Assembly (NCBI GenBank): GCA_963676395.1
Contig: OY781066.1
Coordinates: 1,440,001-1,504,000, forward strand
Reading direction: 5' to 3'
Origin: a bacterium
GTDB taxonomy: Bacteria > Fidelibacterota > Fidelibacteria > Fidelibacterales > Fidelibacteraceae
DNA length: 64,000 nt
How positions within the stretch are numbered: position 1 is the stretch's first letter; each line of letters begins with the position of its first letter. The position numbers and the translations under genes are program-made. Of this stretch, positions 1 through 64,000 are shown piece after piece. The notes below the pieces were generated by a model. That model saw nothing but the letters and a program-made list of their open reading frames with translations. It ran no database searches and was not told the origin of the DNA.

Positions 1-2
1 TT

Positions 3-272
3 TATAATTGTAAAACAGCCCAGTTCAAAGAAGACTACGGTTGGACAGCTCTTGACTTAGATGCCGGTGTTTATGCTGACGGTCGTGAAGATGCTGATTC
101 GGCTTCAGTTAATGTTATTCCCACACCTTCAGGTGCTGCATTTCAGAATGTTGATGCAGTGATCGCTGATGACTTCTTTGAAGCGGCTACTTTTAAAGGT
201 GCTTTTGGTTCAGTCAACTGGTTGGATGGTTGGTCATGGTTATCCGAAAACGATCGTTTGGTCGCTGAATAA
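3..272 (+). CDS. 3' end of a truncated CDS, probably an exported/lipoprotein
   Basis: Frame open from the window edge to TAA at 270-272 (YNCKTAQ...DDFFEAATFKGAFGSVNWLDGWSWLSENDRLVAE). The FFxxxxxxGAFG..NWxxGW ending resembles FCB-group exported proteins. Not in the ORF track because it has no start codon. Confidence 0.75.
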   Translation, partial: YNCKTAQFKEDYGWTALDLDAGVYADGREDADSASVNVIPTPSGAAFQNVDAVIADDFFEAATFKGAFGSVNWLDGWSWLSENDRLVAE

Positions 273-302
273 ATAATTAGACTGTCATAACAGTTTTTCT
301 TG

Positions 303-334
303 AAGAAGCGTTATTCCCACGGCGCTTCTTTTTT
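303..334 (+). terminator. Intrinsic terminator
   Basis: AAGAAGCG...CGCTTCTT stem followed by a T run, just after the truncated CDS. Confidence 0.65.
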
Positions 335-405
335 ATTCTATCAAAAAAACAGCTTTGTCAAATATAATCTAGATAGTATATTCTTTTTTATATTTGGGAA
401 AAATA

Positions 406-2685
406 ATGTCAGTATATTTATTAATGGTCATAGTTCTTTTCTTTCTTGCGATTTCCGGATTGATCGTGGGTGTAACTAATGATGCAGTGAATTTCTTAAA
501 TTCTGCTCGAGGGGCAAAAGCTGCAAAAAATTGGATTATTATGATCATTGCCAGTCTTGGCATATTGATCGGAACCACTTTTTCAAGCGGTATGATGGAG
601 GTGGCAAGAAAGGGTATTTTTCACCCCGAAGAATTTTGCTTTTCTGAAGTAATGATCATATATCTTGCTGTAATGTTAACGAATGTTATTTTGCTGGATG
701 TATACAATACTCTGGCATTACCTACATCAACAACCGTATCTGTGGTATTTTCTTTGTTGGGTGCGGCTTTGGCGGTTTCTTTGGTAAAGATCGGTCGTTC
801 TGCCGATACAGGCTTGTCTCATCTTACTCATTATATTAATTCCGATAAAGCGTTATTGATCATGGCGGGCATCCTGCTCTCGGTGGTAATTGCGTTTACT
901 GTGGGGACCATTGTACAATTTCTTACTCGCTTGTTGTTTACATTTAAATATGAAAAAGGCTTAGCACGATACGGGGCCATTTGGGGTGGTTTTTGTATAG
1001 CGATCATTACATATTTTATTTTGGTCAAAGGAGCTAAGGGCTCTTCATTTATGACCGCAGACGTTAAGCAGTGGATCACAGATAATACGTTGTTGATTTT
1101 AGGACTTTCGTTTATTGGTTGGACAATTATTATTCAACTGTTTAAGTGGCTGTTTAAAGTAAATATTCCAAGAATGATTATTTTGATCGGTACCTTTTCT
1201 TTGGCATTTGCATTTGCCGGTAATGATTTGGTTAATTTTATTGGTGTGCCTCTCGCCGGTTATAAAGCATTTCAAGCATTTTCTGCAGTTCCCGGGGCTG
1301 ACCCACACACCTTTTCAATGGGATTTATGTCCGGAGCCGTCAAAACAGAAACTTATCTGTTATTGATCGCAGGTGCTATTATGATCACGACGTTATGGGT
1401 TTCAAAAAAATCCCGCCATGTTAGTCAAACAGAGTTAAGTATTGCCAGACAAGGAATAGGTGAAGAACGTTTTGCTTCAACAGGAATCTCCCGGATTGTC
1501 GTACACTCTTTAGTTGTGATTAATGAATCTTTTAGGAAAATAACCCCCAATCGAATTCGAGAATTTGTTGGAAAACGATTTACCAGGCCCGAAGAGGTAT
1601 CCGGAAGCGAAGCTCAATCTTTTGATATGATCCGCGCGTCAATGAATCTTACTGTGGCCAGTTGTTTGATCGCACTCGGGACTTCTTTGGAACTGCCATT
1701 ATCTACAACCTATGTAACATTTATGGTTTCAATGGGTACGTCTTTGGCAGATAAGGCCTGGGGAAGAGAAAGTGCTGTATATCGTATGTCAGGCGTGTTT
1801 ACTGTTGTTGGCGGTTGGTTTTTAACGGCAATTATTGCTTTAATTGTTTCAATGCTTTTTGCATTACTTGTTAACTGGGGTGGTATTGTAGCTGCCATAT
1901 TGTTATTTGCTTTTGCTGTTTTTGTTTTGGTTAGAACTTTTTTGAGCCACAGAAAAAGTGAAAAAGAAAAAGAAGAAAAGATTCAAGAAGATGATGACAA
2001 TGATATCTTTAAAAAATGCAATGCACATACGGTTAAAATATTAAAGATCATTCCCGACATTCTTGAAAAGAGTATAAAATCCTGTTATAAAGAAGATCGC
2101 AAACATATTAAGGAATTACACGAAAAGACAAAAGAATTATTATTAGATACAAAAAACAGAAAGAATTGTTTTACCCTTCAATTGCGTAATATAGAAGATG
2201 AATCTCTGGAATTTGGACACTTTTATCTTCAAATGTTACATTACATCCGTGAGTTTTCACACAGTTTGAATTATATTGTAGATGCCAGTTACGAGCATAT
2301 TTACAACAATCATCGTGGGCTTAATAAAGAACAATATGAAGAGTTAGAGGTCCTGTGTGACAGTTTGGAAGATATTTTCAAAGATATTAGAAAAGCGGTT
2401 GAGCAACAAGATTTTGATAAAAAGACAAAGATCAAGCATCGCCAGGAGAAACTGCTGGACAAGATTAGTGATTTTCAAAGTAATCAGGTTAAGCGCATTA
2501 AACATGGAAAAACCAATACCCGTAATTCTATTTTATATATGACAGTTATCTTTGGCATTAGAGATCTATTGATCCATGTTGTGCGTCTATTGAAAGTTCA
2601 AAGTAAGTTTGTTCCGTCTCATACTTTACAAGATAAATACGATGATAAATCGATTGATGCTCAAATCAATCTTAACTTAGAATAA
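406..2685 (+). CDS. Inorganic phosphate transporter (PiT/PHO4 family) with C-terminal PhoU-like helical domain, copy 1
   Basis: PiT signatures GVTNDAVNF and AGNDLVNF, LPTSTT/LPLSTTY, many TM segments and a charged helical C-terminus. ATG 406 preferred over TTG 394 by alignment with copy 2. Confidence 0.9.
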   Translation: MSVYLLMVIVLFFLAISGLIVGVTNDAVNFLNSARGAKAAKNWIIMIIASLGILIGTTFSSGMMEVARKGIFHPEEFCFSEVMIIYLAVMLTNVILLDVYNTLALPTSTTVSVVFSLLGAALAVSLVKIGRSADTGLSHLTHYINSDKALLIMAGILLSVVIAFTVGTIVQFLTRLLFTFKYEKGLARYGAIWGGFCIAIITYFILVKGAKGSSFMTADVKQWITDNTLLILGLSFIGWTIIIQLFKWLFKVNIPRMIILIGTFSLAFAFAGNDLVNFIGVPLAGYKAFQAFSAVPGADPHTFSMGFMSGAVKTETYLLLIAGAIMITTLWVSKKSRHVSQTELSIARQGIGEERFASTGISRIVVHSLVVINESFRKITPNRIREFVGKRFTRPEEVSGSEAQSFDMIRASMNLTVASCLIALGTSLELPLSTTYVTFMVSMGTSLADKAWGRESAVYRMSGVFTVVGGWFLTAIIALIVSMLFALLVNWGGIVAAILLFAFAVFVLVRTFLSHRKSEKEKEEKIQEDDDNDIFKKCNAHTVKILKIIPDILEKSIKSCYKEDRKHIKELHEKTKELLLDTKNRKNCFTLQLRNIEDESLEFGHFYLQMLHYIREFSHSLNYIVDASYEHIYNNHRGLNKEQYEELEVLCDSLEDIFKDIRKAVEQQDFDKKTKIKHRQEKLLDKISDFQSNQVKRIKHGKTNTRNSILYMTVIFGIRDLLIHVVRLLKVQSKFVPSHTLQDKYDDKSIDAQINLNLE

Positions 2686-2953
2686 TATTTCGCTTAAATT
2701 TAATTTAATTAACAGGTTAGCTTAAAGAAATATTTAAATAAAATTATTTGATATTTTTTATTGTTATCAACAATTTCCTTATTATATTCATTTAGTTTAA
2801 TCATGGTTTTTACTATAAAAAGTAAAAGAAAATTTACCTAAATCACATTTGAAAGTACCATGGATCGAAGCTTAGAAAACATACAACAGAGTTGGGAGAA
2901 ACAGAGCTCATCAACCACATCGTTATTGATGTTAAACTGTTGTAATTATTATT

Positions 2954-2979
2954 TGCCGTTACATGTTAACGGCATTTTT
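2954..2979 (+). terminator. Intrinsic terminator between the pit paralogues
   Basis: TGCCGTTA-catgt-TAACGGCA followed by TTTTT. Confidence 0.7.
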
Positions 2980-3054
2980 ATTTGTGAAAGAAATACTGCT
3001 GTGTAGCTGAGACGAGCTTTATTATATTCAATAACATATAGGAGTGTACAAATA

Positions 3055-5280
3055 ATGTCAATCTATCTCGTTATGGTGATCGTGTTGTTCTTTCTTGCCG
3101 CAACTGATCTAATTGTGGGTGTTACGAATGATGCTGTAAATTTCTTGAATTCCGCACGTGGAGCAAGGGCGGCGAAGAATTGGGTGATTATGTTGATTGC
3201 CTCAATCGGTGTATTTATTGGTGCGACCTTCTCTTCCGGAATGATGGAAGTTGCAAGAAAGGGAATTTTTCATCCTCAGGAATTCATGTTTTCGGAGATC
3301 ATGATTATTTATTTAGCGGTAATGTTAACGGATGTTATTCTTTTAGACGCATATAATTCACTGGCTTTACCAACGTCAACCACAGTTTCAATCGTTTTTG
3401 AATTGTTGGGTTCCGCTGTGGCCATTTCCTTACTGAAGATTGGTCGCAATCCAATGGAAACACTTTCTGATTTACCAAAATACATTAACTCGGATAGAGC
3501 TTTATTGATCATATCGGGTATTTTGCTCTCGGTAATTATTGCATTTTCGGTTGGTGCTATTGTTCAATTTTTAACAAGATTGCTATTTACATTTAAATAT
3601 CAAAAGAATCTTGATCGCTTTGGCGCTATTTGGGGTGGATTGTGTATTGCGATCATTACTTTTTTTATTTTGATCAAAGGTGCTAATGGTTCATCATTTA
3701 TGACAGCCGATCTTAAGGCATGGATCAGTGCAAATACATGGTTGATCTTAGGCGCCTCATTTATAGGTTGGACGATCATTATTCAGTTGGCAAAATGGTT
3801 ATTTAAAGTAAATGTACCAAGAATGGTAATTCTTTTCGGTACCTTTGCTTTAGCTTTTGCTTTTGCCGGAAACGATTTGGTGAACTTTATTGGTGTTCCT
3901 TTAGCCGGGTTTAAATCTTTTCAGCTGTTCCAAGCTTCCGGTGCTAGTGATCCTTCGACTTTCTCTATGGTAGCGTTATCGGGAAAAGTCCAGACCGAAA
4001 CATATATGCTGTTGATCGCCGGAGCCATTATGGTTATTACCTTATGGACGTCCAAAAAATCCCGCCACGTTTCTAAAACAGAATTGAATATTGCCAGTAA
4101 AGATGCTACGGATGAACGTTTTGGTTCTACCGGTTTTTCTCGTTCAGTTGTTAGGATGGCTGTAAGTTTTAATCAAGGTATGCGCAAGATTTTTCCCTCA
4201 GCAATGCGCAATAAAGTTAACGAACGTTTTTCTCGTCCGGTTATGAATTCCGAAGCTGAAGCCCAATCTTTTGATATGATACGTGCTTCAATGAATCTAA
4301 CCGTTGCATCGTCTTTGATCGCACTTGGCACCTCATTGGGATTGCCCTTGTCAACTACTTATGTGACTTTCATGGTTTCAATGGGCACCAGTTTGGCCGA
4401 TAGAGCCTGGGGTCGTGAATCTGCGGTTTACCGTATTACCGGTGTGTTTACCGTGATCGGTGGTTGGTTCTTGACGGCGATCATTGCTTTTACTGTTTCT
4501 TTGATCTTTGCTACGCTTCTTGATCTAGGCGGTATTTTCTCGGTGTTGGGTTTGTCGGTATTGGCGATTTTCTTGATCGTGCGCACACTTCTGACTTTTA
4601 GAAAAAAAGAAGTTGCACGCGAAGAAGCACAGAATGAAGAAGAAGGTAATGACATTATGGAGATCTGTAATGCTTACACCAAGAAAATCCTAACGACTAT
4701 TCCTCAGATTTATAGTGATATGATCGAGGCGCTTCATAAAGAAGATCGCAAGACATTGCGTGAGTTAAGAAAGCAAACGGCAGAGCTCTTGGAAAAAACC
4801 AAGAATCGCAAAAATCATTTTACGGTTCGTTTGCGTGATATTGAAGAAGATTCATTGCAGTATGGACATTTTTATTTACAGATGCTTCACTATATACGTG
4901 AATTCGCTCGTTCAATTGATGATATGGTTTCAGCTTGTTCGGTACATATTGAGAATACACACTGCGGTACGAACAATGCTCAGCAAGCTGAATTGATAAA
5001 GCTTTCAGAAGAAATTGAAACAATATATTCAGCGATATCTCGTATGGTAGAGGAACAGAATTTTAATGAAAAAGAGAACATTAAAGCTGAACATGAAGAG
5101 CTTCTGGATATTATTGTTGAATATCAGAAAAATGAAGTTCGACGTGTGAAAAATGAGCAATCACAGACAAGGAACTCGGTTCTTTTTATGTCGGTATTGT
5201 CCGGATCTAAAGATTTAACTGTTGATGTGATCCGTCTTTTGAAAGTTCAAAGTAAATTTACACCGGACCTATCGGACTAG
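3055..5280 (+). CDS. Inorganic phosphate transporter (PiT/PHO4 family) with C-terminal PhoU-like domain, copy 2
   Basis: Same motifs as 406..2685 and colinear with it; AGGAG upstream. Confidence 0.9.
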   Translation: MSIYLVMVIVLFFLAATDLIVGVTNDAVNFLNSARGARAAKNWVIMLIASIGVFIGATFSSGMMEVARKGIFHPQEFMFSEIMIIYLAVMLTDVILLDAYNSLALPTSTTVSIVFELLGSAVAISLLKIGRNPMETLSDLPKYINSDRALLIISGILLSVIIAFSVGAIVQFLTRLLFTFKYQKNLDRFGAIWGGLCIAIITFFILIKGANGSSFMTADLKAWISANTWLILGASFIGWTIIIQLAKWLFKVNVPRMVILFGTFALAFAFAGNDLVNFIGVPLAGFKSFQLFQASGASDPSTFSMVALSGKVQTETYMLLIAGAIMVITLWTSKKSRHVSKTELNIASKDATDERFGSTGFSRSVVRMAVSFNQGMRKIFPSAMRNKVNERFSRPVMNSEAEAQSFDMIRASMNLTVASSLIALGTSLGLPLSTTYVTFMVSMGTSLADRAWGRESAVYRITGVFTVIGGWFLTAIIAFTVSLIFATLLDLGGIFSVLGLSVLAIFLIVRTLLTFRKKEVAREEAQNEEEGNDIMEICNAYTKKILTTIPQIYSDMIEALHKEDRKTLRELRKQTAELLEKTKNRKNHFTVRLRDIEEDSLQYGHFYLQMLHYIREFARSIDDMVSACSVHIENTHCGTNNAQQAELIKLSEEIETIYSAISRMVEEQNFNEKENIKAEHEELLDIIVEYQKNEVRRVKNEQSQTRNSVLFMSVLSGSKDLTVDVIRLLKVQSKFTPDLSD

Positions 5281-5295
5281 GGTTTTCGATTATTC

Positions 5296-5324
5296 TTGTG
5301 TGCAATGGCAGTTATGCTTATAAT
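5296..5324 (+). promoter_or_regulatory. sigma70-type promoter of hppA
   Basis: TTGTGT (5296-5301), 17 bp, TATAAT (5319-5324); AGGAGG before ATG 5368. Confidence 0.6.
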
Positions 5325-5367
5325 TCGCCTTAAATGAATTGACATGTGAAACAAAATAGGAGGAAGC

Positions 5368-7575
5368 ATGTTAGGAGTTCAAAACGCACTATTCTGGATC
5401 GTGCCCGCAACAGCGGTAATCGCATTGGTCTTTGCTTGGGTATTCTTCAAACAAATGATGAAAAATAGCGAAGGCACACCCAGAATGGCAGAAATTGCCG
5501 AGCACGTACGTAAAGGTGCTATGGCATATCTTAAACAACAGTACAAAGTTGTTATCATTGTCTTTATTGTTCTAACTATACTCTTTGCCTTAATGGCATA
5601 TGTATGGAAGGTACAGAACCCTTGGGTTCCTTTTGCCTTCTTGACCGGTGGATTTTTCTCGGGTCTTGCAGGTTTTTTTGGCATGAAAACAGCTACTTAC
5701 GCTTCAGCTCGAACAGCAAATGCTGCTCGCGAATCTTTGAACAAAGGTTTGCAGGTCGCTTTCCGCTCCGGTGCCGTTATGGGATTGGTTGTGGTTGGTT
5801 TGGCATTGCTTGATATCTCCATCTGGTACGTTGTGCTGAACGCATTTGTAGATCCCCATAATACTATGGATGCCGTACATAAAATGGCTATTATCACTAC
5901 AACCATGCTGACTTTCGGTATGGGTGCTTCTACTCAGGCTCTTTTTGCTCGTGTTGGTGGCGGTATCTACACTAAAGCTGCTGACGTCGGCGCCGACCTT
6001 GTTGGTAAAGTTGAAGCCGGTATTCCCGAAGATGATCCTCGTAACCCTGCAACCATTGCTGATAACGTTGGTGACAACGTGGGTGATGTTGCCGGTATGG
6101 GTGCCGATCTTTATGAATCATACGCCGGTTCTATTCTTGCAACAGCCGCCTTGGGTGCTGCTGCATTCATGACTGATCCAGGTAAACAGGTTTCAGCCGT
6201 ATTTGCTCCGATGATCATCGGTGCGGTTGGTACATTGCTTTCCATTATCGGTATCTTTGCTGTGCGTACAAAAGAAAACGCTTCGCAAAAATCACTTCTT
6301 GGTGCTTTGAGTCGCGGTACAAACCTTTCATCAGTTCTCATTATGGTTTTGTCTTTCTTCATTTTGAAGATCCTGAACATTGAAAACTATGTTGGTGTTT
6401 GGTTCTCTATTGTTATCGGTTTGATCACCGGTTGGGCAATTGGTAAAGAAACGGAATACTTTACATCAGAAGCATATAAACCTACTCAAAATATTGCAAA
6501 GCATGCAGAAACAGGTCCTGCCACTGTTATTATTAACGGTATTGGAACCGGTATGCTTTCAACCGCTTTTCCGGTATTGACTATCGTTGTCGGTACCATT
6601 CTTGCCTATCTTACCGCATCAGGGTGGGATTTCGCAAATATGAGTATGGGTCTTTACGGTATCGGTATTGCAGCTGTTGGTATGCTTTCAACACTTGGTA
6701 TTACACTTGCAACCGATGCTTACGGTCCTATCGCCGACAATGCCGGCGGTAATGCCGAAATGTCAGGCTTGGGAGAAGAAGTTCGCAAAAGAACTGACGC
6801 TCTTGATTCACTTGGTAATACAACCGCAGCAACCGGTAAAGGTTTTGCTATCGGTTCGGCAGCGTTAACGGCTCTTGCATTGCTTGCTTCTTACATTGAA
6901 GAAATTAAGATCGGTTTGATCCGTATTGGTGAAACTACGCTAACTATCGGTTCAAGAGTTGTTGAAACTACAACAGCATCTCTTTCGGATTTCATGGCTT
7001 ATTACGATGTGACTCTGATGAACCCCAAGGTTCTTATGGGCATGTTCATCGGTGCTATGATGGCTTTTATGTTCTGTGGTTTGACCATGAATGCTGTTGG
7101 TCGCGCAGCCGGTGCCATGGTTGATGAAGTTCGTCGTCAGTTCCGTGAAATTAAAGGAATTCTTACCGGTGAAACCGAACCCGATTACGCATCATGTGTT
7201 GAGATTTCAACGAAAGGCGCACAGAAAGAAATGCTTGTACCTTCATTACTTGCCATTGTTGCTCCGATCGTTGTTGGTTTGGTCTTTGGTGTTTCCGGAG
7301 TTATGGGTTTATTGACCGGTGGTTTGGCAGCCGGATTTTCATTGGCTATCTTTATGGCTAATGCCGGTGGTTCTTGGGACAATGCTAAAAAATACATTGA
7401 ATCGGGTGCACACGGTGGAAAAGGTTCCGAAGCTCATAAAGCTGCAGTTACCGGTGATACCGTTGGTGATCCTTTTAAAGATACCTCAGGTCCAAGTTTG
7501 AACATTCTTATCAAACTCATGACTATGGTTGCTATCGTAATGGCAGGCTTGACCGCTTCTTGGTCGCTTCTGTAA
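5368..7575 (+). CDS. hppA: Membrane-bound cation-translocating pyrophosphatase, K+-dependent, probably Na+ or Na+/H+
   Basis: [33 protein letters not shown] (Ala marks the K+-dependent type), [10 protein letters not shown]. Confidence 0.96.
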
Positions 7576-7623
7576 ATCGTGAGATGTAAAATGTAAGTCA
7601 TGAGACGGACATTTGATATAATC

Positions 7624-7657
7624 AAACCCTCTTGGTGTTAAGCTGAGAGGGTTTTTT
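7624..7657 (+). terminator. Intrinsic terminator after hppA
   Basis: AAACCCTCTTGG...CTGAGAGGGTTT stem followed by a T run. Confidence 0.75.
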
Positions 7658-7725
7658 GTTTCTTGTCTCTTGCATTTATATAGGGCTTTAATTAATATCT
7701 CACATCAATAAATAACAGAGGTCCT

Positions 7726-8646
7726 ATGCAAAACAACGACTATATTTCTCGTATTAATAAAGTTATGGATTTTATCGAAGCTAATTATGAAGAGGAATTG
7801 ACACTCGAAAAATTGGCATCTGTAGCGTGTTTTTCCAAGTATCATTTTTCAAGAATATTTCATGCCATGACCGGCGAAAGCTTATTTCAATTTATCTCAC
7901 GAGTTAGACTTGAGAAGTCAGCATCTTTATTGCTAGGGGATCCCAATAAGAGTATTACAGATGTCGCATTTCAATGCGGATTTAGTGATCTGTCGGTTTT
8001 TTCAAGAAACTTTAAGTCGTATTTTAATGTTTCTGCCGCCGAATACAGAAAAAATAAATATAGCAATAATCGTCAAACGCTTAGCAACGAGGGTCAAAAA
8101 AATGAGCGCGTTATTCCTTATTATTGTTCTGAAACGCAACAATTAAAATGGAGGAGTAGCATGAAGCTCAACAAAAGTATTGAAGTGAAAACCTTGCCAG
8201 ATATGACCGTAGCCTATGTCCGCTATGTTGGACCCTATGCCGGAGATGGCGCCCTGTTTGAACGATTATTCGGACAGCTGTTTGGATGGGCCGGTCCAAA
8301 AGGTTTGGCAGGTGGACCGGATGTCAAAACCTTGATTATCTATCACGATAACCCGGAGATCACAGATGATGCTAAATTGAGAACATCAGTGTGTTTAACG
8401 GTTCCCGAAGGCACTAAAGTTGATGGCGAAATTGGAAAAATGAAGCTTGATGGTGGTTTGTATGCCATTGGTCGCTTTAAGGTAAAAACCGATGAGTTCG
8501 GAGAAGCCTGGGATTTAATGTGTGGTAAATGGCTGCCTGAGAGCGGCTATCTGCCGGATGATCGCCCCAGCTTTGAAATGTATCCCGAAGAAATGAAGGA
8601 TGGAGTACATACGGTGGATATTTGTGTGCCGGTCAAAGCTAAATAA
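7726..8646 (+). CDS. AraC-family transcriptional regulator with C-terminal GyrI-like effector-binding domain
   Basis: N-terminal double HTH (FSKYHFSRIF...SITDVAFQCGFSDLSVFSRNFK); C-terminal GyrI-like domain (VAYVRYVGPY, YHDNPEIT, WLPESGY, FEMY). Confidence 0.93.
   Translation: MQNNDYISRINKVMDFIEANYEEELTLEKLASVACFSKYHFSRIFHAMTGESLFQFISRVRLEKSASLLLGDPNKSITDVAFQCGFSDLSVFSRNFKSYFNVSAAEYRKNKYSNNRQTLSNEGQKNERVIPYYCSETQQLKWRSSMKLNKSIEVKTLPDMTVAYVRYVGPYAGDGALFERLFGQLFGWAGPKGLAGGPDVKTLIIYHDNPEITDDAKLRTSVCLTVPEGTKVDGEIGKMKLDGGLYAIGRFKVKTDEFGEAWDLMCGKWLPESGYLPDDRPSFEMYPEEMKDGVHTVDICVPVKAK
8061..8163 (+). promoter_or_regulatory. Putative intragenic AraC-type operator/promoter, RBS and internal start
   Basis: Direct repeats TAGCAATAATCGTCAAA (8061-8077) and TAGCAACGAGGGTCAAA (8082-8098), TATTAT (8119-8124), GGAGG (8150-8154), in-frame ATG 8161. 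Confidence 0.6.
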
Positions 8647-8680
8647 TAATTAAAATTCAATATTGAATGCTTAATGGAAT

Positions 8681-8713
8681 AAAGAGCCCTTGCTGTAAAT
8701 GCGGGGCTCTTTT
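8681..8713 (+). terminator. Intrinsic terminator after the AraC gene
   Basis: AAAGAGCCCT...GGGGCTCTTT stem with T tail. Confidence 0.7.
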
Positions 8714-8900
8714 GGGTTGATCGAATAACGAACATTCGAGTGCTTGTTCTTTAGCAAATCATAAATCATTTTCATTCATTTGCTCACGTAAATTGATTGC
8801 TTTTTTGTTTCTGGGGATTTGTCTCTTGTCTCTTGTTTTCAAAGGCTATATTTATTACATTTTGGTGCTATTATCGAAACTAATTATGAAGGATTTTAAG

Positions 8901-10052
8901 ATGGCTGAATCAAAACGACTAGTTGCATTAGATGTATTCAGAGGAGCCACTGTTGCCCTGATGATCCTTGTAAATAATCCCGGTTCATGGGGTGCTCAGT
9001 ATCCTGCATTAAAACATGCAGCATGGCATGGCTGGACACCTACAGACTTTGTTTTTCCATTTTTCTTATTTATCGTTGGTGTTGCGATGGCTTTTGCTTT
9101 TCGTAAATATGATTATGAATTGAATAAGGATGCCAAAAAAAAGATCATTAAAAGAACACTGATCTTATATGGAATTGGAATATTTTTGGCCTTGTTAAGG
9201 CCGGTAAGCGGCGCGAATTTCGGTGAAGTTATTCATAATCTTTTTGCAAATTGGCGATTGGTTGGTGTGTTCCCCCGAATTGCCTTGTGTTATCTATTTG
9301 CTTCGTTGATCGTCCTGAAATTCAGTCATAAAACCGTTATTTGGATATCTGTCTCAATTTTAGTCGGCTATTGGGTATTGTTAGCCGCCACCGGTGGATA
9401 TGGTATCGAAGATGTTTTGGTAAGAAAATTTGATCTTGCAATATTGGGTGATGGTCATATGTATCACGGGTATCGTGATTCACTGGGTAATCGTATTGCT
9501 TTTGATCCAGAAGGTCTATTAAGCACTCTTCCCGCAATTGTTACCACCATACTTGGTTATTTTACCGGTATGCTTATTTTAAAAACACCGGATAAAAAAG
9601 AATTGGTGAAAAAGATCCTTATTCGTGGAGCTGCTTTTCTTGCCTTAGGTTTGGTTTGGGGTCTGTTTTTTCCAATCAATAAACCTATCTGGTCTTCATC
9701 TTATGTTGTATTAATGGGTGGTTGGGCCATGATATTCTTAGGCCTGTCAATTCTAGTTATTGATGTGCTCGGATGGAAGGGTGCAACTGAGCCTTTTGTT
9801 GTATTTGGTTCAAATCCACTATTTATATTTGTATTATCAGCGCTTTATGCAAAAACGATCGCCTTTTTTAAATTTATTCCTATGGGTGATAAGCTTGTAG
9901 GTATTAAAACATGGGTGTTTTATAACTGGTTTATGCCAATGGCAAATTATTCCAAGATAGATGCTTCTTTGTTATTTGCTTTAACAACGATTACGATCTT
10001 TTGGGCAATTTCATTAGTCCTTTATAAGAAAAAAATATTTATCAAAATATAG
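8901..10052 (+). CDS. HGSNAT/NagX-like membrane acyltransferase-family protein (DUF5009-like)
   Basis: RLVALDVFRG, LVNNPGSW, HAAWHGWTPTDFVFPFFLF, FDPEGLLST, PINKPIWSSSY. Start moved to ATG 8901 (AAGGA 7 nt upstream). Confidence 0.85.
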   Translation: MAESKRLVALDVFRGATVALMILVNNPGSWGAQYPALKHAAWHGWTPTDFVFPFFLFIVGVAMAFAFRKYDYELNKDAKKKIIKRTLILYGIGIFLALLRPVSGANFGEVIHNLFANWRLVGVFPRIALCYLFASLIVLKFSHKTVIWISVSILVGYWVLLAATGGYGIEDVLVRKFDLAILGDGHMYHGYRDSLGNRIAFDPEGLLSTLPAIVTTILGYFTGMLILKTPDKKELVKKILIRGAAFLALGLVWGLFFPINKPIWSSSYVVLMGGWAMIFLGLSILVIDVLGWKGATEPFVVFGSNPLFIFVLSALYAKTIAFFKFIPMGDKLVGIKTWVFYNWFMPMANYSKIDASLLFALTTITIFWAISLVLYKKKIFIKI

Positions 10053-10061
10053 GAGAAGATC

Positions 10062-11297
10062 ATGAAAAAGAAACTAAATGTAATATTACTATGTATTTTA
10101 GCTGTCTCCATATTGATTGCAAAGCCGAAAGTCAAGCTGGGTATTGATGTGCTGGAAGATCGTGGATTTGATCTTTTAAAAGGGAAAAAAGTTGCCTTGA
10201 TCACCAATCCCACGGGTGTAAGTCAGGATCTTCGTTCTACGGTTGATATCCTTTTTGAAGCACCTGAAGTTGAACTCGTTGCTCTTTTTGGTCCCGAACA
10301 TGGTGTTCGTGGAAATTTCTTTGCCGGCGATAAAGTTGATGATGATATAGATCCACTCACAGGAGTTCCTGTTTATTCATTATATGGTAAACGTAAACGA
10401 CCCACTCCAGAGTCACTCAAAGATGTAGATGTATTGATTTTTGATATTCAGGATATTGGCTGTCGTTCTTATACCTATATTAGTACAATGGGTCGTTGCA
10501 TGGAAGCTGCGGCAGAAAACGATGTTGAGTTTATGGTCCTCGATCGTCCCAATCCTTTAACCGGAAATATTGTTGAAGGTGCTACGGTAAAAGATGGTTT
10601 CCATTCAGGTGTTTCGGCCTATAAAATTCCCTATGTTCATGGCTTGACTATCGGTGAATTGGCTCAAGTTTATAATGAAGAGGGTTTGCTTAGAAATGGT
10701 GATAAATGCAAGCTGACCGTAGTGCCTATGAAGGGTTGGAAACGTAAAATGGCATTTGATGATACCGGTCTTCAGTGGGTACCTTCATCACCTCATATTC
10801 CAGAAGGTAATACACCACCATATTATGTTTCTACAGGTGTTATTGGTGAATTCTATCAATTGAATATTGGTGTTGGCTATACGATTCCTTTTAAATGTTA
10901 TGCGGCTGAATGGATAGATGGCAATGAGCTGGCTAAAGAAATGAATGCTCTTGGTTTAGAAGGAGTAACGTTCAGACCGATCGCTTATGACCCATTTTAC
11001 GGTGCAGACAAAGGGAAGCATGTACAAGGTGTACAGATTCATATTACAGATTTTAAAAAAGTGGAACTCATGTACTTGCAATTCCGTTTCTTAGAAGTAC
11101 ACTATCGCTTGTATCCCGAACATGATCTGTTTGAAATGAGTAAGAATCGCTGGAGAATGTTCGACTTGGTTTGTGGAACTGATGAAATTAGAACTGAATT
11201 TATGAAAAACCACAAATTTGAAGATATTAAGCCCATATTTGAAAGGGATGTAAACGAATTTAAAGAAATGTCTAAGAAATATTATCTTTATAGATAG
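10062..11297 (+). CDS. namZ: Exo-beta-N-acetylmuramidase NamZ family (DUF1343), with signal peptide
   Basis: LITNPTG, LFGPEHGVRG, FDIQDIGCRSYTY, LDRPNP, HGLTIGELA, WVPSSPHIP. Confidence 0.9.
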   Translation: MKKKLNVILLCILAVSILIAKPKVKLGIDVLEDRGFDLLKGKKVALITNPTGVSQDLRSTVDILFEAPEVELVALFGPEHGVRGNFFAGDKVDDDIDPLTGVPVYSLYGKRKRPTPESLKDVDVLIFDIQDIGCRSYTYISTMGRCMEAAAENDVEFMVLDRPNPLTGNIVEGATVKDGFHSGVSAYKIPYVHGLTIGELAQVYNEEGLLRNGDKCKLTVVPMKGWKRKMAFDDTGLQWVPSSPHIPEGNTPPYYVSTGVIGEFYQLNIGVGYTIPFKCYAAEWIDGNELAKEMNALGLEGVTFRPIAYDPFYGADKGKHVQGVQIHITDFKKVELMYLQFRFLEVHYRLYPEHDLFEMSKNRWRMFDLVCGTDEIRTEFMKNHKFEDIKPIFERDVNEFKEMSKKYYLYR

Positions 11298-11305
11298 GAG
11301 TTAAA

Positions 11306-14300
11306 ATGAAAAAAGTGTTGAGTGTATTATTGCTTTTTTGCCTGATGGCAGGAATGCTTTTTGCTACGGAAAACAGAGAGTTTCGTGCAACCTGGTCTAG
11401 GACTTGGGACCAATATTCAAGTTCATTGGGTGCTGAAGCTTTAAAGGCAAGAACAGATGCTATTCTTGATAAACATGTGGAAGCCGGTATGAATGCCGTG
11501 TTATGGCATGTGCGTCAGGGTGGAACGGTTTATTATCCTTCTGCTATTGAACCATGGGGTCCATATTTGGGGTACTCTGATCCAGGTTACGATCCTTTGG
11601 AATATGCTATTAAAGAAGCGCATAAGCGTGGGCTTGAGGTGCATGTATGGTTTAATACTTTTCATTGCTCAAGTACACATACCGGAGCCCCTGCGGAAGA
11701 ACATCCCGAGTGGGTATGTCGGGATGGTGATGGCAATCCAATGGGATCATCCAAATCTTTATCTCCGGGCTTGAAAGACGTTAGAGATTATACCATCAAT
11801 CTGGTAGTAGAGATTGTTAGTAATTATGATATTGATGGTATCCATTTTGATTATGTTCGTTGGAATGAGTATGATAATACCGAAGCTGGTATTATGTTTG
11901 CGAAACAGGCTGAAGAACTTGAACTCGGTGATGGTGAATATACACCTGAAATGCAATCGTATTTCGAAGATCGTGACAGAAAAGAACATGAAAATTCATT
12001 AAATAAATCAACGGTAAATACTGCAAGTAATAAGTATTTATTTGATATTGAACATCCTGAAAGCGGTGGAATTCCGGACAGTACGGATTTGTACCCCAAT
12101 GCAACGCCTGGTGTTAAATTTGCTTCTTGGGGAGATTGGCGTCGAGGTGCTACAAGTGTATTTGTTAAAGCAGCCCATGATACTGTACAACAAATTAAGC
12201 CTTGGGTTAAAGTTTCTCCCGCCGCATTAGGTCGTTATAAAGAAGCCAGTTGGAATGGATATTACTCTGTATTCCAGGATGCAGCTAAGTGGTTTAATGA
12301 GGGGTGGATTGATCTATTGACACCTATGTGCTATCATTGGTATTCCGGAAGCACTATGAAGAGTCATTTGATAAGTGACTGGCAATCAAATTTATCAGGT
12401 GGTAGATCCGTTGGTCGCCCATTTTCTGTTGGACCGGGTTCATATCTTATGGAAAATAATTGGAGTGCTCATAAAAGTATTGTAGATGCATGCCGTACAC
12501 TGGATTGGGTTAAAGGTTTTCAATTTTATTCCTACGGAGAGTGGAAATATTCAATTTTTCCGACAGAAAGTTCACATTCGGTTTTTGCATATTTATCAAA
12601 ACATCCCGAGTATGCATTTTTGAATGCTACGGTACCTCCTACACCTTCTGTAGCCATTGTACCACAATCGGGCAATGACTCGTTATATACTTTAAATATC
12701 ACGCCTGATCCCAGTATCTCAGATGATCAGTGGTTTGTGATCTATCGTTCAAATGATAGTAATATTGATGTTAATAGCGATGAAATCATTCAAATTGTAT
12801 TTGCTGATTCTGCCTTTTCATTGCAAGAATACTTTAATGGTCTGCAGAAAAATGCAGGTCGTTATTATTATGGTGTAACACAGTGTTCACGTTATTGGGT
12901 CGAATCACCTGTATCAAATATTGTATCAACCGCTGACCTACCCAGCGATCTTCCTATTATTGTGGTAAATGATCCTGTGGATGGCGCTGTTAATGTTCCT
13001 AATAACAAAGTTGTTGAAATCAACTTTAATAAAAGTATGGATGCAGCATCTGTTGAAGCAAACTTAACGATTAGTCCTGAACCTGTAAATAAAGTAATAT
13101 CCTGGGATAACCCCAGTTGGGTAAAAGACGATCATTTGGTTTTATATATTTCAGCATCATGGGCTTTTGATACAGAATATACCATTACCGTTGGTGGCAG
13201 CACTTTAGATCAGGCTGGCTTGAACTTGGATGCTAATGTTGACGGCACTGCCGGTGATGATTATACTTTTTCATTTACAATTTCAAGTGCAGATTCTGAA
13301 CCACCTGTCATTTCCTTTGCGTACCCCGATGAAGGAGAGTCTATGGTTGATACAGACTTGCCTGTAACATTGATTTTCAATGAAAGATTAAATACATCTA
13401 CATTGGCAGGTAAATTCCTATTTCAATATACCGATTTGGAAATTGAACCATCCTATACGGTATTTACCGGTAGCGATGATCTCACCTATATTAATGTGAA
13501 ACCGGCTTCTTATTTTCCTGCATCTTCAAGTATTACATTGCAAATGTTAGCGGGAATTGCCGATACTGCCGGAAATGAAATGGGTGCAGAAAGTATTACA
13601 TTCGAAACGGATAGTACTCACTACGTGAGAAGAAAATTGGTAGATTATTTTCTTTCCGAAAATGCTTGGTGGGGAGCAACTAACTCAGGTTCTACCAGTG
13701 GTTTAAATGGTAGCGGCTCAACGACGAATATTCAGAGTACAAATCGTGTTTCCGGTTTTGCTCCTGACTACAAAGCCTTGAAAATTGTATTGGACCCGGT
13801 TTCCGATACGTGGTTTGCTCGAATACATAATCCTGACTTGAAAAATAATTCTAATATTGATACATCCATGAACATGCAAGCTTATGTTTATGGTGACGGA
13901 AGTGGATATAAATTTAGATTTAGCTTAGCTGAACGATCAGGCGCTAATTTGTTTGAAGTGTCACCATGGTTTACGGTTGATTGGATTGGTTGGAAACTTG
14001 TTGAGTGGGATATCAGCGATACCAAGAACTTTGGTGATTGGGGTGGTATGACCGGTAAAACGCTTGATGGAACTTCTTATGGTTTAGAATCATTGCAGTT
14101 TGCTTCGGGTGATATTGATCCTCAGCACACTGTTACATGTTATGTTGATCAGATAAGGACAGTTGATAAACTTGAAGGTCCTTATCCCGAAAACCATCGT
14201 CCAACGATCGAGGCGATTGCTGATACGACAGTTAAACCGGCAACTTCCGTATATTATTATGCTGAATATAGTGATCCTGATCCTTCGGATGCTTTAACTC

Positions 14301-14767
14301 TATTCGTTATTCCCGATACTTCTGCTGTATCAATTAGACATTATAGCAGTCCGGCGAATAAGGTCAGATTAAAAGCGGCATCCGATTATACAGGTGCTTG
14401 TGATGTTCTGTTTGTTATCAAAGATAACGGTATCGGTGAATTGTCTGATACGGCAAAATTTACATTTAATGTTTCTATGAACCCTGCCGTAGTAGATGTA
14501 CCGGAAAGCTTTAAACTGCATGCTAATTATCCCAATCCTTTTAATCCGGTGACTACCTTGCGTTTCGATCTGCCTAAAGCAGATAATGTAAAGGTTGAGA
14601 TCTTTAATACTGTTGGACGACTTGTTTCAGTATTGACAGATCGTTATATGGAAGCCGGATCATGGGAAGTCAATTTTGATGCCTCATTCTTGAGCTCGGG
14701 TGTTTATTTATATAAGGTAACAGCCGGAACGGATGTAGCTGTTGATAAGATGACCTTGCTTAAGTAA
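11306..14767 (+). CDS. Secreted glycoside hydrolase-like family 10 (DUF187/YddW-DigH-like) with Ig-like domains and T9SS-type CTD
   Basis: Signal peptide; EFRATW, YDPLEYAIKEAHKRGLEVHVWFN, YDIDGIHFDY; two Big_5-like repeats (INFNKSMD, IFNERLN); C-terminal NYPNPFNPVT...SSGVYLY. Confidence 0.85.
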   Translation: MKKVLSVLLLFCLMAGMLFATENREFRATWSRTWDQYSSSLGAEALKARTDAILDKHVEAGMNAVLWHVRQGGTVYYPSAIEPWGPYLGYSDPGYDPLEYAIKEAHKRGLEVHVWFNTFHCSSTHTGAPAEEHPEWVCRDGDGNPMGSSKSLSPGLKDVRDYTINLVVEIVSNYDIDGIHFDYVRWNEYDNTEAGIMFAKQAEELELGDGEYTPEMQSYFEDRDRKEHENSLNKSTVNTASNKYLFDIEHPESGGIPDSTDLYPNATPGVKFASWGDWRRGATSVFVKAAHDTVQQIKPWVKVSPAALGRYKEASWNGYYSVFQDAAKWFNEGWIDLLTPMCYHWYSGSTMKSHLISDWQSNLSGGRSVGRPFSVGPGSYLMENNWSAHKSIVDACRTLDWVKGFQFYSYGEWKYSIFPTESSHSVFAYLSKHPEYAFLNATVPPTPSVAIVPQSGNDSLYTLNITPDPSISDDQWFVIYRSNDSNIDVNSDEIIQIVFADSAFSLQEYFNGLQKNAGRYYYGVTQCSRYWVESPVSNIVSTADLPSDLPIIVVNDPVDGAVNVPNNKVVEINFNKSMDAASVEANLTISPEPVNKVISWDNPSWVKDDHLVLYISASWAFDTEYTITVGGSTLDQAGLNLDANVDGTAGDDYTFSFTISSADSEPPVISFAYPDEGESMVDTDLPVTLIFNERLNTSTLAGKFLFQYTDLEIEPSYTVFTGSDDLTYINVKPASYFPASSSITLQMLAGIADTAGNEMGAESITFETDSTHYVRRKLVDYFLSENAWWGATNSGSTSGLNGSGSTTNIQSTNRVSGFAPDYKALKIVLDPVSDTWFARIHNPDLKNNSNIDTSMNMQAYVYGDGSGYKFRFSLAERSGANLFEVSPWFTVDWIGWKLVEWDISDTKNFGDWGGMTGKTLDGTSYGLESLQFASGDIDPQHTVTCYVDQIRTVDKLEGPYPENHRPTIEAIADTTVKPATSVYYYAEYSDPDPSDALTLFVIPDTSAVSIRHYSSPANKVRLKAASDYTGACDVLFVIKDNGIGELSDTAKFTFNVSMNPAVVDVPESFKLHANYPNPFNPVTTLRFDLPKADNVKVEIFNTVGRLVSVLTDRYMEAGSWEVNFDASFLSSGVYLYKVTAGTDVAVDKMTLLK

Positions 14768-14792
14768 AAGGAAAAAAATTAATAGTAAAAAA

Positions 14793-14822
14793 GTAGGGCG
14801 ACTGTTTAGTCGCCCTTTTTTT
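14793..14822 (+). terminator. Intrinsic terminator (GTAG-led hairpin)
   Basis: AGGGCGACT-gttt-AGTCGCCCT followed by a T run. Confidence 0.75.
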
Positions 14823-14990
14823 ATGGGGTACATTCATACGATCGCATTAATATATGTTCAATAGACTTTGTCTTATTTACTATGACTTCTTTTTCAAAAA
14901 AAACCCCATGTTTTTCCATCTTTGAATTGTTATATTATGCCATTGTAAAATAGGCTAATCATACTATTATTGTTCAATGGGAGATTTACA

Positions 14991-16328
14991 TTGAAGCTAT
15001 CTACATTTAAGAAAGGTCTTCACGCAGAAGACTACAAGTATTTCAGTCAAGATAAGGCGATTGAAACATTGCCTTTACCTGATGATGTTTACATTCCTTT
15101 ACAACAGCATATCGGTGCGCCATGTGAGGTAATCGTTGCTAAAGGAGATAAAGTAAAAACCGGCCAGATTATTGCGAATACTGATGCCTTCGTCGCGGCA
15201 CCGATCCATTCAACAGTAACAGGCGTGGTAAAGGATATTCAAAAATATTATCACCCTCTCGGCATGCGTGCGACCATGATCCACATTAAACGAGAAGCTG
15301 AAGATGAATGGGTAAAGTTAGATAAGATCGATGACTGGAAATGGGCGAAGAAAGAAGATGTCATCAAGGTGATCCGTCAGGCCGGTATTGTCGGTTTAGG
15401 CGGCGCCACTTTCCCAACTCATGTTAAACTTTCACCTCCAGATGATAAAACCATTGATTCTTTTATTTTGAATGGTGTTGAATGTGAGCCTTATCTGACT
15501 TCAGATGATCGTATGATGATCGAACAGACAGATAAGATACTTGAAGGTATGGCCATCATGATGCACATTCTTGATGTGAAAAGAGGGTACATCGGTATAG
15601 AAAACAATAAACCCGAAGCTATTGCGCAAATGAAAAAACGTGTGGTGGAATTGGGCTACCCTTTTAAAGTTGTTCCGTTGAAGGTTAAGTATCCTCAGGG
15701 TGCAGAAAAGATGTTGATTTATTCCGTGTTGAAACGCAATGTACCTGCCAATAAATTACCAATGGATGTTGGTGTTGTTGTAAATAATGTTGGTACGGCT
15801 TTGGCTGTTCAGCAGGCCATTATTGACCAAAAACCTTTGGTCGAACGCGTTGTTACTGTTACCGGTGATGGTGTGAATGAACCTAAGAACTTGATGGCTC
15901 GTATTGGTACACCTTTTGCAAATCTTTTTGAAGCCTGCAATGGTGTGAAAGATGAAGTACATAAAATATTTATGGGCGGCCCTATGATGGGTATGACCCA
16001 ATATCATTTAGAATCACCAGTGGTAAAAGGCAGCTCGGGTATTGTTGCCGTAACAGGTGATCTGATAGAAGAAATTTCACAATTCCCTTGTATTCGCTGT
16101 GGAGCATGTGTTGATGTATGTCCTATGAGTTTGATGCCTCTTCGATTGTCTAAGTTTTCACAGGCAAGAGAAGTTGATAAGCTTGAAGACTTCGGTGCAA
16201 TGAGCTGTATTGAATGCGGTTCTTGTTCCTTTATTTGTCCCGCGCATATTCCAATTGTTCAATGGATCAAAGTGGGTAAAGTCAGAGTCCGGGAAGCGGC
16301 AGCGAAAAAGGCAAAGGAGACAAAATGA
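14991..16328 (+). CDS. rnfC: Rnf complex subunit C
   Basis: QHIGAPC, AGIVGLGGATFP, NGVECEPYLTSD, YPQGAEK and two 4Fe-4S motifs (CIRCGACVDVCP, CIECGSCSFICP). TTG 14991 preferred because of upstream GGAG. Confidence 0.95.
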   Translation: MKLSTFKKGLHAEDYKYFSQDKAIETLPLPDDVYIPLQQHIGAPCEVIVAKGDKVKTGQIIANTDAFVAAPIHSTVTGVVKDIQKYYHPLGMRATMIHIKREAEDEWVKLDKIDDWKWAKKEDVIKVIRQAGIVGLGGATFPTHVKLSPPDDKTIDSFILNGVECEPYLTSDDRMMIEQTDKILEGMAIMMHILDVKRGYIGIENNKPEAIAQMKKRVVELGYPFKVVPLKVKYPQGAEKMLIYSVLKRNVPANKLPMDVGVVVNNVGTALAVQQAIIDQKPLVERVVTVTGDGVNEPKNLMARIGTPFANLFEACNGVKDEVHKIFMGGPMMGMTQYHLESPVVKGSSGIVAVTGDLIEEISQFPCIRCGACVDVCPMSLMPLRLSKFSQAREVDKLEDFGAMSCIECGSCSFICPAHIPIVQWIKVGKVRVREAAAKKAKETK

Positions 16329-17416
16329 CAGATACAAAGAAAAGTCCCGAAGAAGTCAAAGCGACTCCTGTGGCTCCCGAAAAAGAAGTAAAAAAAGTAG
16401 AAGAAAAACCCCCTGTAAAACCAAAACCGGATCCTCGTCGCCGTTTGTTTAAATCAGATCGTATGACGATTGTAGCTCCGGCTCCTCATAATAAGGGTCG
16501 TCATTCGGTGCCTCGTATCATGTATACGGTCATCGCTGCGTTGATCCCTGCTGTTGTGATGGCACTGCTTTTCTTTGGCACACAAGCTATGGTAACCATT
16601 ATGGTTGCAATATTTGCAGCTATTGTTGCTGAATATGCTTGCAATCGTATAATGAAAACCGGTTTGACCATTGATGATGGTTCAGCTATTTTGACAGGTT
16701 TATTGCTGGCATTGACTTTACCGCCGACGTTCCCGATTTGGGCGACTGCACTGGGTGCCGTTGTAGCTATTGTTTTTGGTAAACAGGTTTTTGGCGGTTT
16801 GGGTGGGAATATATTTAACCCTGCTTTATTGGGTCGTGCTTTTTTACAAGCTTCTTTTCCCGTTCAGATCACAACATGGACTGCCCCCCAGTTTGGTCAA
16901 TTGGATGCCGTAACGGGAGCAACTCCCTTGGCCGCATTTTTCTCGGGTAACGGTGAAACACCTTTTGTTGATCTTCTTTTCGGTAATGTTGGTGGATGTA
17001 TTGGCGAAACCTCGGCATTGGCTATTTTGATCCCTGGAATTGTACTATTATTTATGCGTTATGCAGATTGGCGCATTCCCGTTTCATATCTTGGTACGGT
17101 GTTTGTCTTTTCCGGAATTTTATTTTGGATAGACCCTGTTGCTTATCCTCATCCTGTATTTATGTTATTGTCCGGTGGTTTATTACTGGGTGCTTTCTTT
17201 ATGGCAACCGATATGGTATCTTCACCGGTTACACCGAAAGGAACATGGATTTACGGTATCGGTATGGGTATTGTACTGGTACTTATCAGGGTCTGGGGTG
17301 GTTTACCCGAAGGTGTCATGTACTCCATTCTATTCATGAATGGTTTAGTACCGTTGTTGAATCGTTGGACGCGACCAAAATACTTTGGCGAGATTCAACA
17401 GGATACAAGGAAATAG
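16325..17416 (+). CDS. rnfD: Rnf complex subunit D
   Basis: KQVFGGLGGNIFNPAL, FMN site DAVTGATPL, GCIGETS, FMATDMVSSP. Confidence 0.95.
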   Translation: MTDTKKSPEEVKATPVAPEKEVKKVEEKPPVKPKPDPRRRLFKSDRMTIVAPAPHNKGRHSVPRIMYTVIAALIPAVVMALLFFGTQAMVTIMVAIFAAIVAEYACNRIMKTGLTIDDGSAILTGLLLALTLPPTFPIWATALGAVVAIVFGKQVFGGLGGNIFNPALLGRAFLQASFPVQITTWTAPQFGQLDAVTGATPLAAFFSGNGETPFVDLLFGNVGGCIGETSALAILIPGIVLLFMRYADWRIPVSYLGTVFVFSGILFWIDPVAYPHPVFMLLSGGLLLGAFFMATDMVSSPVTPKGTWIYGIGMGIVLVLIRVWGGLPEGVMYSILFMNGLVPLLNRWTRPKYFGEIQQDTRK

Positions 17417-17425
17417 GAGGGGAGT

Positions 17426-18001
17426 ATGAATAGTACAGCAAAGATTATTATTGTTTTAACGATCATTACCATTATATCCGGTGCCGTTCTGGCTGTGTTG
17501 GATTCATTTACAGCACCCAGAATTGAAGCATATCAAAATAATCTCAAGAATGAGGCCGTCGCACAGGTATTGCCAAAAGGTGTGAAGGTAGAAGAGATCA
17601 CGAAAGATGGTACAACTATTTACAAGGCTACAAAAAAGGATAAAGAAGTCGGTTATGCTTTTCAGGTTTCCGGTGGTGGATACCAGAGTGAGCTTGTGAT
17701 TATGGTGGGAGTAACACCTGATTTTAAAAAGATCATTGGTACAAAGATGATTACTCAGGTGGAAACACCCGGATTGGGTACCAAGATCGAAGACGATCCT
17801 TCAAATAAAGACAATGCCGGGTGGTTTATGGCGCAGTTTGCCGGTGTAGCTTTAAGTCCGGAGATCACATATGTCAAGAATGCTAAACCTTCAAAAGCCA
17901 ATGAGATCGAAGCTATTACCGGGGCGACAATTTCATCGGCCGCGGTTGTGGATATCCTGAATAACGGTATTAAAGAGGCGAAAGCCTTGCTAAATAAATA
18001 A
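17426..18001 (+). CDS. rnfG: Rnf complex subunit G
   Basis: N-terminal TM, ETPGLG, FMN site ITGATISS. Confidence 0.92.
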   Translation: MNSTAKIIIVLTIITIISGAVLAVLDSFTAPRIEAYQNNLKNEAVAQVLPKGVKVEEITKDGTTIYKATKKDKEVGYAFQVSGGGYQSELVIMVGVTPDFKKIIGTKMITQVETPGLGTKIEDDPSNKDNAGWFMAQFAGVALSPEITYVKNAKPSKANEIEAITGATISSAAVVDILNNGIKEAKALLNK

Positions 18002-18022
18002 TTGATGTGTTGGAGTATGATT

Positions 18023-18625
18023 ATGAATAAAAAACCCGCAATTCAAGAATTTTTAAAAGGGCTTTGGGATGAAAATCCGGTACTCGTACAGCTACTGGGT
18101 TTGTGTCCGACCCTTGCGGTGACCGCCACTGCGGAAAATGGGTTGGCCATGGGGCTTGCCGCGACCTTCGTTCTGGTATGTTCATCTTTTCTTGTCTCAA
18201 TGTTTCGCAAAGTGATTCCCTCACAAGTTCGTATCGCAGCTTTTATTGTGATCATTGCAACTTTTGTGACCATTGCCGATAGATTTTTAGCCGCCTTTGT
18301 TCCAGACATCTCAAAAAGTCTCGGCCCCTTTATTCCCCTCATCATTGTAAACTGTATGATCCTCGGTCGCCAAGAAGCCTTTGCTTCCAAGAATGGCATT
18401 GGTCGTTCACTTTTAGATGCGCTGGGAATGGGACTTGGTTTTACGGCAACCTTGCTTGTGCTTTCTTCAATCCGTGAAATATTAGGAGCTGGCACATGGT
18501 TTGGTTTGACCCTCTTCCCAAGTGAATATGCATGGGGAGCTATGGCACTTGCGCCAGGTGCTTTTATTACTTTGGGTTGTTTGATCGCTGCCGCGAATTT
18601 GATCAATGAAAGGAGAAAAGCATGA
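18023..18625 (+). CDS. rnfE: Rnf complex subunit E
   Basis: ENPVLVQLLGLCPTLAV, IPLIIVNC. ATG 18023 chosen from the GGAG spacing. Confidence 0.93.
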   Translation: MNKKPAIQEFLKGLWDENPVLVQLLGLCPTLAVTATAENGLAMGLAATFVLVCSSFLVSMFRKVIPSQVRIAAFIVIIATFVTIADRFLAAFVPDISKSLGPFIPLIIVNCMILGRQEAFASKNGIGRSLLDALGMGLGFTATLLVLSSIREILGAGTWFGLTLFPSEYAWGAMALAPGAFITLGCLIAAANLINERRKA

Positions 18626-19194
18626 ATCTTTTAGTTATCTTTATTTCAGCCGCATTGATCAATAACTTTGTATTGCAGCAGTTTTTGGGTATTTGTCCTT
18701 TTGTTGGTGTGTCCAAGAAAGTTGATTCGTCTTTTTCAATGGGACTGGCTACAACCTTTGTGATGATCATTGCCGCTATGGTAACTTGGTTGATCTACCA
18801 TCTTATCTTAGTACCTTTCAATTTACAGATCCTACAATATGTGGCTTTTATTCTTGTGATCGCATCACTGGTGCAGTTTGTGGAAATGTTCATTAAGAAA
18901 GTTTCTAAACCGCTTTATGATGCCTTGGGTATTTTCTTGCCTTTGATTACAACAAACTGTGCTATTCTTGGTTTGGCTTTAACGGCTGTTCTAAAAGAAT
19001 ACAGTTTTATGGAAACATTGGTTTATGGTATCGGTGCCGGTGTTGGTTTTACCATGGCACTGGTTATTATGGCCGGTATTCGTGAAGAATTGGAATTGGT
19101 AGATGTACCAAAATCATTTCAGGGTGCTGCCATAACCATGGTCATCGCCGGCTCACTCGCTCTTGCCTTTATGGGCTTTGCAGGAATAATCTAA
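18622..19194 (+). CDS. rnfA: Rnf complex subunit A
   Basis: NNFVLQQFLGICPF, LGIFLPLITTNCAILG. Confidence 0.95.
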   Translation: MNLLVIFISAALINNFVLQQFLGICPFVGVSKKVDSSFSMGLATTFVMIIAAMVTWLIYHLILVPFNLQILQYVAFILVIASLVQFVEMFIKKVSKPLYDALGIFLPLITTNCAILGLALTAVLKEYSFMETLVYGIGAGVGFTMALVIMAGIREELELVDVPKSFQGAAITMVIAGSLALAFMGFAGII

Positions 19195-19207
19195 GGAAGT
19201 AGTAGAA

Positions 19208-20056
19208 ATGGATATACAATCAATATTAATAGCAGCCTTATCAATGGGTGGATTGGGCTTGATCTTTGCCGTGATTCTGGCTATTGCAAACATTAAATTG
19301 CATGTAGAAGAAGACCCTCGTGTAACTCAGATCATGGAAGTGATCCCCGGCGCCAATTGTGGTGGATGTGGTTATCCCGGTTGCTCGGCATTTGCGGATG
19401 CGGTAGTCAAAGGTAATGCGCCGGTGAACGGTTGCCCTGTGGGTGGCGATGAATTTGCTGAACAGGTTGCCAAGATTATGGGTGTTGAAGTTGCTAAAGG
19501 CGAAAAGGTGGTCGCTCAATGTCAGTGCCAGGGTGGCATGGCAGAGATCGCTTACCAGGGCGAGTATCAAGGTGCTCAGTCTTGTATTGCTGCAACTTTG
19601 GTATCCGGTGGAAAGAAATTATGTGAATTCGGTTGTCTTGGACTTGGTGATTGTGCCGCTATTTGTCCTTTTGATGCTATCACTATCTCAGAAAATCGTT
19701 TGCCGATTGTGGATAAAGAAAAATGTGTTGCTTGTGGTAAATGTGTAGATGTTTGTCCTCGTGACCTGATGGAAATGCATCCAATTTCACATCGCGTGAA
19801 AGTGCTGTGTAAAAATCATGATATTGGTCGCTACGCCATGAAGGTCTGCACTCGCTCATGTATCGCTTGCGGACTTTGTGTTAAAAAATGTCCTTTTGAT
19901 GCCATTCATGTTATTGATGATTTGGCAACTATTGATTATGAAAAATGTAAGCAATGCGGACTTTGTGCAACGGTTTGCCCTCAAAATGCAATTGAACACG
20001 TAAAGAAACCACGAAAAGCAAAACCCAAACCTGCTCTCGAAGCAGATGAAACATAA
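19208..20056 (+). CDS. rnfB: Rnf complex subunit B (polyferredoxin)
   Basis: N-terminal TM, PGANCGGCGYPGC, multiple CxxCxxCxxxCP motifs. Confidence 0.95.
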   Translation: MDIQSILIAALSMGGLGLIFAVILAIANIKLHVEEDPRVTQIMEVIPGANCGGCGYPGCSAFADAVVKGNAPVNGCPVGGDEFAEQVAKIMGVEVAKGEKVVAQCQCQGGMAEIAYQGEYQGAQSCIAATLVSGGKKLCEFGCLGLGDCAAICPFDAITISENRLPIVDKEKCVACGKCVDVCPRDLMEMHPISHRVKVLCKNHDIGRYAMKVCTRSCIACGLCVKKCPFDAIHVIDDLATIDYEKCKQCGLCATVCPQNAIEHVKKPRKAKPKPALEADET

Positions 20057-20066
20057 AATATTGGAG

Positions 20067-20098
20067 GTGTAGAGATGTAAAATATTGCATTTCTACAC
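20067..20098. repeat. REP-like GTAG hairpin
   Basis: GTGTAGAGATGTAA-aata-TTGCATTTCTACAC, an imperfect 14-bp stem with GTAG...CTAC near its base. Confidence 0.5.
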
Positions 20099-20107
20099 TA
20101 TTTATTT

Positions 20108-20533
20108 ATGCCTACAAATGGAATAATATCAGAAAAACAAAACGGAAAGATCCATATAAAGATCGCTGATAATATGGACGCCTGTAAAGGCTGTGCCGCA
20201 CATGCGCTGTGTGGTAAAAAAGATTGTGATGATGCACAGATCATTTTGAATGATAGAGATGATCTGCAACTGAATGATAAAGTCGTGGTTGAAGAAGCGG
20301 GTGGATTGTTGATTAAAACATCACTGATCGCTTATGGTATCCCTATGCTTTTTTTTGCAGCTGGTATTTTTCTTGGCTTACTGATCCCAGAGATAGCGAT
20401 ACCAAAAGAATTGGTTCAATTCTTTTGTGGAATTATAACGCTCATCATCGGTGGTTTTGTTGGGCGATGGATAGCAAATATTGTTTCCCGACAAGTCGAT
20501 AAAAATATGATCGTGGAAAAAGTGGTAACTTGA
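20108..20533 (+). CDS. rseC: RseC/MucC-family protein, last gene of the rnf operon
   Basis: ACKGCAAHALC motif, AYGIP, two C-terminal TM helices, position after rnfB. Confidence 0.85.
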   Translation: MPTNGIISEKQNGKIHIKIADNMDACKGCAAHALCGKKDCDDAQIILNDRDDLQLNDKVVVEEAGGLLIKTSLIAYGIPMLFFAAGIFLGLLIPEIAIPKELVQFFCGIITLIIGGFVGRWIANIVSRQVDKNMIVEKVVT

Positions 20534-20600
20534 TTTGTCTAATTGACTAGGCGAGTAGGGAAACCAACTGATCTAAAGAATAAAGAATTAAAATTGCAGA

Positions 20601-20630
20601 GGCAGACTCTAGTGTCTGCTTTTTTATTTT
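20601..20630 (+). terminator. Intrinsic terminator of the rnf operon
   Basis: GGCAGAC...GTCTGCT followed by a T run. Confidence 0.7.
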
Positions 20631-20641
20631 TAAGCTAAAAA

Positions 20642-20710
20642 TTATTCAACGAGTCGGTTCGCTTGTTATTCAACCGACTCGGTTCAAGTAATACCCAACC
20701 GAGTCGGTTG
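20642..20710. repeat. Three copies of palindrome AACCGA(G/C)TCGGTT at a 25-bp period
   Basis: GAGTC/GACTC cores at 20651, 20676 and 20701; copy 1 lacks one C. Confidence 0.85.
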
Positions 20711-20946
20711 AAAAATCACGACAATCTAGGTCCCAAAACCAGCTCCGAATGACACGATAAAATCATTGAATAGGTTAAGGATGTTTGGTAAAACCTTGTA
20801 TAATCTTGCGATAATTCGAATAATCATCGAAAATAGACGTAAATAATAATAATAAATCAAAATTCAATAAAATATGTTTGTTTTTTATAAATTCAGTTCC
20901 TATCTTAGCGCAGGTTTTTGAACAACAAAATGCAAAGGAAGAACTG

Positions 20947-23040
20947 ATGAAGCACACAGACTCCGATATTATGAAAGTATTTGGCGTCAATGTATTTGGC
21001 GATGCAGTGATGCGCGCGCGTTTGCCTAGAAATGTTTATGAAGAGCTTAAAGAGGTGATGGCTGGCCATAAAAAGCTTGAACCAAATGTAGCTGAAATTG
21101 TTGCCAATGCTATGAAGGATTGGGCGATTGAAAAAGGTGCTACTCACTATACGCATTGGTTTCAACCACTTACAGGTATTACGGCTGAAAAACACGAGTC
21201 CTTTGTATCACCTATCGGTAATGGTTCTATTACTATGGAATTTTCCGGTAAGGAATTGATTCAGGGTGAGCCGGATGCATCTTCTTTTCCCTCGGGTGGT
21301 TTGCGTGCAACATTTGAAGCACGCGGCTATACTATTTGGGATGTAACCTCACCGGCTTTTATTAAAGATGATGAGAACGGTAAAACGCTCTATATTCCTA
21401 CAGCATTTTCATCGTATACAGGTGAAGCCCTCGATAAAAAAACACCTCTTCTTCGATCAGCTGAAGCACTATCGAAACAAGTGATCCGCGTATTGAGATT
21501 GCTGGGTAATACAACGTCAGAATATGCGGTTCCCGAAGTGGGTCCTGAACAGGAATATTTTTTGGTTGATGAGGAATTATATAATAAACGCCTGGATCTT
21601 CAGATGACCGGTCGTACTCTTTTCGGTGCGCCTGCACCGAAGGGGCATGAGCTTGATGATCACTATTTTGGTTCGATCAAGGATAGGGTCTCTGAATTTA
21701 TGAATGACCTTGATATGGAGTGTTGGAAACTTGGTGTAACTGCTAAGACCCGTCATAACGAAGTAGCTCCCAATCAGTACGAATTAGCGGTTGTCTATGG
21801 TGAATGTAATATGACCATTGATCAGAATCATCTGGTTATGGATATTATGAAGCGAGTTGCCCGTCGTCATGGTTTGGTTTGTCTTCTACACGAAAAACCT
21901 TTTGCGCGTGTAAATGGTTCAGGAAAACATAACAACTGGTCAGTTGCTACTAATGATGGCATTAACTGTTTACGTCCCGGTAAAACTGCCGATGAAAATA
22001 AGCGATTCCTGCTTTTTATAGCGGCAGTGTTAAAAGCGGTTGACGAATATTCGGATCTTTTACGTCTTGCCGCTTCAACTCCGGGTAACGATCACCGTCT
22101 AGGTGGAAATGAAGCGCCACCGGCGATCATTTCTGCTTATTTGGGTCACACTCTGACTCGCTTATTAGATGGTTTGGAAGCAGGTGAAGTGCTGGAAATT
22201 ACAGAAAAAGAAATTTTTAAATCAAGTGTTTCGGCTTTACCTGATATTACAAAAGATGATACCGATCGTAACAGAACATCACCGTTTGCCTTTACGGCGA
22301 ATAAGTTTGAATTCCGTATGACATCTTCTAAGGGGTCGTTGGCCAGACCCAATATGATCCTCAATGCGATCATGGCAGATTCTTTATCTGATATTGCTGA
22401 TATGCTTGAAGAAAAGAAAGATGTCGAAGCTGTGATCAAGGAAGTATATTCCAAACATAAACGTATTGTTTTTAATGGTGACGGCTATTCCGCAGCATGG
22501 CATAAAGAAGCTGCAGAGCGTGGCTTGCCTCGTTTTGATAAGAGTGTTGATGTTTACCCCGAATTAACTTCGGCGAAAAATGTTGCTATGTTTGCGCGAC
22601 AAGGTGTAATGACCGAGAAGGAATTAATCGCTCGTCAGCATATATTTTTGGAAGACTATGTACTGAAAAACCGCATTGAAGCTAACACTATGATCATGAT
22701 GGCTCAGCGTCAGATCTTACCTGCAGTATTAAAATATCAGCGTATGGTAGCAGAAGATGCTCGACTTTTGGCTGAGGTTGCAGGAGATAATAAAGTAGCT
22801 CGTGATACTTTGAAAGTCCTTAATAAAAACCTAAGAGCATTTGCTGACGGTATTGAAGCCTTGAAAGCTGATCTTGAAAAACTGAGCGTTATGAGTGAAG
22901 AGGAAGCTCCGCTTTTCACCGGAGAAACACTCTTGGCGGATATGGAAACATTGAGAAAAGCCGGAGATGCACTTGAAGAGATTTGTGGTGAAGAGTACTG
23001 GCCTATGCCGACATATTCTGATCTATTATTCTATATCTAA
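20947..23040 (+). CDS. glnA: Glutamine synthetase type III
   Basis: [65 protein letters not shown] 20947 follows AAGGA. Confidence 0.96.
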
Positions 23041-23063
23041 AATAAGAAATACGCCTAATAGAA

Positions 23064-23098
23064 GAGAAAGCCTTTGACTTTTAGTCGAGGGCTTTCTC
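23064..23098 (+). terminator. Hairpin/terminator after glnA
   Basis: GAGAAAGCCTTTGACT-ttt-AGTCGAGGGCTTTCTC, 16-bp stem with G:U pairs; weak U tail. Confidence 0.6.
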
Positions 23099-23249
23099 GA
23101 TTATGTGTGTAAAATTGTTCGACCGCTTAATGATGGTTTAAGCTACTTAAAAGTAAATATTCGTTTATTCCGTAATTCCTTCTAAAACAATCTTGATTAT
23201 TTCGTTGTTATATTAGCGGAAAAAGTCGTGTGATCTTGTTAATGATATA

Positions 23250-23267
23250 ATGTGAAAAACATCACAT
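23250..23267. promoter_or_regulatory. Rex operator upstream of rex
   Basis: ATGTGAAAAACATCACAT resembles the Rex consensus TTGTGAA-N4-TTCACAA. It overlaps an extended -10 (TGaTATAAT, 23243-23251) and lies just upstream of TTGCTT-17-TACATT (23273-23301). Confidence 0.75.
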
Positions 23268-23323
23268 AAATCTTGCTTGAGCAAAAAAAACATAATACAT
23301 TAAGGTGTTAAAGGAGAAGACAC

Positions 23324-23959
23324 ATGAATTTTAAGAATCACGTAACACGACTCTCACAGTACAAAGCAGCGCTTGAAAGAATGGATAATGAAGGAAATGA
23401 AAAAACGCATGCGGAAACCATTTCCAGCTTTATTGGTATTCCTGCAACCCAAATAAGAAAAGACTTTTCTCTTTTTGGAATTCGCGGAAATAAACGCGGA
23501 GGTTACGTTGTGAAAGATTTATTGGCAGAGTTAAAGGGTATTCTTGGAATTGACGAAAAGATCCCCGTGGTTCTGATCGGATATGGCCATCTTGGTAAGG
23601 CTTTAACCAGATATCCGGGTTTTCATAAAGGTTCTATCCGTATTATTGCCGCCTTTGATCCTGCCGTGGGTGCACTTTCAAATCAACCCACAGTTCCGGT
23701 TTTTCCTCCTGCAAGTATTCCGACCTTCCTAAAGAAAAATGGTGTAAAACATGCTATTCTTGCCGTGCCCGATGACGTAGCACAGGAAATGTTTGATAAG
23801 CTTTATATGCATGGTATTAGAGGATTTATAAATTTTTCTTCCATTCCATTGAATGTTCCCGCAGACGCGTATGTAAATAATGTGGATCTTGAATTGGAAT
23901 TGGAAACCGTAGTATTTTATACCAGAGAGTCGGAAAAAAATGAGCAAAAAGAAACTTAA
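23324..23959 (+). CDS. rex: Redox-sensing transcriptional repressor Rex
   Basis: RLSQY...QIRKDFS..G.RG..GY winged helix; GYGHLG Rossmann motif; GIRGFINF. Confidence 0.92.
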   Translation: MNFKNHVTRLSQYKAALERMDNEGNEKTHAETISSFIGIPATQIRKDFSLFGIRGNKRGGYVVKDLLAELKGILGIDEKIPVVLIGYGHLGKALTRYPGFHKGSIRIIAAFDPAVGALSNQPTVPVFPPASIPTFLKKNGVKHAILAVPDDVAQEMFDKLYMHGIRGFINFSSIPLNVPADAYVNNVDLELELETVVFYTRESEKNEQKET

Positions 23960-24203
23960 AGTCGAAATTTGCATGGGTTCTTCCTGCTTTAGCAGAGGGA
24001 ACAAACTTATTCTACCTATTTTACAGACTATGGTTAATAATAATGAGGTAAATGCTGAGCTTGTATTGACAGGTAGTCTTTGCAGTGAAAATTGCTCAAA
24101 AGGTCCGGTTCTTTTTGTTAATGATAAAATGTACGACCGGGTTCATCCCGATTCCGTAAAAGATCTATTGCTTCATTTGGCAGATGGAGCTGGCAATGAA
24201 TAA
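23940..24203 (+). CDS. Thioredoxin-like 2Fe-2S ferredoxin (HfsA-like)
   Basis: ICMGSSCFSRG...LCSENCSKGP; lies directly before the sensory hydrogenase. Confidence 0.85.
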   Translation: MSKKKLKVEICMGSSCFSRGNKLILPILQTMVNNNEVNAELVLTGSLCSENCSKGPVLFVNDKMYDRVHPDSVKDLLLHLADGAGNE

Positions 24204-25926
24204 TACTTATCCAATTTATACGGGTACGGCCGATTGCCAGGATTGCTATAAGTGTGTCCGTCATTGTCCCGTAAAAGCGATCCACATAGAGAATGGTAAA
24301 GCTTCTGTGATACCCGAAGATTGTATTCTTTGTGGTAAATGCGTATTGTTTTGTCCTTCGGGTGCGAAAAAGATCCGCGATGATTTAGAGAGAGTTAAGC
24401 AGTTATTGCGAATAAAAGATAGGGTTATTGTTTCTTTAGCTCCTTCATTTATCAATGAATTTGATAATGTATCAAAACAGCAATTGATCGCTGCTTTTAA
24501 AACTCTGGGTTTTTGGGGTGTTTCTGAAACTGCTTTAGGAGCTCAGGAAGTTTCTGCTCATGTAGCCGATTTATTATCAAATAGCAAAAAAGGGATATTT
24601 TTGTCTTCTGCTTGTCCTTCTGCTGTAGAGTTGGTTCGCAAACATTATTCGGAATTTCATTCTGTTGTTACAACATTAAAATCACCTATGCAGGCACATG
24701 CCACTCGTTTATTAAGGGAATATGGTACTAATATTACGATTGTTTTTGTAGGACCTTGTATTGCCAAGAAAGAAGAATCTGATCTTCATCCTGAGTTGGT
24801 ATCGGCATCTTTGACTTTTAAAGATATTCAGAAATGGTTTGATCAGGAGGGTATTGATCCTTCGAAACTTGATGCCGGTGCTGATGATATGTTTATTCCT
24901 GAAGATGCCAAAGAAGGTTCTTTATATCCCGTCGAAGGTGGGATGATCGCAGGTATTAAGGCTGAATGTTCTGTTGATGACCCCGCATTTATGAGTTTCT
25001 CGGGTGTAGGTGATATTCAAATGGCTTTAAGAGGTTTAGAAGAATTTGATCCGGATAAACCGGTTTTTATTGAATTATTGGCTTGTAAGGGTGGTTGTAT
25101 CAACGGACCGGCCAAATTAAGCGATAAATCCACTGTGCTGAAACGTTTTACCGTGTTGGAGGAGGGACAGCAACACAATAAAGCGCAAATCCCTCGTAAA
25201 CCACTGGAAGCGATCAATGAAGAATATATTCGTATTGTAAATGATGATGGTCATATTTGCGAAGCGGATATTCAGGAAGCTTTACATAAAATTGGTAAAT
25301 ATTCTAAAGATGATGAGATCAATTGCGGTGGATGTGGTTATTATTCCTGTCGGGATTTTGCTCGCGCTTTGATCAATGGAAGAGCTGAACGAGAAATGTG
25401 TGTAACTCGTATGCGTAAATTGGCATATAAGAAAGCCAATGCACTTTTAAAAGCGATTCCATCGGGTGTTGTGATTGTAAATGAAGATCTTAAGATCGTG
25501 GAATGTAATAAAAAATTCTCAAAACTTTTAGGTGAAGCGGAAGAACAGATATTTGATGCCAAACCCGGTATGGAAGGCGCAAGTCTGAAAAAGATCATTC
25601 CTTTTCATCACAATTTTTCAACCGTTCTTGAAAGCGGTGAAGACATTCTTGAAAAAGATTTTAAAATAGGTGAACAGATCATTCACGGTTCGATATTCAG
25701 TATCGAAAAAGGTCGCATTGTAGGGGGTGTATTTCAGGATATTACCAATCCTGCAATGCAACGTGACCAAATTATTGGTAAAACAAAAGAAGTGATCGAA
25801 AAGAATCTTGAAACAGTACAAAAGATCGCCTATCTCCTGGGTGAAAATGCTTCCGAAACACAGGTTGTGTTAGATTCTATCATCAACTCGTTTTCTATGG
25901 AACTGAAAGACAATGAAAGCAAGTAA
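24196..25926 (+). CDS. hfsB: Sensory [FeFe] hydrogenase with C-terminal Fe-S and PAS domains (group C, HydS/HfsB-like)
   Basis: Two N-terminal 4Fe-4S motifs; H-cluster motifs SSACP, GPCIAKKEE, ELLACKGGC; NCGGCGYYSC cluster; PAS-like C-terminus. ATG 24196 follows GGAG. Confidence 0.88.
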   Translation: MNNTYPIYTGTADCQDCYKCVRHCPVKAIHIENGKASVIPEDCILCGKCVLFCPSGAKKIRDDLERVKQLLRIKDRVIVSLAPSFINEFDNVSKQQLIAAFKTLGFWGVSETALGAQEVSAHVADLLSNSKKGIFLSSACPSAVELVRKHYSEFHSVVTTLKSPMQAHATRLLREYGTNITIVFVGPCIAKKEESDLHPELVSASLTFKDIQKWFDQEGIDPSKLDAGADDMFIPEDAKEGSLYPVEGGMIAGIKAECSVDDPAFMSFSGVGDIQMALRGLEEFDPDKPVFIELLACKGGCINGPAKLSDKSTVLKRFTVLEEGQQHNKAQIPRKPLEAINEEYIRIVNDDGHICEADIQEALHKIGKYSKDDEINCGGCGYYSCRDFARALINGRAEREMCVTRMRKLAYKKANALLKAIPSGVVIVNEDLKIVECNKKFSKLLGEAEEQIFDAKPGMEGASLKKIIPFHHNFSTVLESGEDILEKDFKIGEQIIHGSIFSIEKGRIVGGVFQDITNPAMQRDQIIGKTKEVIEKNLETVQKIAYLLGENASETQVVLDSIINSFSMELKDNESK

Positions 25927-27100
25927 GACATTTGTTGAAATTGATCATACACATGTCAATAAGAAACAACAACTTCTTTGTGGTGATGCTTTCATGTCTA
26001 AAAAATTGAAAGCAGATCAACGCGTGATCACAGTGCTTTCCGATGGATTGGGTTCCGGTGTAAAAGCAAATGTTTTATCGACTATGACGGCAACGATGGT
26101 TTTGAATTATTTGAGCAAGAATTATGATCTAAAGAAAACCGCAAAAGCCATTATGCAAACTTTGCCTGTATGTTCTGTCCGTAAAATTTCTTATGCAACT
26201 TTCAGTATTGCAGATATTGATCATGAGGGGAACGTAAATCTGATCGAATACGGAAATCCCCCAGCTTTAATTTTTCGGGATGGCGAAAGAATTGAGCCTG
26301 AGCGTCAGCTATATGAATTGGTAAAAACCGATCAACTCCATGACAAAATGTATTTCTCTCAGTTTAAAGCTGAGCTGAATGATAAAATAATTCTAATGTC
26401 CGATGGCGTGTCCCAAAGCGGTCTTGGCCCAAAGCTTTATCCTTTCGGTTGGGGTGAAAATAATGTGGGTGCCTATGTGGGTGATATTCTTTCGAAGCAC
26501 CCTTCTGTTTCTGCAAGATATTTATCGCGCCTTATCACCGACAAGGCACTTGAGAATGATAATAGCACTCCTTATGATGACATATCCTGTGGTGTGATCT
26601 CTTTTCGGGAACCGCGAGAAACTTTATTAATATCCGGTCCACCCATTCATCGCGAAAATGATGTAGAGATGGGGCAGATATTTAAAGATTTTAAAGGCAA
26701 GAAAGTGATTTGCGGCGGGACCACAGCCAATATTATTGCACGCGAAACTAATGAGAATATTTCAGTAGAATTAAAGATATATGATAAAGAGATCCCGACT
26801 GTTTCCAAAATGAAGGGTGCCGATCTTATCACGGAAGGAAGCATTACTCTGGGTAAGGTGCTTGAGATTTTAGAAAATGGAATTTCACCGGAAGTACTTC
26901 CTCCTCACGGAGCGGCTCAATTGGTAGATTTTTTATTAAATTCCGACAAAATACATTTTTTGATAGGGACCAAGATTAATGAAGCGCATCAAGATCCAAA
27001 TGTACCTGTTGAGCTTGAAATTAGGCGTTCATTAATCAAGCAGATCATGAGACAATTAGAAGAAAAGTATTTAAAAGAAACGAGTTTGAAATTTATTTAG
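25913..27100 (+). CDS. hfsC: SpoIIE/PP2C-type Ser/Thr phosphatase (HfsC-like)
   Basis: CGD, LSDGLGSGVKANVLS, MSDGV, DDISC, VICGGTTA. Confidence 0.87.
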   Translation: MKASKTFVEIDHTHVNKKQQLLCGDAFMSKKLKADQRVITVLSDGLGSGVKANVLSTMTATMVLNYLSKNYDLKKTAKAIMQTLPVCSVRKISYATFSIADIDHEGNVNLIEYGNPPALIFRDGERIEPERQLYELVKTDQLHDKMYFSQFKAELNDKIILMSDGVSQSGLGPKLYPFGWGENNVGAYVGDILSKHPSVSARYLSRLITDKALENDNSTPYDDISCGVISFREPRETLLISGPPIHRENDVEMGQIFKDFKGKKVICGGTTANIIARETNENISVELKIYDKEIPTVSKMKGADLITEGSITLGKVLEILENGISPEVLPPHGAAQLVDFLLNSDKIHFLIGTKINEAHQDPNVPVELEIRRSLIKQIMRQLEEKYLKETSLKFI

Positions 27101-27111
27101 AGGTAGTATAT

Positions 27112-27360
27112 ATGTCCGAAGAAATTAAAATCATTATTTGTACCGGCACTCATTGTTTTGTCATGGGTGGTTCGGATCTTTTACTTTTGGAAGACCATAT
27201 TCCCGAAGAATTAAAGGATAAGGTCAGTATCGAAGGTTCTTCTTGTTTGAACTACTGTGAGGACAGAACAAAGGGTAAAGCTCCATTTGTCAGGATCAAT
27301 GGCAATTTGATGGAGCAGGCAACAATCCCGAAGATTCTCAAATATATTGAAACTTTATAA
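27112..27360 (+). CDS. Second thioredoxin-like 2Fe-2S ferredoxin
   Basis: ICTGTHCFVMG...SCLNYC, APFVRING. Confidence 0.8.
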   Translation: MSEEIKIIICTGTHCFVMGGSDLLLLEDHIPEELKDKVSIEGSSCLNYCEDRTKGKAPFVRINGNLMEQATIPKILKYIETL

Positions 27361-27375
27361 GTTTGAGGACGAGAG

Positions 27376-28788
27376 ATGAATTACGTTAATAATGCAACAT
27401 TAATACGAAGAGAATTGCTGGCAAAGCTTTCCGGATTACTATTAAAGAAAGATTTTTCAGCAATAGATAGAGTTCCTCTGGAAATGTTTCCCAAGAATTC
27501 TCAGTCTGTGCGTTGTTGTATTTATAAAGATCGAGCGATGATTCGCTATCGATTAATGGCTTTGTTGGGTTACGGATTGGAAAATGAGGAAGACGAGCTA
27601 AAACGACTAGAGACATATGCCGAAGAAGCTCAGGAACGTAAAAAACCAGAAGCGCCATTTTTAACGGTTATAGATGAAGCTTGTTCTTCATGTGTGAAAG
27701 TGAATTATGTAGTAACCGATGCCTGTCAGGGTTGTGTTGCTCGTCCATGTATGATGAACTGTCCTAAAGACGCCATTGAATTTATAAACGGTAAGGCACA
27801 TATCAAGCATGATACCTGTATCAATTGTGGTATCTGTTTGAAGGAATGTCCTTATCATGCAATTATATATATGCCGGTGCCTTGTGAAGAGGCCTGTCCT
27901 GTTGATGCGATCAGTAAGGATCAATTTGGCAAAGAAAAGATCGATTTTACTAAATGTATTTATTGTGGTAAATGTATGAGATCATGTCCCTTTGGTGCCA
28001 TTATGGAACGCTCACAGGTTACCGACTTAATAAAGCATTTACTTTCTGATAAGAAGACCGTTGCGATGGTAGCTCCTTCGATCGTTGGTCAATTTTCGGC
28101 ATCTTTGGGTCAAATGGTTAGTGCTTTGAAACAACTTGGCTTTGATGAAGTTCTTGAGGTTGCCGAGGGGGCGGAAGTTACCACAAAGAAAGAAACGGCA
28201 GAGTGGGTAGAGCGCATGGAAGACGGTAAATCTTTTATGACAACATCTTGTTGCCCTGCTTGGGTAGAAACTGTCGAAAAACATTTGCCTGAGCTTAAGC
28301 TATATATGTCAGATACACGCTCTCCTATGCGATATACGGGTGAAATAGCTCGCAAGGTATGTCATGGTGCGGTAAATGTATTTATTGGCCCCTGTATCGC
28401 TAAACGTCAAGAAGCCTTCAAAGATGATACGGTTGATCTGGTTATGTCAATTGAGGAGCTTGGTGCGTTATTTATAGCAGCAAAGATCGACGTTCAGAAA
28501 ATGGAAGAAAGTCAATTGAAAGATATTTCTCCGGAAAGTCGCGGTTATGCTATGAGTGGTGGAGTTGCCAATGCAGTTGCCACCGAAGCAAAAAGCGATG
28601 ATTTGAATGTTTATCAAATAGATGGATTAAGTAAACAAAGTATAAAAGAAATAAAACGATTTCCTAAAAAATGCCCCGGTAATTTTGTAGAGGTTATGTC
28701 TTGTGAAGGTGGTTGTATCGCCGGACCAAGTGTGATCTCGAATCCTAAGTTGGCATCACGTCAGTTAAATAAAATGCTGGGACGTTAA
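27376..28788 (+). CDS. Monomeric ferredoxin-type [FeFe] hydrogenase (group B, HfsD-like)
   Basis: Several 4Fe-4S motifs; H-cluster motifs TSCCPAW, GPCIAKRQE, EVMSCEGGCIAG. Confidence 0.9.
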   Translation: MNYVNNATLIRRELLAKLSGLLLKKDFSAIDRVPLEMFPKNSQSVRCCIYKDRAMIRYRLMALLGYGLENEEDELKRLETYAEEAQERKKPEAPFLTVIDEACSSCVKVNYVVTDACQGCVARPCMMNCPKDAIEFINGKAHIKHDTCINCGICLKECPYHAIIYMPVPCEEACPVDAISKDQFGKEKIDFTKCIYCGKCMRSCPFGAIMERSQVTDLIKHLLSDKKTVAMVAPSIVGQFSASLGQMVSALKQLGFDEVLEVAEGAEVTTKKETAEWVERMEDGKSFMTTSCCPAWVETVEKHLPELKLYMSDTRSPMRYTGEIARKVCHGAVNVFIGPCIAKRQEAFKDDTVDLVMSIEELGALFIAAKIDVQKMEESQLKDISPESRGYAMSGGVANAVATEAKSDDLNVYQIDGLSKQSIKEIKRFPKKCPGNFVEVMSCEGGCIAGPSVISNPKLASRQLNKMLGR

Positions 28789-28816
28789 ACACGCACTTCA
28801 TATCCTTTTCATACAG

Positions 28817-28845
28817 GAGCCCTTTATGTTAACCATAAGGGGCTC
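28817..28845. terminator. Hairpin between convergent genes, possible bidirectional terminator
   Basis: GAGCCCTTTATG-ttaac-CATAAGGGGCTC. Confidence 0.6.
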
Positions 28846-28849
28846 TGTC

Positions 28850-30994
28850 TCATTTCTTTAGATATTTATCAATACATTGAAGAAGTATTTCTTCATTAAT
28901 AGGTTTTGAAATAAAATCATCACATCCGGACGTTAAAGCCTTTTCTTTGTCTTCAGAAAACGCATGTGCCGTAAGTGCAATAATAGGGATATTAAATCCG
29001 GCATTTCTGATTTTTGTACTTGCTTCCAATCCGTTCATTTTTGGCATTTTTATATCCATGAGTATGAGATCGATGTTTATACCGTTATTGTTAACAACAT
29101 CAATAGCATCTTGTCCATTTTTCGCTCTAATTAGATTAATTCCTTTCGGTTTAAGCAACTCTGAAATGTAGAGATAATTAATATCTTCATCTTCTGCTAT
29201 TAATATGCTTACTTCATTGTAATCGTTTTTTTTATTTTTAAGTATAGATTCTTTTTTGTTCAATTTTATTACAGGCTCGTATGGAAGTGTAAAATAGAAT
29301 GTCGAACCTTTATTAAGTTCTGATTCTACCCAGATTTTGCCTTTCATGATCGTGATTAAACCTTTACAGATTGCCAGGCCTAAGCCCGTGCCACTGTGTT
29401 GATTGCTTTCAATGTCTGCTTGTTGGAAGCGGTCAAATATGCTTTCGTGAAATTCATCCTTTATTCCTATTCCGGAATCACGTACTGAAAACAGAAGTTG
29501 TTTTTTCTTTTTTAAACAAGATATTTCAATACTTCCGCTGTCGGTAAATTTAATAGCATTGCTTAGTAAATTATTTATGATCTGTTGTAATTTGTGTTTA
29601 TCGGCAATAATGGTTTCCTGTACCAGATCTGATTTTTCAGCTTTTAGCTTCAATCCTTTATTTTCAGCTTGAAGTGAGTATAATGACATGATTTCTTTGC
29701 AGAAATCTTGCATGTTTATTTCTTCTTCATGCAATTTAATTTCGTTTGCTTCGATCTTGGCTATATCTAGGATATCATTTACTAATTGTAGAAGTTGTTC
29801 ACTGCTTTTGACAATGATATTAGAAAATTGCTTCTTTTCTTCCTGGCTTCTGTTAGGATCTGTTAGCATTTTTGAAAATCCGATAATTCCGTTCATTGGT
29901 GTACGAATTTCATGGGACATATTATTTAAGAAGGCTGTTTTGAGCTTATCACTTTTTTCGGCATGTTCTTTTGCAAGAAGTAATTCATGCTCGGTATTTT
30001 TTAGGATCGTAATATCACGACCTATAACGGCAAGACCTTTTCTTTCACCGTTTTCATAAAAAAGTGGAATTTTATATATTTCATAGGTTTTATCTTGCCC
30101 CGATTCCGTAGGAACCACTTCAATACCCCGACTAAGTTTTTTATTTTTCCATGCATTTTCATCACTGACTATGCAGCGTTCAAAGGCTTCTCTATATATC
30201 GAGTGGGTATATTTAGCCAATTCTTTGTCGGTTTTTCCAACATAGTCAACACCCTCCAGAGAGAACAATTTAAGGTCTGCTTCATTAGCTAGCAACCAGC
30301 GACCCTGTCCATCCTTATAGCACACAATATCCGGTATGGAATTAATGAAAGTTAGTAAGCGATGTTCATTCTCTTCAGCATACTGAATAGCTTTAAAATA
30401 CTCAGTGTTTTGACGAATCAATTCAGCTTCAATTTTTGACTTGTCGTCAATTGTTTTAAGCAATTCAGTATAATAGCGTTTGAACCCACCGATAAAGATA
30501 ATGATAAATGATAGTAAACTCAGGCTGTGGGTAATCCACTGTGTAAAACTATGTGAAAATAAAGTAAGGTTAACTTGTGTGTTAATTCTTCCGGTGATGT
30601 ATCCTATGGCAATCAAAATAAAGCATATAAGAAATATACTGATATATAAAAGGGATAATTTTCTATTTGAAAGAATTGTTAAAAAGGAAATGGACAAGAC
30701 AATAAAAATATAAACGCCACTAAAAGCGGAAGAATATAAACCGGTTAAACCGGTTATCGCATATATAATAATTAAGCCATTAAGCTTAACATTTGTGCTA
30801 AGTTTTTTTCTAAAGATAAAAATCAAAAGAACGAGATTATATAATATTATATGGGGGATATAGATTTGTTGCCAACCAATTTCTATCCACTTGCTTAATG
30901 CAGCAAGCAAAGGCAATAGCATTAATATTGCCGATAGAGTTGTGATCCTGTTTACAATATCACTTTGTATTCTTTTTATCTTGTTGTCAGACAC
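28850..30994 (-). CDS. Membrane hybrid sensor histidine kinase (TM region, PAS, HisKA, HATPase, receiver)
   Basis: FLNNMSHEIRTPMNGI, NLLSNAIKFT, DSGIGI, GTGLGL, ILMDIKMP. Confidence 0.93.
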   Translation of the reverse strand: MSDNKIKRIQSDIVNRITTLSAILMLLPLLAALSKWIEIGWQQIYIPHIILYNLVLLIFIFRKKLSTNVKLNGLIIIYAITGLTGLYSSAFSGVYIFIVLSISFLTILSNRKLSLLYISIFLICFILIAIGYITGRINTQVNLTLFSHSFTQWITHSLSLLSFIIIFIGGFKRYYTELLKTIDDKSKIEAELIRQNTEYFKAIQYAEENEHRLLTFINSIPDIVCYKDGQGRWLLANEADLKLFSLEGVDYVGKTDKELAKYTHSIYREAFERCIVSDENAWKNKKLSRGIEVVPTESGQDKTYEIYKIPLFYENGERKGLAVIGRDITILKNTEHELLLAKEHAEKSDKLKTAFLNNMSHEIRTPMNGIIGFSKMLTDPNRSQEEKKQFSNIIVKSSEQLLQLVNDILDIAKIEANEIKLHEEEINMQDFCKEIMSLYSLQAENKGLKLKAEKSDLVQETIIADKHKLQQIINNLLSNAIKFTDSGSIEISCLKKKKQLLFSVRDSGIGIKDEFHESIFDRFQQADIESNQHSGTGLGLAICKGLITIMKGKIWVESELNKGSTFYFTLPYEPVIKLNKKESILKNKKNDYNEVSILIAEDEDINYLYISELLKPKGINLIRAKNGQDAIDVVNNNGINIDLILMDIKMPKMNGLEASTKIRNAGFNIPIIALTAHAFSEDKEKALTSGCDDFISKPINEEILLQCIDKYLKK

Positions 30995-31130
30995 TTGTTG
31001 AAATTAGATAAGCTTTTAATAGAAAGCAAGATGTAAAATACTCTTCACTTAATTTTAATTAAGTTAGGCGTTGTAGCAATACGTACAATATAAAATATGA
31101 ATAAACCTGTTAAAAACTTTTGAGTTTATG

Positions 31131-32612
31131 TTATAGATTGTTGAAATAATTATCTAAAAATGTTAAGCGGTTTTTAGTCCAGTAAAAAATAAATTCTTGT
31201 TCATCACTAAGATTAATTTGTGTACCCCAAATATCATTGTCTATGTCAATGATATTAGAATTATTAAGAAATGAAAAATTATTAATAAATAATGTTTTTA
31301 TGTTTTCTTCTGTGAGTGTCTCAGCCCTCAACTCAAACCATCTGCTTTTTAATCGGGCTCTAAAATTATCAGGATTTAAGGCCATTAATTTATCAAAAAG
31401 TCTATCAGAAAATAAATGGCAATGATCAATTCTGCTTCCGTCCCAATATAAACCCCATGTCGGATCTAAATCCCATGGGATAAATTGAAATTTTCCTTCA
31501 TGTTCTTTTAATAAGATAGTATTCTTACCAATACAATCATCAGCTGAAGAGACATACAAGAAAATATAAAAGTCAATGTACTCTGAAATGTTAATTGTAG
31601 ATGAAATATTTGAGCAAAAATGACTACTGTCCGATACTACAATCACATAACTTAAATTTTGTAAGGGGCCCCAATTTAACTCTCGTTCCGGATCCGGATA
31701 TATGTGTTCCCAACCATTCCATTCTGAGGTTAATGATTCGTTTTCCAGATAGGTATCAAATGTGGTAGCTCCAGCATAAAAAGAAATAGATTTGTATAAA
31801 ACACTATTATAGTTGCTTAGAGAAAAAAATTCACCATTATACTTTTCCCTAAGGCAGTATAAACCTTGATGTTCATTATTTATAAAGAGCTCTACAAATT
31901 GAGAATGGATACTTAATTTCGATTGTTGGGTTATTTCTTCCCATACCTTATAAGAAACAGTAGATCTTGAATTTGATTTGTCTTTATATACTGCATCAAG
32001 TATCCAGTCATTGTTTATTCGTAGATCTAATATTGAGTTTGAAATATTCTGATTATAATTTGTGGGGTTTCGCAAAGAAAAACCCATTGATTTTTTTGGT
32101 AATGCCAAGGTTGTTCTTCCCCTATATTTAATACCAACCACATGTTCTACAGTATTATTTTCTTCAGGGCTGATTATTTTCATCACAGCCGGTACTTTAG
32201 GTTCATTAACTATTCTATTCGGTGTAATAATTTGGATTATCGGTAGATCGGTAAACATTAAATTAAGAACTTTAGTTTGACCGTTGGCTCTTAACACTAT
32301 TTCGTAGTTTTTATTATATTCAATATCGCCCAAATTATTATTATTTTTGTTTTGTAACTCAATTCCATTATATGATACGCTTGAGCACTTTTGAAATTCA
32401 ACATAAGGAGTATATTCGCTTCTTGAATTATTGGGCAATGAATATCTTAGAGTGTTGTTTCTGTGATCATAACTGCAAGCCTGATGATCAAATTTAAGCA
32501 TTAATGTTAATTTGTAATCATCGTCATTAAGCGGATTAAAAGAAATTTCTTCCATATAGCAAGATTGATAAAGCCCAATTATTATTATCAGAAATATTAT
32601 GAATTTTTTCAT
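31131..32612 (-). CDS. CotH kinase-family putative lipoprotein
   Basis: Possible lipobox YQSC; GIKYRGRTT, DWILDA, GLYCLRE, GKN, IPWDLDPTWG. Confidence 0.8.
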   Translation of the reverse strand: MKKFIIFLIIIIGLYQSCYMEEISFNPLNDDDYKLTLMLKFDHQACSYDHRNNTLRYSLPNNSRSEYTPYVEFQKCSSVSYNGIELQNKNNNNLGDIEYNKNYEIVLRANGQTKVLNLMFTDLPIIQIITPNRIVNEPKVPAVMKIISPEENNTVEHVVGIKYRGRTTLALPKKSMGFSLRNPTNYNQNISNSILDLRINNDWILDAVYKDKSNSRSTVSYKVWEEITQQSKLSIHSQFVELFINNEHQGLYCLREKYNGEFFSLSNYNSVLYKSISFYAGATTFDTYLENESLTSEWNGWEHIYPDPERELNWGPLQNLSYVIVVSDSSHFCSNISSTINISEYIDFYIFLYVSSADDCIGKNTILLKEHEGKFQFIPWDLDPTWGLYWDGSRIDHCHLFSDRLFDKLMALNPDNFRARLKSRWFELRAETLTEENIKTLFINNFSFLNNSNIIDIDNDIWGTQINLSDEQEFIFYWTKNRLTFLDNYFNNL

Positions 32613-33289
32613 AGTGCAAAGTGATATATTGTTTTTAAATAATATAACTTTGAGGGATTATTGCAGTTCATTTCTTGTTCCAGACCATATGACAGATCTA
32701 AATCCCCAAATTTGGTTTGAAAGATACTTCCCATATTAAAGCGAAGTTTCCCCCAATAAGGTAATGATAAATTTTGAATGTAGCGAAAAGCCTCAGTTGA
32801 GGCAAAAAGATGGATGTTTTTGCTTAATTTATATTTTAACTTCAATCTATGACGAAAAGCTATTGATTTGGGAGCAATAGCCAATGTTTCTTTATTGATG
32901 ATATTGTTTTCTTGAAGCCTGAATCTATAATATAAGTTGATTTTTTTATGTGGTTTAAGCTTGTAGCCCAGATCAAAGTTATATCTTAAATTATGCTCGG
33001 TATCATTCCATCTTTTTTCATTATAGATATATCTTAAATTGAGACCAAATGTAAAATTTTTATCAATCTTATATTTTCCACCAAGATCGACCAAATAATC
33101 ATCAAAGATCCTGGCATTGCTGTAAAAGCGAATTTGTTGCTCCAACTCTAGGTCTATCTTTTTAGAAATATGTTTATCAATATTTATACCACTCCAAATA
33201 CCAAAATCTCTTATGACTATAATGTCTTGGCACAATAGAAATGATGGAAGAAGGAGAAAAGTGATTAGGAAGAGGATAATTTTATTCAT
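32609..33289 (-). CDS. Outer-membrane beta-barrel protein, DUF2490-like
   Basis: Signal peptide, DFGIW, EQQIRF, YRFRLQ, FRHRLKLKY, alternating beta-strand pattern; overlaps the CotH gene by 4 nt. Confidence 0.7.
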   Translation of the reverse strand: MNKIILFLITFLLLPSFLLCQDIIVIRDFGIWSGINIDKHISKKIDLELEQQIRFYSNARIFDDYLVDLGGKYKIDKNFTFGLNLRYIYNEKRWNDTEHNLRYNFDLGYKLKPHKKINLYYRFRLQENNIINKETLAIAPKSIAFRHRLKLKYKLSKNIHLFASTEAFRYIQNLSLPYWGKLRFNMGSIFQTKFGDLDLSYGLEQEMNCNNPSKLYYLKTIYHFAL

Positions 33290-33465
33290 TTTTCATACTT
33301 GTTTATATGCGGTAAATATAAGTCAATAAAAGAATAAAATCTATTAATAATTAGGGAAAAAGATGTGAACTATCGTATCCGTGCATTGAAGAATATAGAT
33401 AAGTATATATTGTATAAATAAATTTGATGATTAATATTTAAGAGAGCTGGAGAATTGATAGATTA

Positions 33466-34260
33466 CTATTCTTTTTTCCGTTTAAAGAAAATTGATATTA
33501 AAGAAACTATTCCCAGTATAAATCCTGCTTTATACCAACCCGGATATGCTTTACTCCAGTCATCATAAACCGTACGTTCGGTGAACCAAGTGAAGGGCCA
33601 ACGGACAATAGTAAAGTATCCGTGTATGTAGCCGATGAAGGTTGAAGATATCCATGACTGACCCACGCTTTCAAGTTGAACTTTTTTTATGTCCTTATAT
33701 AATCTATCATAAATATTCTCGTAAAGTTCCGTACTAAAAAGATCATCACCCGAAAATGCTAATTGGCGTTCATAGTATACAAATTGATAGAATGTGTCAT
33801 CTTTATATGTCATCGCAGAAATAAAGGAGCCGAGTGTTCCATCATAGAATGGGGCATGTAAGATAAGGTAATTACGACCATTGATCTTTTCAATATCAGC
33901 TTTAATTGATGATTCTGCTAAATTTTTCATAAAACCCAATTGCTCCAGATAGCCCAGAGATTTAAAATATAGAATTTCTTTACTTACATTGCTTGAACCG
34001 GCAAAATAGGTATAGGTTGTATTAGCAATATAACCTTTTTCATAACTTTCATTGGCAATGATGATCCCATTTTCACCAATATCACCCATATAGGGAATGT
34101 CATCAAAGCTCATCATATCTTTTAATTCACAATTTTTATCATAGCGGATGCGAAATGATTCATCTTCCGCAGTATAGATTTCACGGATTTTTAAGTCACA
34201 GGATGTCATAAGGGTAAGTGATAATAATAGGGATAGTAGAAAAAATCGTTTATATCTCAT
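33466..34260 (-). CDS. Hypothetical lipoprotein with hydrophobic C-terminal segments
   Basis: Lipobox LMTSC, AGGAG upstream, C-terminal GYIHG...GWYKAGFILG. Confidence 0.7.
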   Translation of the reverse strand: MRYKRFFLLSLLLSLTLMTSCDLKIREIYTAEDESFRIRYDKNCELKDMMSFDDIPYMGDIGENGIIIANESYEKGYIANTTYTYFAGSSNVSKEILYFKSLGYLEQLGFMKNLAESSIKADIEKINGRNYLILHAPFYDGTLGSFISAMTYKDDTFYQFVYYERQLAFSGDDLFSTELYENIYDRLYKDIKKVQLESVGQSWISSTFIGYIHGYFTIVRWPFTWFTERTVYDDWSKAYPGWYKAGFILGIVSLISIFFKRKKE

Positions 34261-34324
34261 ATTTGCTCCTTTGTCTGTTTGGGAATTTAGGGGCAGATAA
34301 AGTTGTATACAAGAATGAAAATGT

Positions 34325-34699
34325 TTAAAAATCTTTATTTAACCACTCCATAGCACTTTCTTTTTTGGAAAAAATTTGCAAATGATAATTACTGGCGTAA
34401 TTATAGCTTTTTAGTAAATAAGCAAGGGCTGTTCCATTTGGTTCCGAAAGAATAATTGCGTGTTTGATTAATAAAAATTCTTTTGATGCTTCATACATGC
34501 ATTTAGCAAGTAATTCAATATCATCATCAGAAAACATGACAGTAGATAACGATGCGTCTTCCAGGAGTCTGATTTTTCTTGGGAGATGAGAAGCTTCCTT
34601 TAAATAATTAATACCTTCCAACATATCTCTTAGTTCAATTTGTTTTTTACTAATGATATTCAGGAAGATACCTTTAGAATCTTGGTCTACTTTAATCAT
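34325..34699 (-). CDS. Small hypothetical protein, STAS/SpoIIAA-like
   Basis: LLEDAS, HAII, IFSKKESAMEWL ending typical of STAS/SEC14-like small proteins; start uncertain. Confidence 0.55.
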   Translation of the reverse strand: MIKVDQDSKGIFLNIISKKQIELRDMLEGINYLKEASHLPRKIRLLEDASLSTVMFSDDDIELLAKCMYEASKEFLLIKHAIILSEPNGTALAYLLKSYNYASNYHLQIFSKKESAMEWLNKDF

Positions 34700-34888
34700 G
34701 TTGATACCCGTATGAGTTAATAAAAACAAATAGTGTGATAAAACAATATATAATCACTGCATGTATAATGCAAGATTAAACATATAATATCCATATGTAT
34801 TATAGAAACATATATTGTTATTTAATTAAAATATGCAAGCCACTAATTCATGTTGGGAAAAATGTTTTTTATTTGCGAAGTCTATGAT

Positions 34889-35683
34889 TCATTTCATCCT
34901 AAAGATCTCTTTTCTCAAATTCCCATAATGATCAAAAGCAAAACGATTTGAAAATCTAATTGATAACAGAACATTTAATATTCCCGATGAAAAAATGGTG
35001 ATCATAAGCATGATTTGGTATTTGACGGCAACATTCGGGTTTGATCCGCCAAGGATCTGACCGGTCATCATACCGGGTAGGGAGATGAGCCCCATAATCG
35101 CTGTATTTGCAATAACAGGGTTGAATGCTTTTTTTAGTGCATCACGCATAAAAGGCAGAAGGGCTTCCTTTCGCGTGGCGCCATTGGCAAGATACCAGCG
35201 ATAGAGGTTCTGTTCATCATCAATACGGTTGTAAAAAGCATTCAATGAGATGATCACATTTCGGATTGTATTTCCAAGGAGCATGCCGGTGATGGGAATT
35301 AAATATCGTGCGTCGAATACGTTATCCAGCTTGATAACGATACCTAAAAAATAGGCATCGATGATTAAAATACTTATAAGCGTAGAGATAAGAATGGGAG
35401 CGAGGAAGTATTTGTATTTTAAGCCAGTTCTACGAATAATGGTGGACGTCGCTAGGGTAGCCATGATAATAAGCCAAGCAATGTTTAACCATGCATTATT
35501 CAGTTTAAAAATATATTCCAAATATAAACCAACAAGCAAGAGCTGAACTGTCATTCGCAGGGTGGCGATGATGGTGTCTTTGACAAGGCCGGTTTTGTAA
35601 TACCACAATATCCCAATAGGGATAAGCATTAGGGCATAGCCTAGAAACAATCTTAAATAGTTGATATCAAAAACGTCTTGCAT
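34889..35683 (-). CDS. fetB: ABC transporter permease, UPF0014 (FetB/YbbM-like)
   Basis: RMTVQLLLVG, RYLIPITGMLLGN, GLISLPGMMTGQILGG, AVKYQI. Confidence 0.88.
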   Translation of the reverse strand: MQDVFDINYLRLFLGYALMLIPIGILWYYKTGLVKDTIIATLRMTVQLLLVGLYLEYIFKLNNAWLNIAWLIIMATLATSTIIRRTGLKYKYFLAPILISTLISILIIDAYFLGIVIKLDNVFDARYLIPITGMLLGNTIRNVIISLNAFYNRIDDEQNLYRWYLANGATRKEALLPFMRDALKKAFNPVIANTAIMGLISLPGMMTGQILGGSNPNVAVKYQIMLMITIFSSGILNVLLSIRFSNRFAFDHYGNLRKEIFRMK

Positions 35684-36310
35684 CTAATTATCCTTATCCA
35701 AGCTTATAACTTTATCGGAACATTTCATCCAATATTCGTCATGTGTTACGGCAATGATGGTGGTATTTTTAAGTCCAAGGATATGATCCGTTACACGTTT
35801 TTTAATGCGCTTATCCAGAGCAGAGCTTGGCTCATCGAGTAAGAGGATAGCTTTTTTCTGTAAAACGCACGAAGCCAGGAGCACTCGTTGTTTTTGACCC
35901 CCGGAGATCTCTTTTACTTTTTTATCAAGAATGCTTTCGTCTAAAGAAAATGCAGTAAAAATATCGTCAATTTGTTTCTGCTCCGGTCGTTTCTCTTTGT
36001 TGAGCGAAAAGTTGAAAGGAGTAAAAAACAAGTCTTTAACACTTTGCATATTAAGAGCAGTTTCCTGGGGTAGCCACGCATATTTTTTGCGGATGTTATA
36101 GATGTTTTTGGGATTTAATTCAAGCCCATCAACAAATACATCACCTTCAAAATCAGAGATAAAGCCGGTCAATAAATTTAAGAAAGTTGATTTCCCTTTT
36201 CCTGATTCACCGCTTATGGCAATTTTCTCACCTTTTTTAATATTAAGCGAGAAGTCTTCATAGATATGCTCGTTGCCGAATGTGATAAAAAGATTTTGTA
36301 TTTGGATCAT
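35684..36310 (-). CDS. ABC transporter ATP-binding protein (FetA/YbbL-like)
   Basis: GESGKGKS, ISGGQKQR, LLLDEP, VTHD; adjacent to the permease. Confidence 0.9.
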   Translation of the reverse strand: MIQIQNLFITFGNEHIYEDFSLNIKKGEKIAISGESGKGKSTFLNLLTGFISDFEGDVFVDGLELNPKNIYNIRKKYAWLPQETALNMQSVKDLFFTPFNFSLNKEKRPEQKQIDDIFTAFSLDESILDKKVKEISGGQKQRVLLASCVLQKKAILLLDEPSSALDKRIKKRVTDHILGLKNTTIIAVTHDEYWMKCSDKVISLDKDN

Positions 36311-36391
36311 GGATTTTCCATATTTCTTATCTTAATTTAAGATAAACAAAATCACCACAATTATAAAATAAAATATTTATCACTCTTAAAC

Positions 36392-36432
36392 AGAAAACGC
36401 CCTGATTTCCAATTGGTAACAGGACGCTTTCT
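36392..36432 (-). terminator. Intrinsic terminator of the oxidoreductase operon
   Basis: On the - strand: AGCGTCCTG...CAGGGCGTT followed by TTCT. Confidence 0.55.
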
Positions 36433-36529
36433 ATCATTTGAAAAACAAAATATGATATTTCAGAAACTAGAAGTCAGAATAAAAAATCTGACTATCCGCT
36501 ATTAGTCTTCGATTTTCAATGTGCAACTT

Positions 36530-37948
36530 TTATGCCAGGTCCATACCTTTTAAGAATGCTTGTTCATTCAATTTATGGAAAGATTTGTTTTTAATGATCA
36601 GGGGTAATGCCTGGAGCACATAGTCCTTAAGTAAGATACCACGAATTTTAGCATAGGCACCCAACATGACCATATTGGCAGCTCTGGTTGAGCCAAGCTG
36701 ATCGGCTTCTTGAGTTGCTGAAATACCAATAACGGTAACATCCTTGCGAGCGGGAGGGGTATCGATTAAACCATTATCATAGAGTATGATACCACCGGGT
36801 TGCACAAGGTCTTCAAATTTGTGCAATGAGGGTTTGTTCATGGCAACTAGAACAGTGGGATTATCGATCATGGGTGAAGCAATGCGTTTATTTGAGATTT
36901 TAACTGAGCAATTGGCTGTACCACCACGCATTTCGGGCCCATAAGAAGGCAACCAGGAAACTTGATAATTATGCCCCATGGCAATATTCGCCAGAGCGTA
37001 ACCCATACTCAAAACACCTTGTCCACCAAAACCGGCGATCTTTACTTGGTCATGAATATCTGCAATTTCGGGAAGTTTAGTGTTTGTAATTTTATCAGAA
37101 AGACTATTGATATCAAGAATTTCATGATATTCGCTGAATTGTGGGTCCGGCTTGATGGTTAAGACCGCTTCGCGATCCTCCGTGACATCTTTTTTTACAC
37201 CGGGTTCAAAATATTTTGAGAGCACATCTGTAATCCATTTCTTGGAATTAACCGGTGTCATTTTTAGTCCTGTAGGACATCCGGATAGCACTTCAATAAA
37301 AGAAAATCCTTTTTTGTCGATTTGCGTTTTTAATGCTTTGCGGACTGCTTTTCGGGCGCGGGCAACATTCTTGGGATCGGTAAGCATCACTCGTTCTACA
37401 TAAACAGGTGCTTCCAGTGTCGCAATGATCTCAGCCATGCGAAGAGGATAGCCTTCGTTTTGCATGGTACGACCACGAGGTGTGGTGGTAGACTTCTGCC
37501 CGATCAACGTAGTGGGTGCCATTTGTCCACCGGTCATACCGTAAATGGCATTATTCACGAAGAAAACCGTCATCTGTTCGCCTCGGTTAGCCGCTTGAAG
37601 GATTTCATTGGCACCAATAGCTGCCAGATCGCCATCTCCCTGATATGAGATCATAATTGATTCGGGATTGGAACGTTTGTAGCCGGTCGCTACTGCGGGT
37701 GCGCGACCATGAGCAGCTTGAAGGTTACCTACATCAAAGTAATAATAGGCGAAGACCGAACAACCTACTGGAGATACGAAAACAGTTCTATCCTGAATAT
37801 CGAAATCTGAGAGAGCTTCGGCAATCAATTTATGCAAAATACCGTGACCGCAACCCGGGCAATAATGTGTGTTTGCTAGATTGGAACCACCTTTTTCGAC
37901 AAATTCATCAAAGAAAGATGCCGGTTTTTGTAATACCGTTGTTTTCAT
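36530..37948 (-). CDS. 2-oxoacid:ferredoxin oxidoreductase, fused beta-gamma subunit
   Basis: YCPGCGHG, PVGC, AHGRA and TPP motif GDGDLAAIG...NN, followed by gamma motifs AGFGGQG and YGPEMRGG. Confidence 0.92.
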   Translation of the reverse strand: MKTTVLQKPASFFDEFVEKGGSNLANTHYCPGCGHGILHKLIAEALSDFDIQDRTVFVSPVGCSVFAYYYFDVGNLQAAHGRAPAVATGYKRSNPESIMISYQGDGDLAAIGANEILQAANRGEQMTVFFVNNAIYGMTGGQMAPTTLIGQKSTTTPRGRTMQNEGYPLRMAEIIATLEAPVYVERVMLTDPKNVARARKAVRKALKTQIDKKGFSFIEVLSGCPTGLKMTPVNSKKWITDVLSKYFEPGVKKDVTEDREAVLTIKPDPQFSEYHEILDINSLSDKITNTKLPEIADIHDQVKIAGFGGQGVLSMGYALANIAMGHNYQVSWLPSYGPEMRGGTANCSVKISNKRIASPMIDNPTVLVAMNKPSLHKFEDLVQPGGIILYDNGLIDTPPARKDVTVIGISATQEADQLGSTRAANMVMLGAYAKIRGILLKDYVLQALPLIIKNKSFHKLNEQAFLKGMDLA

Positions 37949-37956
37949 AATTGCCT

Positions 37957-39003
37957 CTATAAATTTTCTTTGAATTTTTCAACGATCTCTCTAACTGTAG
38001 GGACTTTGCCACCCATGCGATTATAAAAGTTCACAGGTTTTCTACCGTTCACTACAAGACGAACATCATCGACCATTTGACCGGCTGATAGTTCGCAAAC
38101 AAAAAGAGATTTTAATTTTTTGTTAGCCGCAAATTCATCCAATTGAGGTTTTGGGAAAGGGAAGAGTGTAATGGGACGGAAAAGACCAATCTTAATTCCT
38201 TCTGCTCTAAGTTCTTCCATTACACCTTGGAGAATGCGGGAAACAATACCATAACCAATTAGAATATATTCCGCATCATCGCAGTTTAAGGCTTCATAGC
38301 GGATCTCGTTTTCTGCGATCTTTTTATATTTTGCCTGAAGTGCAATATTGTGTGCTTCAAGTTTATCCGGATCCAAAGCGATAGAACAGACTAAATTATG
38401 TGAATCTGCTGTTCCTTTAACAGCCCATGGACGATCAGGAATACTTTCTACAGGTTTTGGAAATTCTACGGGTTCCATCATTTGACCGATGATACCATCG
38501 GCAAGTACGACTGCGGGGTTTTTATATTTATCGGCCAGTTCAAAGGCCAGCATTGTCAGGTCGCACATTTCTTGAGCACAGTTGGGAGCAACAGTGATCA
38601 ATTCATAGGATCCATGACCGCCACCCTTAAGGATCTGATTATAATCCGCTTGTTCGGGGGCAATATTTCCCAAACCGGGTCCACCTCGCATAATATCAAC
38701 GATCACACAGGGCAATTCGGCACCGGCGATATAGGAAATACCTTCCATTTTTAAACTCATGCCGGGTGAAGATGACGCCGTCATACAGCGGTAATCGGAA
38801 GCAGCTGCTCCGTACACCATATTAATGGCACCGATTTCAGATTCTGCCTGAAGAAAAGTACCACCCAAAAGAGGGAAGTAGTAAGCTGCAGATTCTGCGA
38901 TCTCTGATGCAGGGGTAATAGGATACCCGAAATAATTTTTACATCCGGCTAACAGTGCGCCTCGTACGACCGCTTCGTTGCCTTTTATAAGAACTTTCGA
39001 CAT
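37957..39003 (-). CDS. vorB: 2-oxoacid (2-oxoisovalerate-like):ferredoxin oxidoreductase alpha subunit
   Basis: [35 protein letters not shown]. Confidence 0.9.
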
Positions 39004-39018
39004 AGTTACCTCAATTTC

Positions 39019-39351
39019 TTATTTATTCACAGGTTTAAGACATTCGATACAGTAGGTTTTTTCAGGATCCCGGTATCCCGGTATCAGTTTGACTTCTGTA
39101 TCGCAATGAGAACAGTGCCCGTCTTCCAATCCTTCAACATTACGAACAACCGTAATGGCGCGGGGCTCGGGACAGGTGTAAAAACAGGTGCCGCATCCCG
39201 TGCAGCCTACACCTTTATAATGTGAGGGACGGTAACCCATGGAATTTAAACCGTCCGCGAATTCCAGTACGCTTACAGGACACGCGTCTACGCAAAGGCC
39301 GCAACCTTTGCAATCGTCAGCCTGTATCAATACACGATTAATGACTGCCAT
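39019..39351 (-). CDS. 2x[4Fe-4S] ferredoxin (delta subunit) with extra C-terminal CxxC...CxxC
   Basis: [24 protein letters not shown], then CSHC...CIEC. ATG 39351 follows AAGGAG. Confidence 0.88.
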
Positions 39352-39652
39352 GATATCTCCTTTAAACAGGTTGTGCCAAAGCACATTAATAACCCGATTT
39401 GACTAATTTTACTAAAAATAATGTACAAAAAAGAAATTTACCTACAAAGAGAAAAGGTAGATAAAACCTATATGAAATGAGTTATTATAAGTGTAAACGA
39501 TGTGTGGAATTGTGCGATAAAGCGGAATGTGTTTTTATGAGAATGATTATGAAAAATTGTTGAAAATAAGGAATGAACGATAAATTGTAAGAACCTGGAC
39601 TTCAAAGAATTTAGTTCAATATGCTGAGCTAAAAGAAAAAAATACATTTAAG

Positions 39653-39675
39653 AAAAAGGCTGGAATATCCAGCCT
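39653..39675 (-). terminator. Intrinsic terminator after rseP
   Basis: AGGCTGGA-nnn-TCCAGCCT with a T run on the - strand. Confidence 0.7.
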
Positions 39676-39713
39676 CTAAGAATTTTATAAAGCTTTTTGT
39701 TTTTGACTTTCGA

Positions 39714-40784
39714 CTATTGAAGCAATCTGATCACATCATTTACAATAGCCAAGATCAATAAACCAAAGAGAAGAAACATACCTGCTTGTTGAATGATCAT
39801 TTTAGTTTTTATGCGCATTTCACGACGCATAAACCCTTCGGCAATAGCGATAATAATATGACCGCCGTCTAATCCGGGAATAGGAAGAATATTTAATAAT
39901 GCCAGGTTGACACTTAAAATACCGATCAATGACAGAAAGGGAAGAATTCCGGCTTTCGCTGATTCGCCGGCGAGTTGGCCGATATAAATAAACCCACCGA
40001 CATTTTTAAAGCTTTCTTGTCCTGTGACAAGTAACTTGAGAGAAACAAAGGTCATGTTAAGCCAATATCCTGTGGTTTTAATCCCTTGTCCAATAGCTCC
40101 AAAGAATCCGGCTTTTTTAACTGTGTATTCCGGAGATACACCAATCACGCCAATGATCTTAACTTCTCCGTCAATGATGGTTTTTTGTAATTGAGGTGTG
40201 AGGCTGGCGTGCTGTTTAATACCGTTACGAAGATACGTGATGTTTATCATGGTATCTCGTTTTGCCCTGATCATTTCACCCATTTCATCCCAGGTCTCGC
40301 ATTTTTGTCCGTCAATGCTAATTATCTTATCACCTTTTTGAAGGCCTACTTGACCTGCGGGCGCTTCGGTAGCAACATATTCTAACACCGGTTCGTTGGA
40401 TGCGGTTGCAATGCCCTGTATCCCCGACACAATGGAAAATACAAGAATAGCTAAAAGCAAGTTCATTAAAATACCGGCAATCGTCGCAAAGACCTTTTGC
40501 CATGTTTTTTTAGCTCGATATTCATAGGGCTGTGGTGGAAGACCTTCGAAAGATGTATCCATACTTTCGTCGATCATGCCTGACATCCGCACATAGCCTC
40601 CAAAAGGAATAGCGCCAATGGAATATTCCGTATCGCCTTTTTTCTTTTTAAAAATATGTGGGGGGAAACCGATAGAGAAGCTCTCTACACGAATACCGAC
40701 GGCTTTAGCTGCCAGAAAGTGACCAAGTTCATGTACAAAAACCAGTACGCTAAGTAATATAATTGTAGCAAGGATATATAACAT
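39714..40784 (-). CDS. rseP: RIP metalloprotease RseP (M50, PDZ domain)
   Basis: HELGH, FSIGF, IPFGGYVRM, PDZ region, NILPIPGLDGGH. ATG 40784 follows GGAG. Confidence 0.94.
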   Translation of the reverse strand: MLYILATIILLSVLVFVHELGHFLAAKAVGIRVESFSIGFPPHIFKKKKGDTEYSIGAIPFGGYVRMSGMIDESMDTSFEGLPPQPYEYRAKKTWQKVFATIAGILMNLLLAILVFSIVSGIQGIATASNEPVLEYVATEAPAGQVGLQKGDKIISIDGQKCETWDEMGEMIRAKRDTMINITYLRNGIKQHASLTPQLQKTIIDGEVKIIGVIGVSPEYTVKKAGFFGAIGQGIKTTGYWLNMTFVSLKLLVTGQESFKNVGGFIYIGQLAGESAKAGILPFLSLIGILSVNLALLNILPIPGLDGGHIIIAIAEGFMRREMRIKTKMIIQQAGMFLLFGLLILAIVNDVIRLLQ

Positions 40785-40913
40785 CAATAATTCTCCGTAT
40801 GATTTTTCAATTTTGTCGCTAAGGAACAATCATAAATTCGAAAGCGCAAGCTATCCAATCCCTCAAAATCAATAACCTTAATGATCGATTGTTCAAAGAC
40901 TCCGATAGAGTTC

Positions 40914-42134
40914 TTAGGGTATTAAGCTAACATTAGTTAAGAGTGTTCCCGAAGATGAAACTTTTATAACATTGATCGTTTCATCGTAACCCCAGGATTT
41001 TTCGGGATCATTGTTTTGTGTAGCGACTATGATTTCGCCTGTTGATAATTCTCTGACACCCATAGGTAGTTTATCTTCGAATTCCCGACGCCAGATCAAT
41101 TCGCCATTGGCGTCTAGTTTTTGTATCCATCCCATATCAGTATCGAAATAATATGAATAGGATTCACTGACGTAACCGCAAAGAATAATAGAGCCATCAC
41201 GACCTTCGATTGCACCTGTTAATTTTTCTCGTAAAGTTCGACCAATTGCTTTTGTCCAAAGCTTATTTCCATTGGCATCAAGTTTGATCAAATAACTTTG
41301 TTCTCCGTTATTCAAATTGTAATCATTGTTAGTCGAATCGTAAAGGCTGATCATACCAACGATTAGAAAATTACCATCATTTAATTCCTGTACACTATGA
41401 AAATCATCATAACGGTCTCCACCATAAGTTTGACTCCAAAGTGTATCGCCGTTTTCATCAAAGCGTAACGCCCACATATCTGTACTGCGATCTTCAACAT
41501 ATTTCACTCCAAGCGTCAAACAGCCATTGTCGTTTGTAGGTGTACCAACCCTCAAACTTTGATTGTAGACATTGCTAGGAATGCTTTTTGTCCATACTGT
41601 ATCGCCATTCGTCTCAAGCTTTATGATCACGACATCATCATAATTATCTTTACCTTCTACATAAGGTTTGTCTCCCCAACTGAAAACAAAGAGATCATCA
41701 TCACTGGAGGGTGCGATTCCGTTTATGCTTTCACCCAGATACAATTCCCAGTTTTGTTGCCCTTGAGGAGTGTATTCCCAAGCAGAAAAATCCCAGGAAT
41801 AGTATTCGCGAATATTTCCATAGAATAAAATATTTCCATTACTTAAAAAATAGGGGCGAATGATATTTGCGCGCTCATTTACATGAATGGCATGTTGCTC
41901 GATTAGCTCTCCATTAGAATTCACTTCGATAAACAGCAGAGAATCATTGGTTTCCCACTCGTTTGGAATTTCTTCGGCTTTGATGGCAAGAATGCTGAAG
42001 TTGTCGTTTCCCGCTGGGAAAAATCCAAAGACATTGATTTCAACTTCGGGTTCATCGGTATTACTGTTAGTACCGCATGAAAATATTAAAAGGGTGGTAA
42101 ACAATAAAATGCATATTTTGATGAGTTTTTTCAT
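40914..42134 (-). CDS. Lipoprotein with repeated beta-propeller-like units
   Basis: Lipobox IFSC; repeats KLETNGDTVW, RFDENGDTLW, KLDANGNKLW, KLDANGELIW. Confidence 0.75.
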   Translation of the reverse strand: MKKLIKICILLFTTLLIFSCGTNSNTDEPEVEINVFGFFPAGNDNFSILAIKAEEIPNEWETNDSLLFIEVNSNGELIEQHAIHVNERANIIRPYFLSNGNILFYGNIREYYSWDFSAWEYTPQGQQNWELYLGESINGIAPSSDDDLFVFSWGDKPYVEGKDNYDDVVIIKLETNGDTVWTKSIPSNVYNQSLRVGTPTNDNGCLTLGVKYVEDRSTDMWALRFDENGDTLWSQTYGGDRYDDFHSVQELNDGNFLIVGMISLYDSTNNDYNLNNGEQSYLIKLDANGNKLWTKAIGRTLREKLTGAIEGRDGSIILCGYVSESYSYYFDTDMGWIQKLDANGELIWRREFEDKLPMGVRELSTGEIIVATQNNDPEKSWGYDETINVIKVSSSGTLLTNVSLIP

Positions 42135-42228
42135 GAGATCCTTTATTATTATCAAAACGAAAATAATTAAATAGCTTCCTTTTTACAAGGTTTTCATTAT
42201 ATTCCTTTTCTATAAAGAAGGACAACAC

Positions 42229-44601
42229 GTGAAAAAGTATTTCAAACAGTTATTTGTATTATATCTCGCTGCATTATCGTTATCTTTTGCCGGAACGGTT
42301 TCGGGTTTTATTTCAAATTTCGAAGATGGAGAACCCATTCACTATGCTAACGTATTTCTTGAAAACACAAGGCTCGGAGCGGTATCCAATTCTGATGGTT
42401 ATTACATAATTCTAGATGTACCTGCGGGAGAATATACCCTGGTTGTATCTGTTATCGGTTATGAATTGCAAAAACGTCAGATCAAAGTGACCGCTAACGG
42501 GCGTGTTAAAGATCATTTTGAATTGGTCTCTCAACGTGTGGAATTAGAAGAAGTTATAGTAAGTGCTGAACGTGAGAAATTTAAGCAAGAAATTAAAATT
42601 GCCTCGGTTACAATGGATCAGGCCGCGTTAAGAACGGTCCCTGTGTTGGTTGAAGCTGATCTTTTTCGTGCATTACAGATGTTGCCTTCGGTCAGTAGCG
42701 GATCTGATTTTTCATCTGCACTTTATGTCCGCGGTGGATCTCCTGATCAAAATCTAATCCTTTTGGATGGAATAACAGTTTACAACCCCTATCACTTCGG
42801 TGGAATTTTTTCTACCTTTAATACAGATGCTATTAAAGAAGCAGAATTTATTGCCGGTGGTTTTCCCGCCGAATACGGTGGTCGCATGTCCTCCGTTCTT
42901 GATATCAAGAATCGCGAAGGTAACTCCGAAGAATTTCATGGTTCGGGAAATGTTTCGCTGCTTTCATCAAAGTTATTGCTTGAAGGACCTATCCCAAGAG
43001 GTTCGTTTATGATCTCCGGCAGGCGAACATACTTCGATGCTATTTTTGAGGCCGGCAAGCAGCTTTATAATTTAACTGTTCCTGAAGATTATGAAATACC
43101 CTTTTCTTTTCCTTACTATTTTTACGATCTACAAGGTAAGGTTAATGTTAATATCAATGAAGCACACAGAACAACTTTGTCGGGTTTTTTCGGTAGAGAT
43201 GTATTAAATATTTCCCAAAAAGTTCAGGAAGGAAATCCCGGAGAAGATGAATATTATTTAAGTTATTTTGGTATCGATTGGAAATGGGGAAATAATACAA
43301 CCTCATTAAAACATCGTTGGTTGATCCGTCCCGACCTTATTGCCAAGTTCTTTGTGGCTCGGTCTCGTTTTGATTTTGATGTAGATTTCCTAACAAAGAC
43401 TGAGCGTTATAGTATTACTCCGATCGATTCTACGACTTATGATACGACGGACTACAAAGAAAGTCAAAGCATCGAAATGAATGATTATATTCAAGATTGG
43501 TCTGAAGGTATTGATTTGACTTGGCTGATTAATAAGAAAAACACTTTAAAATTTGGATCATTTCACAAGAATATTGATTTTGAGTTGGGAGCAAGCTTTG
43601 GTGAGATAACCCTTCTTGACAGTAGTAATCATTCTCGTGAATGGGGATTTTATTTGCAAGAAAGATACAAACCCTCACCTCTGTTTATTTTTGAACCGGG
43701 TATCAGATTAACCCGATATGAGAATACCAAGAAGTGGTATCCGGATATTCGTTTTAAAGGAAAGTGGTTGGCTACCGATCAACTAGCACTTACGCTTGCC
43801 GGTGGTACTGTTCACCAATTTTTGCAAACGGCAAATTTCGAAAATGAAATGGTTCGATTTATTGATCTTTGGTTCCCCACCACATCCGAACAGCAACCCA
43901 GTAAAGCAACTCACTACAATGTGGGATTAGAATACTGGTTTGATAACATCCAATTTACTTTGGAAGCGTATTACAAAGATTACGATCATCTTTTAACCAT
44001 GGATGAAGACCTTGGTGGGGCTAATTTAATGACCTTTGTCGAAGCGGAAGGTTATTCTTTTGGCATTGAGTTTCTTGCTAAAAAATCAACGGGAGATTTA
44101 ACCGGATGGATCGGTTATTCGTATATGAATACGCGTAAGCGTGAAAGTGAAGCAGCCGGATGGTATGCACCAAAATACGATCGTACGCATAATTTGAATA
44201 TTGTGGCAAATTATGATATAGATAAACGCTGGTTTTTCTCTTCTTCTTTGGTTTGGAGTACCGGGAATCCTTATTCTCAGATCTTGGGTAAATTTCATTA
44301 TGTGGATCCTATCAATAATTGGACGAGAAGTATGGAGATCTATGGTGAACGGAACGGTGAAAGATATCCAGCGTATTTTAGATTGGATGTAGGTATCAAC
44401 CGTCGTGGTAAGATCTTTGGTCAAAAAGCCACCTATTATTTTCATATCATGAATGTAACAAATCACAAGAACATATTCTTTTATCGTTACGAAGATTGGG
44501 ATTCGGAGTTTGACCCCGAAACCGGTACATCGGTTATTCGAAGACAGCCGATCACGATGTTCCCGATCTTACCAACTTTTGGCGTGGAGTTTGAATTCTA
44601 A
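42229..44601 (+). CDS. TonB-dependent outer-membrane receptor
   Basis: CarboxypepD-like N-domain, plug motif YVRGGSPDQNLILLDG, GGFPAEYGGRMSS, YFRLD, terminal Phe. Confidence 0.92.
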   Translation: MKKYFKQLFVLYLAALSLSFAGTVSGFISNFEDGEPIHYANVFLENTRLGAVSNSDGYYIILDVPAGEYTLVVSVIGYELQKRQIKVTANGRVKDHFELVSQRVELEEVIVSAEREKFKQEIKIASVTMDQAALRTVPVLVEADLFRALQMLPSVSSGSDFSSALYVRGGSPDQNLILLDGITVYNPYHFGGIFSTFNTDAIKEAEFIAGGFPAEYGGRMSSVLDIKNREGNSEEFHGSGNVSLLSSKLLLEGPIPRGSFMISGRRTYFDAIFEAGKQLYNLTVPEDYEIPFSFPYYFYDLQGKVNVNINEAHRTTLSGFFGRDVLNISQKVQEGNPGEDEYYLSYFGIDWKWGNNTTSLKHRWLIRPDLIAKFFVARSRFDFDVDFLTKTERYSITPIDSTTYDTTDYKESQSIEMNDYIQDWSEGIDLTWLINKKNTLKFGSFHKNIDFELGASFGEITLLDSSNHSREWGFYLQERYKPSPLFIFEPGIRLTRYENTKKWYPDIRFKGKWLATDQLALTLAGGTVHQFLQTANFENEMVRFIDLWFPTTSEQQPSKATHYNVGLEYWFDNIQFTLEAYYKDYDHLLTMDEDLGGANLMTFVEAEGYSFGIEFLAKKSTGDLTGWIGYSYMNTRKRESEAAGWYAPKYDRTHNLNIVANYDIDKRWFFSSSLVWSTGNPYSQILGKFHYVDPINNWTRSMEIYGERNGERYPAYFRLDVGINRRGKIFGQKATYYFHIMNVTNHKNIFFYRYEDWDSEFDPETGTSVIRRQPITMFPILPTFGVEFEF

Positions 44602-45536
44602 TGAAAAAATCAATTTTAATTTTTAGTATAGCCTTGGCTTTGTTTTCGGTCTTTTCTTGTTCCAAATTCGAAAACGTCACCATTTATCACACTCCGTATT
44701 TAAATGTATTTGCAAATGTTACGTCGGGAGGATCCGATAGTAATTTCGTGTATGTCATGCGTACTACAGGTTATGGTGAGCCGGATAGTTATGAATTAGA
44801 CAGTATACTTTATCATGAATTTTATAATGAATCTTCCGGTGATACGATTCGCTATCAAACATTCTATATTGATACGGTTTACGCTATCAATGATGCTAAG
44901 GTATGGTTTATACACAATGGTGACAGTATAGAGTTTTACGAAGCATCTCAAGGATATTATTTAATGGTCGACAGTAATGTGAACATTGTTGTTGGGGATG
45001 AATATGAGCTGCTTGTTGAAACTGAAGAATTTGGCACAGCCAGGGCGACAGAGGAAGCTCTTGAGCCGATTTCCTGGACCAACCCGGCCGAAATTCAGGA
45101 TACGATTTGGATATCAATTTCCGAGCCTTTGGCAGATACGATTTCCTGGACCGATCTGGGTGGTGCCTACGGTTTGCTTTTTACCAAAACTTATGATTAC
45201 GGTGGGGGATCATGGGAGTATTTATTTGAACAGATTGAACTAAGAAATGCTTTTTGGACGTATGACTCAAGCAATTACGATCAATTGTTCAATGTCGACC
45301 CATTTAAAGAATATCTATATAGTGAATGGGAAGCAGACACACTTGAATTAACGGCAAGAGTGATTGCTTTTTCTGAATCATATTTAAATTATAGAAGTTT
45401 GGAACAAATGGTGTTGACCACTGGATTTATTCGCTATCCAACGATCAATGATTTTAGAGTGAATATTGATAATGCATTAGGTGCATTTACCTCATATTCG
45501 GTTTCTGATACTAGGACGGTAATGTTTACAAAGTAA
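44601..45536 (+). CDS. Lipoprotein partner of the TonB receptor, DUF4249-like
   Basis: Lipobox VFSC, GDEYELLV, C-terminal NIDNALGAF; overlaps the receptor stop codon. Confidence 0.7.
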   Translation: MKKSILIFSIALALFSVFSCSKFENVTIYHTPYLNVFANVTSGGSDSNFVYVMRTTGYGEPDSYELDSILYHEFYNESSGDTIRYQTFYIDTVYAINDAKVWFIHNGDSIEFYEASQGYYLMVDSNVNIVVGDEYELLVETEEFGTARATEEALEPISWTNPAEIQDTIWISISEPLADTISWTDLGGAYGLLFTKTYDYGGGSWEYLFEQIELRNAFWTYDSSNYDQLFNVDPFKEYLYSEWEADTLELTARVIAFSESYLNYRSLEQMVLTTGFIRYPTINDFRVNIDNALGAFTSYSVSDTRTVMFTK

Positions 45537-45560
45537 GTTGAAAGATTATTTAATAGTATT

Positions 45561-45592
45561 CAATAGCCCCGGATTTTAACCCGGGGCTATTG
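45561..45592. terminator. Bidirectional terminator hairpin between convergent genes
   Basis: CAATAGCCCCGG...CCGGGGCTATTG, 12-bp perfect stem. Confidence 0.7.
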
Positions 45593-45635
45593 TTATATTG
45601 GTATCTTTTTTTAAGCTCAAGCTTATTGATATACT

Positions 45636-47828
45636 TTATTTGATGTAAACCATCTTCTTTGTATCAACCCAATCATTTGTGTTTATACGATAAAAATACA
45701 CACCAGTTGGTAAACGATTTGAAGAGAAGTTTACACTATAAGATCCCGCTTCTTGATAGCCCGTGAAAATATTTGTAATAAGATTTCCCGTGACATCGTA
45801 AATGTTAATACTGACATCGCTGGCACCGGAGATATCATAAGTGATAGTCGTATTTGGATTAAATGGATTTGGGTAATTTTGATATAGCTTATACTTTGAT
45901 GGTAAATTATCTGGATCGTCATCCGAAATTGTCGAAAGATCGCACGTCCCAAGCATATTATCGTCCAGCCATGTTAAACGTGAATTTAACCATGATTTAA
46001 GATAGTTAATTTCTTCGGCATAAGTTTGACCTACATATTTATTGGGATAAACATAAGTGCCGAGAATTGGCCATTTTGTAAAATTTCTTTTTTGGGCATC
46101 TTCAAGGAGTGCCGCTTGGGCATCAATAAATGCAAGTAGATTGCTTGTGCTTAAATTGTTTTGTCTTAAAGTTTTCCATTGGCATGCGATTTTGTTTTGG
46201 ATTTCCGGTTCTTCGGATATATCATATATCCAGGATGGTCTTAAATATGGCAGATCCGCCCAGATATATGACCAACCTGTAGGTCCGCAATCTTGAGTAA
46301 AATCATAGTTGCCAAAGGCCAGGTTAAGATCCCAAAGTGGACCAAAATGAATTTTTCCAATATCCCCGTCTTCATCGTCTTTTGTTTTGTACATGTAAAA
46401 GCTGAACTTATAATTGTCAATGTGTTTGAATATCTCATTTGCGATCCAATAGTTAACAAATGAAGGGAGATGAATATAATCTTTGTATTCTGCTAAAGAG
46501 CTTGCATTATCTACCAAATTTTCGAATTGAGTGATATGATTAATGAGATAGTTTTTTTGTTCGGGGCCGATATCATCATAAGCAGGATATCTAAAACGAT
46601 AAAAAGGTTTATTGTTATAAGGTGATTTCCAACCTTTTCCCACTTCTTCCCGTTCTACAGAAAAGATATATCCTCCGGTTAATTCTATTCCCTCTGTATC
46701 TGAACTTTTTAACTTGGCAATATCGACACGGTTTGAATCCCGTTTGATCTTTTCCATTAGGACATACACGCCGAGGTACTCATTATTGATATAAAGCTCA
46801 CACCACTTGGTCCGCGGAGTATAATCACCTGTTTGCGCACCAATGTGCATGGCCAGAACATTACGCATTAAACTTTTATCGGAGTATGGTGCGTAAAGAA
46901 CCCAATCATTTTCAGGGGGTAAACCAAGAAGAGATACATTATTATTTGATCCGTCTTCAAGACGGGTTTCGAAACCATAGCTTTTCTTTGGAAAATCTTG
47001 TGAAGAGCTACCTCGTATTTCTATACCTATTTTACCGTCGTAGCCATTATGGGGATCGGTAATATAATTAAGATTTCCACTGCCATTATCAATAATACCA
47101 AGGTTTGCGGCGATCTTAGGCTCTGAGATGATGTTTTGTCCACCTGTATTAATGCTTAAGATAGGTAAGTTGGATGACGCAACCGGGTTTTCAAACCAGG
47201 AAGGAAGTGTTTGATAATTGTTAGAATCATCTGTTATACCGGCCGTTAAAAATATTAAAGATGAAAGATCTGATGATTGACTGCTGTTATTGTGAACTTG
47301 TATAGCAAGGGTATTATTACCATTGTTGAGCAAGCTTCTGTCAACAAGAAAAACATCGGGGATACCACCTCGGTATAGTTTTGCTTCACGTTGTTCATAT
47401 GTTGATTCATCATACGTAGGACGGATTCCTACGGTACCAATATTGGAACGACAGATTTCAACGCCATTAAGATAAGCCACAAAGGCATCATCGTAATCAG
47501 CATGAAGATAGAGTGCTGCGATGCTAGAGGTGTTAACAATATTGAATTCTTTGCGTAAATAAACAGAATAAGCCGACTCAATAACCGTTGCATCGTCATC
47601 GTCACCATAACCGATGCCACCCGGTCCGGTAGGCCAAGCGTTATCATTAAAGCCGTGTTGATACCAATTCGAAGGCGGTTCGGAATTTCCCACGAAATAA
47701 TTCCATGTATTTTCAGCAAGAATGATTGCCTCCCAATGGTCAATTGATTGACCATTGAGGGAAAATGGAGTAAAGAAGATTAATAAAACAATAATGAGGG
47801 AAAGTCCAATAGGTTGCCTGGCTTCCAT
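45636..47828 (-). CDS. Secreted CotH kinase-family protein with N-terminal beta-sandwich and T9SS-type CTD, copy B
   Basis: IGIEIRGSSSQ, DWVLYAPYSDKSLMRN, EKIKRD, GPLWDLNLAFGN, NYPNPFNP...GVYFY. Confidence 0.87.
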   Translation of the reverse strand: MEARQPIGLSLIIVLLIFFTPFSLNGQSIDHWEAIILAENTWNYFVGNSEPPSNWYQHGFNDNAWPTGPGGIGYGDDDDATVIESAYSVYLRKEFNIVNTSSIAALYLHADYDDAFVAYLNGVEICRSNIGTVGIRPTYDESTYEQREAKLYRGGIPDVFLVDRSLLNNGNNTLAIQVHNNSSQSSDLSSLIFLTAGITDDSNNYQTLPSWFENPVASSNLPILSINTGGQNIISEPKIAANLGIIDNGSGNLNYITDPHNGYDGKIGIEIRGSSSQDFPKKSYGFETRLEDGSNNNVSLLGLPPENDWVLYAPYSDKSLMRNVLAMHIGAQTGDYTPRTKWCELYINNEYLGVYVLMEKIKRDSNRVDIAKLKSSDTEGIELTGGYIFSVEREEVGKGWKSPYNNKPFYRFRYPAYDDIGPEQKNYLINHITQFENLVDNASSLAEYKDYIHLPSFVNYWIANEIFKHIDNYKFSFYMYKTKDDEDGDIGKIHFGPLWDLNLAFGNYDFTQDCGPTGWSYIWADLPYLRPSWIYDISEEPEIQNKIACQWKTLRQNNLSTSNLLAFIDAQAALLEDAQKRNFTKWPILGTYVYPNKYVGQTYAEEINYLKSWLNSRLTWLDDNMLGTCDLSTISDDDPDNLPSKYKLYQNYPNPFNPNTTITYDISGASDVSINIYDVTGNLITNIFTGYQEAGSYSVNFSSNRLPTGVYFYRINTNDWVDTKKMVYIK

Positions 47829-47913
47829 TAAATATCCTTTCTAAATGAGCATTGTTTATATATTAAATATTATCAAGTTCTGTGCGTGGCTTGTGTGAGT
47901 TGCCGAAACATAT

Positions 47914-50100
47914 CTATTTAATATATACCATTTTCCTTGAATCCATCCATTCGTTTGTGGTTAAGCGATAGATATACATGCCGGAAGTTAAATAGTTTAA
48001 ATTGAGATCAAAGCTGTAGCTTCCGGCTTCTTGATCACCGTTATATATGTTGAATATCTTATTACCCTTGAGGTCATATATATCAAGACTAACATTGGTT
48101 GTAGCCGGTATATCATATGAAATTTTCGTAGTGGGATTGAAGGGATTTGGATAATTTTGATATAATTTGTAATTCTGTGGCAGTTGCGCTGAATGCTCAT
48201 CGTCTGTTGCTATACTGGAAACGCCACATTTACCGACCATGTTTTCATCCATCCAGTCTAAGCGATTGCTTAACCATGTTTTTAGATATTGGATCTCTTC
48301 CTGATAGGTGTCACCTACAAATGCGTTCGGCCATATATTTGTACCCAGAATAGGCCATCTGTTAAAGTTTCTTGCTTGAGCTTCTTCAAGTAAAATAGCT
48401 TGATTATCAATAAAACTGAGTAAATTATCGGTTCTTAGGACATCTTGTCTTAATTCGCGCCATCTGCAATGAATTTGATTTTGGATTAGAGTATCCGCAG
48501 ATAGGTCATCTATGATCCACGGAGATAAATAGGGTCGTCTTGCCCAAATATAAGACCATCCTTCGGGTTCGTATCCATCTACGTCATAGTTCCCATATGC
48601 AAGGTCAAGATCCCAGATCGGTCCAAAATGTAATTTCCCTCCCTTGTCATCTTTTGTTTTATGCATAAAGAAGCTGAACTTATAATTATCCAGATTTTTA
48701 AATATCTCTGTTGCTATCCAATAGTTGACGAAAGAAGGAATATCAAAGAATTGACTATATGCTTCAGAAGAGCTTGAGTAATGAATTAGCTGTTCAAGTT
48801 GTCCTATATGGTTTTGTATGTAAGCTTTTTGTTGATCCGTAATTTCATCATTCTTGGGATATCGATACTGATAGAAAGGGTTATAATAATTTGGTGATTG
48901 CCAACCTGATCCGGGCCCTTCATCTCTATCTATGGAAATAATATACCCTCCGGTCAGATCAACGCCACTGGTGTCGGTCTCATCAAGTTTAGAAATATCA
49001 ACACGATTTTTGTCTCGCTTGATCTTCTCGGTCAGTACATAAACACCCCGATAATCACCATTGATATAAAGTTCGCACCATCTGGTACGAGCTGCATATT
49101 CACCGGTTAAGCGACCAATATGATATGATAGAACATTTCTCATCAAGCTTTTATCTGAATAGGGCCCATGAAGCACCCAATCGTTTTCTTCGGGTAGACC
49201 TAATAGAGAAACATTATTGTTCGAACCATCCTCCGAGCGGGTTTCGAAACCATAGTTCTTTTTAGGGAATTGTTGTGAAGAGTGGCCCCTTACCTCAATG
49301 CCGATCTCACCGTTGTAGCCATTTGCCGAATCCGTTAAGAAATTTATATTTCCCACTCCATTGTCAATAATTTTGAGTGTTGCGGTGATTTTGGGTTCAT
49401 CCTGTATTTCCTGGCCATTTGTATTGACAATTAAGATCGGTAAATTTGATGATTCTGTAGGGGTTTCAAACCAATCCGGTAAAGCTTGGTAATTGTAAGA
49501 ACCATCTTGAACACCGGCGAATAAAAACATCAAGGAGGACAAGTCAGAAGAATTGCTACTATTATTATTAACTTGAACGGCCAGGAGATTACTTCCATTC
49601 CGGAAGTGGCTTTTATCTATCAAGAAAGATTCCGGCGTCATACCCCTGTATAATCTTGCTTCACGTTGTTCATAAGTAGATGCATCAAATGTGGGGGGTA
49701 CTCCAATGGTACCAATGTTGGCACGACATATTTCAACACCGTTCAGGTATGCAACAAAAGCATCATCATAGTCGGCAAAAAAATAAATAAGAGAGAGCAT
49801 TGATGAATCAATAACATTAAACTCTTTTCGTAAATAAATCGAATAAGTTGAATCAATAATGGTAGCATCATCATTATCACCGTAACCTATTCCACCCGGT
49901 CCGCTAAGCCATAGGGCATCATTAAAATCCGATTGAAACCAATTTAAGGGTGGCTCGGAATTTCCGATCCGGAATTTCCAGGTGTTTTCTGCAAGAACAA
50001 GTGCTTCCCAGTGGTCAATTGATTGACTTCTTCCAGATAAGGGAAAAAGAAGGATCAAGAAGACAATGACTGCCGGTTTGATGTGTTTTTTTAATGTCAT
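47914..50100 (-). CDS. Secreted CotH kinase-family protein with T9SS-type CTD, copy A
   Basis: Same architecture as 45636..47828 with long identical blocks. Confidence 0.87.
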   Translation of the reverse strand: MTLKKHIKPAVIVFLILLFPLSGRSQSIDHWEALVLAENTWKFRIGNSEPPLNWFQSDFNDALWLSGPGGIGYGDNDDATIIDSTYSIYLRKEFNVIDSSMLSLIYFFADYDDAFVAYLNGVEICRANIGTIGVPPTFDASTYEQREARLYRGMTPESFLIDKSHFRNGSNLLAVQVNNNSSNSSDLSSLMFLFAGVQDGSYNYQALPDWFETPTESSNLPILIVNTNGQEIQDEPKITATLKIIDNGVGNINFLTDSANGYNGEIGIEVRGHSSQQFPKKNYGFETRSEDGSNNNVSLLGLPEENDWVLHGPYSDKSLMRNVLSYHIGRLTGEYAARTRWCELYINGDYRGVYVLTEKIKRDKNRVDISKLDETDTSGVDLTGGYIISIDRDEGPGSGWQSPNYYNPFYQYRYPKNDEITDQQKAYIQNHIGQLEQLIHYSSSSEAYSQFFDIPSFVNYWIATEIFKNLDNYKFSFFMHKTKDDKGGKLHFGPIWDLDLAYGNYDVDGYEPEGWSYIWARRPYLSPWIIDDLSADTLIQNQIHCRWRELRQDVLRTDNLLSFIDNQAILLEEAQARNFNRWPILGTNIWPNAFVGDTYQEEIQYLKTWLSNRLDWMDENMVGKCGVSSIATDDEHSAQLPQNYKLYQNYPNPFNPTTKISYDIPATTNVSLDIYDLKGNKIFNIYNGDQEAGSYSFDLNLNYLTSGMYIYRLTTNEWMDSRKMVYIK

Positions 50101-50256
50101 AAAGTAGTCGTTCTCCAGAATTAGTTATCCTCAAAAAATGAGAGCTTTTTAAGATAAATGCAAGAATTAATATTAGGTGATTACCCAATATTAAAGCGTG
50201 ATAAACTCTAGATGATAGATGTTTTGATGACAATTATGATATCACATATTTCTCAA

Positions 50257-50526
50257 TTAGATATAATTAAAATCGAAGATCGCAATATGTGTTAATAAAT
50301 TAAAATCTATGGTGGGTTTCACATTGCTCAACATCCATCCGGGAAAAATCCGAAAACAATATGATCCGGTTCCGGATCTTTGGAGACACGTTTCTGTAAT
50401 GGGATTATGTTTACCGGAGCTTGATATTTGGTAAGTTTTTCCTGGTAACGTTTTTGGTAATATTTTTGTGCATCATCCTGAATTATGCCTTATTCAATAT
50501 ACCTGTATAGAAAATGTAATACTCAT
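50257..50526 (-). pseudogene. Degraded 5' fragment of a GH18 paralogue
   Basis: With one base restored at 50336/50337 the - strand reads HIVFGFFPDWMLSNVKPTIDFNLLTHIAIFDF, which aligns without gaps to HTVFGYLPDWKRNSAPQYFQYDLLSHIALFDF of the neighbouring GH18. Flanked by stop codons. Confidence 0.75.
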
Positions 50527-50613
50527 GTTGTTTAATTCGTGAGTACATGTGCTTTGTATACAATAAACTTGATTGAGTGTGTGCATGTAGGAAGTGTCGG
50601 TGAATATTTATTA

Positions 50614-52635
50614 TTATTTAATCAACAACATCTTTGTCGATCCGGCAAAGGTTCCGTTCACATTTAATACGGCAATATACATACCGGCTGAAAAGTTAGA
50701 TGCATTCCAAAGTAGTTGATGATTCCCGGCTGAAATCGTTTCATTTATTAAATGATCAACGATCCGTCCTTTTATATCATACACCTTAAGGTCTACATCG
50801 CTCATATTGGATAGTTGAAAGTTGATCGTTGTATGGGGGTTGAAGGGGTTAGGATAATTGGGAAAGAGAACATGAGTTTCAGGGATTTCTAAAGTAGCTA
50901 CTGAGATAGGATCATTGATCTTTATAGCTTTTATGTCATCAAGGTAGATAATCTTATCTGCACTTTGTTGGCCGGATTGAAACATCAGAGCATCGAGGGT
51001 GACCTCTTTATTGTCGATGGAGCCATTTCCATTATAATATGATGTCCACAATTCACATGAATCTAATCTTACGGAGTATTCATGCCATTGTCCATCTCCA
51101 TACAAAGGAATAAGAATTGAACTTTCCAGTTCGTTACCGTCATCTATCATAACAGAGGCATAAATACCGTTTTCAGATGTCTTGCAGCTAAAGAAAAGCT
51201 CTCGTTCTCTTGGGAATAGGGTATTGTTAGAAACAATACCGCCCCCTGAAAGCAATCTTACTTTCCAATTTTCAGTGGACTCGGAATCATCCTTTAGAAC
51301 GATCTTTAAGCAACTATCACCATCTGATACATTTAAACCGGTAATCTCAATATAGGAGTCACTGGATATACCTTTTGAGGAACCGCTATAGCCGGGATTA
51401 CGGTAAAAATGTCCTTTGCCGTTTTCGAAATCATCAAGAATCAAACTGTCATTCATGATTAGGAAATTTTCTCGTAGCTTATCCCATAATTCAGGACGAT
51501 TTTCATCGTAACCCAAGGCCCACATACCGGTGCCCATTAATCCAAATTCATAAACTAACTCCTCTTTGGCATCTAGTGCCATTGCATCATTACACCAAGC
51601 TTGATACCAAGTATTGCCACTACTGTAATAAGTCCAGGTGTCTTCATATTTTGAAGATCTGTGTTTCCCATGTGTGTTAAATAGCGCCATTGTTGATGCA
51701 TAGATGGCTGAGGAACCACTTTCAAGCGTAGAAGCCCCAACCTGAGAGCGTTGTGAGGAAGATACTTTCCATTTGTTTCCATAATAAGGTAATCCGAGGA
51801 TCAATTTTGATTTATCACAAGCGCCATAACCTTTATCTTGGTTTACTATGGTTTGAACAAGATTGTTGCTGGATCCTGTAATTGGTGCGCATGGACCTGT
51901 TGTAGAGGCGCCGTTCCACCAGTAGGCGTAACCCATGATAAATACGTAATCGCAGGCATCAACCAGGCCGGGTAGATCCCAGCCGCTCCAGTTTACCGCA
52001 GGTCCTGCAAAAGATATCTCTTGTTCGGGACCAACATGGGTTTTTATATAGTCGCTGAGCTCACGCATAAATTTATTCATTGGAGCTCCACGGTCGGAGG
52101 TTTTGGGACCTTCAAAATCAATATTAACACCATCAAGATTATAGTTTTTGATAATTGTCGCAACATTTTCATAAAAGTTATAAGAAGCCGTACTGTCGTG
52201 GATTATAGCATTGATATCATCGTCATTGAACTCAACTACACACATGATCAATTTTACACCATTAGCGTGAGCTGTATTCATCATTGTGGTCCAATCATTC
52301 GGCCAGCCGGCAGGATAACCTGAAATGTTACCGGAGGTCGAAACGGTAAAATCAAACAAGGCAATATGAGATAGCAGATCATACTGAAAATACTGGGGTG
52401 CTGAATTTCGTTTCCAGTCGGGCAAATAGCCAAACACCGTATGTGAGAGGTAGATGCCGGAACTGTCCCGCGGCTGAAGCGGATTTACGCTTGTTACAGT
52501 ATTCTTACTAAGGAAAACATGTTCGTCATTTAGATGTTCTTCCCACTCTGATTGATGGATGCTTTTAAAATTATCCTGTGAAAATAGTGAAAAGCTCATG
52601 CTTATGGCTAACAGACTTAAGAGTAGATTTTTCAT
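50614..52635 (-). CDS. Secreted glycoside hydrolase family 18 with accessory beta-sandwich and T9SS-type CTD
   Basis: Catalytic LDGVNIDFE, IMGY, LILGLPYYG, MWALGYD; C-terminal NYPNPFNP. Confidence 0.88.
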   Translation of the reverse strand: MKNLLLSLLAISMSFSLFSQDNFKSIHQSEWEEHLNDEHVFLSKNTVTSVNPLQPRDSSGIYLSHTVFGYLPDWKRNSAPQYFQYDLLSHIALFDFTVSTSGNISGYPAGWPNDWTTMMNTAHANGVKLIMCVVEFNDDDINAIIHDSTASYNFYENVATIIKNYNLDGVNIDFEGPKTSDRGAPMNKFMRELSDYIKTHVGPEQEISFAGPAVNWSGWDLPGLVDACDYVFIMGYAYWWNGASTTGPCAPITGSSNNLVQTIVNQDKGYGACDKSKLILGLPYYGNKWKVSSSQRSQVGASTLESGSSAIYASTMALFNTHGKHRSSKYEDTWTYYSSGNTWYQAWCNDAMALDAKEELVYEFGLMGTGMWALGYDENRPELWDKLRENFLIMNDSLILDDFENGKGHFYRNPGYSGSSKGISSDSYIEITGLNVSDGDSCLKIVLKDDSESTENWKVRLLSGGGIVSNNTLFPRERELFFSCKTSENGIYASVMIDDGNELESSILIPLYGDGQWHEYSVRLDSCELWTSYYNGNGSIDNKEVTLDALMFQSGQQSADKIIYLDDIKAIKINDPISVATLEIPETHVLFPNYPNPFNPHTTINFQLSNMSDVDLKVYDIKGRIVDHLINETISAGNHQLLWNASNFSAGMYIAVLNVNGTFAGSTKMLLIK

Positions 52636-52685
52636 GCCGACCTTAGTAATATGGTATTTATGGTTAGAGATGTGTTTTCGTTACA

Positions 52686-53492
52686 TTATCCAATATGAGG
52701 TAAAATAGCGCTAAGTATTAATATACAGGATGAGATGACAGCGTATAGTATTTTCAGTGAGCGGGTTTCTCTTTTAATAATAAAGGCATAAAACATTGAC
52801 CATAAGCCGGCAAAAAGCAAGATAATGCCTTCTATAGAAAAAACTGGTAGCGTTTTTATGAATAGTTCGCCAAAGCTAATGGGCCAAATTAGGAGATAAG
52901 CTATTAAGCCAATTAATAATGAGTAAAGGAAAAAAGCTCCTTGAACCCATGTGATTTTTCTACCCTTAACAATATCCCAAGGGAAGATGGTGATTACGTA
53001 GATCCAGGCCCATGATCCTGCTCCCCACAGAAGTATGGGAAATGCAATACCACGGAAAAGCCATAGCCAGTTTGGCAATTGAGCTTCTTCTTGGTCTTCA
53101 AAAGTAAATATCACCATGCTAAGGGCAATAATTGTAGTTAGAATGCCATGTGAAAACATGATGTAGCTGGTTGAAATGGCGAGTAAAAAGACCGATATAG
53201 AAAAGCGTTCCTGACTCATGGTGAAAATGCGAAAAGCGATAAATACCATGAAAACAGCTAAAGCCAATGCGCCAAGCCAAGGATTTATATATGATTTCAT
53301 GATAAAGTTTGAAAACAATTCAGCCGGCCCGCCGAATGCCCAAAGCTGCCCAAAAATGTACTCTTTTGTGAAAGTAAAATTTAGTCCCTGCTCTATTTGA
53401 AAACTCATGAATTGCGGGGCAAAGAGTCGAAAGTATATGAATGATAATAGAAAGGTTATTCCCCCAAAAAGTGTGAATGAATTACGTTTCAT
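52686..53492 (-). CDS. Hypothetical polytopic membrane protein, similar to the N-terminal part of DUF6057
   Basis: Many TM segments; EQ..F.FT..Y...GG.AE..S.F...Y..PWLGAL pattern. ATG 53492 directly follows the dnaG stop. Confidence 0.6.
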   Translation of the reverse strand: MKRNSFTLFGGITFLLSFIYFRLFAPQFMSFQIEQGLNFTFTKEYIFGQLWAFGGPAELFSNFIMKSYINPWLGALALAVFMVFIAFRIFTMSQERFSISVFLLAISTSYIMFSHGILTTIIALSMVIFTFEDQEEAQLPNWLWLFRGIAFPILLWGAGSWAWIYVITIFPWDIVKGRKITWVQGAFFLYSLLIGLIAYLLIWPISFGELFIKTLPVFSIEGIILLFAGLWSMFYAFIIKRETRSLKILYAVISSCILILSAILPHIG

Positions 53493-53493
53493 A

Positions 53494-55290
53494 TTATAGA
53501 TCCTCAAAAATAGAGTCGTTATATATTTTGTTGACATGCTTGCGTGCATGCATGTTTTTCATTTGTGCTTTCATGATGTCTACCATCTCTTCCGAAGGTA
53601 CCGATCTAAGTTTTTCGGTTAGTATGTTATAGTCATCTTTCAGCATTTGCAGTTCTAGTTGCTTTAAGCTGTCTACAAACAATGCCTTTTGATTTTCTTC
53701 ATCGTATTGTTCCATAACGATTTGATAGCAGAAAGATTTGACTTTTTTGTCACTGATATTTTCGGGTATTTTTTCTGAATTGATGTAGACATTATTTTTT
53801 AATACTGCCTGGATCTCTGCCAGGACTTTTTTTAAAAACGGGTGTTTAAAGGTTTTGACCGACAAAAATCTTAATCCGGCTTTGCGGATAAGATTGCTAC
53901 CGTTTACCAATAGCTGGAGTAGGAGATATTCCGCGGCTTCACCTTGGTTTTTGAATTGTTTGGGTTTTTCCTGGGTAGATACTTCGGGTTCAGAAGTTGT
54001 TTGATATGCTTTCTGCTTGTTCAGTTGGTTTAAGAGTGTTTGTTCTTCTACAGAAAACAATTTGGCAATTTCTCTTGCAAACATTTCCCTGTAAACCGGA
54101 TCTGCAAAAGCTCTGATCTCATCGAGTAAAGATGTGATGGTATCGGATTTTTGCTTTGCGGACATTTTTGAGGGTTGATAATGTGCCCGTAAAAATTCCA
54201 TAAAGGGAAGAGCATTGGTAACTTGAGTATGAAATGCTTGAACACCTTCTTTTTGCAAGAATGAATCAGGATCTTCGCCTTCCGGGATCTGAAGGATCTT
54301 GCATTCAAGCTTTTGGGACGATAGGGTGAATCCTGTTTTTACCGCAGCTTTTTGTCCTGCGGTATCGCTATCGTAACAAAGGATAGCCTCATCGGCAAAA
54401 CGTCTTAATAGCCTTCCATGATCTCCGGTAAACGCGGTACCTGAACCTGCTACAACATTAGTATATCCATGTTGATATAGTTGAAGAAAATCCATATAGC
54501 CTTCTACGACCATGGCTTTTTTCTCTTTGCGCATAGGCTCTTTGGTGATGTTGAGTCCGTATAGGATCTTGCGTTTATTGTATATTGGAGTCTCGGGTGA
54601 GTTGAGATATTTGGCTTCTTTTTTATCGTCTTTCATTGTACGTCCGCCAAAACCGACCGCATTTCCTCTGTCGTCATACACCGGAAACATGATACGCTCT
54701 CTAAAACGATCGAATAAACGACCATCTTTTTCTGAGCGGACAAAAAGTCCGCTTTGCATAAGCAGGTTTGCATCATAGCGGGCTGAGAGCTTTTTTACAA
54801 GAAATTCCCAAGGTTCGGGAGAATAACCAAGCTTAAAATCTTTGATAGTTTGTTCGGATAATCCTCGTTCCAATAGATAGTCCAAAGCCTTTTTTCCGGA
54901 TGGCTTAAATAATTCGGCATGAAAAATATCAATAGCCTGGACATGAATATCGCGAAGTTTGCCGGTATCGCTTTGTTCCTGTGGAGACATTTGTTCGAAT
55001 TCAAGTTGGATATTGGCTCGCTCAGCAAGCTGTTTTACCGCTTCTATAAAAGATATTTTTTCATATTCCATAACAAAATTGATTACGTTTCCACCCACGC
55101 CACAGCCGAAACAATGATAGATCTGCTTGGAGGCAGATACAGAAAATGAAGCGGTTTTTTCATTATGAAAAGGACAACGGGCCCAGTAATTTGCTCCCTT
55201 TTTCTTCATAGGAAGATAAGAGCCGATCACCTCGACGATATCATTGGAATCTTTGATCTGTTCGACCGTATGTTCAGGAATTTTTGCCAT
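53494..55290 (-). CDS. dnaG: DNA primase
   Basis: CHC2 zinc finger CPFHNEKTASF...CFGC, FGGR, KYLNSPET, TOPRIM motifs EGYMD and YDSD. Confidence 0.97.
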   Translation of the reverse strand: MAKIPEHTVEQIKDSNDIVEVIGSYLPMKKKGANYWARCPFHNEKTASFSVSASKQIYHCFGCGVGGNVINFVMEYEKISFIEAVKQLAERANIQLEFEQMSPQEQSDTGKLRDIHVQAIDIFHAELFKPSGKKALDYLLERGLSEQTIKDFKLGYSPEPWEFLVKKLSARYDANLLMQSGLFVRSEKDGRLFDRFRERIMFPVYDDRGNAVGFGGRTMKDDKKEAKYLNSPETPIYNKRKILYGLNITKEPMRKEKKAMVVEGYMDFLQLYQHGYTNVVAGSGTAFTGDHGRLLRRFADEAILCYDSDTAGQKAAVKTGFTLSSQKLECKILQIPEGEDPDSFLQKEGVQAFHTQVTNALPFMEFLRAHYQPSKMSAKQKSDTITSLLDEIRAFADPVYREMFAREIAKLFSVEEQTLLNQLNKQKAYQTTSEPEVSTQEKPKQFKNQGEAAEYLLLQLLVNGSNLIRKAGLRFLSVKTFKHPFLKKVLAEIQAVLKNNVYINSEKIPENISDKKVKSFCYQIVMEQYDEENQKALFVDSLKQLELQMLKDDYNILTEKLRSVPSEEMVDIMKAQMKNMHARKHVNKIYNDSIFEDL

Positions 55291-55407
55291 CGTTTAATCT
55301 AAGGAATTGCTTAATGAGATTAAAGATAAATATCGGGCAGATTGGAAAAGCTTTAGGTTTAATATGGGATAAGTGAATAGGGTAAATATAGTTTCTTGTT
55401 TATACGA

Positions 55408-55433
55408 CAAGGGACAGGCATGCCTGTCCCTTG
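55408..55433. repeat. 26-bp perfect palindrome (REP-like or terminator)
   Basis: CAAGGGACAGGCATGCCTGTCCCTTG. Confidence 0.8.
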
Positions 55434-55465
55434 CAATAAAGATTTAATAAAACATATCTTATTTC

Positions 55466-58093
55466 TTAGGGCCTTTCAGATATTTCTGCTGCCCCTTCAA
55501 AGAATATTGGATAGCTGGCTTTTTCGTACTGAACAATATTCGATGGAAAATTCCAGCCTTCCCATAGACAGCGTCCGGTAACCAAGGTTGTGCTGTTATG
55601 AACTACCGTTAAAAGAATCCCATCGGTTTCCATTTCTTCGCGGTCACTGGTATTGGTTGGATCACCATCATTATTACTTCGGTCATCATGCATGACATGT
55701 CTGAGTGATGGGTCGGTCACCTGTAAAAGCGACCAAGGTAAGCGGACGAGGATCTCGTTTCCGTCGATCTCAACACCATCCATGGAAGTTTTTATTCCAC
55801 CATTTTTTACCGTGATCAAATTACCAATATCCTGATAAGCATCATCACTACTGTTTTTCCACCGTACGGGTTCCCATGGGGCACCATAACTTGGGATGGA
55901 TTGATATTTCTTTTCAGGATCGTCAACATTATTTCGACGATGCCATATGCCGTAAAGGTTGTAAGCTTGAGTTACAAATAGTGGTGAATGATCACTACTG
56001 GTAATTGCTAAAGCGAATTCCGCACGATTGTTTACAATTGTTCCATTTGGTAAAATGGCTTCTCCAAGGTCAGCTCTGTATGTGTCAATACCAACCCAAA
56101 TTGTATCACCACTTGCAAGTGGATTTTCCGTTTGGAGTTTGATATAGAAAAATGCATTGTCCATATCAGCCTTTACCGAAAGAATATCACTACTTGCGCT
56201 AACTGTTGGCCAACGGGTAAAATCCGGAGATATTTCTCTGTATCCGATCAATCCGTAGTTTTGTTCCGGATTGGTAACATTTTGCCAGAACTGTCTGCGT
56301 TCTGTATGCGAATCAAATGGAGCCGTGATCCATGAATTTTTAAACCATTCATCGATCCAGGCGAAAACAAATCCACCGGCGCAACCGGTATCATAAATAT
56401 TATGTAGCATACGGACATCAGAATGTCCTTGTTCTTTTTCTGTCATACCGCCATGGTACATACCGCTATGACTAAAGCGAGCATTTCCCCAAGATGAGGG
56501 TACACCAAATTCTGCTATGATCAAAGGCCAGTTGTCATAATGGTTATTCAGGTCGGTTAAGTACCCTACATAGGAGTTTGGCCCCACAGAATCTGAAAAT
56601 GTTTGATAACCCGGATCATCACTCATAAAATCCGGATAATAAGGGTAAGCGTGATAAGACATAAAGAAACCGGCCGGAGCATCCACAGCAACGATATCAT
56701 TCATGTTGAAAGTTTCATCTTCTTCATCGGTATTTGGTGTGTCTTCCGTGGGGTGATAGATAGGATCCAAGGTTGGCCAGGAAGAGACTGAAACAGGTTT
56801 ATTTTCATCATAATTGCTTTGCATATAATCCACCATATGATCAAGTCTTGCCGTCATCCAGACATCTAACTGACAAGTATCCTGGATACTGAAGTGATCT
56901 CCGGTGAATGACGTCCAATCATCATAGGCTTCTTCAATTTTTTCTACTTCAGCCGGGTGGATTTCTCTACCGATGATATAGCCCAGCACCCAAGGAGAAA
57001 CGTCAGAAGTAAAATCTCCATGTGCACGACCAAAGCGATGCGAGATGCTTTTATTACCGTGCATACAGTCAATGATCTCAGCGATATCGTCATCGAATTT
57101 ATCGGTTTGACCCGATACCAGATTGCCTTCATATTCTTCATCTAACCAGACACCTTGAATTAAGAAAAGTGGCTTATTTGGGTGGGCAAGGTTATATGTT
57201 CTTAATTCTTCATAAAATCTTGGGAAATGCAGGGTGTAGGTTCGTAAGTAGTTTAAACCTCCTTGAGCGAGTTCTTCGATCCAGTCGGCATATTCCTCAC
57301 GAGTTGCGGCCAAGGCACCCGGAGATGTTCCCGGAACAGCAGCCCCAAGGTTGATGCCTTTTAAGAAAAGGGATACCCATTCGCCATCTCGATAAACTTG
57401 AATGTATTCACCTTCGGCTTTGAAAGGCATGCTAAGTTTTTCGGTGGTGTAAACCATATTGACACCACTTTCGGAGAGTGAAACGCCTTCTTTGATATAA
57501 TTTGTTCCATTTGCAAATCTAATATAAAAATCAAAAGTACTTCCACCGGTAAATGTATCGATAATATTTGATGCGTCACCGGGTTCAATGATTACACCAT
57601 TTTGCTCGATCAAGGCCACCTTGATACTTGAACTGTAATTTGCCGTGATTAATCTAATGATATAAACACCTTCGGGTAATTCACGACCTGTATTGTCTAT
57701 GGCCTGCCAAACAATCTGGTTCAATCCCGCAGGTGCATTTGAAACCGAAATGCTGGATACTTTTTGACCACGAATATTATAAGTTTCAAGCTGAATATCT
57801 GATTCATCTTTAAGTAAGACAGGTACAACGGAAGATCCTTTGGATGGATTTGGATATGCTGGATACAGCTGAGTGTTTTCGATGCTAACATTTTCAATGA
57901 TGGTATAGAATTCACCCCACTGGTTTGTTACTATCTCGTCGAGTATTGAACTTTTTCCGGCTTCTGTTATTCGGATGCTTGCGGTCCCTACACCGCCGCC
58001 GTATTGATTCATCAGGCGACAATCAAAGCCAGCCGCTTGTAATGAAAATCCGATGGTCAATAGCAGTAATAATATCTTTGGCAATTTAGACAA
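55466..58093 (-). CDS. Secreted protein with an internal FlgD/T9SS-like Ig domain and a clan GH-A-like TIM-barrel domain
   Basis: TTG 58093 after AGGAG gives a signal peptide; AYPNP...YNIRGQKV...GVY module near the N-terminus; KGINLG, LRTYT, IIGRE, HAYPYYP, IIAEFG, FAWIDEWFK. Confidence 0.72.
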   Translation of the reverse strand: MSKLPKILLLLLTIGFSLQAAGFDCRLMNQYGGGVGTASIRITEAGKSSILDEIVTNQWGEFYTIIENVSIENTQLYPAYPNPSKGSSVVPVLLKDESDIQLETYNIRGQKVSSISVSNAPAGLNQIVWQAIDNTGRELPEGVYIIRLITANYSSSIKVALIEQNGVIIEPGDASNIIDTFTGGSTFDFYIRFANGTNYIKEGVSLSESGVNMVYTTEKLSMPFKAEGEYIQVYRDGEWVSLFLKGINLGAAVPGTSPGALAATREEYADWIEELAQGGLNYLRTYTLHFPRFYEELRTYNLAHPNKPLFLIQGVWLDEEYEGNLVSGQTDKFDDDIAEIIDCMHGNKSISHRFGRAHGDFTSDVSPWVLGYIIGREIHPAEVEKIEEAYDDWTSFTGDHFSIQDTCQLDVWMTARLDHMVDYMQSNYDENKPVSVSSWPTLDPIYHPTEDTPNTDEEDETFNMNDIVAVDAPAGFFMSYHAYPYYPDFMSDDPGYQTFSDSVGPNSYVGYLTDLNNHYDNWPLIIAEFGVPSSWGNARFSHSGMYHGGMTEKEQGHSDVRMLHNIYDTGCAGGFVFAWIDEWFKNSWITAPFDSHTERRQFWQNVTNPEQNYGLIGYREISPDFTRWPTVSASSDILSVKADMDNAFFYIKLQTENPLASGDTIWVGIDTYRADLGEAILPNGTIVNNRAEFALAITSSDHSPLFVTQAYNLYGIWHRRNNVDDPEKKYQSIPSYGAPWEPVRWKNSSDDAYQDIGNLITVKNGGIKTSMDGVEIDGNEILVRLPWSLLQVTDPSLRHVMHDDRSNNDGDPTNTSDREEMETDGILLTVVHNSTTLVTGRCLWEGWNFPSNIVQYEKASYPIFFEGAAEISERP

Positions 58094-59042
58094 TTCGGTT
58101 TTCTCCTTTTTCTCCACGCAATATACGCAGACAATTTTCAACGGCCATGATCGCTAATCTGTTCCTTACAGCTACTGTCGCAGAACCGGTGTGTGGAGTA
58201 AGAACGACGTTGTCAAGTTTATTCAACCCTTCGCAAAGGGCAGGTTCATTTTCATATACATCTAATGCAGCACCTGCAATGATCTTTTTTTTAAGGGCAA
58301 TTACTAATTCATGTTCATCTATCACCGGCCCTCTGGCGGTATTAATGAGATAAGCCGTATTTTTCATCATATTTAATTCGCGTTTTCCAATTAAATGGTG
58401 ATTTTCTGGACGCATGGGAATATGTAAAGAAATAAAATCAGATTCGCGGATCAGAGTATCAAAATCGACATTTTCAGCTTGTAGCTCCTTGTCGAGTATT
58501 TTATTCGGTTTTCCGCTGTAAAGAACACGCATATTGAAGCCTTTAGACATTAAAGCAAAGGCAGTGCCAATACGACCGGTTCCGATAACGCCTAAGGTTT
58601 GTCCCGCAATATCTCCACCCAGCATCAACATAGGCATCCAACCGGTAAATTTACCTTTTCGCATAAAACTATCAGATTCCGGAATTCGCCTTGCGATGGA
58701 AAACAGTAAAGCCCAGGCAAGTTCAGCGGTACTTTGCGATAGAATGCCCGGAGTATTGCAAACTGCAATCCCTTTTTTTTCAGCATAATCAATATTGATA
58801 TTATTATAACCAACGGCCATATTTGAAACCACTTCCAAATTTGTTGCCGCATCTAAAAGTTGTTGATCAATTTTGTCATCAAGAAGACAGATCAAACCAT
58901 GAATATCTTTTACTTTTTGCTGTAATTTCTCAGGGGGTAAAGGTTGCTCGCTTTGAAGTATTTCGACTTCAAATTCAGACTCTCTCAGAACTTTCATACC
59001 TGCATCAGGAATAATCCTTGACAGGAAGATCTTCTTTGCCAT
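58086..59042 (-). CDS. D-isomer-specific 2-hydroxyacid dehydrogenase (glyoxylate reductase/D-glycerate dehydrogenase type)
   Basis: AVGYNNI, NTPG, GTGRIG, INTARG, LDVYENEP, PHTGS. Confidence 0.92.
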   Translation of the reverse strand: MAKKIFLSRIIPDAGMKVLRESEFEVEILQSEQPLPPEKLQQKVKDIHGLICLLDDKIDQQLLDAATNLEVVSNMAVGYNNINIDYAEKKGIAVCNTPGILSQSTAELAWALLFSIARRIPESDSFMRKGKFTGWMPMLMLGGDIAGQTLGVIGTGRIGTAFALMSKGFNMRVLYSGKPNKILDKELQAENVDFDTLIRESDFISLHIPMRPENHHLIGKRELNMMKNTAYLINTARGPVIDEHELVIALKKKIIAGAALDVYENEPALCEGLNKLDNVVLTPHTGSATVAVRNRLAIMAVENCLRILRGEKGENRIV

Positions 59043-59075
59043 AGTTCACCTATGAATAAAGTGAAGGGCTAATAT

Positions 59076-59585
59076 TTATAGATTTTCCAGTTTTACCTTC
59101 ATGTCGGCAATAACAGCATTGATCTCGTCGCCCATGAGTTTGTTAAGGAATAGATTGGTCCAGCGAGCACCGATATTAGCGCCGGCAAAAACTTTAATTG
59201 AAAAGTTGACCGTAGTTTTTTTACCGGCTGTAAGTTGCCAAACTGTTTCAGCCATCTCGTGACCCTGATATATAATATTATCGCGAATACTCATATTTTC
59301 ACCCAGACTTACTTCACAGGCACCTTTACCAACAAGATCGCTTTCCCATGTGTAACCAAGTTCACCTGGTTCATGTAAGAAAACAATTGAGGTATCTTCG
59401 GTTTCCCAAATAGGCCATAGATGATTTGCATAAAGGTCTAAAATTTCTGCTTCTACAATATCTGCGGGTGCGTCAATGTTGTATTCTTTATTAAATGTAC
59501 CCACTTTAGGCAAGAAAAGTCCAATGACAAAAAACAATGCAATACATGCCAATAGTATGGTACTCAGGATTTTTAAAAATTTCAT
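59076..59585 (-). CDS. Membrane-anchored hypothetical protein, possibly SRPBCC/polyketide-cyclase-like
   Basis: N-terminal TM ending GLFLP, IDAP, WPIW, YTWES..VGKG. Confidence 0.6.
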   Translation of the reverse strand: MKFLKILSTILLACIALFFVIGLFLPKVGTFNKEYNIDAPADIVEAEILDLYANHLWPIWETEDTSIVFLHEPGELGYTWESDLVGKGACEVSLGENMSIRDNIIYQGHEMAETVWQLTAGKKTTVNFSIKVFAGANIGARWTNLFLNKLMGDEINAVIADMKVKLENL

Positions 59586-59615
59586 ATCTAGTCTCCTTTA
59601 GGGAAGCTGTCTTTA

Positions 59616-60497
59616 TTAGTTATTTATTTTAATCTTTTTTTCTGATTTATAATGCCAAATGATCAATGCGACTCCACCGGCAACCATAAAGAAACTTAAG
59701 AGTTGTCCCATGGTTACCCAACCAAAAAGAAAACCCAATTGTTCGTCCGGTTGGCGGAAGAATTCACAAAAAGTTCTAAATAAGGCATAACCTATTAATA
59801 AAACACCAATTCTAACTGAACCGGGTGCATCTTTTTTATGTAAGAAAATCATGATCAGGAATAGTAACAGACCTTCAGTTGCAGCTTCGTATAATTGAGA
59901 AGGGTGACGGGCTTGAATATATCCGGCTTCGATATATTGCCTGATTACTTTCATTGGTGTATCCCATGCAAGTCCGGCTTCAGCGGGGAAATACATGGCC
60001 CACTTTGCATCTGTTACGCGTCCCCATAGCTCGCCATTTAAAAAATTTCCCAAACGTCCAAATAGTAAACCAAGCGGGGCGACGGTTACAACTTTACCGC
60101 CAATATCAAAAAAGTTTTTCTTGAATTTCCTGCACCAGAATATTCCTGCAAGAATACTGCCAAGGAGGCCACCATGAAAAGACATGCCGGAAAAACCGAC
60201 AAGTTTGCCATCGCGAAAAGGCCAGATAATATCCAAAGGATGATCAATATAGTATCCGAGATTATAAAAGATAACGTAACCCAATCGAGCACCGATCAAA
60301 AGGGCGATGATCAACCAGGAAAAAAGCGAATCGAATTCCTCACTTGTAAGATCGATTTTTTTGAGTTTGATCTCCCTGCGCATAAATATAAGAAAAAATA
60401 CAAACCCCAAAACATACATAAGTCCGTAGTAACGTAATTGAAAATTGCCAATTTCAAGAATATAGGGCTGTATATGGTGAATGCTGTGCTCTAACAT
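59616..60497 (-). CDS. lgt: Prolipoprotein diacylglyceryl transferase
   Basis: RYYGLMY, GARLGY, GMSFHGG, GRLGNFLNGELWGR, HPSQLYE, EFFRQPD. Confidence 0.97.
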   Translation of the reverse strand: MLEHSIHHIQPYILEIGNFQLRYYGLMYVLGFVFFLIFMRREIKLKKIDLTSEEFDSLFSWLIIALLIGARLGYVIFYNLGYYIDHPLDIIWPFRDGKLVGFSGMSFHGGLLGSILAGIFWCRKFKKNFFDIGGKVVTVAPLGLLFGRLGNFLNGELWGRVTDAKWAMYFPAEAGLAWDTPMKVIRQYIEAGYIQARHPSQLYEAATEGLLLFLIMIFLHKKDAPGSVRIGVLLIGYALFRTFCEFFRQPDEQLGFLFGWVTMGQLLSFFMVAGGVALIIWHYKSEKKIKINN

Positions 60498-60541
60498 TGC
60501 TATCCTTTATTTGTTCACCCAAAAATAAGTAAAAACATAGC

Positions 60542-60569
60542 AATTAACAATTAAGAATTAAAAATTAAG
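60542..60569. repeat. Four tandem 7-mers AATTAAN
   Basis: AATTAAC AATTAAG AATTAAA AATTAAG. Confidence 0.7.
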
Positions 60570-60623
60570 AGTATAGAATTCAGAAGAGGGCAAAAGGTAA
60601 TATTTCTTGCCTGCCTACAATCA

Positions 60624-61079
60624 CTATTTAGATTCTTTTCCCACAATGTTTTCTATGGATATTTTTAAAATATAAATTGCATCAAGATGTTTAGTATGAT
60701 AGTTATTTTCCGGCCCCATGAAATGACGCATGAGTATATTGAGTCCAGCAATTTTTTCTTTTTCTTTTTCTAATATCTCTACATGGCCATACCCGATAAG
60801 AGATTGAAATTTCATAGTCCAATTGCAAGCTTTAGGGCCTGTCTCCAGCTTATGTTTTCCTTCTATCTCAAAACATACATAGGGGTTTTTACGAAGGATA
60901 TCGATCTTGCGACCTTCTTTGGCACAATGGATATAAAGTGCATTATTATGATAACCGTAGTTCAGTGGTACGATATATGGTATATCATGATCGATCATAG
61001 CGAGTCGGACAATATTTGAGTTTTTCAGTATGTCTAGGATGAGCTGAGGGTCGTTTATTTGTTTATTTTTTCTTCTCAT
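60624..61079 (-). CDS. Pyridoxamine 5'-phosphate oxidase-like / NimA-family flavin-binding protein
   Basis: MRR start, PYIVPLNY, YIHCAKEGRK, NPYVCFE, SLIGYG. Confidence 0.88.
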   Translation of the reverse strand: MRRKNKQINDPQLILDILKNSNIVRLAMIDHDIPYIVPLNYGYHNNALYIHCAKEGRKIDILRKNPYVCFEIEGKHKLETGPKACNWTMKFQSLIGYGHVEILEKEKEKIAGLNILMRHFMGPENNYHTKHLDAIYILKISIENIVGKESK

Positions 61080-64000
61080 GTTTTTCTTTCATTACTTGAT
61101 TGATCATTTCAAAAAGATCTTTTTGGATAATGGGCTTGGTAATATATCCATTGCAACCGGCTTTTAACGTTTTGTTTTGATCTTCTTTCATAGCAAAAGC
61201 GGTTTGAGCAATGATCATAATATCTTTATTTGTTTTTCTTATCTCTTTTGTTACATCATATCCTGTCATATCAGGTAACTTGATATCCATAAGAATAAGA
61301 TCAATGTCGGGGATGCTTTTAACCAACTTAAGAGCCATGTCTCCGGTTGAAGCTGTTTTTAATGATTTACATTTATCTTCTAATAAAGCCTCCATAAACA
61401 TGCGTGAGGTTTTATCATCTTCTACAAGTAGGATATTCAAATCTTTAGGTGTTTTTGTAATATCGTGTTCAACTTTTGGCGGGGTATCACTGCTCTCATC
61501 CATTGGTAATTCCAGATAAAAAGTCGATCCTTTTCCTTCAATAGAATCTAAACCCAATTTTCCATTTAACATTTCTGCAAAAGCCTTGGATATTGCAAGG
61601 CCGAGACCGGATCCTTCGTAGGGTTTTGAGAGGCTATGATCAGCTTGCATGAATCTTTCAAATATTTTTTCTTGCTTGTTTTTGGGAACACCTATTCCCG
61701 TATCTTCTACATAAAATTCAATTGACTCGTTTTTAATGTTATAGCCGAATTTTATATGTCCGTTATTCGTATATTTTATAGCATTGTTAATAAAATTGCT
61801 GATAATTGCATCGAATTTTTCTTCATCGGTCACGAAATTTGCTTTTGTATCGCTAAGAGTAGGCGCAAATTCCAAAGATAACCCCTTATCCTCCGCATCG
61901 GGTTTAAAAAATTGATAGAAGTGATTCAAATGCTGGTTAAAGTTGATTTGTTTTTTAGTGATCTTTATCTGGTCGGCTTCAATTCTAGAAATATCAATGA
62001 GGTCATTAATTGTTGAAAGCATTCGTTTCCCACTTTTTTTAATGATCTCAATGTAATCACTTCGTTTCTCGGAGTCTAGATCAGGCTGATTTAGTAGATC
62101 GGAAAATCCTAGAATACCATTCATCGGGGTTCTGATTTCATGACTCATGTTGGCAAGAAAAGCAGATTTAAGTTTGTCGGATTCTTTGGCTTTTTCCAAA
62201 GCTGCCGATAGCTTTATTTCAGATTCTTTTCTCTCTGTTATATTTTCCGCCACTTTAATAAAGTTGGTAATTTCACCTTGTTCATCAAAGATGGCGGATA
62301 TTGAAGCGGCTTCCCAGTATAGGGAATTATTTTTTGTTTTGTTTCTAAACTCACCATACCATTCTTTCCCGCTGTTGATGGTTTCCCATAAGTCATTGTA
62401 GTCTTCAGAACTTAATTCACCCGATTTAAGTATATTTGTATTACATTTAATGATCTCATCAACGGTATATCCTGTTAATTCGGTAAATTTCGGATTGGCA
62501 TACTCAATATTTCCCTCGGTATCTGTGATTACAATAATAGAAGGACTTTGTTCAACGGCTGTAGAAAGTTTTAAGATACTTTCTTCGGCTTGTTTTGTTT
62601 CGGTAATGTCCTGAAAAACACAATGTGTTTGTACGAATTGACCTTCCGGATTAGTGCTGATCTTTCCGTCGAGCGAGATGTCAATATAATGCCCATCTTT
62701 GCATCGTATTTTATAGTGAACATTATTGACGGCTCCCTGAACTTTAAGTTTTGAAAAGTTCTTATCGAAATGCTTTGTCCATGAAGGATGTAGGAAGTCA
62801 GCAAAATCCTTGCCAATTACCTCTTCCGAGTTATAACCTAAGGTATCTAACCATTTTGGATTTACATCCTTGATTGTAGCATTTTCATCTAAGGATTGAT
62901 AGGGGATAGGAGAGTTATTGTAAAAGATACGATATCTTGCATCACTTTCACGGACTTGTTGTTCGGCTTTTAATAAATCACTGATATCAACATGAGTGCC
63001 TATCAGGCGTATAGCTTTACCGTTTTCGTCATGAATGATGTCAGCTCGAGAAAGTATATCAACCCAATAACCGTCTTTGTGTTTCATTTTAAATTCCATC
63101 TCAAAACGATCAATTTCTCCTGATACACATTTATTAAACATTTTCCATGAGCTTTCAACATCTTCTTTTTTGGTTAATTTTTCCCATATACTGAAATCAT
63201 TGGGGAGTTCGTCGTATTCATATCCCAACATAGATTTCCAGGCGGGAGAATAGTAGATCTCATTTGTAAGGATGTTCCAGTCAAATAAACCATCTTTTGA
63301 GGCTTTCATGGCAAGATCAAAACGTTTTTCACTCTCTGCGATTTTAAGGTTGGCTGTTTTTTGCTCGGTGACATCATCATAAATAGCAACGATCTCTTTG
63401 TTGGGTAATCTAAAAACCCTATTTTCGTAATAGTTTGAAAAATTATTATCCACATAGATCTTTGCAGGATAAAACGCCGGTTTGCCGGTTTGCCATACTT
63501 TTCTGAATATTTCAATAAGGCCGTACGTATCAATATTTGGTCTTATATCTTTAAGGGTTTTCCCAATAACATCCTCTCGTTTAAGATTTTCTATTTCGAG
63601 AGACATCCTATTGAAGTCCTGAATGACATAGTCACTTCCATATTTTCCATCATTAAGTACCTTGTAGATGGCAATACCGCTGTTCACGGTATTAATCAAT
63701 TGACCATATCGGTATTCGCTTATGTTTTTGGCTTCTTCGATCTTTTTTCGTTCGGTAATATTCTCTACTACTGAAAGAATACGGTCCACTTTATTATGTT
63801 CATTTTTAAGTGGTACGGTTTTGCAAAACTGATATTGATCATTTATGAAGAGTTCAAAATGCTGTTCTTTACCTTTGAAGGTTTTTAAGTAATACTTTTT
63901 TACTTGTTCGGCTTGATCCGAGAAAATATCTTTTAAACCTAAGCCGATGAAATCATCCGGGTTTAACCCCGATTTTGAAAATTCACTCCCTCCTATATAA
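61063..64000 (-). CDS. Multi-PAS hybrid sensor histidine kinase, 5' end outside the window
   Basis: The frame stays open from GTG 63789 to the window edge (a further PAS-like segment); several PAS/PAC units, FLANMSHEIRTPMNG, GSGLGL, receiver ILMDIKLP. Confidence 0.93.
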   Translation of the reverse strand, partial: YIGGSEFSKSGLNPDDFIGLGLKDIFSDQAEQVKKYYLKTFKGKEQHFELFINDQYQFCKTVPLKNEHNKVDRILSVVENITERKKIEEAKNISEYRYGQLINTVNSGIAIYKVLNDGKYGSDYVIQDFNRMSLEIENLKREDVIGKTLKDIRPNIDTYGLIEIFRKVWQTGKPAFYPAKIYVDNNFSNYYENRVFRLPNKEIVAIYDDVTEQKTANLKIAESEKRFDLAMKASKDGLFDWNILTNEIYYSPAWKSMLGYEYDELPNDFSIWEKLTKKEDVESSWKMFNKCVSGEIDRFEMEFKMKHKDGYWVDILSRADIIHDENGKAIRLIGTHVDISDLLKAEQQVRESDARYRIFYNNSPIPYQSLDENATIKDVNPKWLDTLGYNSEEVIGKDFADFLHPSWTKHFDKNFSKLKVQGAVNNVHYKIRCKDGHYIDISLDGKISTNPEGQFVQTHCVFQDITETKQAEESILKLSTAVEQSPSIIVITDTEGNIEYANPKFTELTGYTVDEIIKCNTNILKSGELSSEDYNDLWETINSGKEWYGEFRNKTKNNSLYWEAASISAIFDEQGEITNFIKVAENITERKESEIKLSAALEKAKESDKLKSAFLANMSHEIRTPMNGILGFSDLLNQPDLDSEKRSDYIEIIKKSGKRMLSTINDLIDISRIEADQIKITKKQINFNQHLNHFYQFFKPDAEDKGLSLEFAPTLSDTKANFVTDEEKFDAIISNFINNAIKYTNNGHIKFGYNIKNESIEFYVEDTGIGVPKNKQEKIFERFMQADHSLSKPYEGSGLGLAISKAFAEMLNGKLGLDSIEGKGSTFYLELPMDESSDTPPKVEHDITKTPKDLNILLVEDDKTSRMFMEALLEDKCKSLKTASTGDMALKLVKSIPDIDLILMDIKLPDMTGYDVTKEIRKTNKDIMIIAQTAFAMKEDQNKTLKAGCNGYITKPIIQKDLFEMINQVMKEKHEKKK

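Follow-up and report, generated by a model that had tools for sequence, protein, structure and literature searches.

A putative activator-dependent promoter within the interdomain linker of an AraC-type regulator gene with a GyrI-like domain

The linker of a 306-residue AraC-type regulator with a C-terminal GyrI-like domain, encoded within a 64,000-nt stretch of bacterial DNA (hereafter the window), probably contains an activator-dependent internal promoter from which a 161-aa SbmC-like isoform would be made. We give this reading a probability of about 0.68 on the strength of sequence comparisons. Alignment of 157 homologous genes has shown the interdomain linker to be under nucleotide-level selection across phyla, acting on each element of the putative promoter and on the spacing of the elements. 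From these patterns we infer a transcript and an isoform, as well as which protein binds, whether it activates and what sort of ligand is sensed. No description of such an internal promoter or isoform in GyrI-like AraC genes was found in the open-access literature searched.

Sequences and Methods

We compared 157 distinct homologues drawn from many phyla; because these share ancestry, counts taken over them are not independent. Spacing was measured in 152 homologues, the repeat consensus was drawn from 140 sequences, and the loci scanned for the motif amounted to 628 kb. The substitution tree of the 157 genes was built without the linker columns and has a total length of 37.9 substitutions per site. 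Repeats were scored with a matrix made from the homologues only. The marbox definition (gcannwwntgnnaaa) and class II geometry, in which the site is forward-oriented with its centre at -36 to -55, were taken from PMC12052159. Hosts were compared as 43 Bacteroidia-labelled loci against 26 loci labelled with other phyla.

The Regulator and Its Locus

The protein is made up of a MarA-like AraC double helix-turn-helix (HTH) domain (residues ~1-110), a linker (111-146) and a GyrI-like domain (~149-305). Residues 30-109 match Pfam HTH_18 (E 7e-21), with a further match to HTH_AraC (E 9.4e-19); together with the alignment to MarA, these place the protein in the AraC/XylS family, characterized by a MarA/SoxS/Rob-like domain of ~100 residues with two HTH motifs. 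In the full-length protein, residues 152-304 cover positions 3-155 of the 155 in the GyrI-like model PF06445 (E 2.8e-31). The best solved relatives are 7r3w, MarA (1bl0; residues 3-112, E 7e-15), SbmC (1jyh; E 1.3e-10) and Rob. E. coli Rob shares the architecture of a MarA-like HTH followed by a GyrI-like domain, while E. coli SbmC (GyrI) is a free GyrI protein of 157 aa that aligns to residues 152-305, with the internal Met146 located where SbmC starts. By these matches the regulator is of Rob-type architecture, yet of a family distinct from Rob (RobA) orthologues. It scores 62.4 bits against the RobA equivalog NF012228 (cut-off 380), with the HTH part alone matching, and 62.9 bits against the SbmC equivalog (cut-off 179), and is thus an orthologue of neither. 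AlphaFold pLDDT is below 50 across residues 111-146, and the linker peptide is predicted to be disordered.

Hairpins at 7624-7654 and 3' of the gene (Table 1) flank a unit that holds this one gene. In five same-genus genomes the flanking neighbours adjoin each other, the gene here being a single-gene insertion, and its own HTH is therefore the sole factor guaranteed to travel with the operator. The full-length ATG is preceded by AGAGG (7717-7721) and, further upstream, by a candidate primary promoter that would drive the full-length gene; the sigma-70 scan left it unflagged, and its first hexamer matches at 3/6 positions.

Table 1. Features of the regulator gene and its linker, in window coordinates.
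Feature	Position	Strand	Details
Candidate primary promoter of full-length gene	7670..7698	+	TTGCAT 7670-7675, 17 nt, TAATAT 7693-7698; read by eye
Full-length gene	7726..8646	+	306-aa ORF
Distal operator-like repeat TAGCAATAATCGTCAAA	8061..8077	+	Marbox-like core GCAATAATCGTCAAA 8063-8077; centre ~-61 from predicted start
Proximal operator-like repeat TAGCAACGAGGGTCAAA	8082..8098	+	Core GCAACGAGGGTCAAA 8084-8098; centre ~-40, usual place of the -35 hexamer
Possible anti-Shine-Dalgarno stretch GUUAUUCCUU	8110..8119	+	Would pair with 8151-8160 in the long mRNA only
-10 element TATTAT	8119..8124	+	Codons Tyr132-Tyr133; 20 nt after proximal repeat
Predicted short-transcript start (~8131) and ~30-nt A-rich leader	8131..8160	+	Inferred from -10 position
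Shine-Dalgarno GGAGG	8150..8154	+	Codons Trp142-Arg143 (TGG AGG); begins 11 nt before ATG
Nested in-frame ORF, 161 aa, GyrI-like (SbmC-like)	8161..8646	+	Starts at Met146 (ATG 8161-8163)
Terminator-like hairpin 3' of gene	8688..8706	+	With hairpin 7624-7654, flanks the unit

Elements of the Linker

An earlier note on this DNA had described two direct repeats with a 21-bp period in the linker, followed by TATTAT, GGAGG and an in-frame ATG opening a 161-aa frame, and every coordinate given was correct. The 17-bp repeats are separated by CGCT (4 bp) and are identical at 13/17 positions (76%); they are one of seven two-copy direct families within 1,201 nt. Taken from the window sequence alone the repeat is not beyond chance, whereas across the 157 homologues it is far more than chance. 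Conservation of repeat spacing, Shine-Dalgarno (SD) sequence and internal Met in homologues, on which the earlier note had staked its reading, is borne out: the period is 21 nt in 151/152, GGAGG is held by codon choice and codon 146 is ATG in 151/157. Some relatives carry three or four tandem sites.

In the 140 aligned sequences both repeats keep GCAA, 7 nt and CAA, each being an asymmetric site whose two recognition elements are separated by one turn of the helix; in the distal repeat the G, C, A and A are present in 135, 140, 140 and 139 of the 140. The distal and proximal repeats of the window score 19.6 and 17.0 bits and have one and two mismatches to the marbox, respectively. With two mismatches allowed, the marbox is found in 101/152 and 56/157 homologue repeats versus 0.28% of background positions, the repeat consensus departing from it at position 9 (A, not T). 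Across the 628 kb of loci the matrix gives 323 matches of at least 13 bits, 292 of them in phase in the linker and the other 31 scattered elsewhere (six within 300 nt upstream of a start), and no comparable site recurs either upstream of the gene or among its neighbours. The top tandem pair of the host genome is the linker site at 8061-8098 (36.6 bits). Only one further strong pair (30.7 bits) was seen; it falls within the coding sequence of a Rex-like protein, lacks the downstream elements and was taken as a chance match.

The -10 element reads TAnnnT in 157/157 homologues; it is found 36 nt downstream of the first base of codon 120 in every gene measured (152/152) and 42 nt from the ATG in 137/152. 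Relative to this conserved TAnnnT the geometry would be that of class II, the centre of the proximal site being placed at ~-40 from the predicted start. The sigma-70 scan called no promoter at TATTAT (8119-8124), its silence being due to the absence of a -35 at the internal site. The form of the element differs with the host: TAnnTTTG occurs at 38/43 Bacteroidia-labelled but 2/26 other-phylum loci, TATATT-like forms being found elsewhere, and a match of at least 5/6 to TATAAT occurs at 2/43 and 15/26, respectively. This association with phylum could be a clade effect, since the Bacteroidia sequences cluster together.

At the SD, 121 of the 131 Arg codons at position 143 are AGG and 10 are AGA, with none of the CGN type, so TGG-AGG is kept as GGAGG; elsewhere AGG accounts for 21%, and at Arg108 each of the six codons occurs. 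At codon 142, 152/157 genes have nGG. An SD core is found upstream of Met146 in 135/151 genes but at the annotated start in 25/155. GGAG is present at 26/26 other-phylum loci and has been lost only among Bacteroidia-labelled loci (10/43). SD use is unusual in Bacteroidia, and retention of GGAGG at the other 33/43 could reflect protein-level constraint on Trp-Arg. The SD sequences of the host's own genes peak at -12 to -9. Where codon 146 is not ATG it is TTG (2), CTG (1), GTG (1), TTA (1) or TAT (1), i.e., a non-start codon (TTA, TAT) in 2/157. The 161-aa product would be a complete GyrI-like domain (PF06445, residues 7-159, E 4.9e-32).

Codon-Position Conservation in the Linker

Third positions of the 157 genes change a median of 54 times on the tree. 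Changes at positions 1/2/3 number 26/4/0 at codon 113, 33/2/0 at codon 120 (third base C in 157/157) and 24/8/2 at codon 133, while codons 124 and 117 show three and four third-position changes; these five codons have the lowest such counts among degenerate codons. The residue encoded at codons 113 and 120 is not constant (Ser/Arg/Gly/His), the codon always being NGC for Ser, Arg or Gly. Codon choice follows the same pattern: Ser113 and Ser120 are AGC in 115/115 and 103/103 (AGC 22% elsewhere in these genes), Gln117 and Gln124 are CAA in 134/135 and 100/101 (CAA 44% elsewhere), and Phe133 is TTT in 87/87 (TTT 62% elsewhere). Excess third-position information amounts to +0.44 bits over codons 111-150 versus +0.045 and +0.074 in the two domains. 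Upstream of the repeats the linker varies from 12 to 129 nt in length among homologues, while the distances from the repeats onward are nearly constant, a spacing pattern like that of a promoter. With third bases fixed, first bases free and the linker predicted to be disordered, the repeated SN..Q peptide would be a by-product of the DNA operator, a proposal of the earlier note that this reversed conservation supports.

Folding of the Linker RNA

A fold of -19.8 kcal/mol (z -3.48) is predicted for 8099-8175, and the predicted leader (8131-8160) folds weakly alone (-7.7 kcal/mol, z +0.27). The mean unpaired probability of the SD is 0.25 in the long-mRNA context versus 0.50 in the short transcript. 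For the window the difference in SD accessibility is not significant, 45% of upstream shuffles masking the SD equally. Among the homologues, CTCC occurs upstream in 46/157 versus 4.3% of control windows, and in 38/140 sequences no more than one shuffle in 20 achieves equal masking; family support for masking by an upstream CCUCC-like stretch is only moderate on these predictions. RNAalifold applied to 59 diverse sequences returned no consensus structure (0.0 kcal/mol).

Comparison With Known Systems

Reading the araBAD promoter directly in the E. coli K-12 sequence gives a 17-bp I1, 4 bp, a 17-bp I2, 20 bp and TACTGT. This geometry, as quoted in the earlier note, is identical to that of the linker module (17 + 4 + 17 + 20 nt to the -10). 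The araI comparison made there needs correcting, as a MarA/Rob marbox describes the repeats no less well than araI does. The module shares with araBAD and class II marbox promoters asymmetric ~17-bp direct repeats with a 21-bp period, a proximal site over what is here the predicted -35 position and no usable -35. Its core GCA-N-CAAA fits the marbox of MarA/SoxS/Rob/RamA promoters, and at micF the RamA site is found at about -41. In contrast to these promoters, the putative promoter here falls entirely within the coding frame of the regulator gene itself. Unlike AraC, the linker-gene protein has no AraC-type dimerisation or arabinose domain. The module is absent from E. coli rob (best site 2.8 bits, best tandem pair -21.6, no SD before the boundary Met125).

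A gene that yields both a ligand-sensing activator and the ligand-binding domain alone is described for Streptomyces TipAL/TipAS and Klebsiella AlbA/AlbAS, each acting as a minimal autoregulated resistance module (PMC7762955; bioRxiv 10.64898/2026.09.21.753095). In the linker gene an in-frame internal start, predicted from conserved signals, would yield the effector-binding domain alone. However, TipA and AlbA are MerR-family regulators that owe their isoforms to a choice between start codons and have their autoregulated promoter upstream of the gene, whereas the linker gene joins an AraC HTH to a GyrI-like domain and has its candidate promoter and operators embedded. The effector fold of TipAL and AlbA is of the TipAS type. 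To our knowledge, TipAS and AlbAS are not GyrI-like folds; the analogy made in the earlier note is therefore one of working logic and not of homology, the linker gene having neither a MerR nor a TipAS-type domain.

Within the AraC family, Shigella virF has a gene-internal promoter and a shorter in-frame product (VirF30/VirF21; PMC5101355). VirF21 is made from a leaderless mRNA, lacks the N-terminal segment and autoregulates virF. The short form of the linker gene would instead lack the DNA-binding domain and be preceded by a predicted ~30-nt leader with GGAGG and by conserved operator-like repeats; the gene does not match the VirF-type class, in which the mRNA is leaderless and the HTH is kept in the short form.

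Proposed Mechanism and Alternatives

In the proposed mechanism the linker DNA would do double duty, encoding a disordered peptide and a complete activator-dependent transcription and translation unit, i.e., two tandem asymmetric 17-bp sites, no -35, a -10 at fixed distance, a ~30-nt leader, GGAGG and the in-frame ATG of Met146. The full-length protein, made from a weak upstream start, would bind the repeats within its own gene and, once its GyrI-like domain is loaded with ligand, would activate RNA polymerase from the proximal site (~-40, class II or araI2 geometry). The short transcript would be translated efficiently into a 161-aa SbmC-like protein with an identical ligand pocket, which would sequester or neutralise the ligand and so damp the signal. 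The binder could also be a host factor rather than the gene's own product, and the bound repeats could repress or block elongation rather than activate. A bolder version, which we offer tentatively and at somewhat less than even odds, is an ancient, horizontally mobile one-gene "sense-and-sponge" cassette with operators, promoter and ribosome-binding site overprinted on the linker; the ligand-loaded regulator would fire the short transcript and hinder read-through of the long one, in which the internal SD tends to be masked, and output would switch from sensor to effector. Since divergent clusters repeat the heptad peptide footprint, such a design may be common among AraC-GyrI proteins.

If a GyrI-only protein is made, is an internal promoter needed for it? 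The full-length mRNA could serve as its template, in the way that tipA mRNA gives TipAS, with the repeats and TAnnnT kept for another reason, such as autoregulation by a bound protein that stops elongation. No elements are more strongly conserved than the SD and ATG, and two start codons on one gene give both isoforms of TipA (PMC7762955). We nevertheless regard this as unlikely: it leaves unexplained the universal TAnnnT at an invariant distance from the repeats, the switch of -10 type with host phylum and the missing -35 at the proximal site, and the SD tends to be paired in the long mRNA. Somewhat less likely still, the promoter and operator may answer to another regulator, or need only RNA polymerase and be constitutive or host-controlled. 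In enterobacteria, marbox-like sites are degenerate and several paralogous regulators bind them (PMC10268841; PMC12052159), but the module is kept in genes across many phyla and in a one-gene insertion, settings in which one would expect no other shared factor, its site type suits the gene's own MarA-like domain, and the flanks lack a recurring comparable site.

Selection on something other than a promoter, be it a heptad-repeat linker (SNxxQxx), an overlapping gene or RNA structure, appears very improbable. Residues S113, N114, Q117, Q124, Y132, W142 and M146 are invariant at the protein level in 28/28, and the window has an other-frame ORF at 7961..8146. However, at codons 113 and 120 the third base stays fixed though the residue does not, the linker is predicted to be disordered, and the codon-position, stop-codon and fold results already contradict all three readings. 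An overlapping gene was rejected on the stop codons found in the other + strand frames of 146 and 148 of 152 homologues and in the - strand frames of 118 to 147 of 152, and a conserved RNA structure on the RNAalifold result. Least probable of all is a non-functional fossil of an ancestral two-gene operon, regulator then target, that fused. Stand-alone GyrI-like relatives of 160-167 aa do exist, on long contigs, and the internal Met falls at the SbmC start, but a fossil would decay, whereas the third positions here show 0 to 4 changes against the median over the whole tree length.

Implications and Distribution

If confirmed, the activator-dependent internal promoter would make this gene a compact, inducible means of protection complete in one gene, which would explain both its patchy cross-phylum spread and its arrival by single-gene insertion. 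The comparison shows that a seemingly conserved linker can be conserved as DNA rather than as peptide. Coding sequences can be screened simply for hidden regulatory DNA by looking for codons with a fixed third base and a free first base. The nested, predicted 161-aa protein would have been missed by genome annotation in hundreds of genes. For biosensor work the module could supply matched sensor, operator, promoter and output parts. With a -10 that in a single family takes the form TAnnTTTG in one group but is TATATT-like in the rest, these genes offer a natural test case for the adaptation of promoters to host sigma factors.

When sequences are clustered at 50% identity, the family numbers 646 cluster representatives at E up to 1e-30.

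Architecture of the AraC-GyrI Gene

The AraC-GyrI gene encodes a Rob-type regulator in which a MarA-like helix-turn-helix (HTH) region is joined by a linker to a GyrI-like domain. Among characterised proteins, MarA is the best solved relative of the HTH, and E. coli SbmC (157 aa) matches residues 152-305; none of the curated NCBIfam models reaches its cut-off for the 306-aa protein. An earlier note proposed that the linker coding DNA holds an AraC-type promoter driving a nested GyrI-only protein, and the two repeats, TATTAT, GGAGG and in-frame ATG on which it drew were all recovered from the window sequence at the coordinates tabulated below. The nested 161-aa product would comprise the whole GyrI-like domain (Pfam). 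From the window sequence alone, the case for an internal promoter is weak: the repeat, matching at 13 of 17 positions, is one of seven two-copy direct families in 1,201 nt, and a simple sigma-70 scan of the window makes no call at this position.

Elements of the AraC-GyrI gene and its putative internal promoter and start
Feature	Position	Strand	Remark
AraC-GyrI gene	7726..8646	+	306 aa ORF
AraC-type double HTH	residues 30-109 of 306-aa protein		Pfam HTH_18
GyrI-like domain	residues 152-304 of 306-aa protein		Pfam
17-bp direct repeats	8061-8077, 8082-8098		21-bp period
-10 TATTAT	8119-8124		20 nt past repeat 2
SD GGAGG	8150-8154		SD of internal start
Nested start ATG	8161		in frame, Met146

Distribution of Related Genes

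By word-indexed search, 1,648 similar-length proteins were recovered (E up to 0.001), and an exhaustive search gave 646 representatives of 50%-identity clusters (E up to 1e-30). For comparison, 80 of 584 confirmed stretches from species genomes and 80 of 553 from metagenomes were taken, giving 163 loci once the window and two same-phylum genomes were added, each with a single alignment of 200 aa or more spanning both domains. Removal of five duplicates and one locus (L086) left 157 distinct genes with 46-61% identity to the window's gene. The species-genome loci are labelled Bacteroidales and other Bacteroidota, Firmicutes, Chloroflexota, Spirochaetia and Thermotogota, and also Desulfobacterales, Gemmatimonadota, Lentisphaeria, Calditrichaeota and several candidate phyla. 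L086, from a MAG labelled Latescibacterota, was omitted for an in-frame stop at about 2037-2039, near codon 17 of the HTH domain; its linker module and GyrI part are intact, and the stop is either a sequencing error or the mark of a natural GyrI-only expresser. The repeats' heptad footprint, [S/R/G][N/K]xx[Q/K] followed by Tyr, recurs in more divergent clusters, in 37 of their 136 full-length representatives, and the module design may therefore extend past the 157 genes.

Selection on the Linker DNA

In a 28-protein alignment, linker residues S113, N114, Q117, Q124, Y132, C134, K141, W142 and M146 are invariant, and yet AlphaFold2 gives residues 111-146 a pLDDT below 50, both domains being confident. 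These two properties can coexist because it is the codons, and so the DNA, that are conserved. Codon 113, in the distal repeat 1, is AGC in 115 genes, CGC in 26, GGC in 6, CAC in 4 and AAC in 1 (third base C, 152/152), and codon 120, in the proximal repeat 2, is AGC in 103, GGC in 33 and CGC in 18, with three singletons (third base C, 157/157). Serine at these codons is never TCN or AGT, while AGC has a 22% share elsewhere in the same genes. CAA encodes Gln117 in 134/135 and Gln124 in 100/101 cases, against 44% elsewhere, and TTT encodes Phe133 in 87/87, against 62%. Arg143 is AGG (121) or AGA (10) in all 131 cases and never CGN; Arg108 uses all six codons.

A 157-tip tree with a total length of 37.9, built from the columns outside the linker, puts the median number of changes at a third position at 54. 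Changes at positions 1/2/3 number 26/4/0 for codon 113, 33/2/0 for codon 120 and 24/8/2 for codon 133, with three third-position changes at codon 124 and four at codon 117; these five third-position counts are the gene's lowest, Trp and Met codons aside. Averaged over codons 111-150, third positions carry +0.44 bits of excess information, compared with +0.045 and +0.074 in the two domains. Comparison of synonymous positions, as the earlier note had proposed, thus finds third bases fixed and first bases free at codons 113 and 120, and indicates that the linker is constrained as DNA. That the repeated linker peptide is a by-product of a DNA operator is also supported, the amino acid at both codons varying over a fixed third base.

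Repeats, Spacing and Putative Promoter Type

The conserved spacing that the note's reading called for is present: repeat 2 follows repeat 1 by 21 nt in 151/152 genes and the TA of Tyr132 follows codon 120 by 36 nt in 152/152. Tyr132 lies 42 nt from Met146 in 137/152 (39-69 in the rest), and the distance from the last HTH helix to repeat 1 varies from 12 to 129 nt. As judged from these alignments, linker spacing obeys the rules of a promoter and not those of a peptide linker. The profile of 140 canonically spaced sequences reads ATAGCAAT.T.AGTCAA / ATAGCAA.......CAA / 21 nt / TAYnTT / 21 nt / AAATGGAGGA / 5 nt / ATG. Each repeat is made up of two conserved blocks, offset by 11 bp, a layout that suits a single double-HTH domain reaching into two neighbouring major grooves.

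The published marbox of MarA/SoxS/Rob is gcannwwntgnnaaa, class II sites are forward, overlap the -35 and centre at -36 to -55 (PMC12052159), and the RamA site at micF lies at about -41 (PMC8811837). The window repeats have one and two mismatches to this marbox, and two or fewer are found in 101/152 and 56/157 homologue repeats, against 0.28% of background positions. The -10 would place a transcript start near 8131, with the proximal core (8084-8098) centred near -40 and the distal core near -61. The araBAD layout quoted in the note (17 + 4 + 17 + 20 nt to the -10, TACTGT) was confirmed in the E. coli K-12 sequence and equals the window module in geometry. E. coli rob lacks the module.

No -35 is conserved at the expected place in the 140-sequence profile, which fits activator dependence. 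TTGACA-type promoters occur in relatives of the window's host. TAnnnT is found in 157/157 genes. The form TAnnTTTG, the Bacteroidetes -7 box, occurs in 38/43 loci with Bacteroidia-type labels vs 2/26 with other-phylum labels (both Bacteroidales-like sequences), and at least 5/6 matches to TATAAT in 2/43 vs 15/26. Tyr-Phe-Cys in the first group, and Tyr-Ile-Glu/Asp in the second, may spell the host's promoter type, a match that is suggestive and no statistical test, the groups being clades.

A homologue-built position matrix gave 323 matches of at least 13 bits across 628 kb of loci: 133 at repeat 1, 115 at repeat 2, 43 one period upstream as a third repeat, and 31 scattered elsewhere. This scoring third repeat occurs in 43/152 genes, and some metagenome homologues (L134, L135, L142) have three or four near-identical heptads (SNSSQQV repeated); the operator-like array therefore grows and shrinks in 21-bp units. 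The second-best tandem pair in the host genome (30.7 bits; G000:C1, about 933190-933230, minus strand, outside the window) sits within a Rex-like coding sequence (peptide ESNKEKIGGKIGQ) and is probably due to chance, since -10, SD and ATG are absent at the family spacing.

The Putative Internal Start Site

The SD and internal Met are likewise conserved, as the note's reading required. Codon 146 is ATG in 151/157 genes (otherwise TTG 2, CTG 1, GTG 1, TTA 1, TAT 1), and an SD core precedes it in 135/151, strong in 114, compared with 25/155 at the annotated start; three further conserved Met codons give 27/127, 67/150 and 0/89. Codon 142 reads nGG in 152/157, Trp to Arg replacements retaining GG. 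GGAG is present in 26/26 other-phylum loci, loss being confined to Bacteroidia-labelled loci (10/43). In the window's host, 54% of long ORFs have an SD (background 11.5%), most often between -12 and -9; the internal GGAGG begins at -11. Past Met146, Lys147 is AAA in 80/84 and Asn149 AAC in 101/107, and window positions 8161-8180 (codons 147-151) are A-rich under mild synonymous constraint. Both properties are common in the first codons at true translation starts.

A possible lead concerns masking of this SD. A CTCC-like, SD-complementary stretch lies just upstream of the -10 in 46/157 genes, against 4.3% of control windows. Positions 8099-8175 form a fold of -19.8 kcal/mol (z -3.48) in which the SD is paired, and the predicted short transcript is open. 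Over 140 genes, SD accessibility is 0.25 in the long context, 0.50 in the short transcript and 0.33 with the upstream part shuffled; only 38/140 pass a 1-in-20 shuffle test, which the window's own SD masking fails. Masking, if true, would link the internal promoter with use of the internal start.

Interpretation and Genomic Setting

The evidence is best read as an activator-dependent internal promoter in a Rob-like regulator gene that would yield a free SbmC-like protein, making the gene a self-contained sensor and effector; this interpretation is supported as far as comparative sequence analysis reaches. An overlapping gene is excluded, since between 118 and 148 of the 152 genes have stops in the alternative frames, and no conserved RNA structure was found in 59 diverse sequences (RNAalifold 0.0). 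That the module is a dead fossil of an operon fusion is very improbable, as it fails to account for third positions with 0 to 4 changes against a typical 54. Internal translation of the long mRNA alone could provide the short protein; this is unlikely and leaves the -10 and its fixed distance unexplained.

Less probably, the repeats bind a foreign factor and not the gene's own product. Against this, the gene is a one-gene insertion here, so that no regulator other than its own is certain to travel with the operator. Five same-genus genomes (G002, G008, G012, G018, G021) have the downstream gene immediately after the pyrophosphatase gene and show no trace of the AraC-GyrI gene, and no full-length orthologue was found among 21 same-genus genomes searched.

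The TipAS/AlbAS fold is other than GyrI-like. TipAL/TipAS and AlbA/AlbAS follow the same logic, a sensor and a free ligand-binding domain from one gene, but are MerR proteins whose promoter lies upstream and whose isoforms use alternative start codons (PMC7762955; bioRxiv 10.64898/2026.09.21.753095). VirF30/VirF21 is an AraC-family gene with an internal promoter, but its mRNA is leaderless and the short form is a regulatory isoform autoregulating virF (PMC5101355). A literature search that most subscription journals lay outside turned up neither an internal promoter nor a short isoform described for AraC-GyrI genes.

Comparison of window positions 7576-8792 with loci L195, L199, L202, L205 and L207/L210 shows the one-gene insertion lying between the H+-pyrophosphatase gene and the next gene, which are 150-470 nt apart in the five genomes. 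The 10-mer TTGTCTCTTG stands just upstream of both the AraC-GyrI gene (7663-7672) and the next gene (8819-8828), with a second, overlapping copy of its core at 8826-8835; as an exact word it is found 19 times in the genome, counting both strands, and could be a small repeated element or an insertion trace. The neighbour (8793-10049) encodes a 419-aa membrane protein that matches no Pfam model at E up to 0.001 and is conserved at 67-86% identity within the genus; a NamZ-type exo-muramidase gene (10062-11297) follows it.
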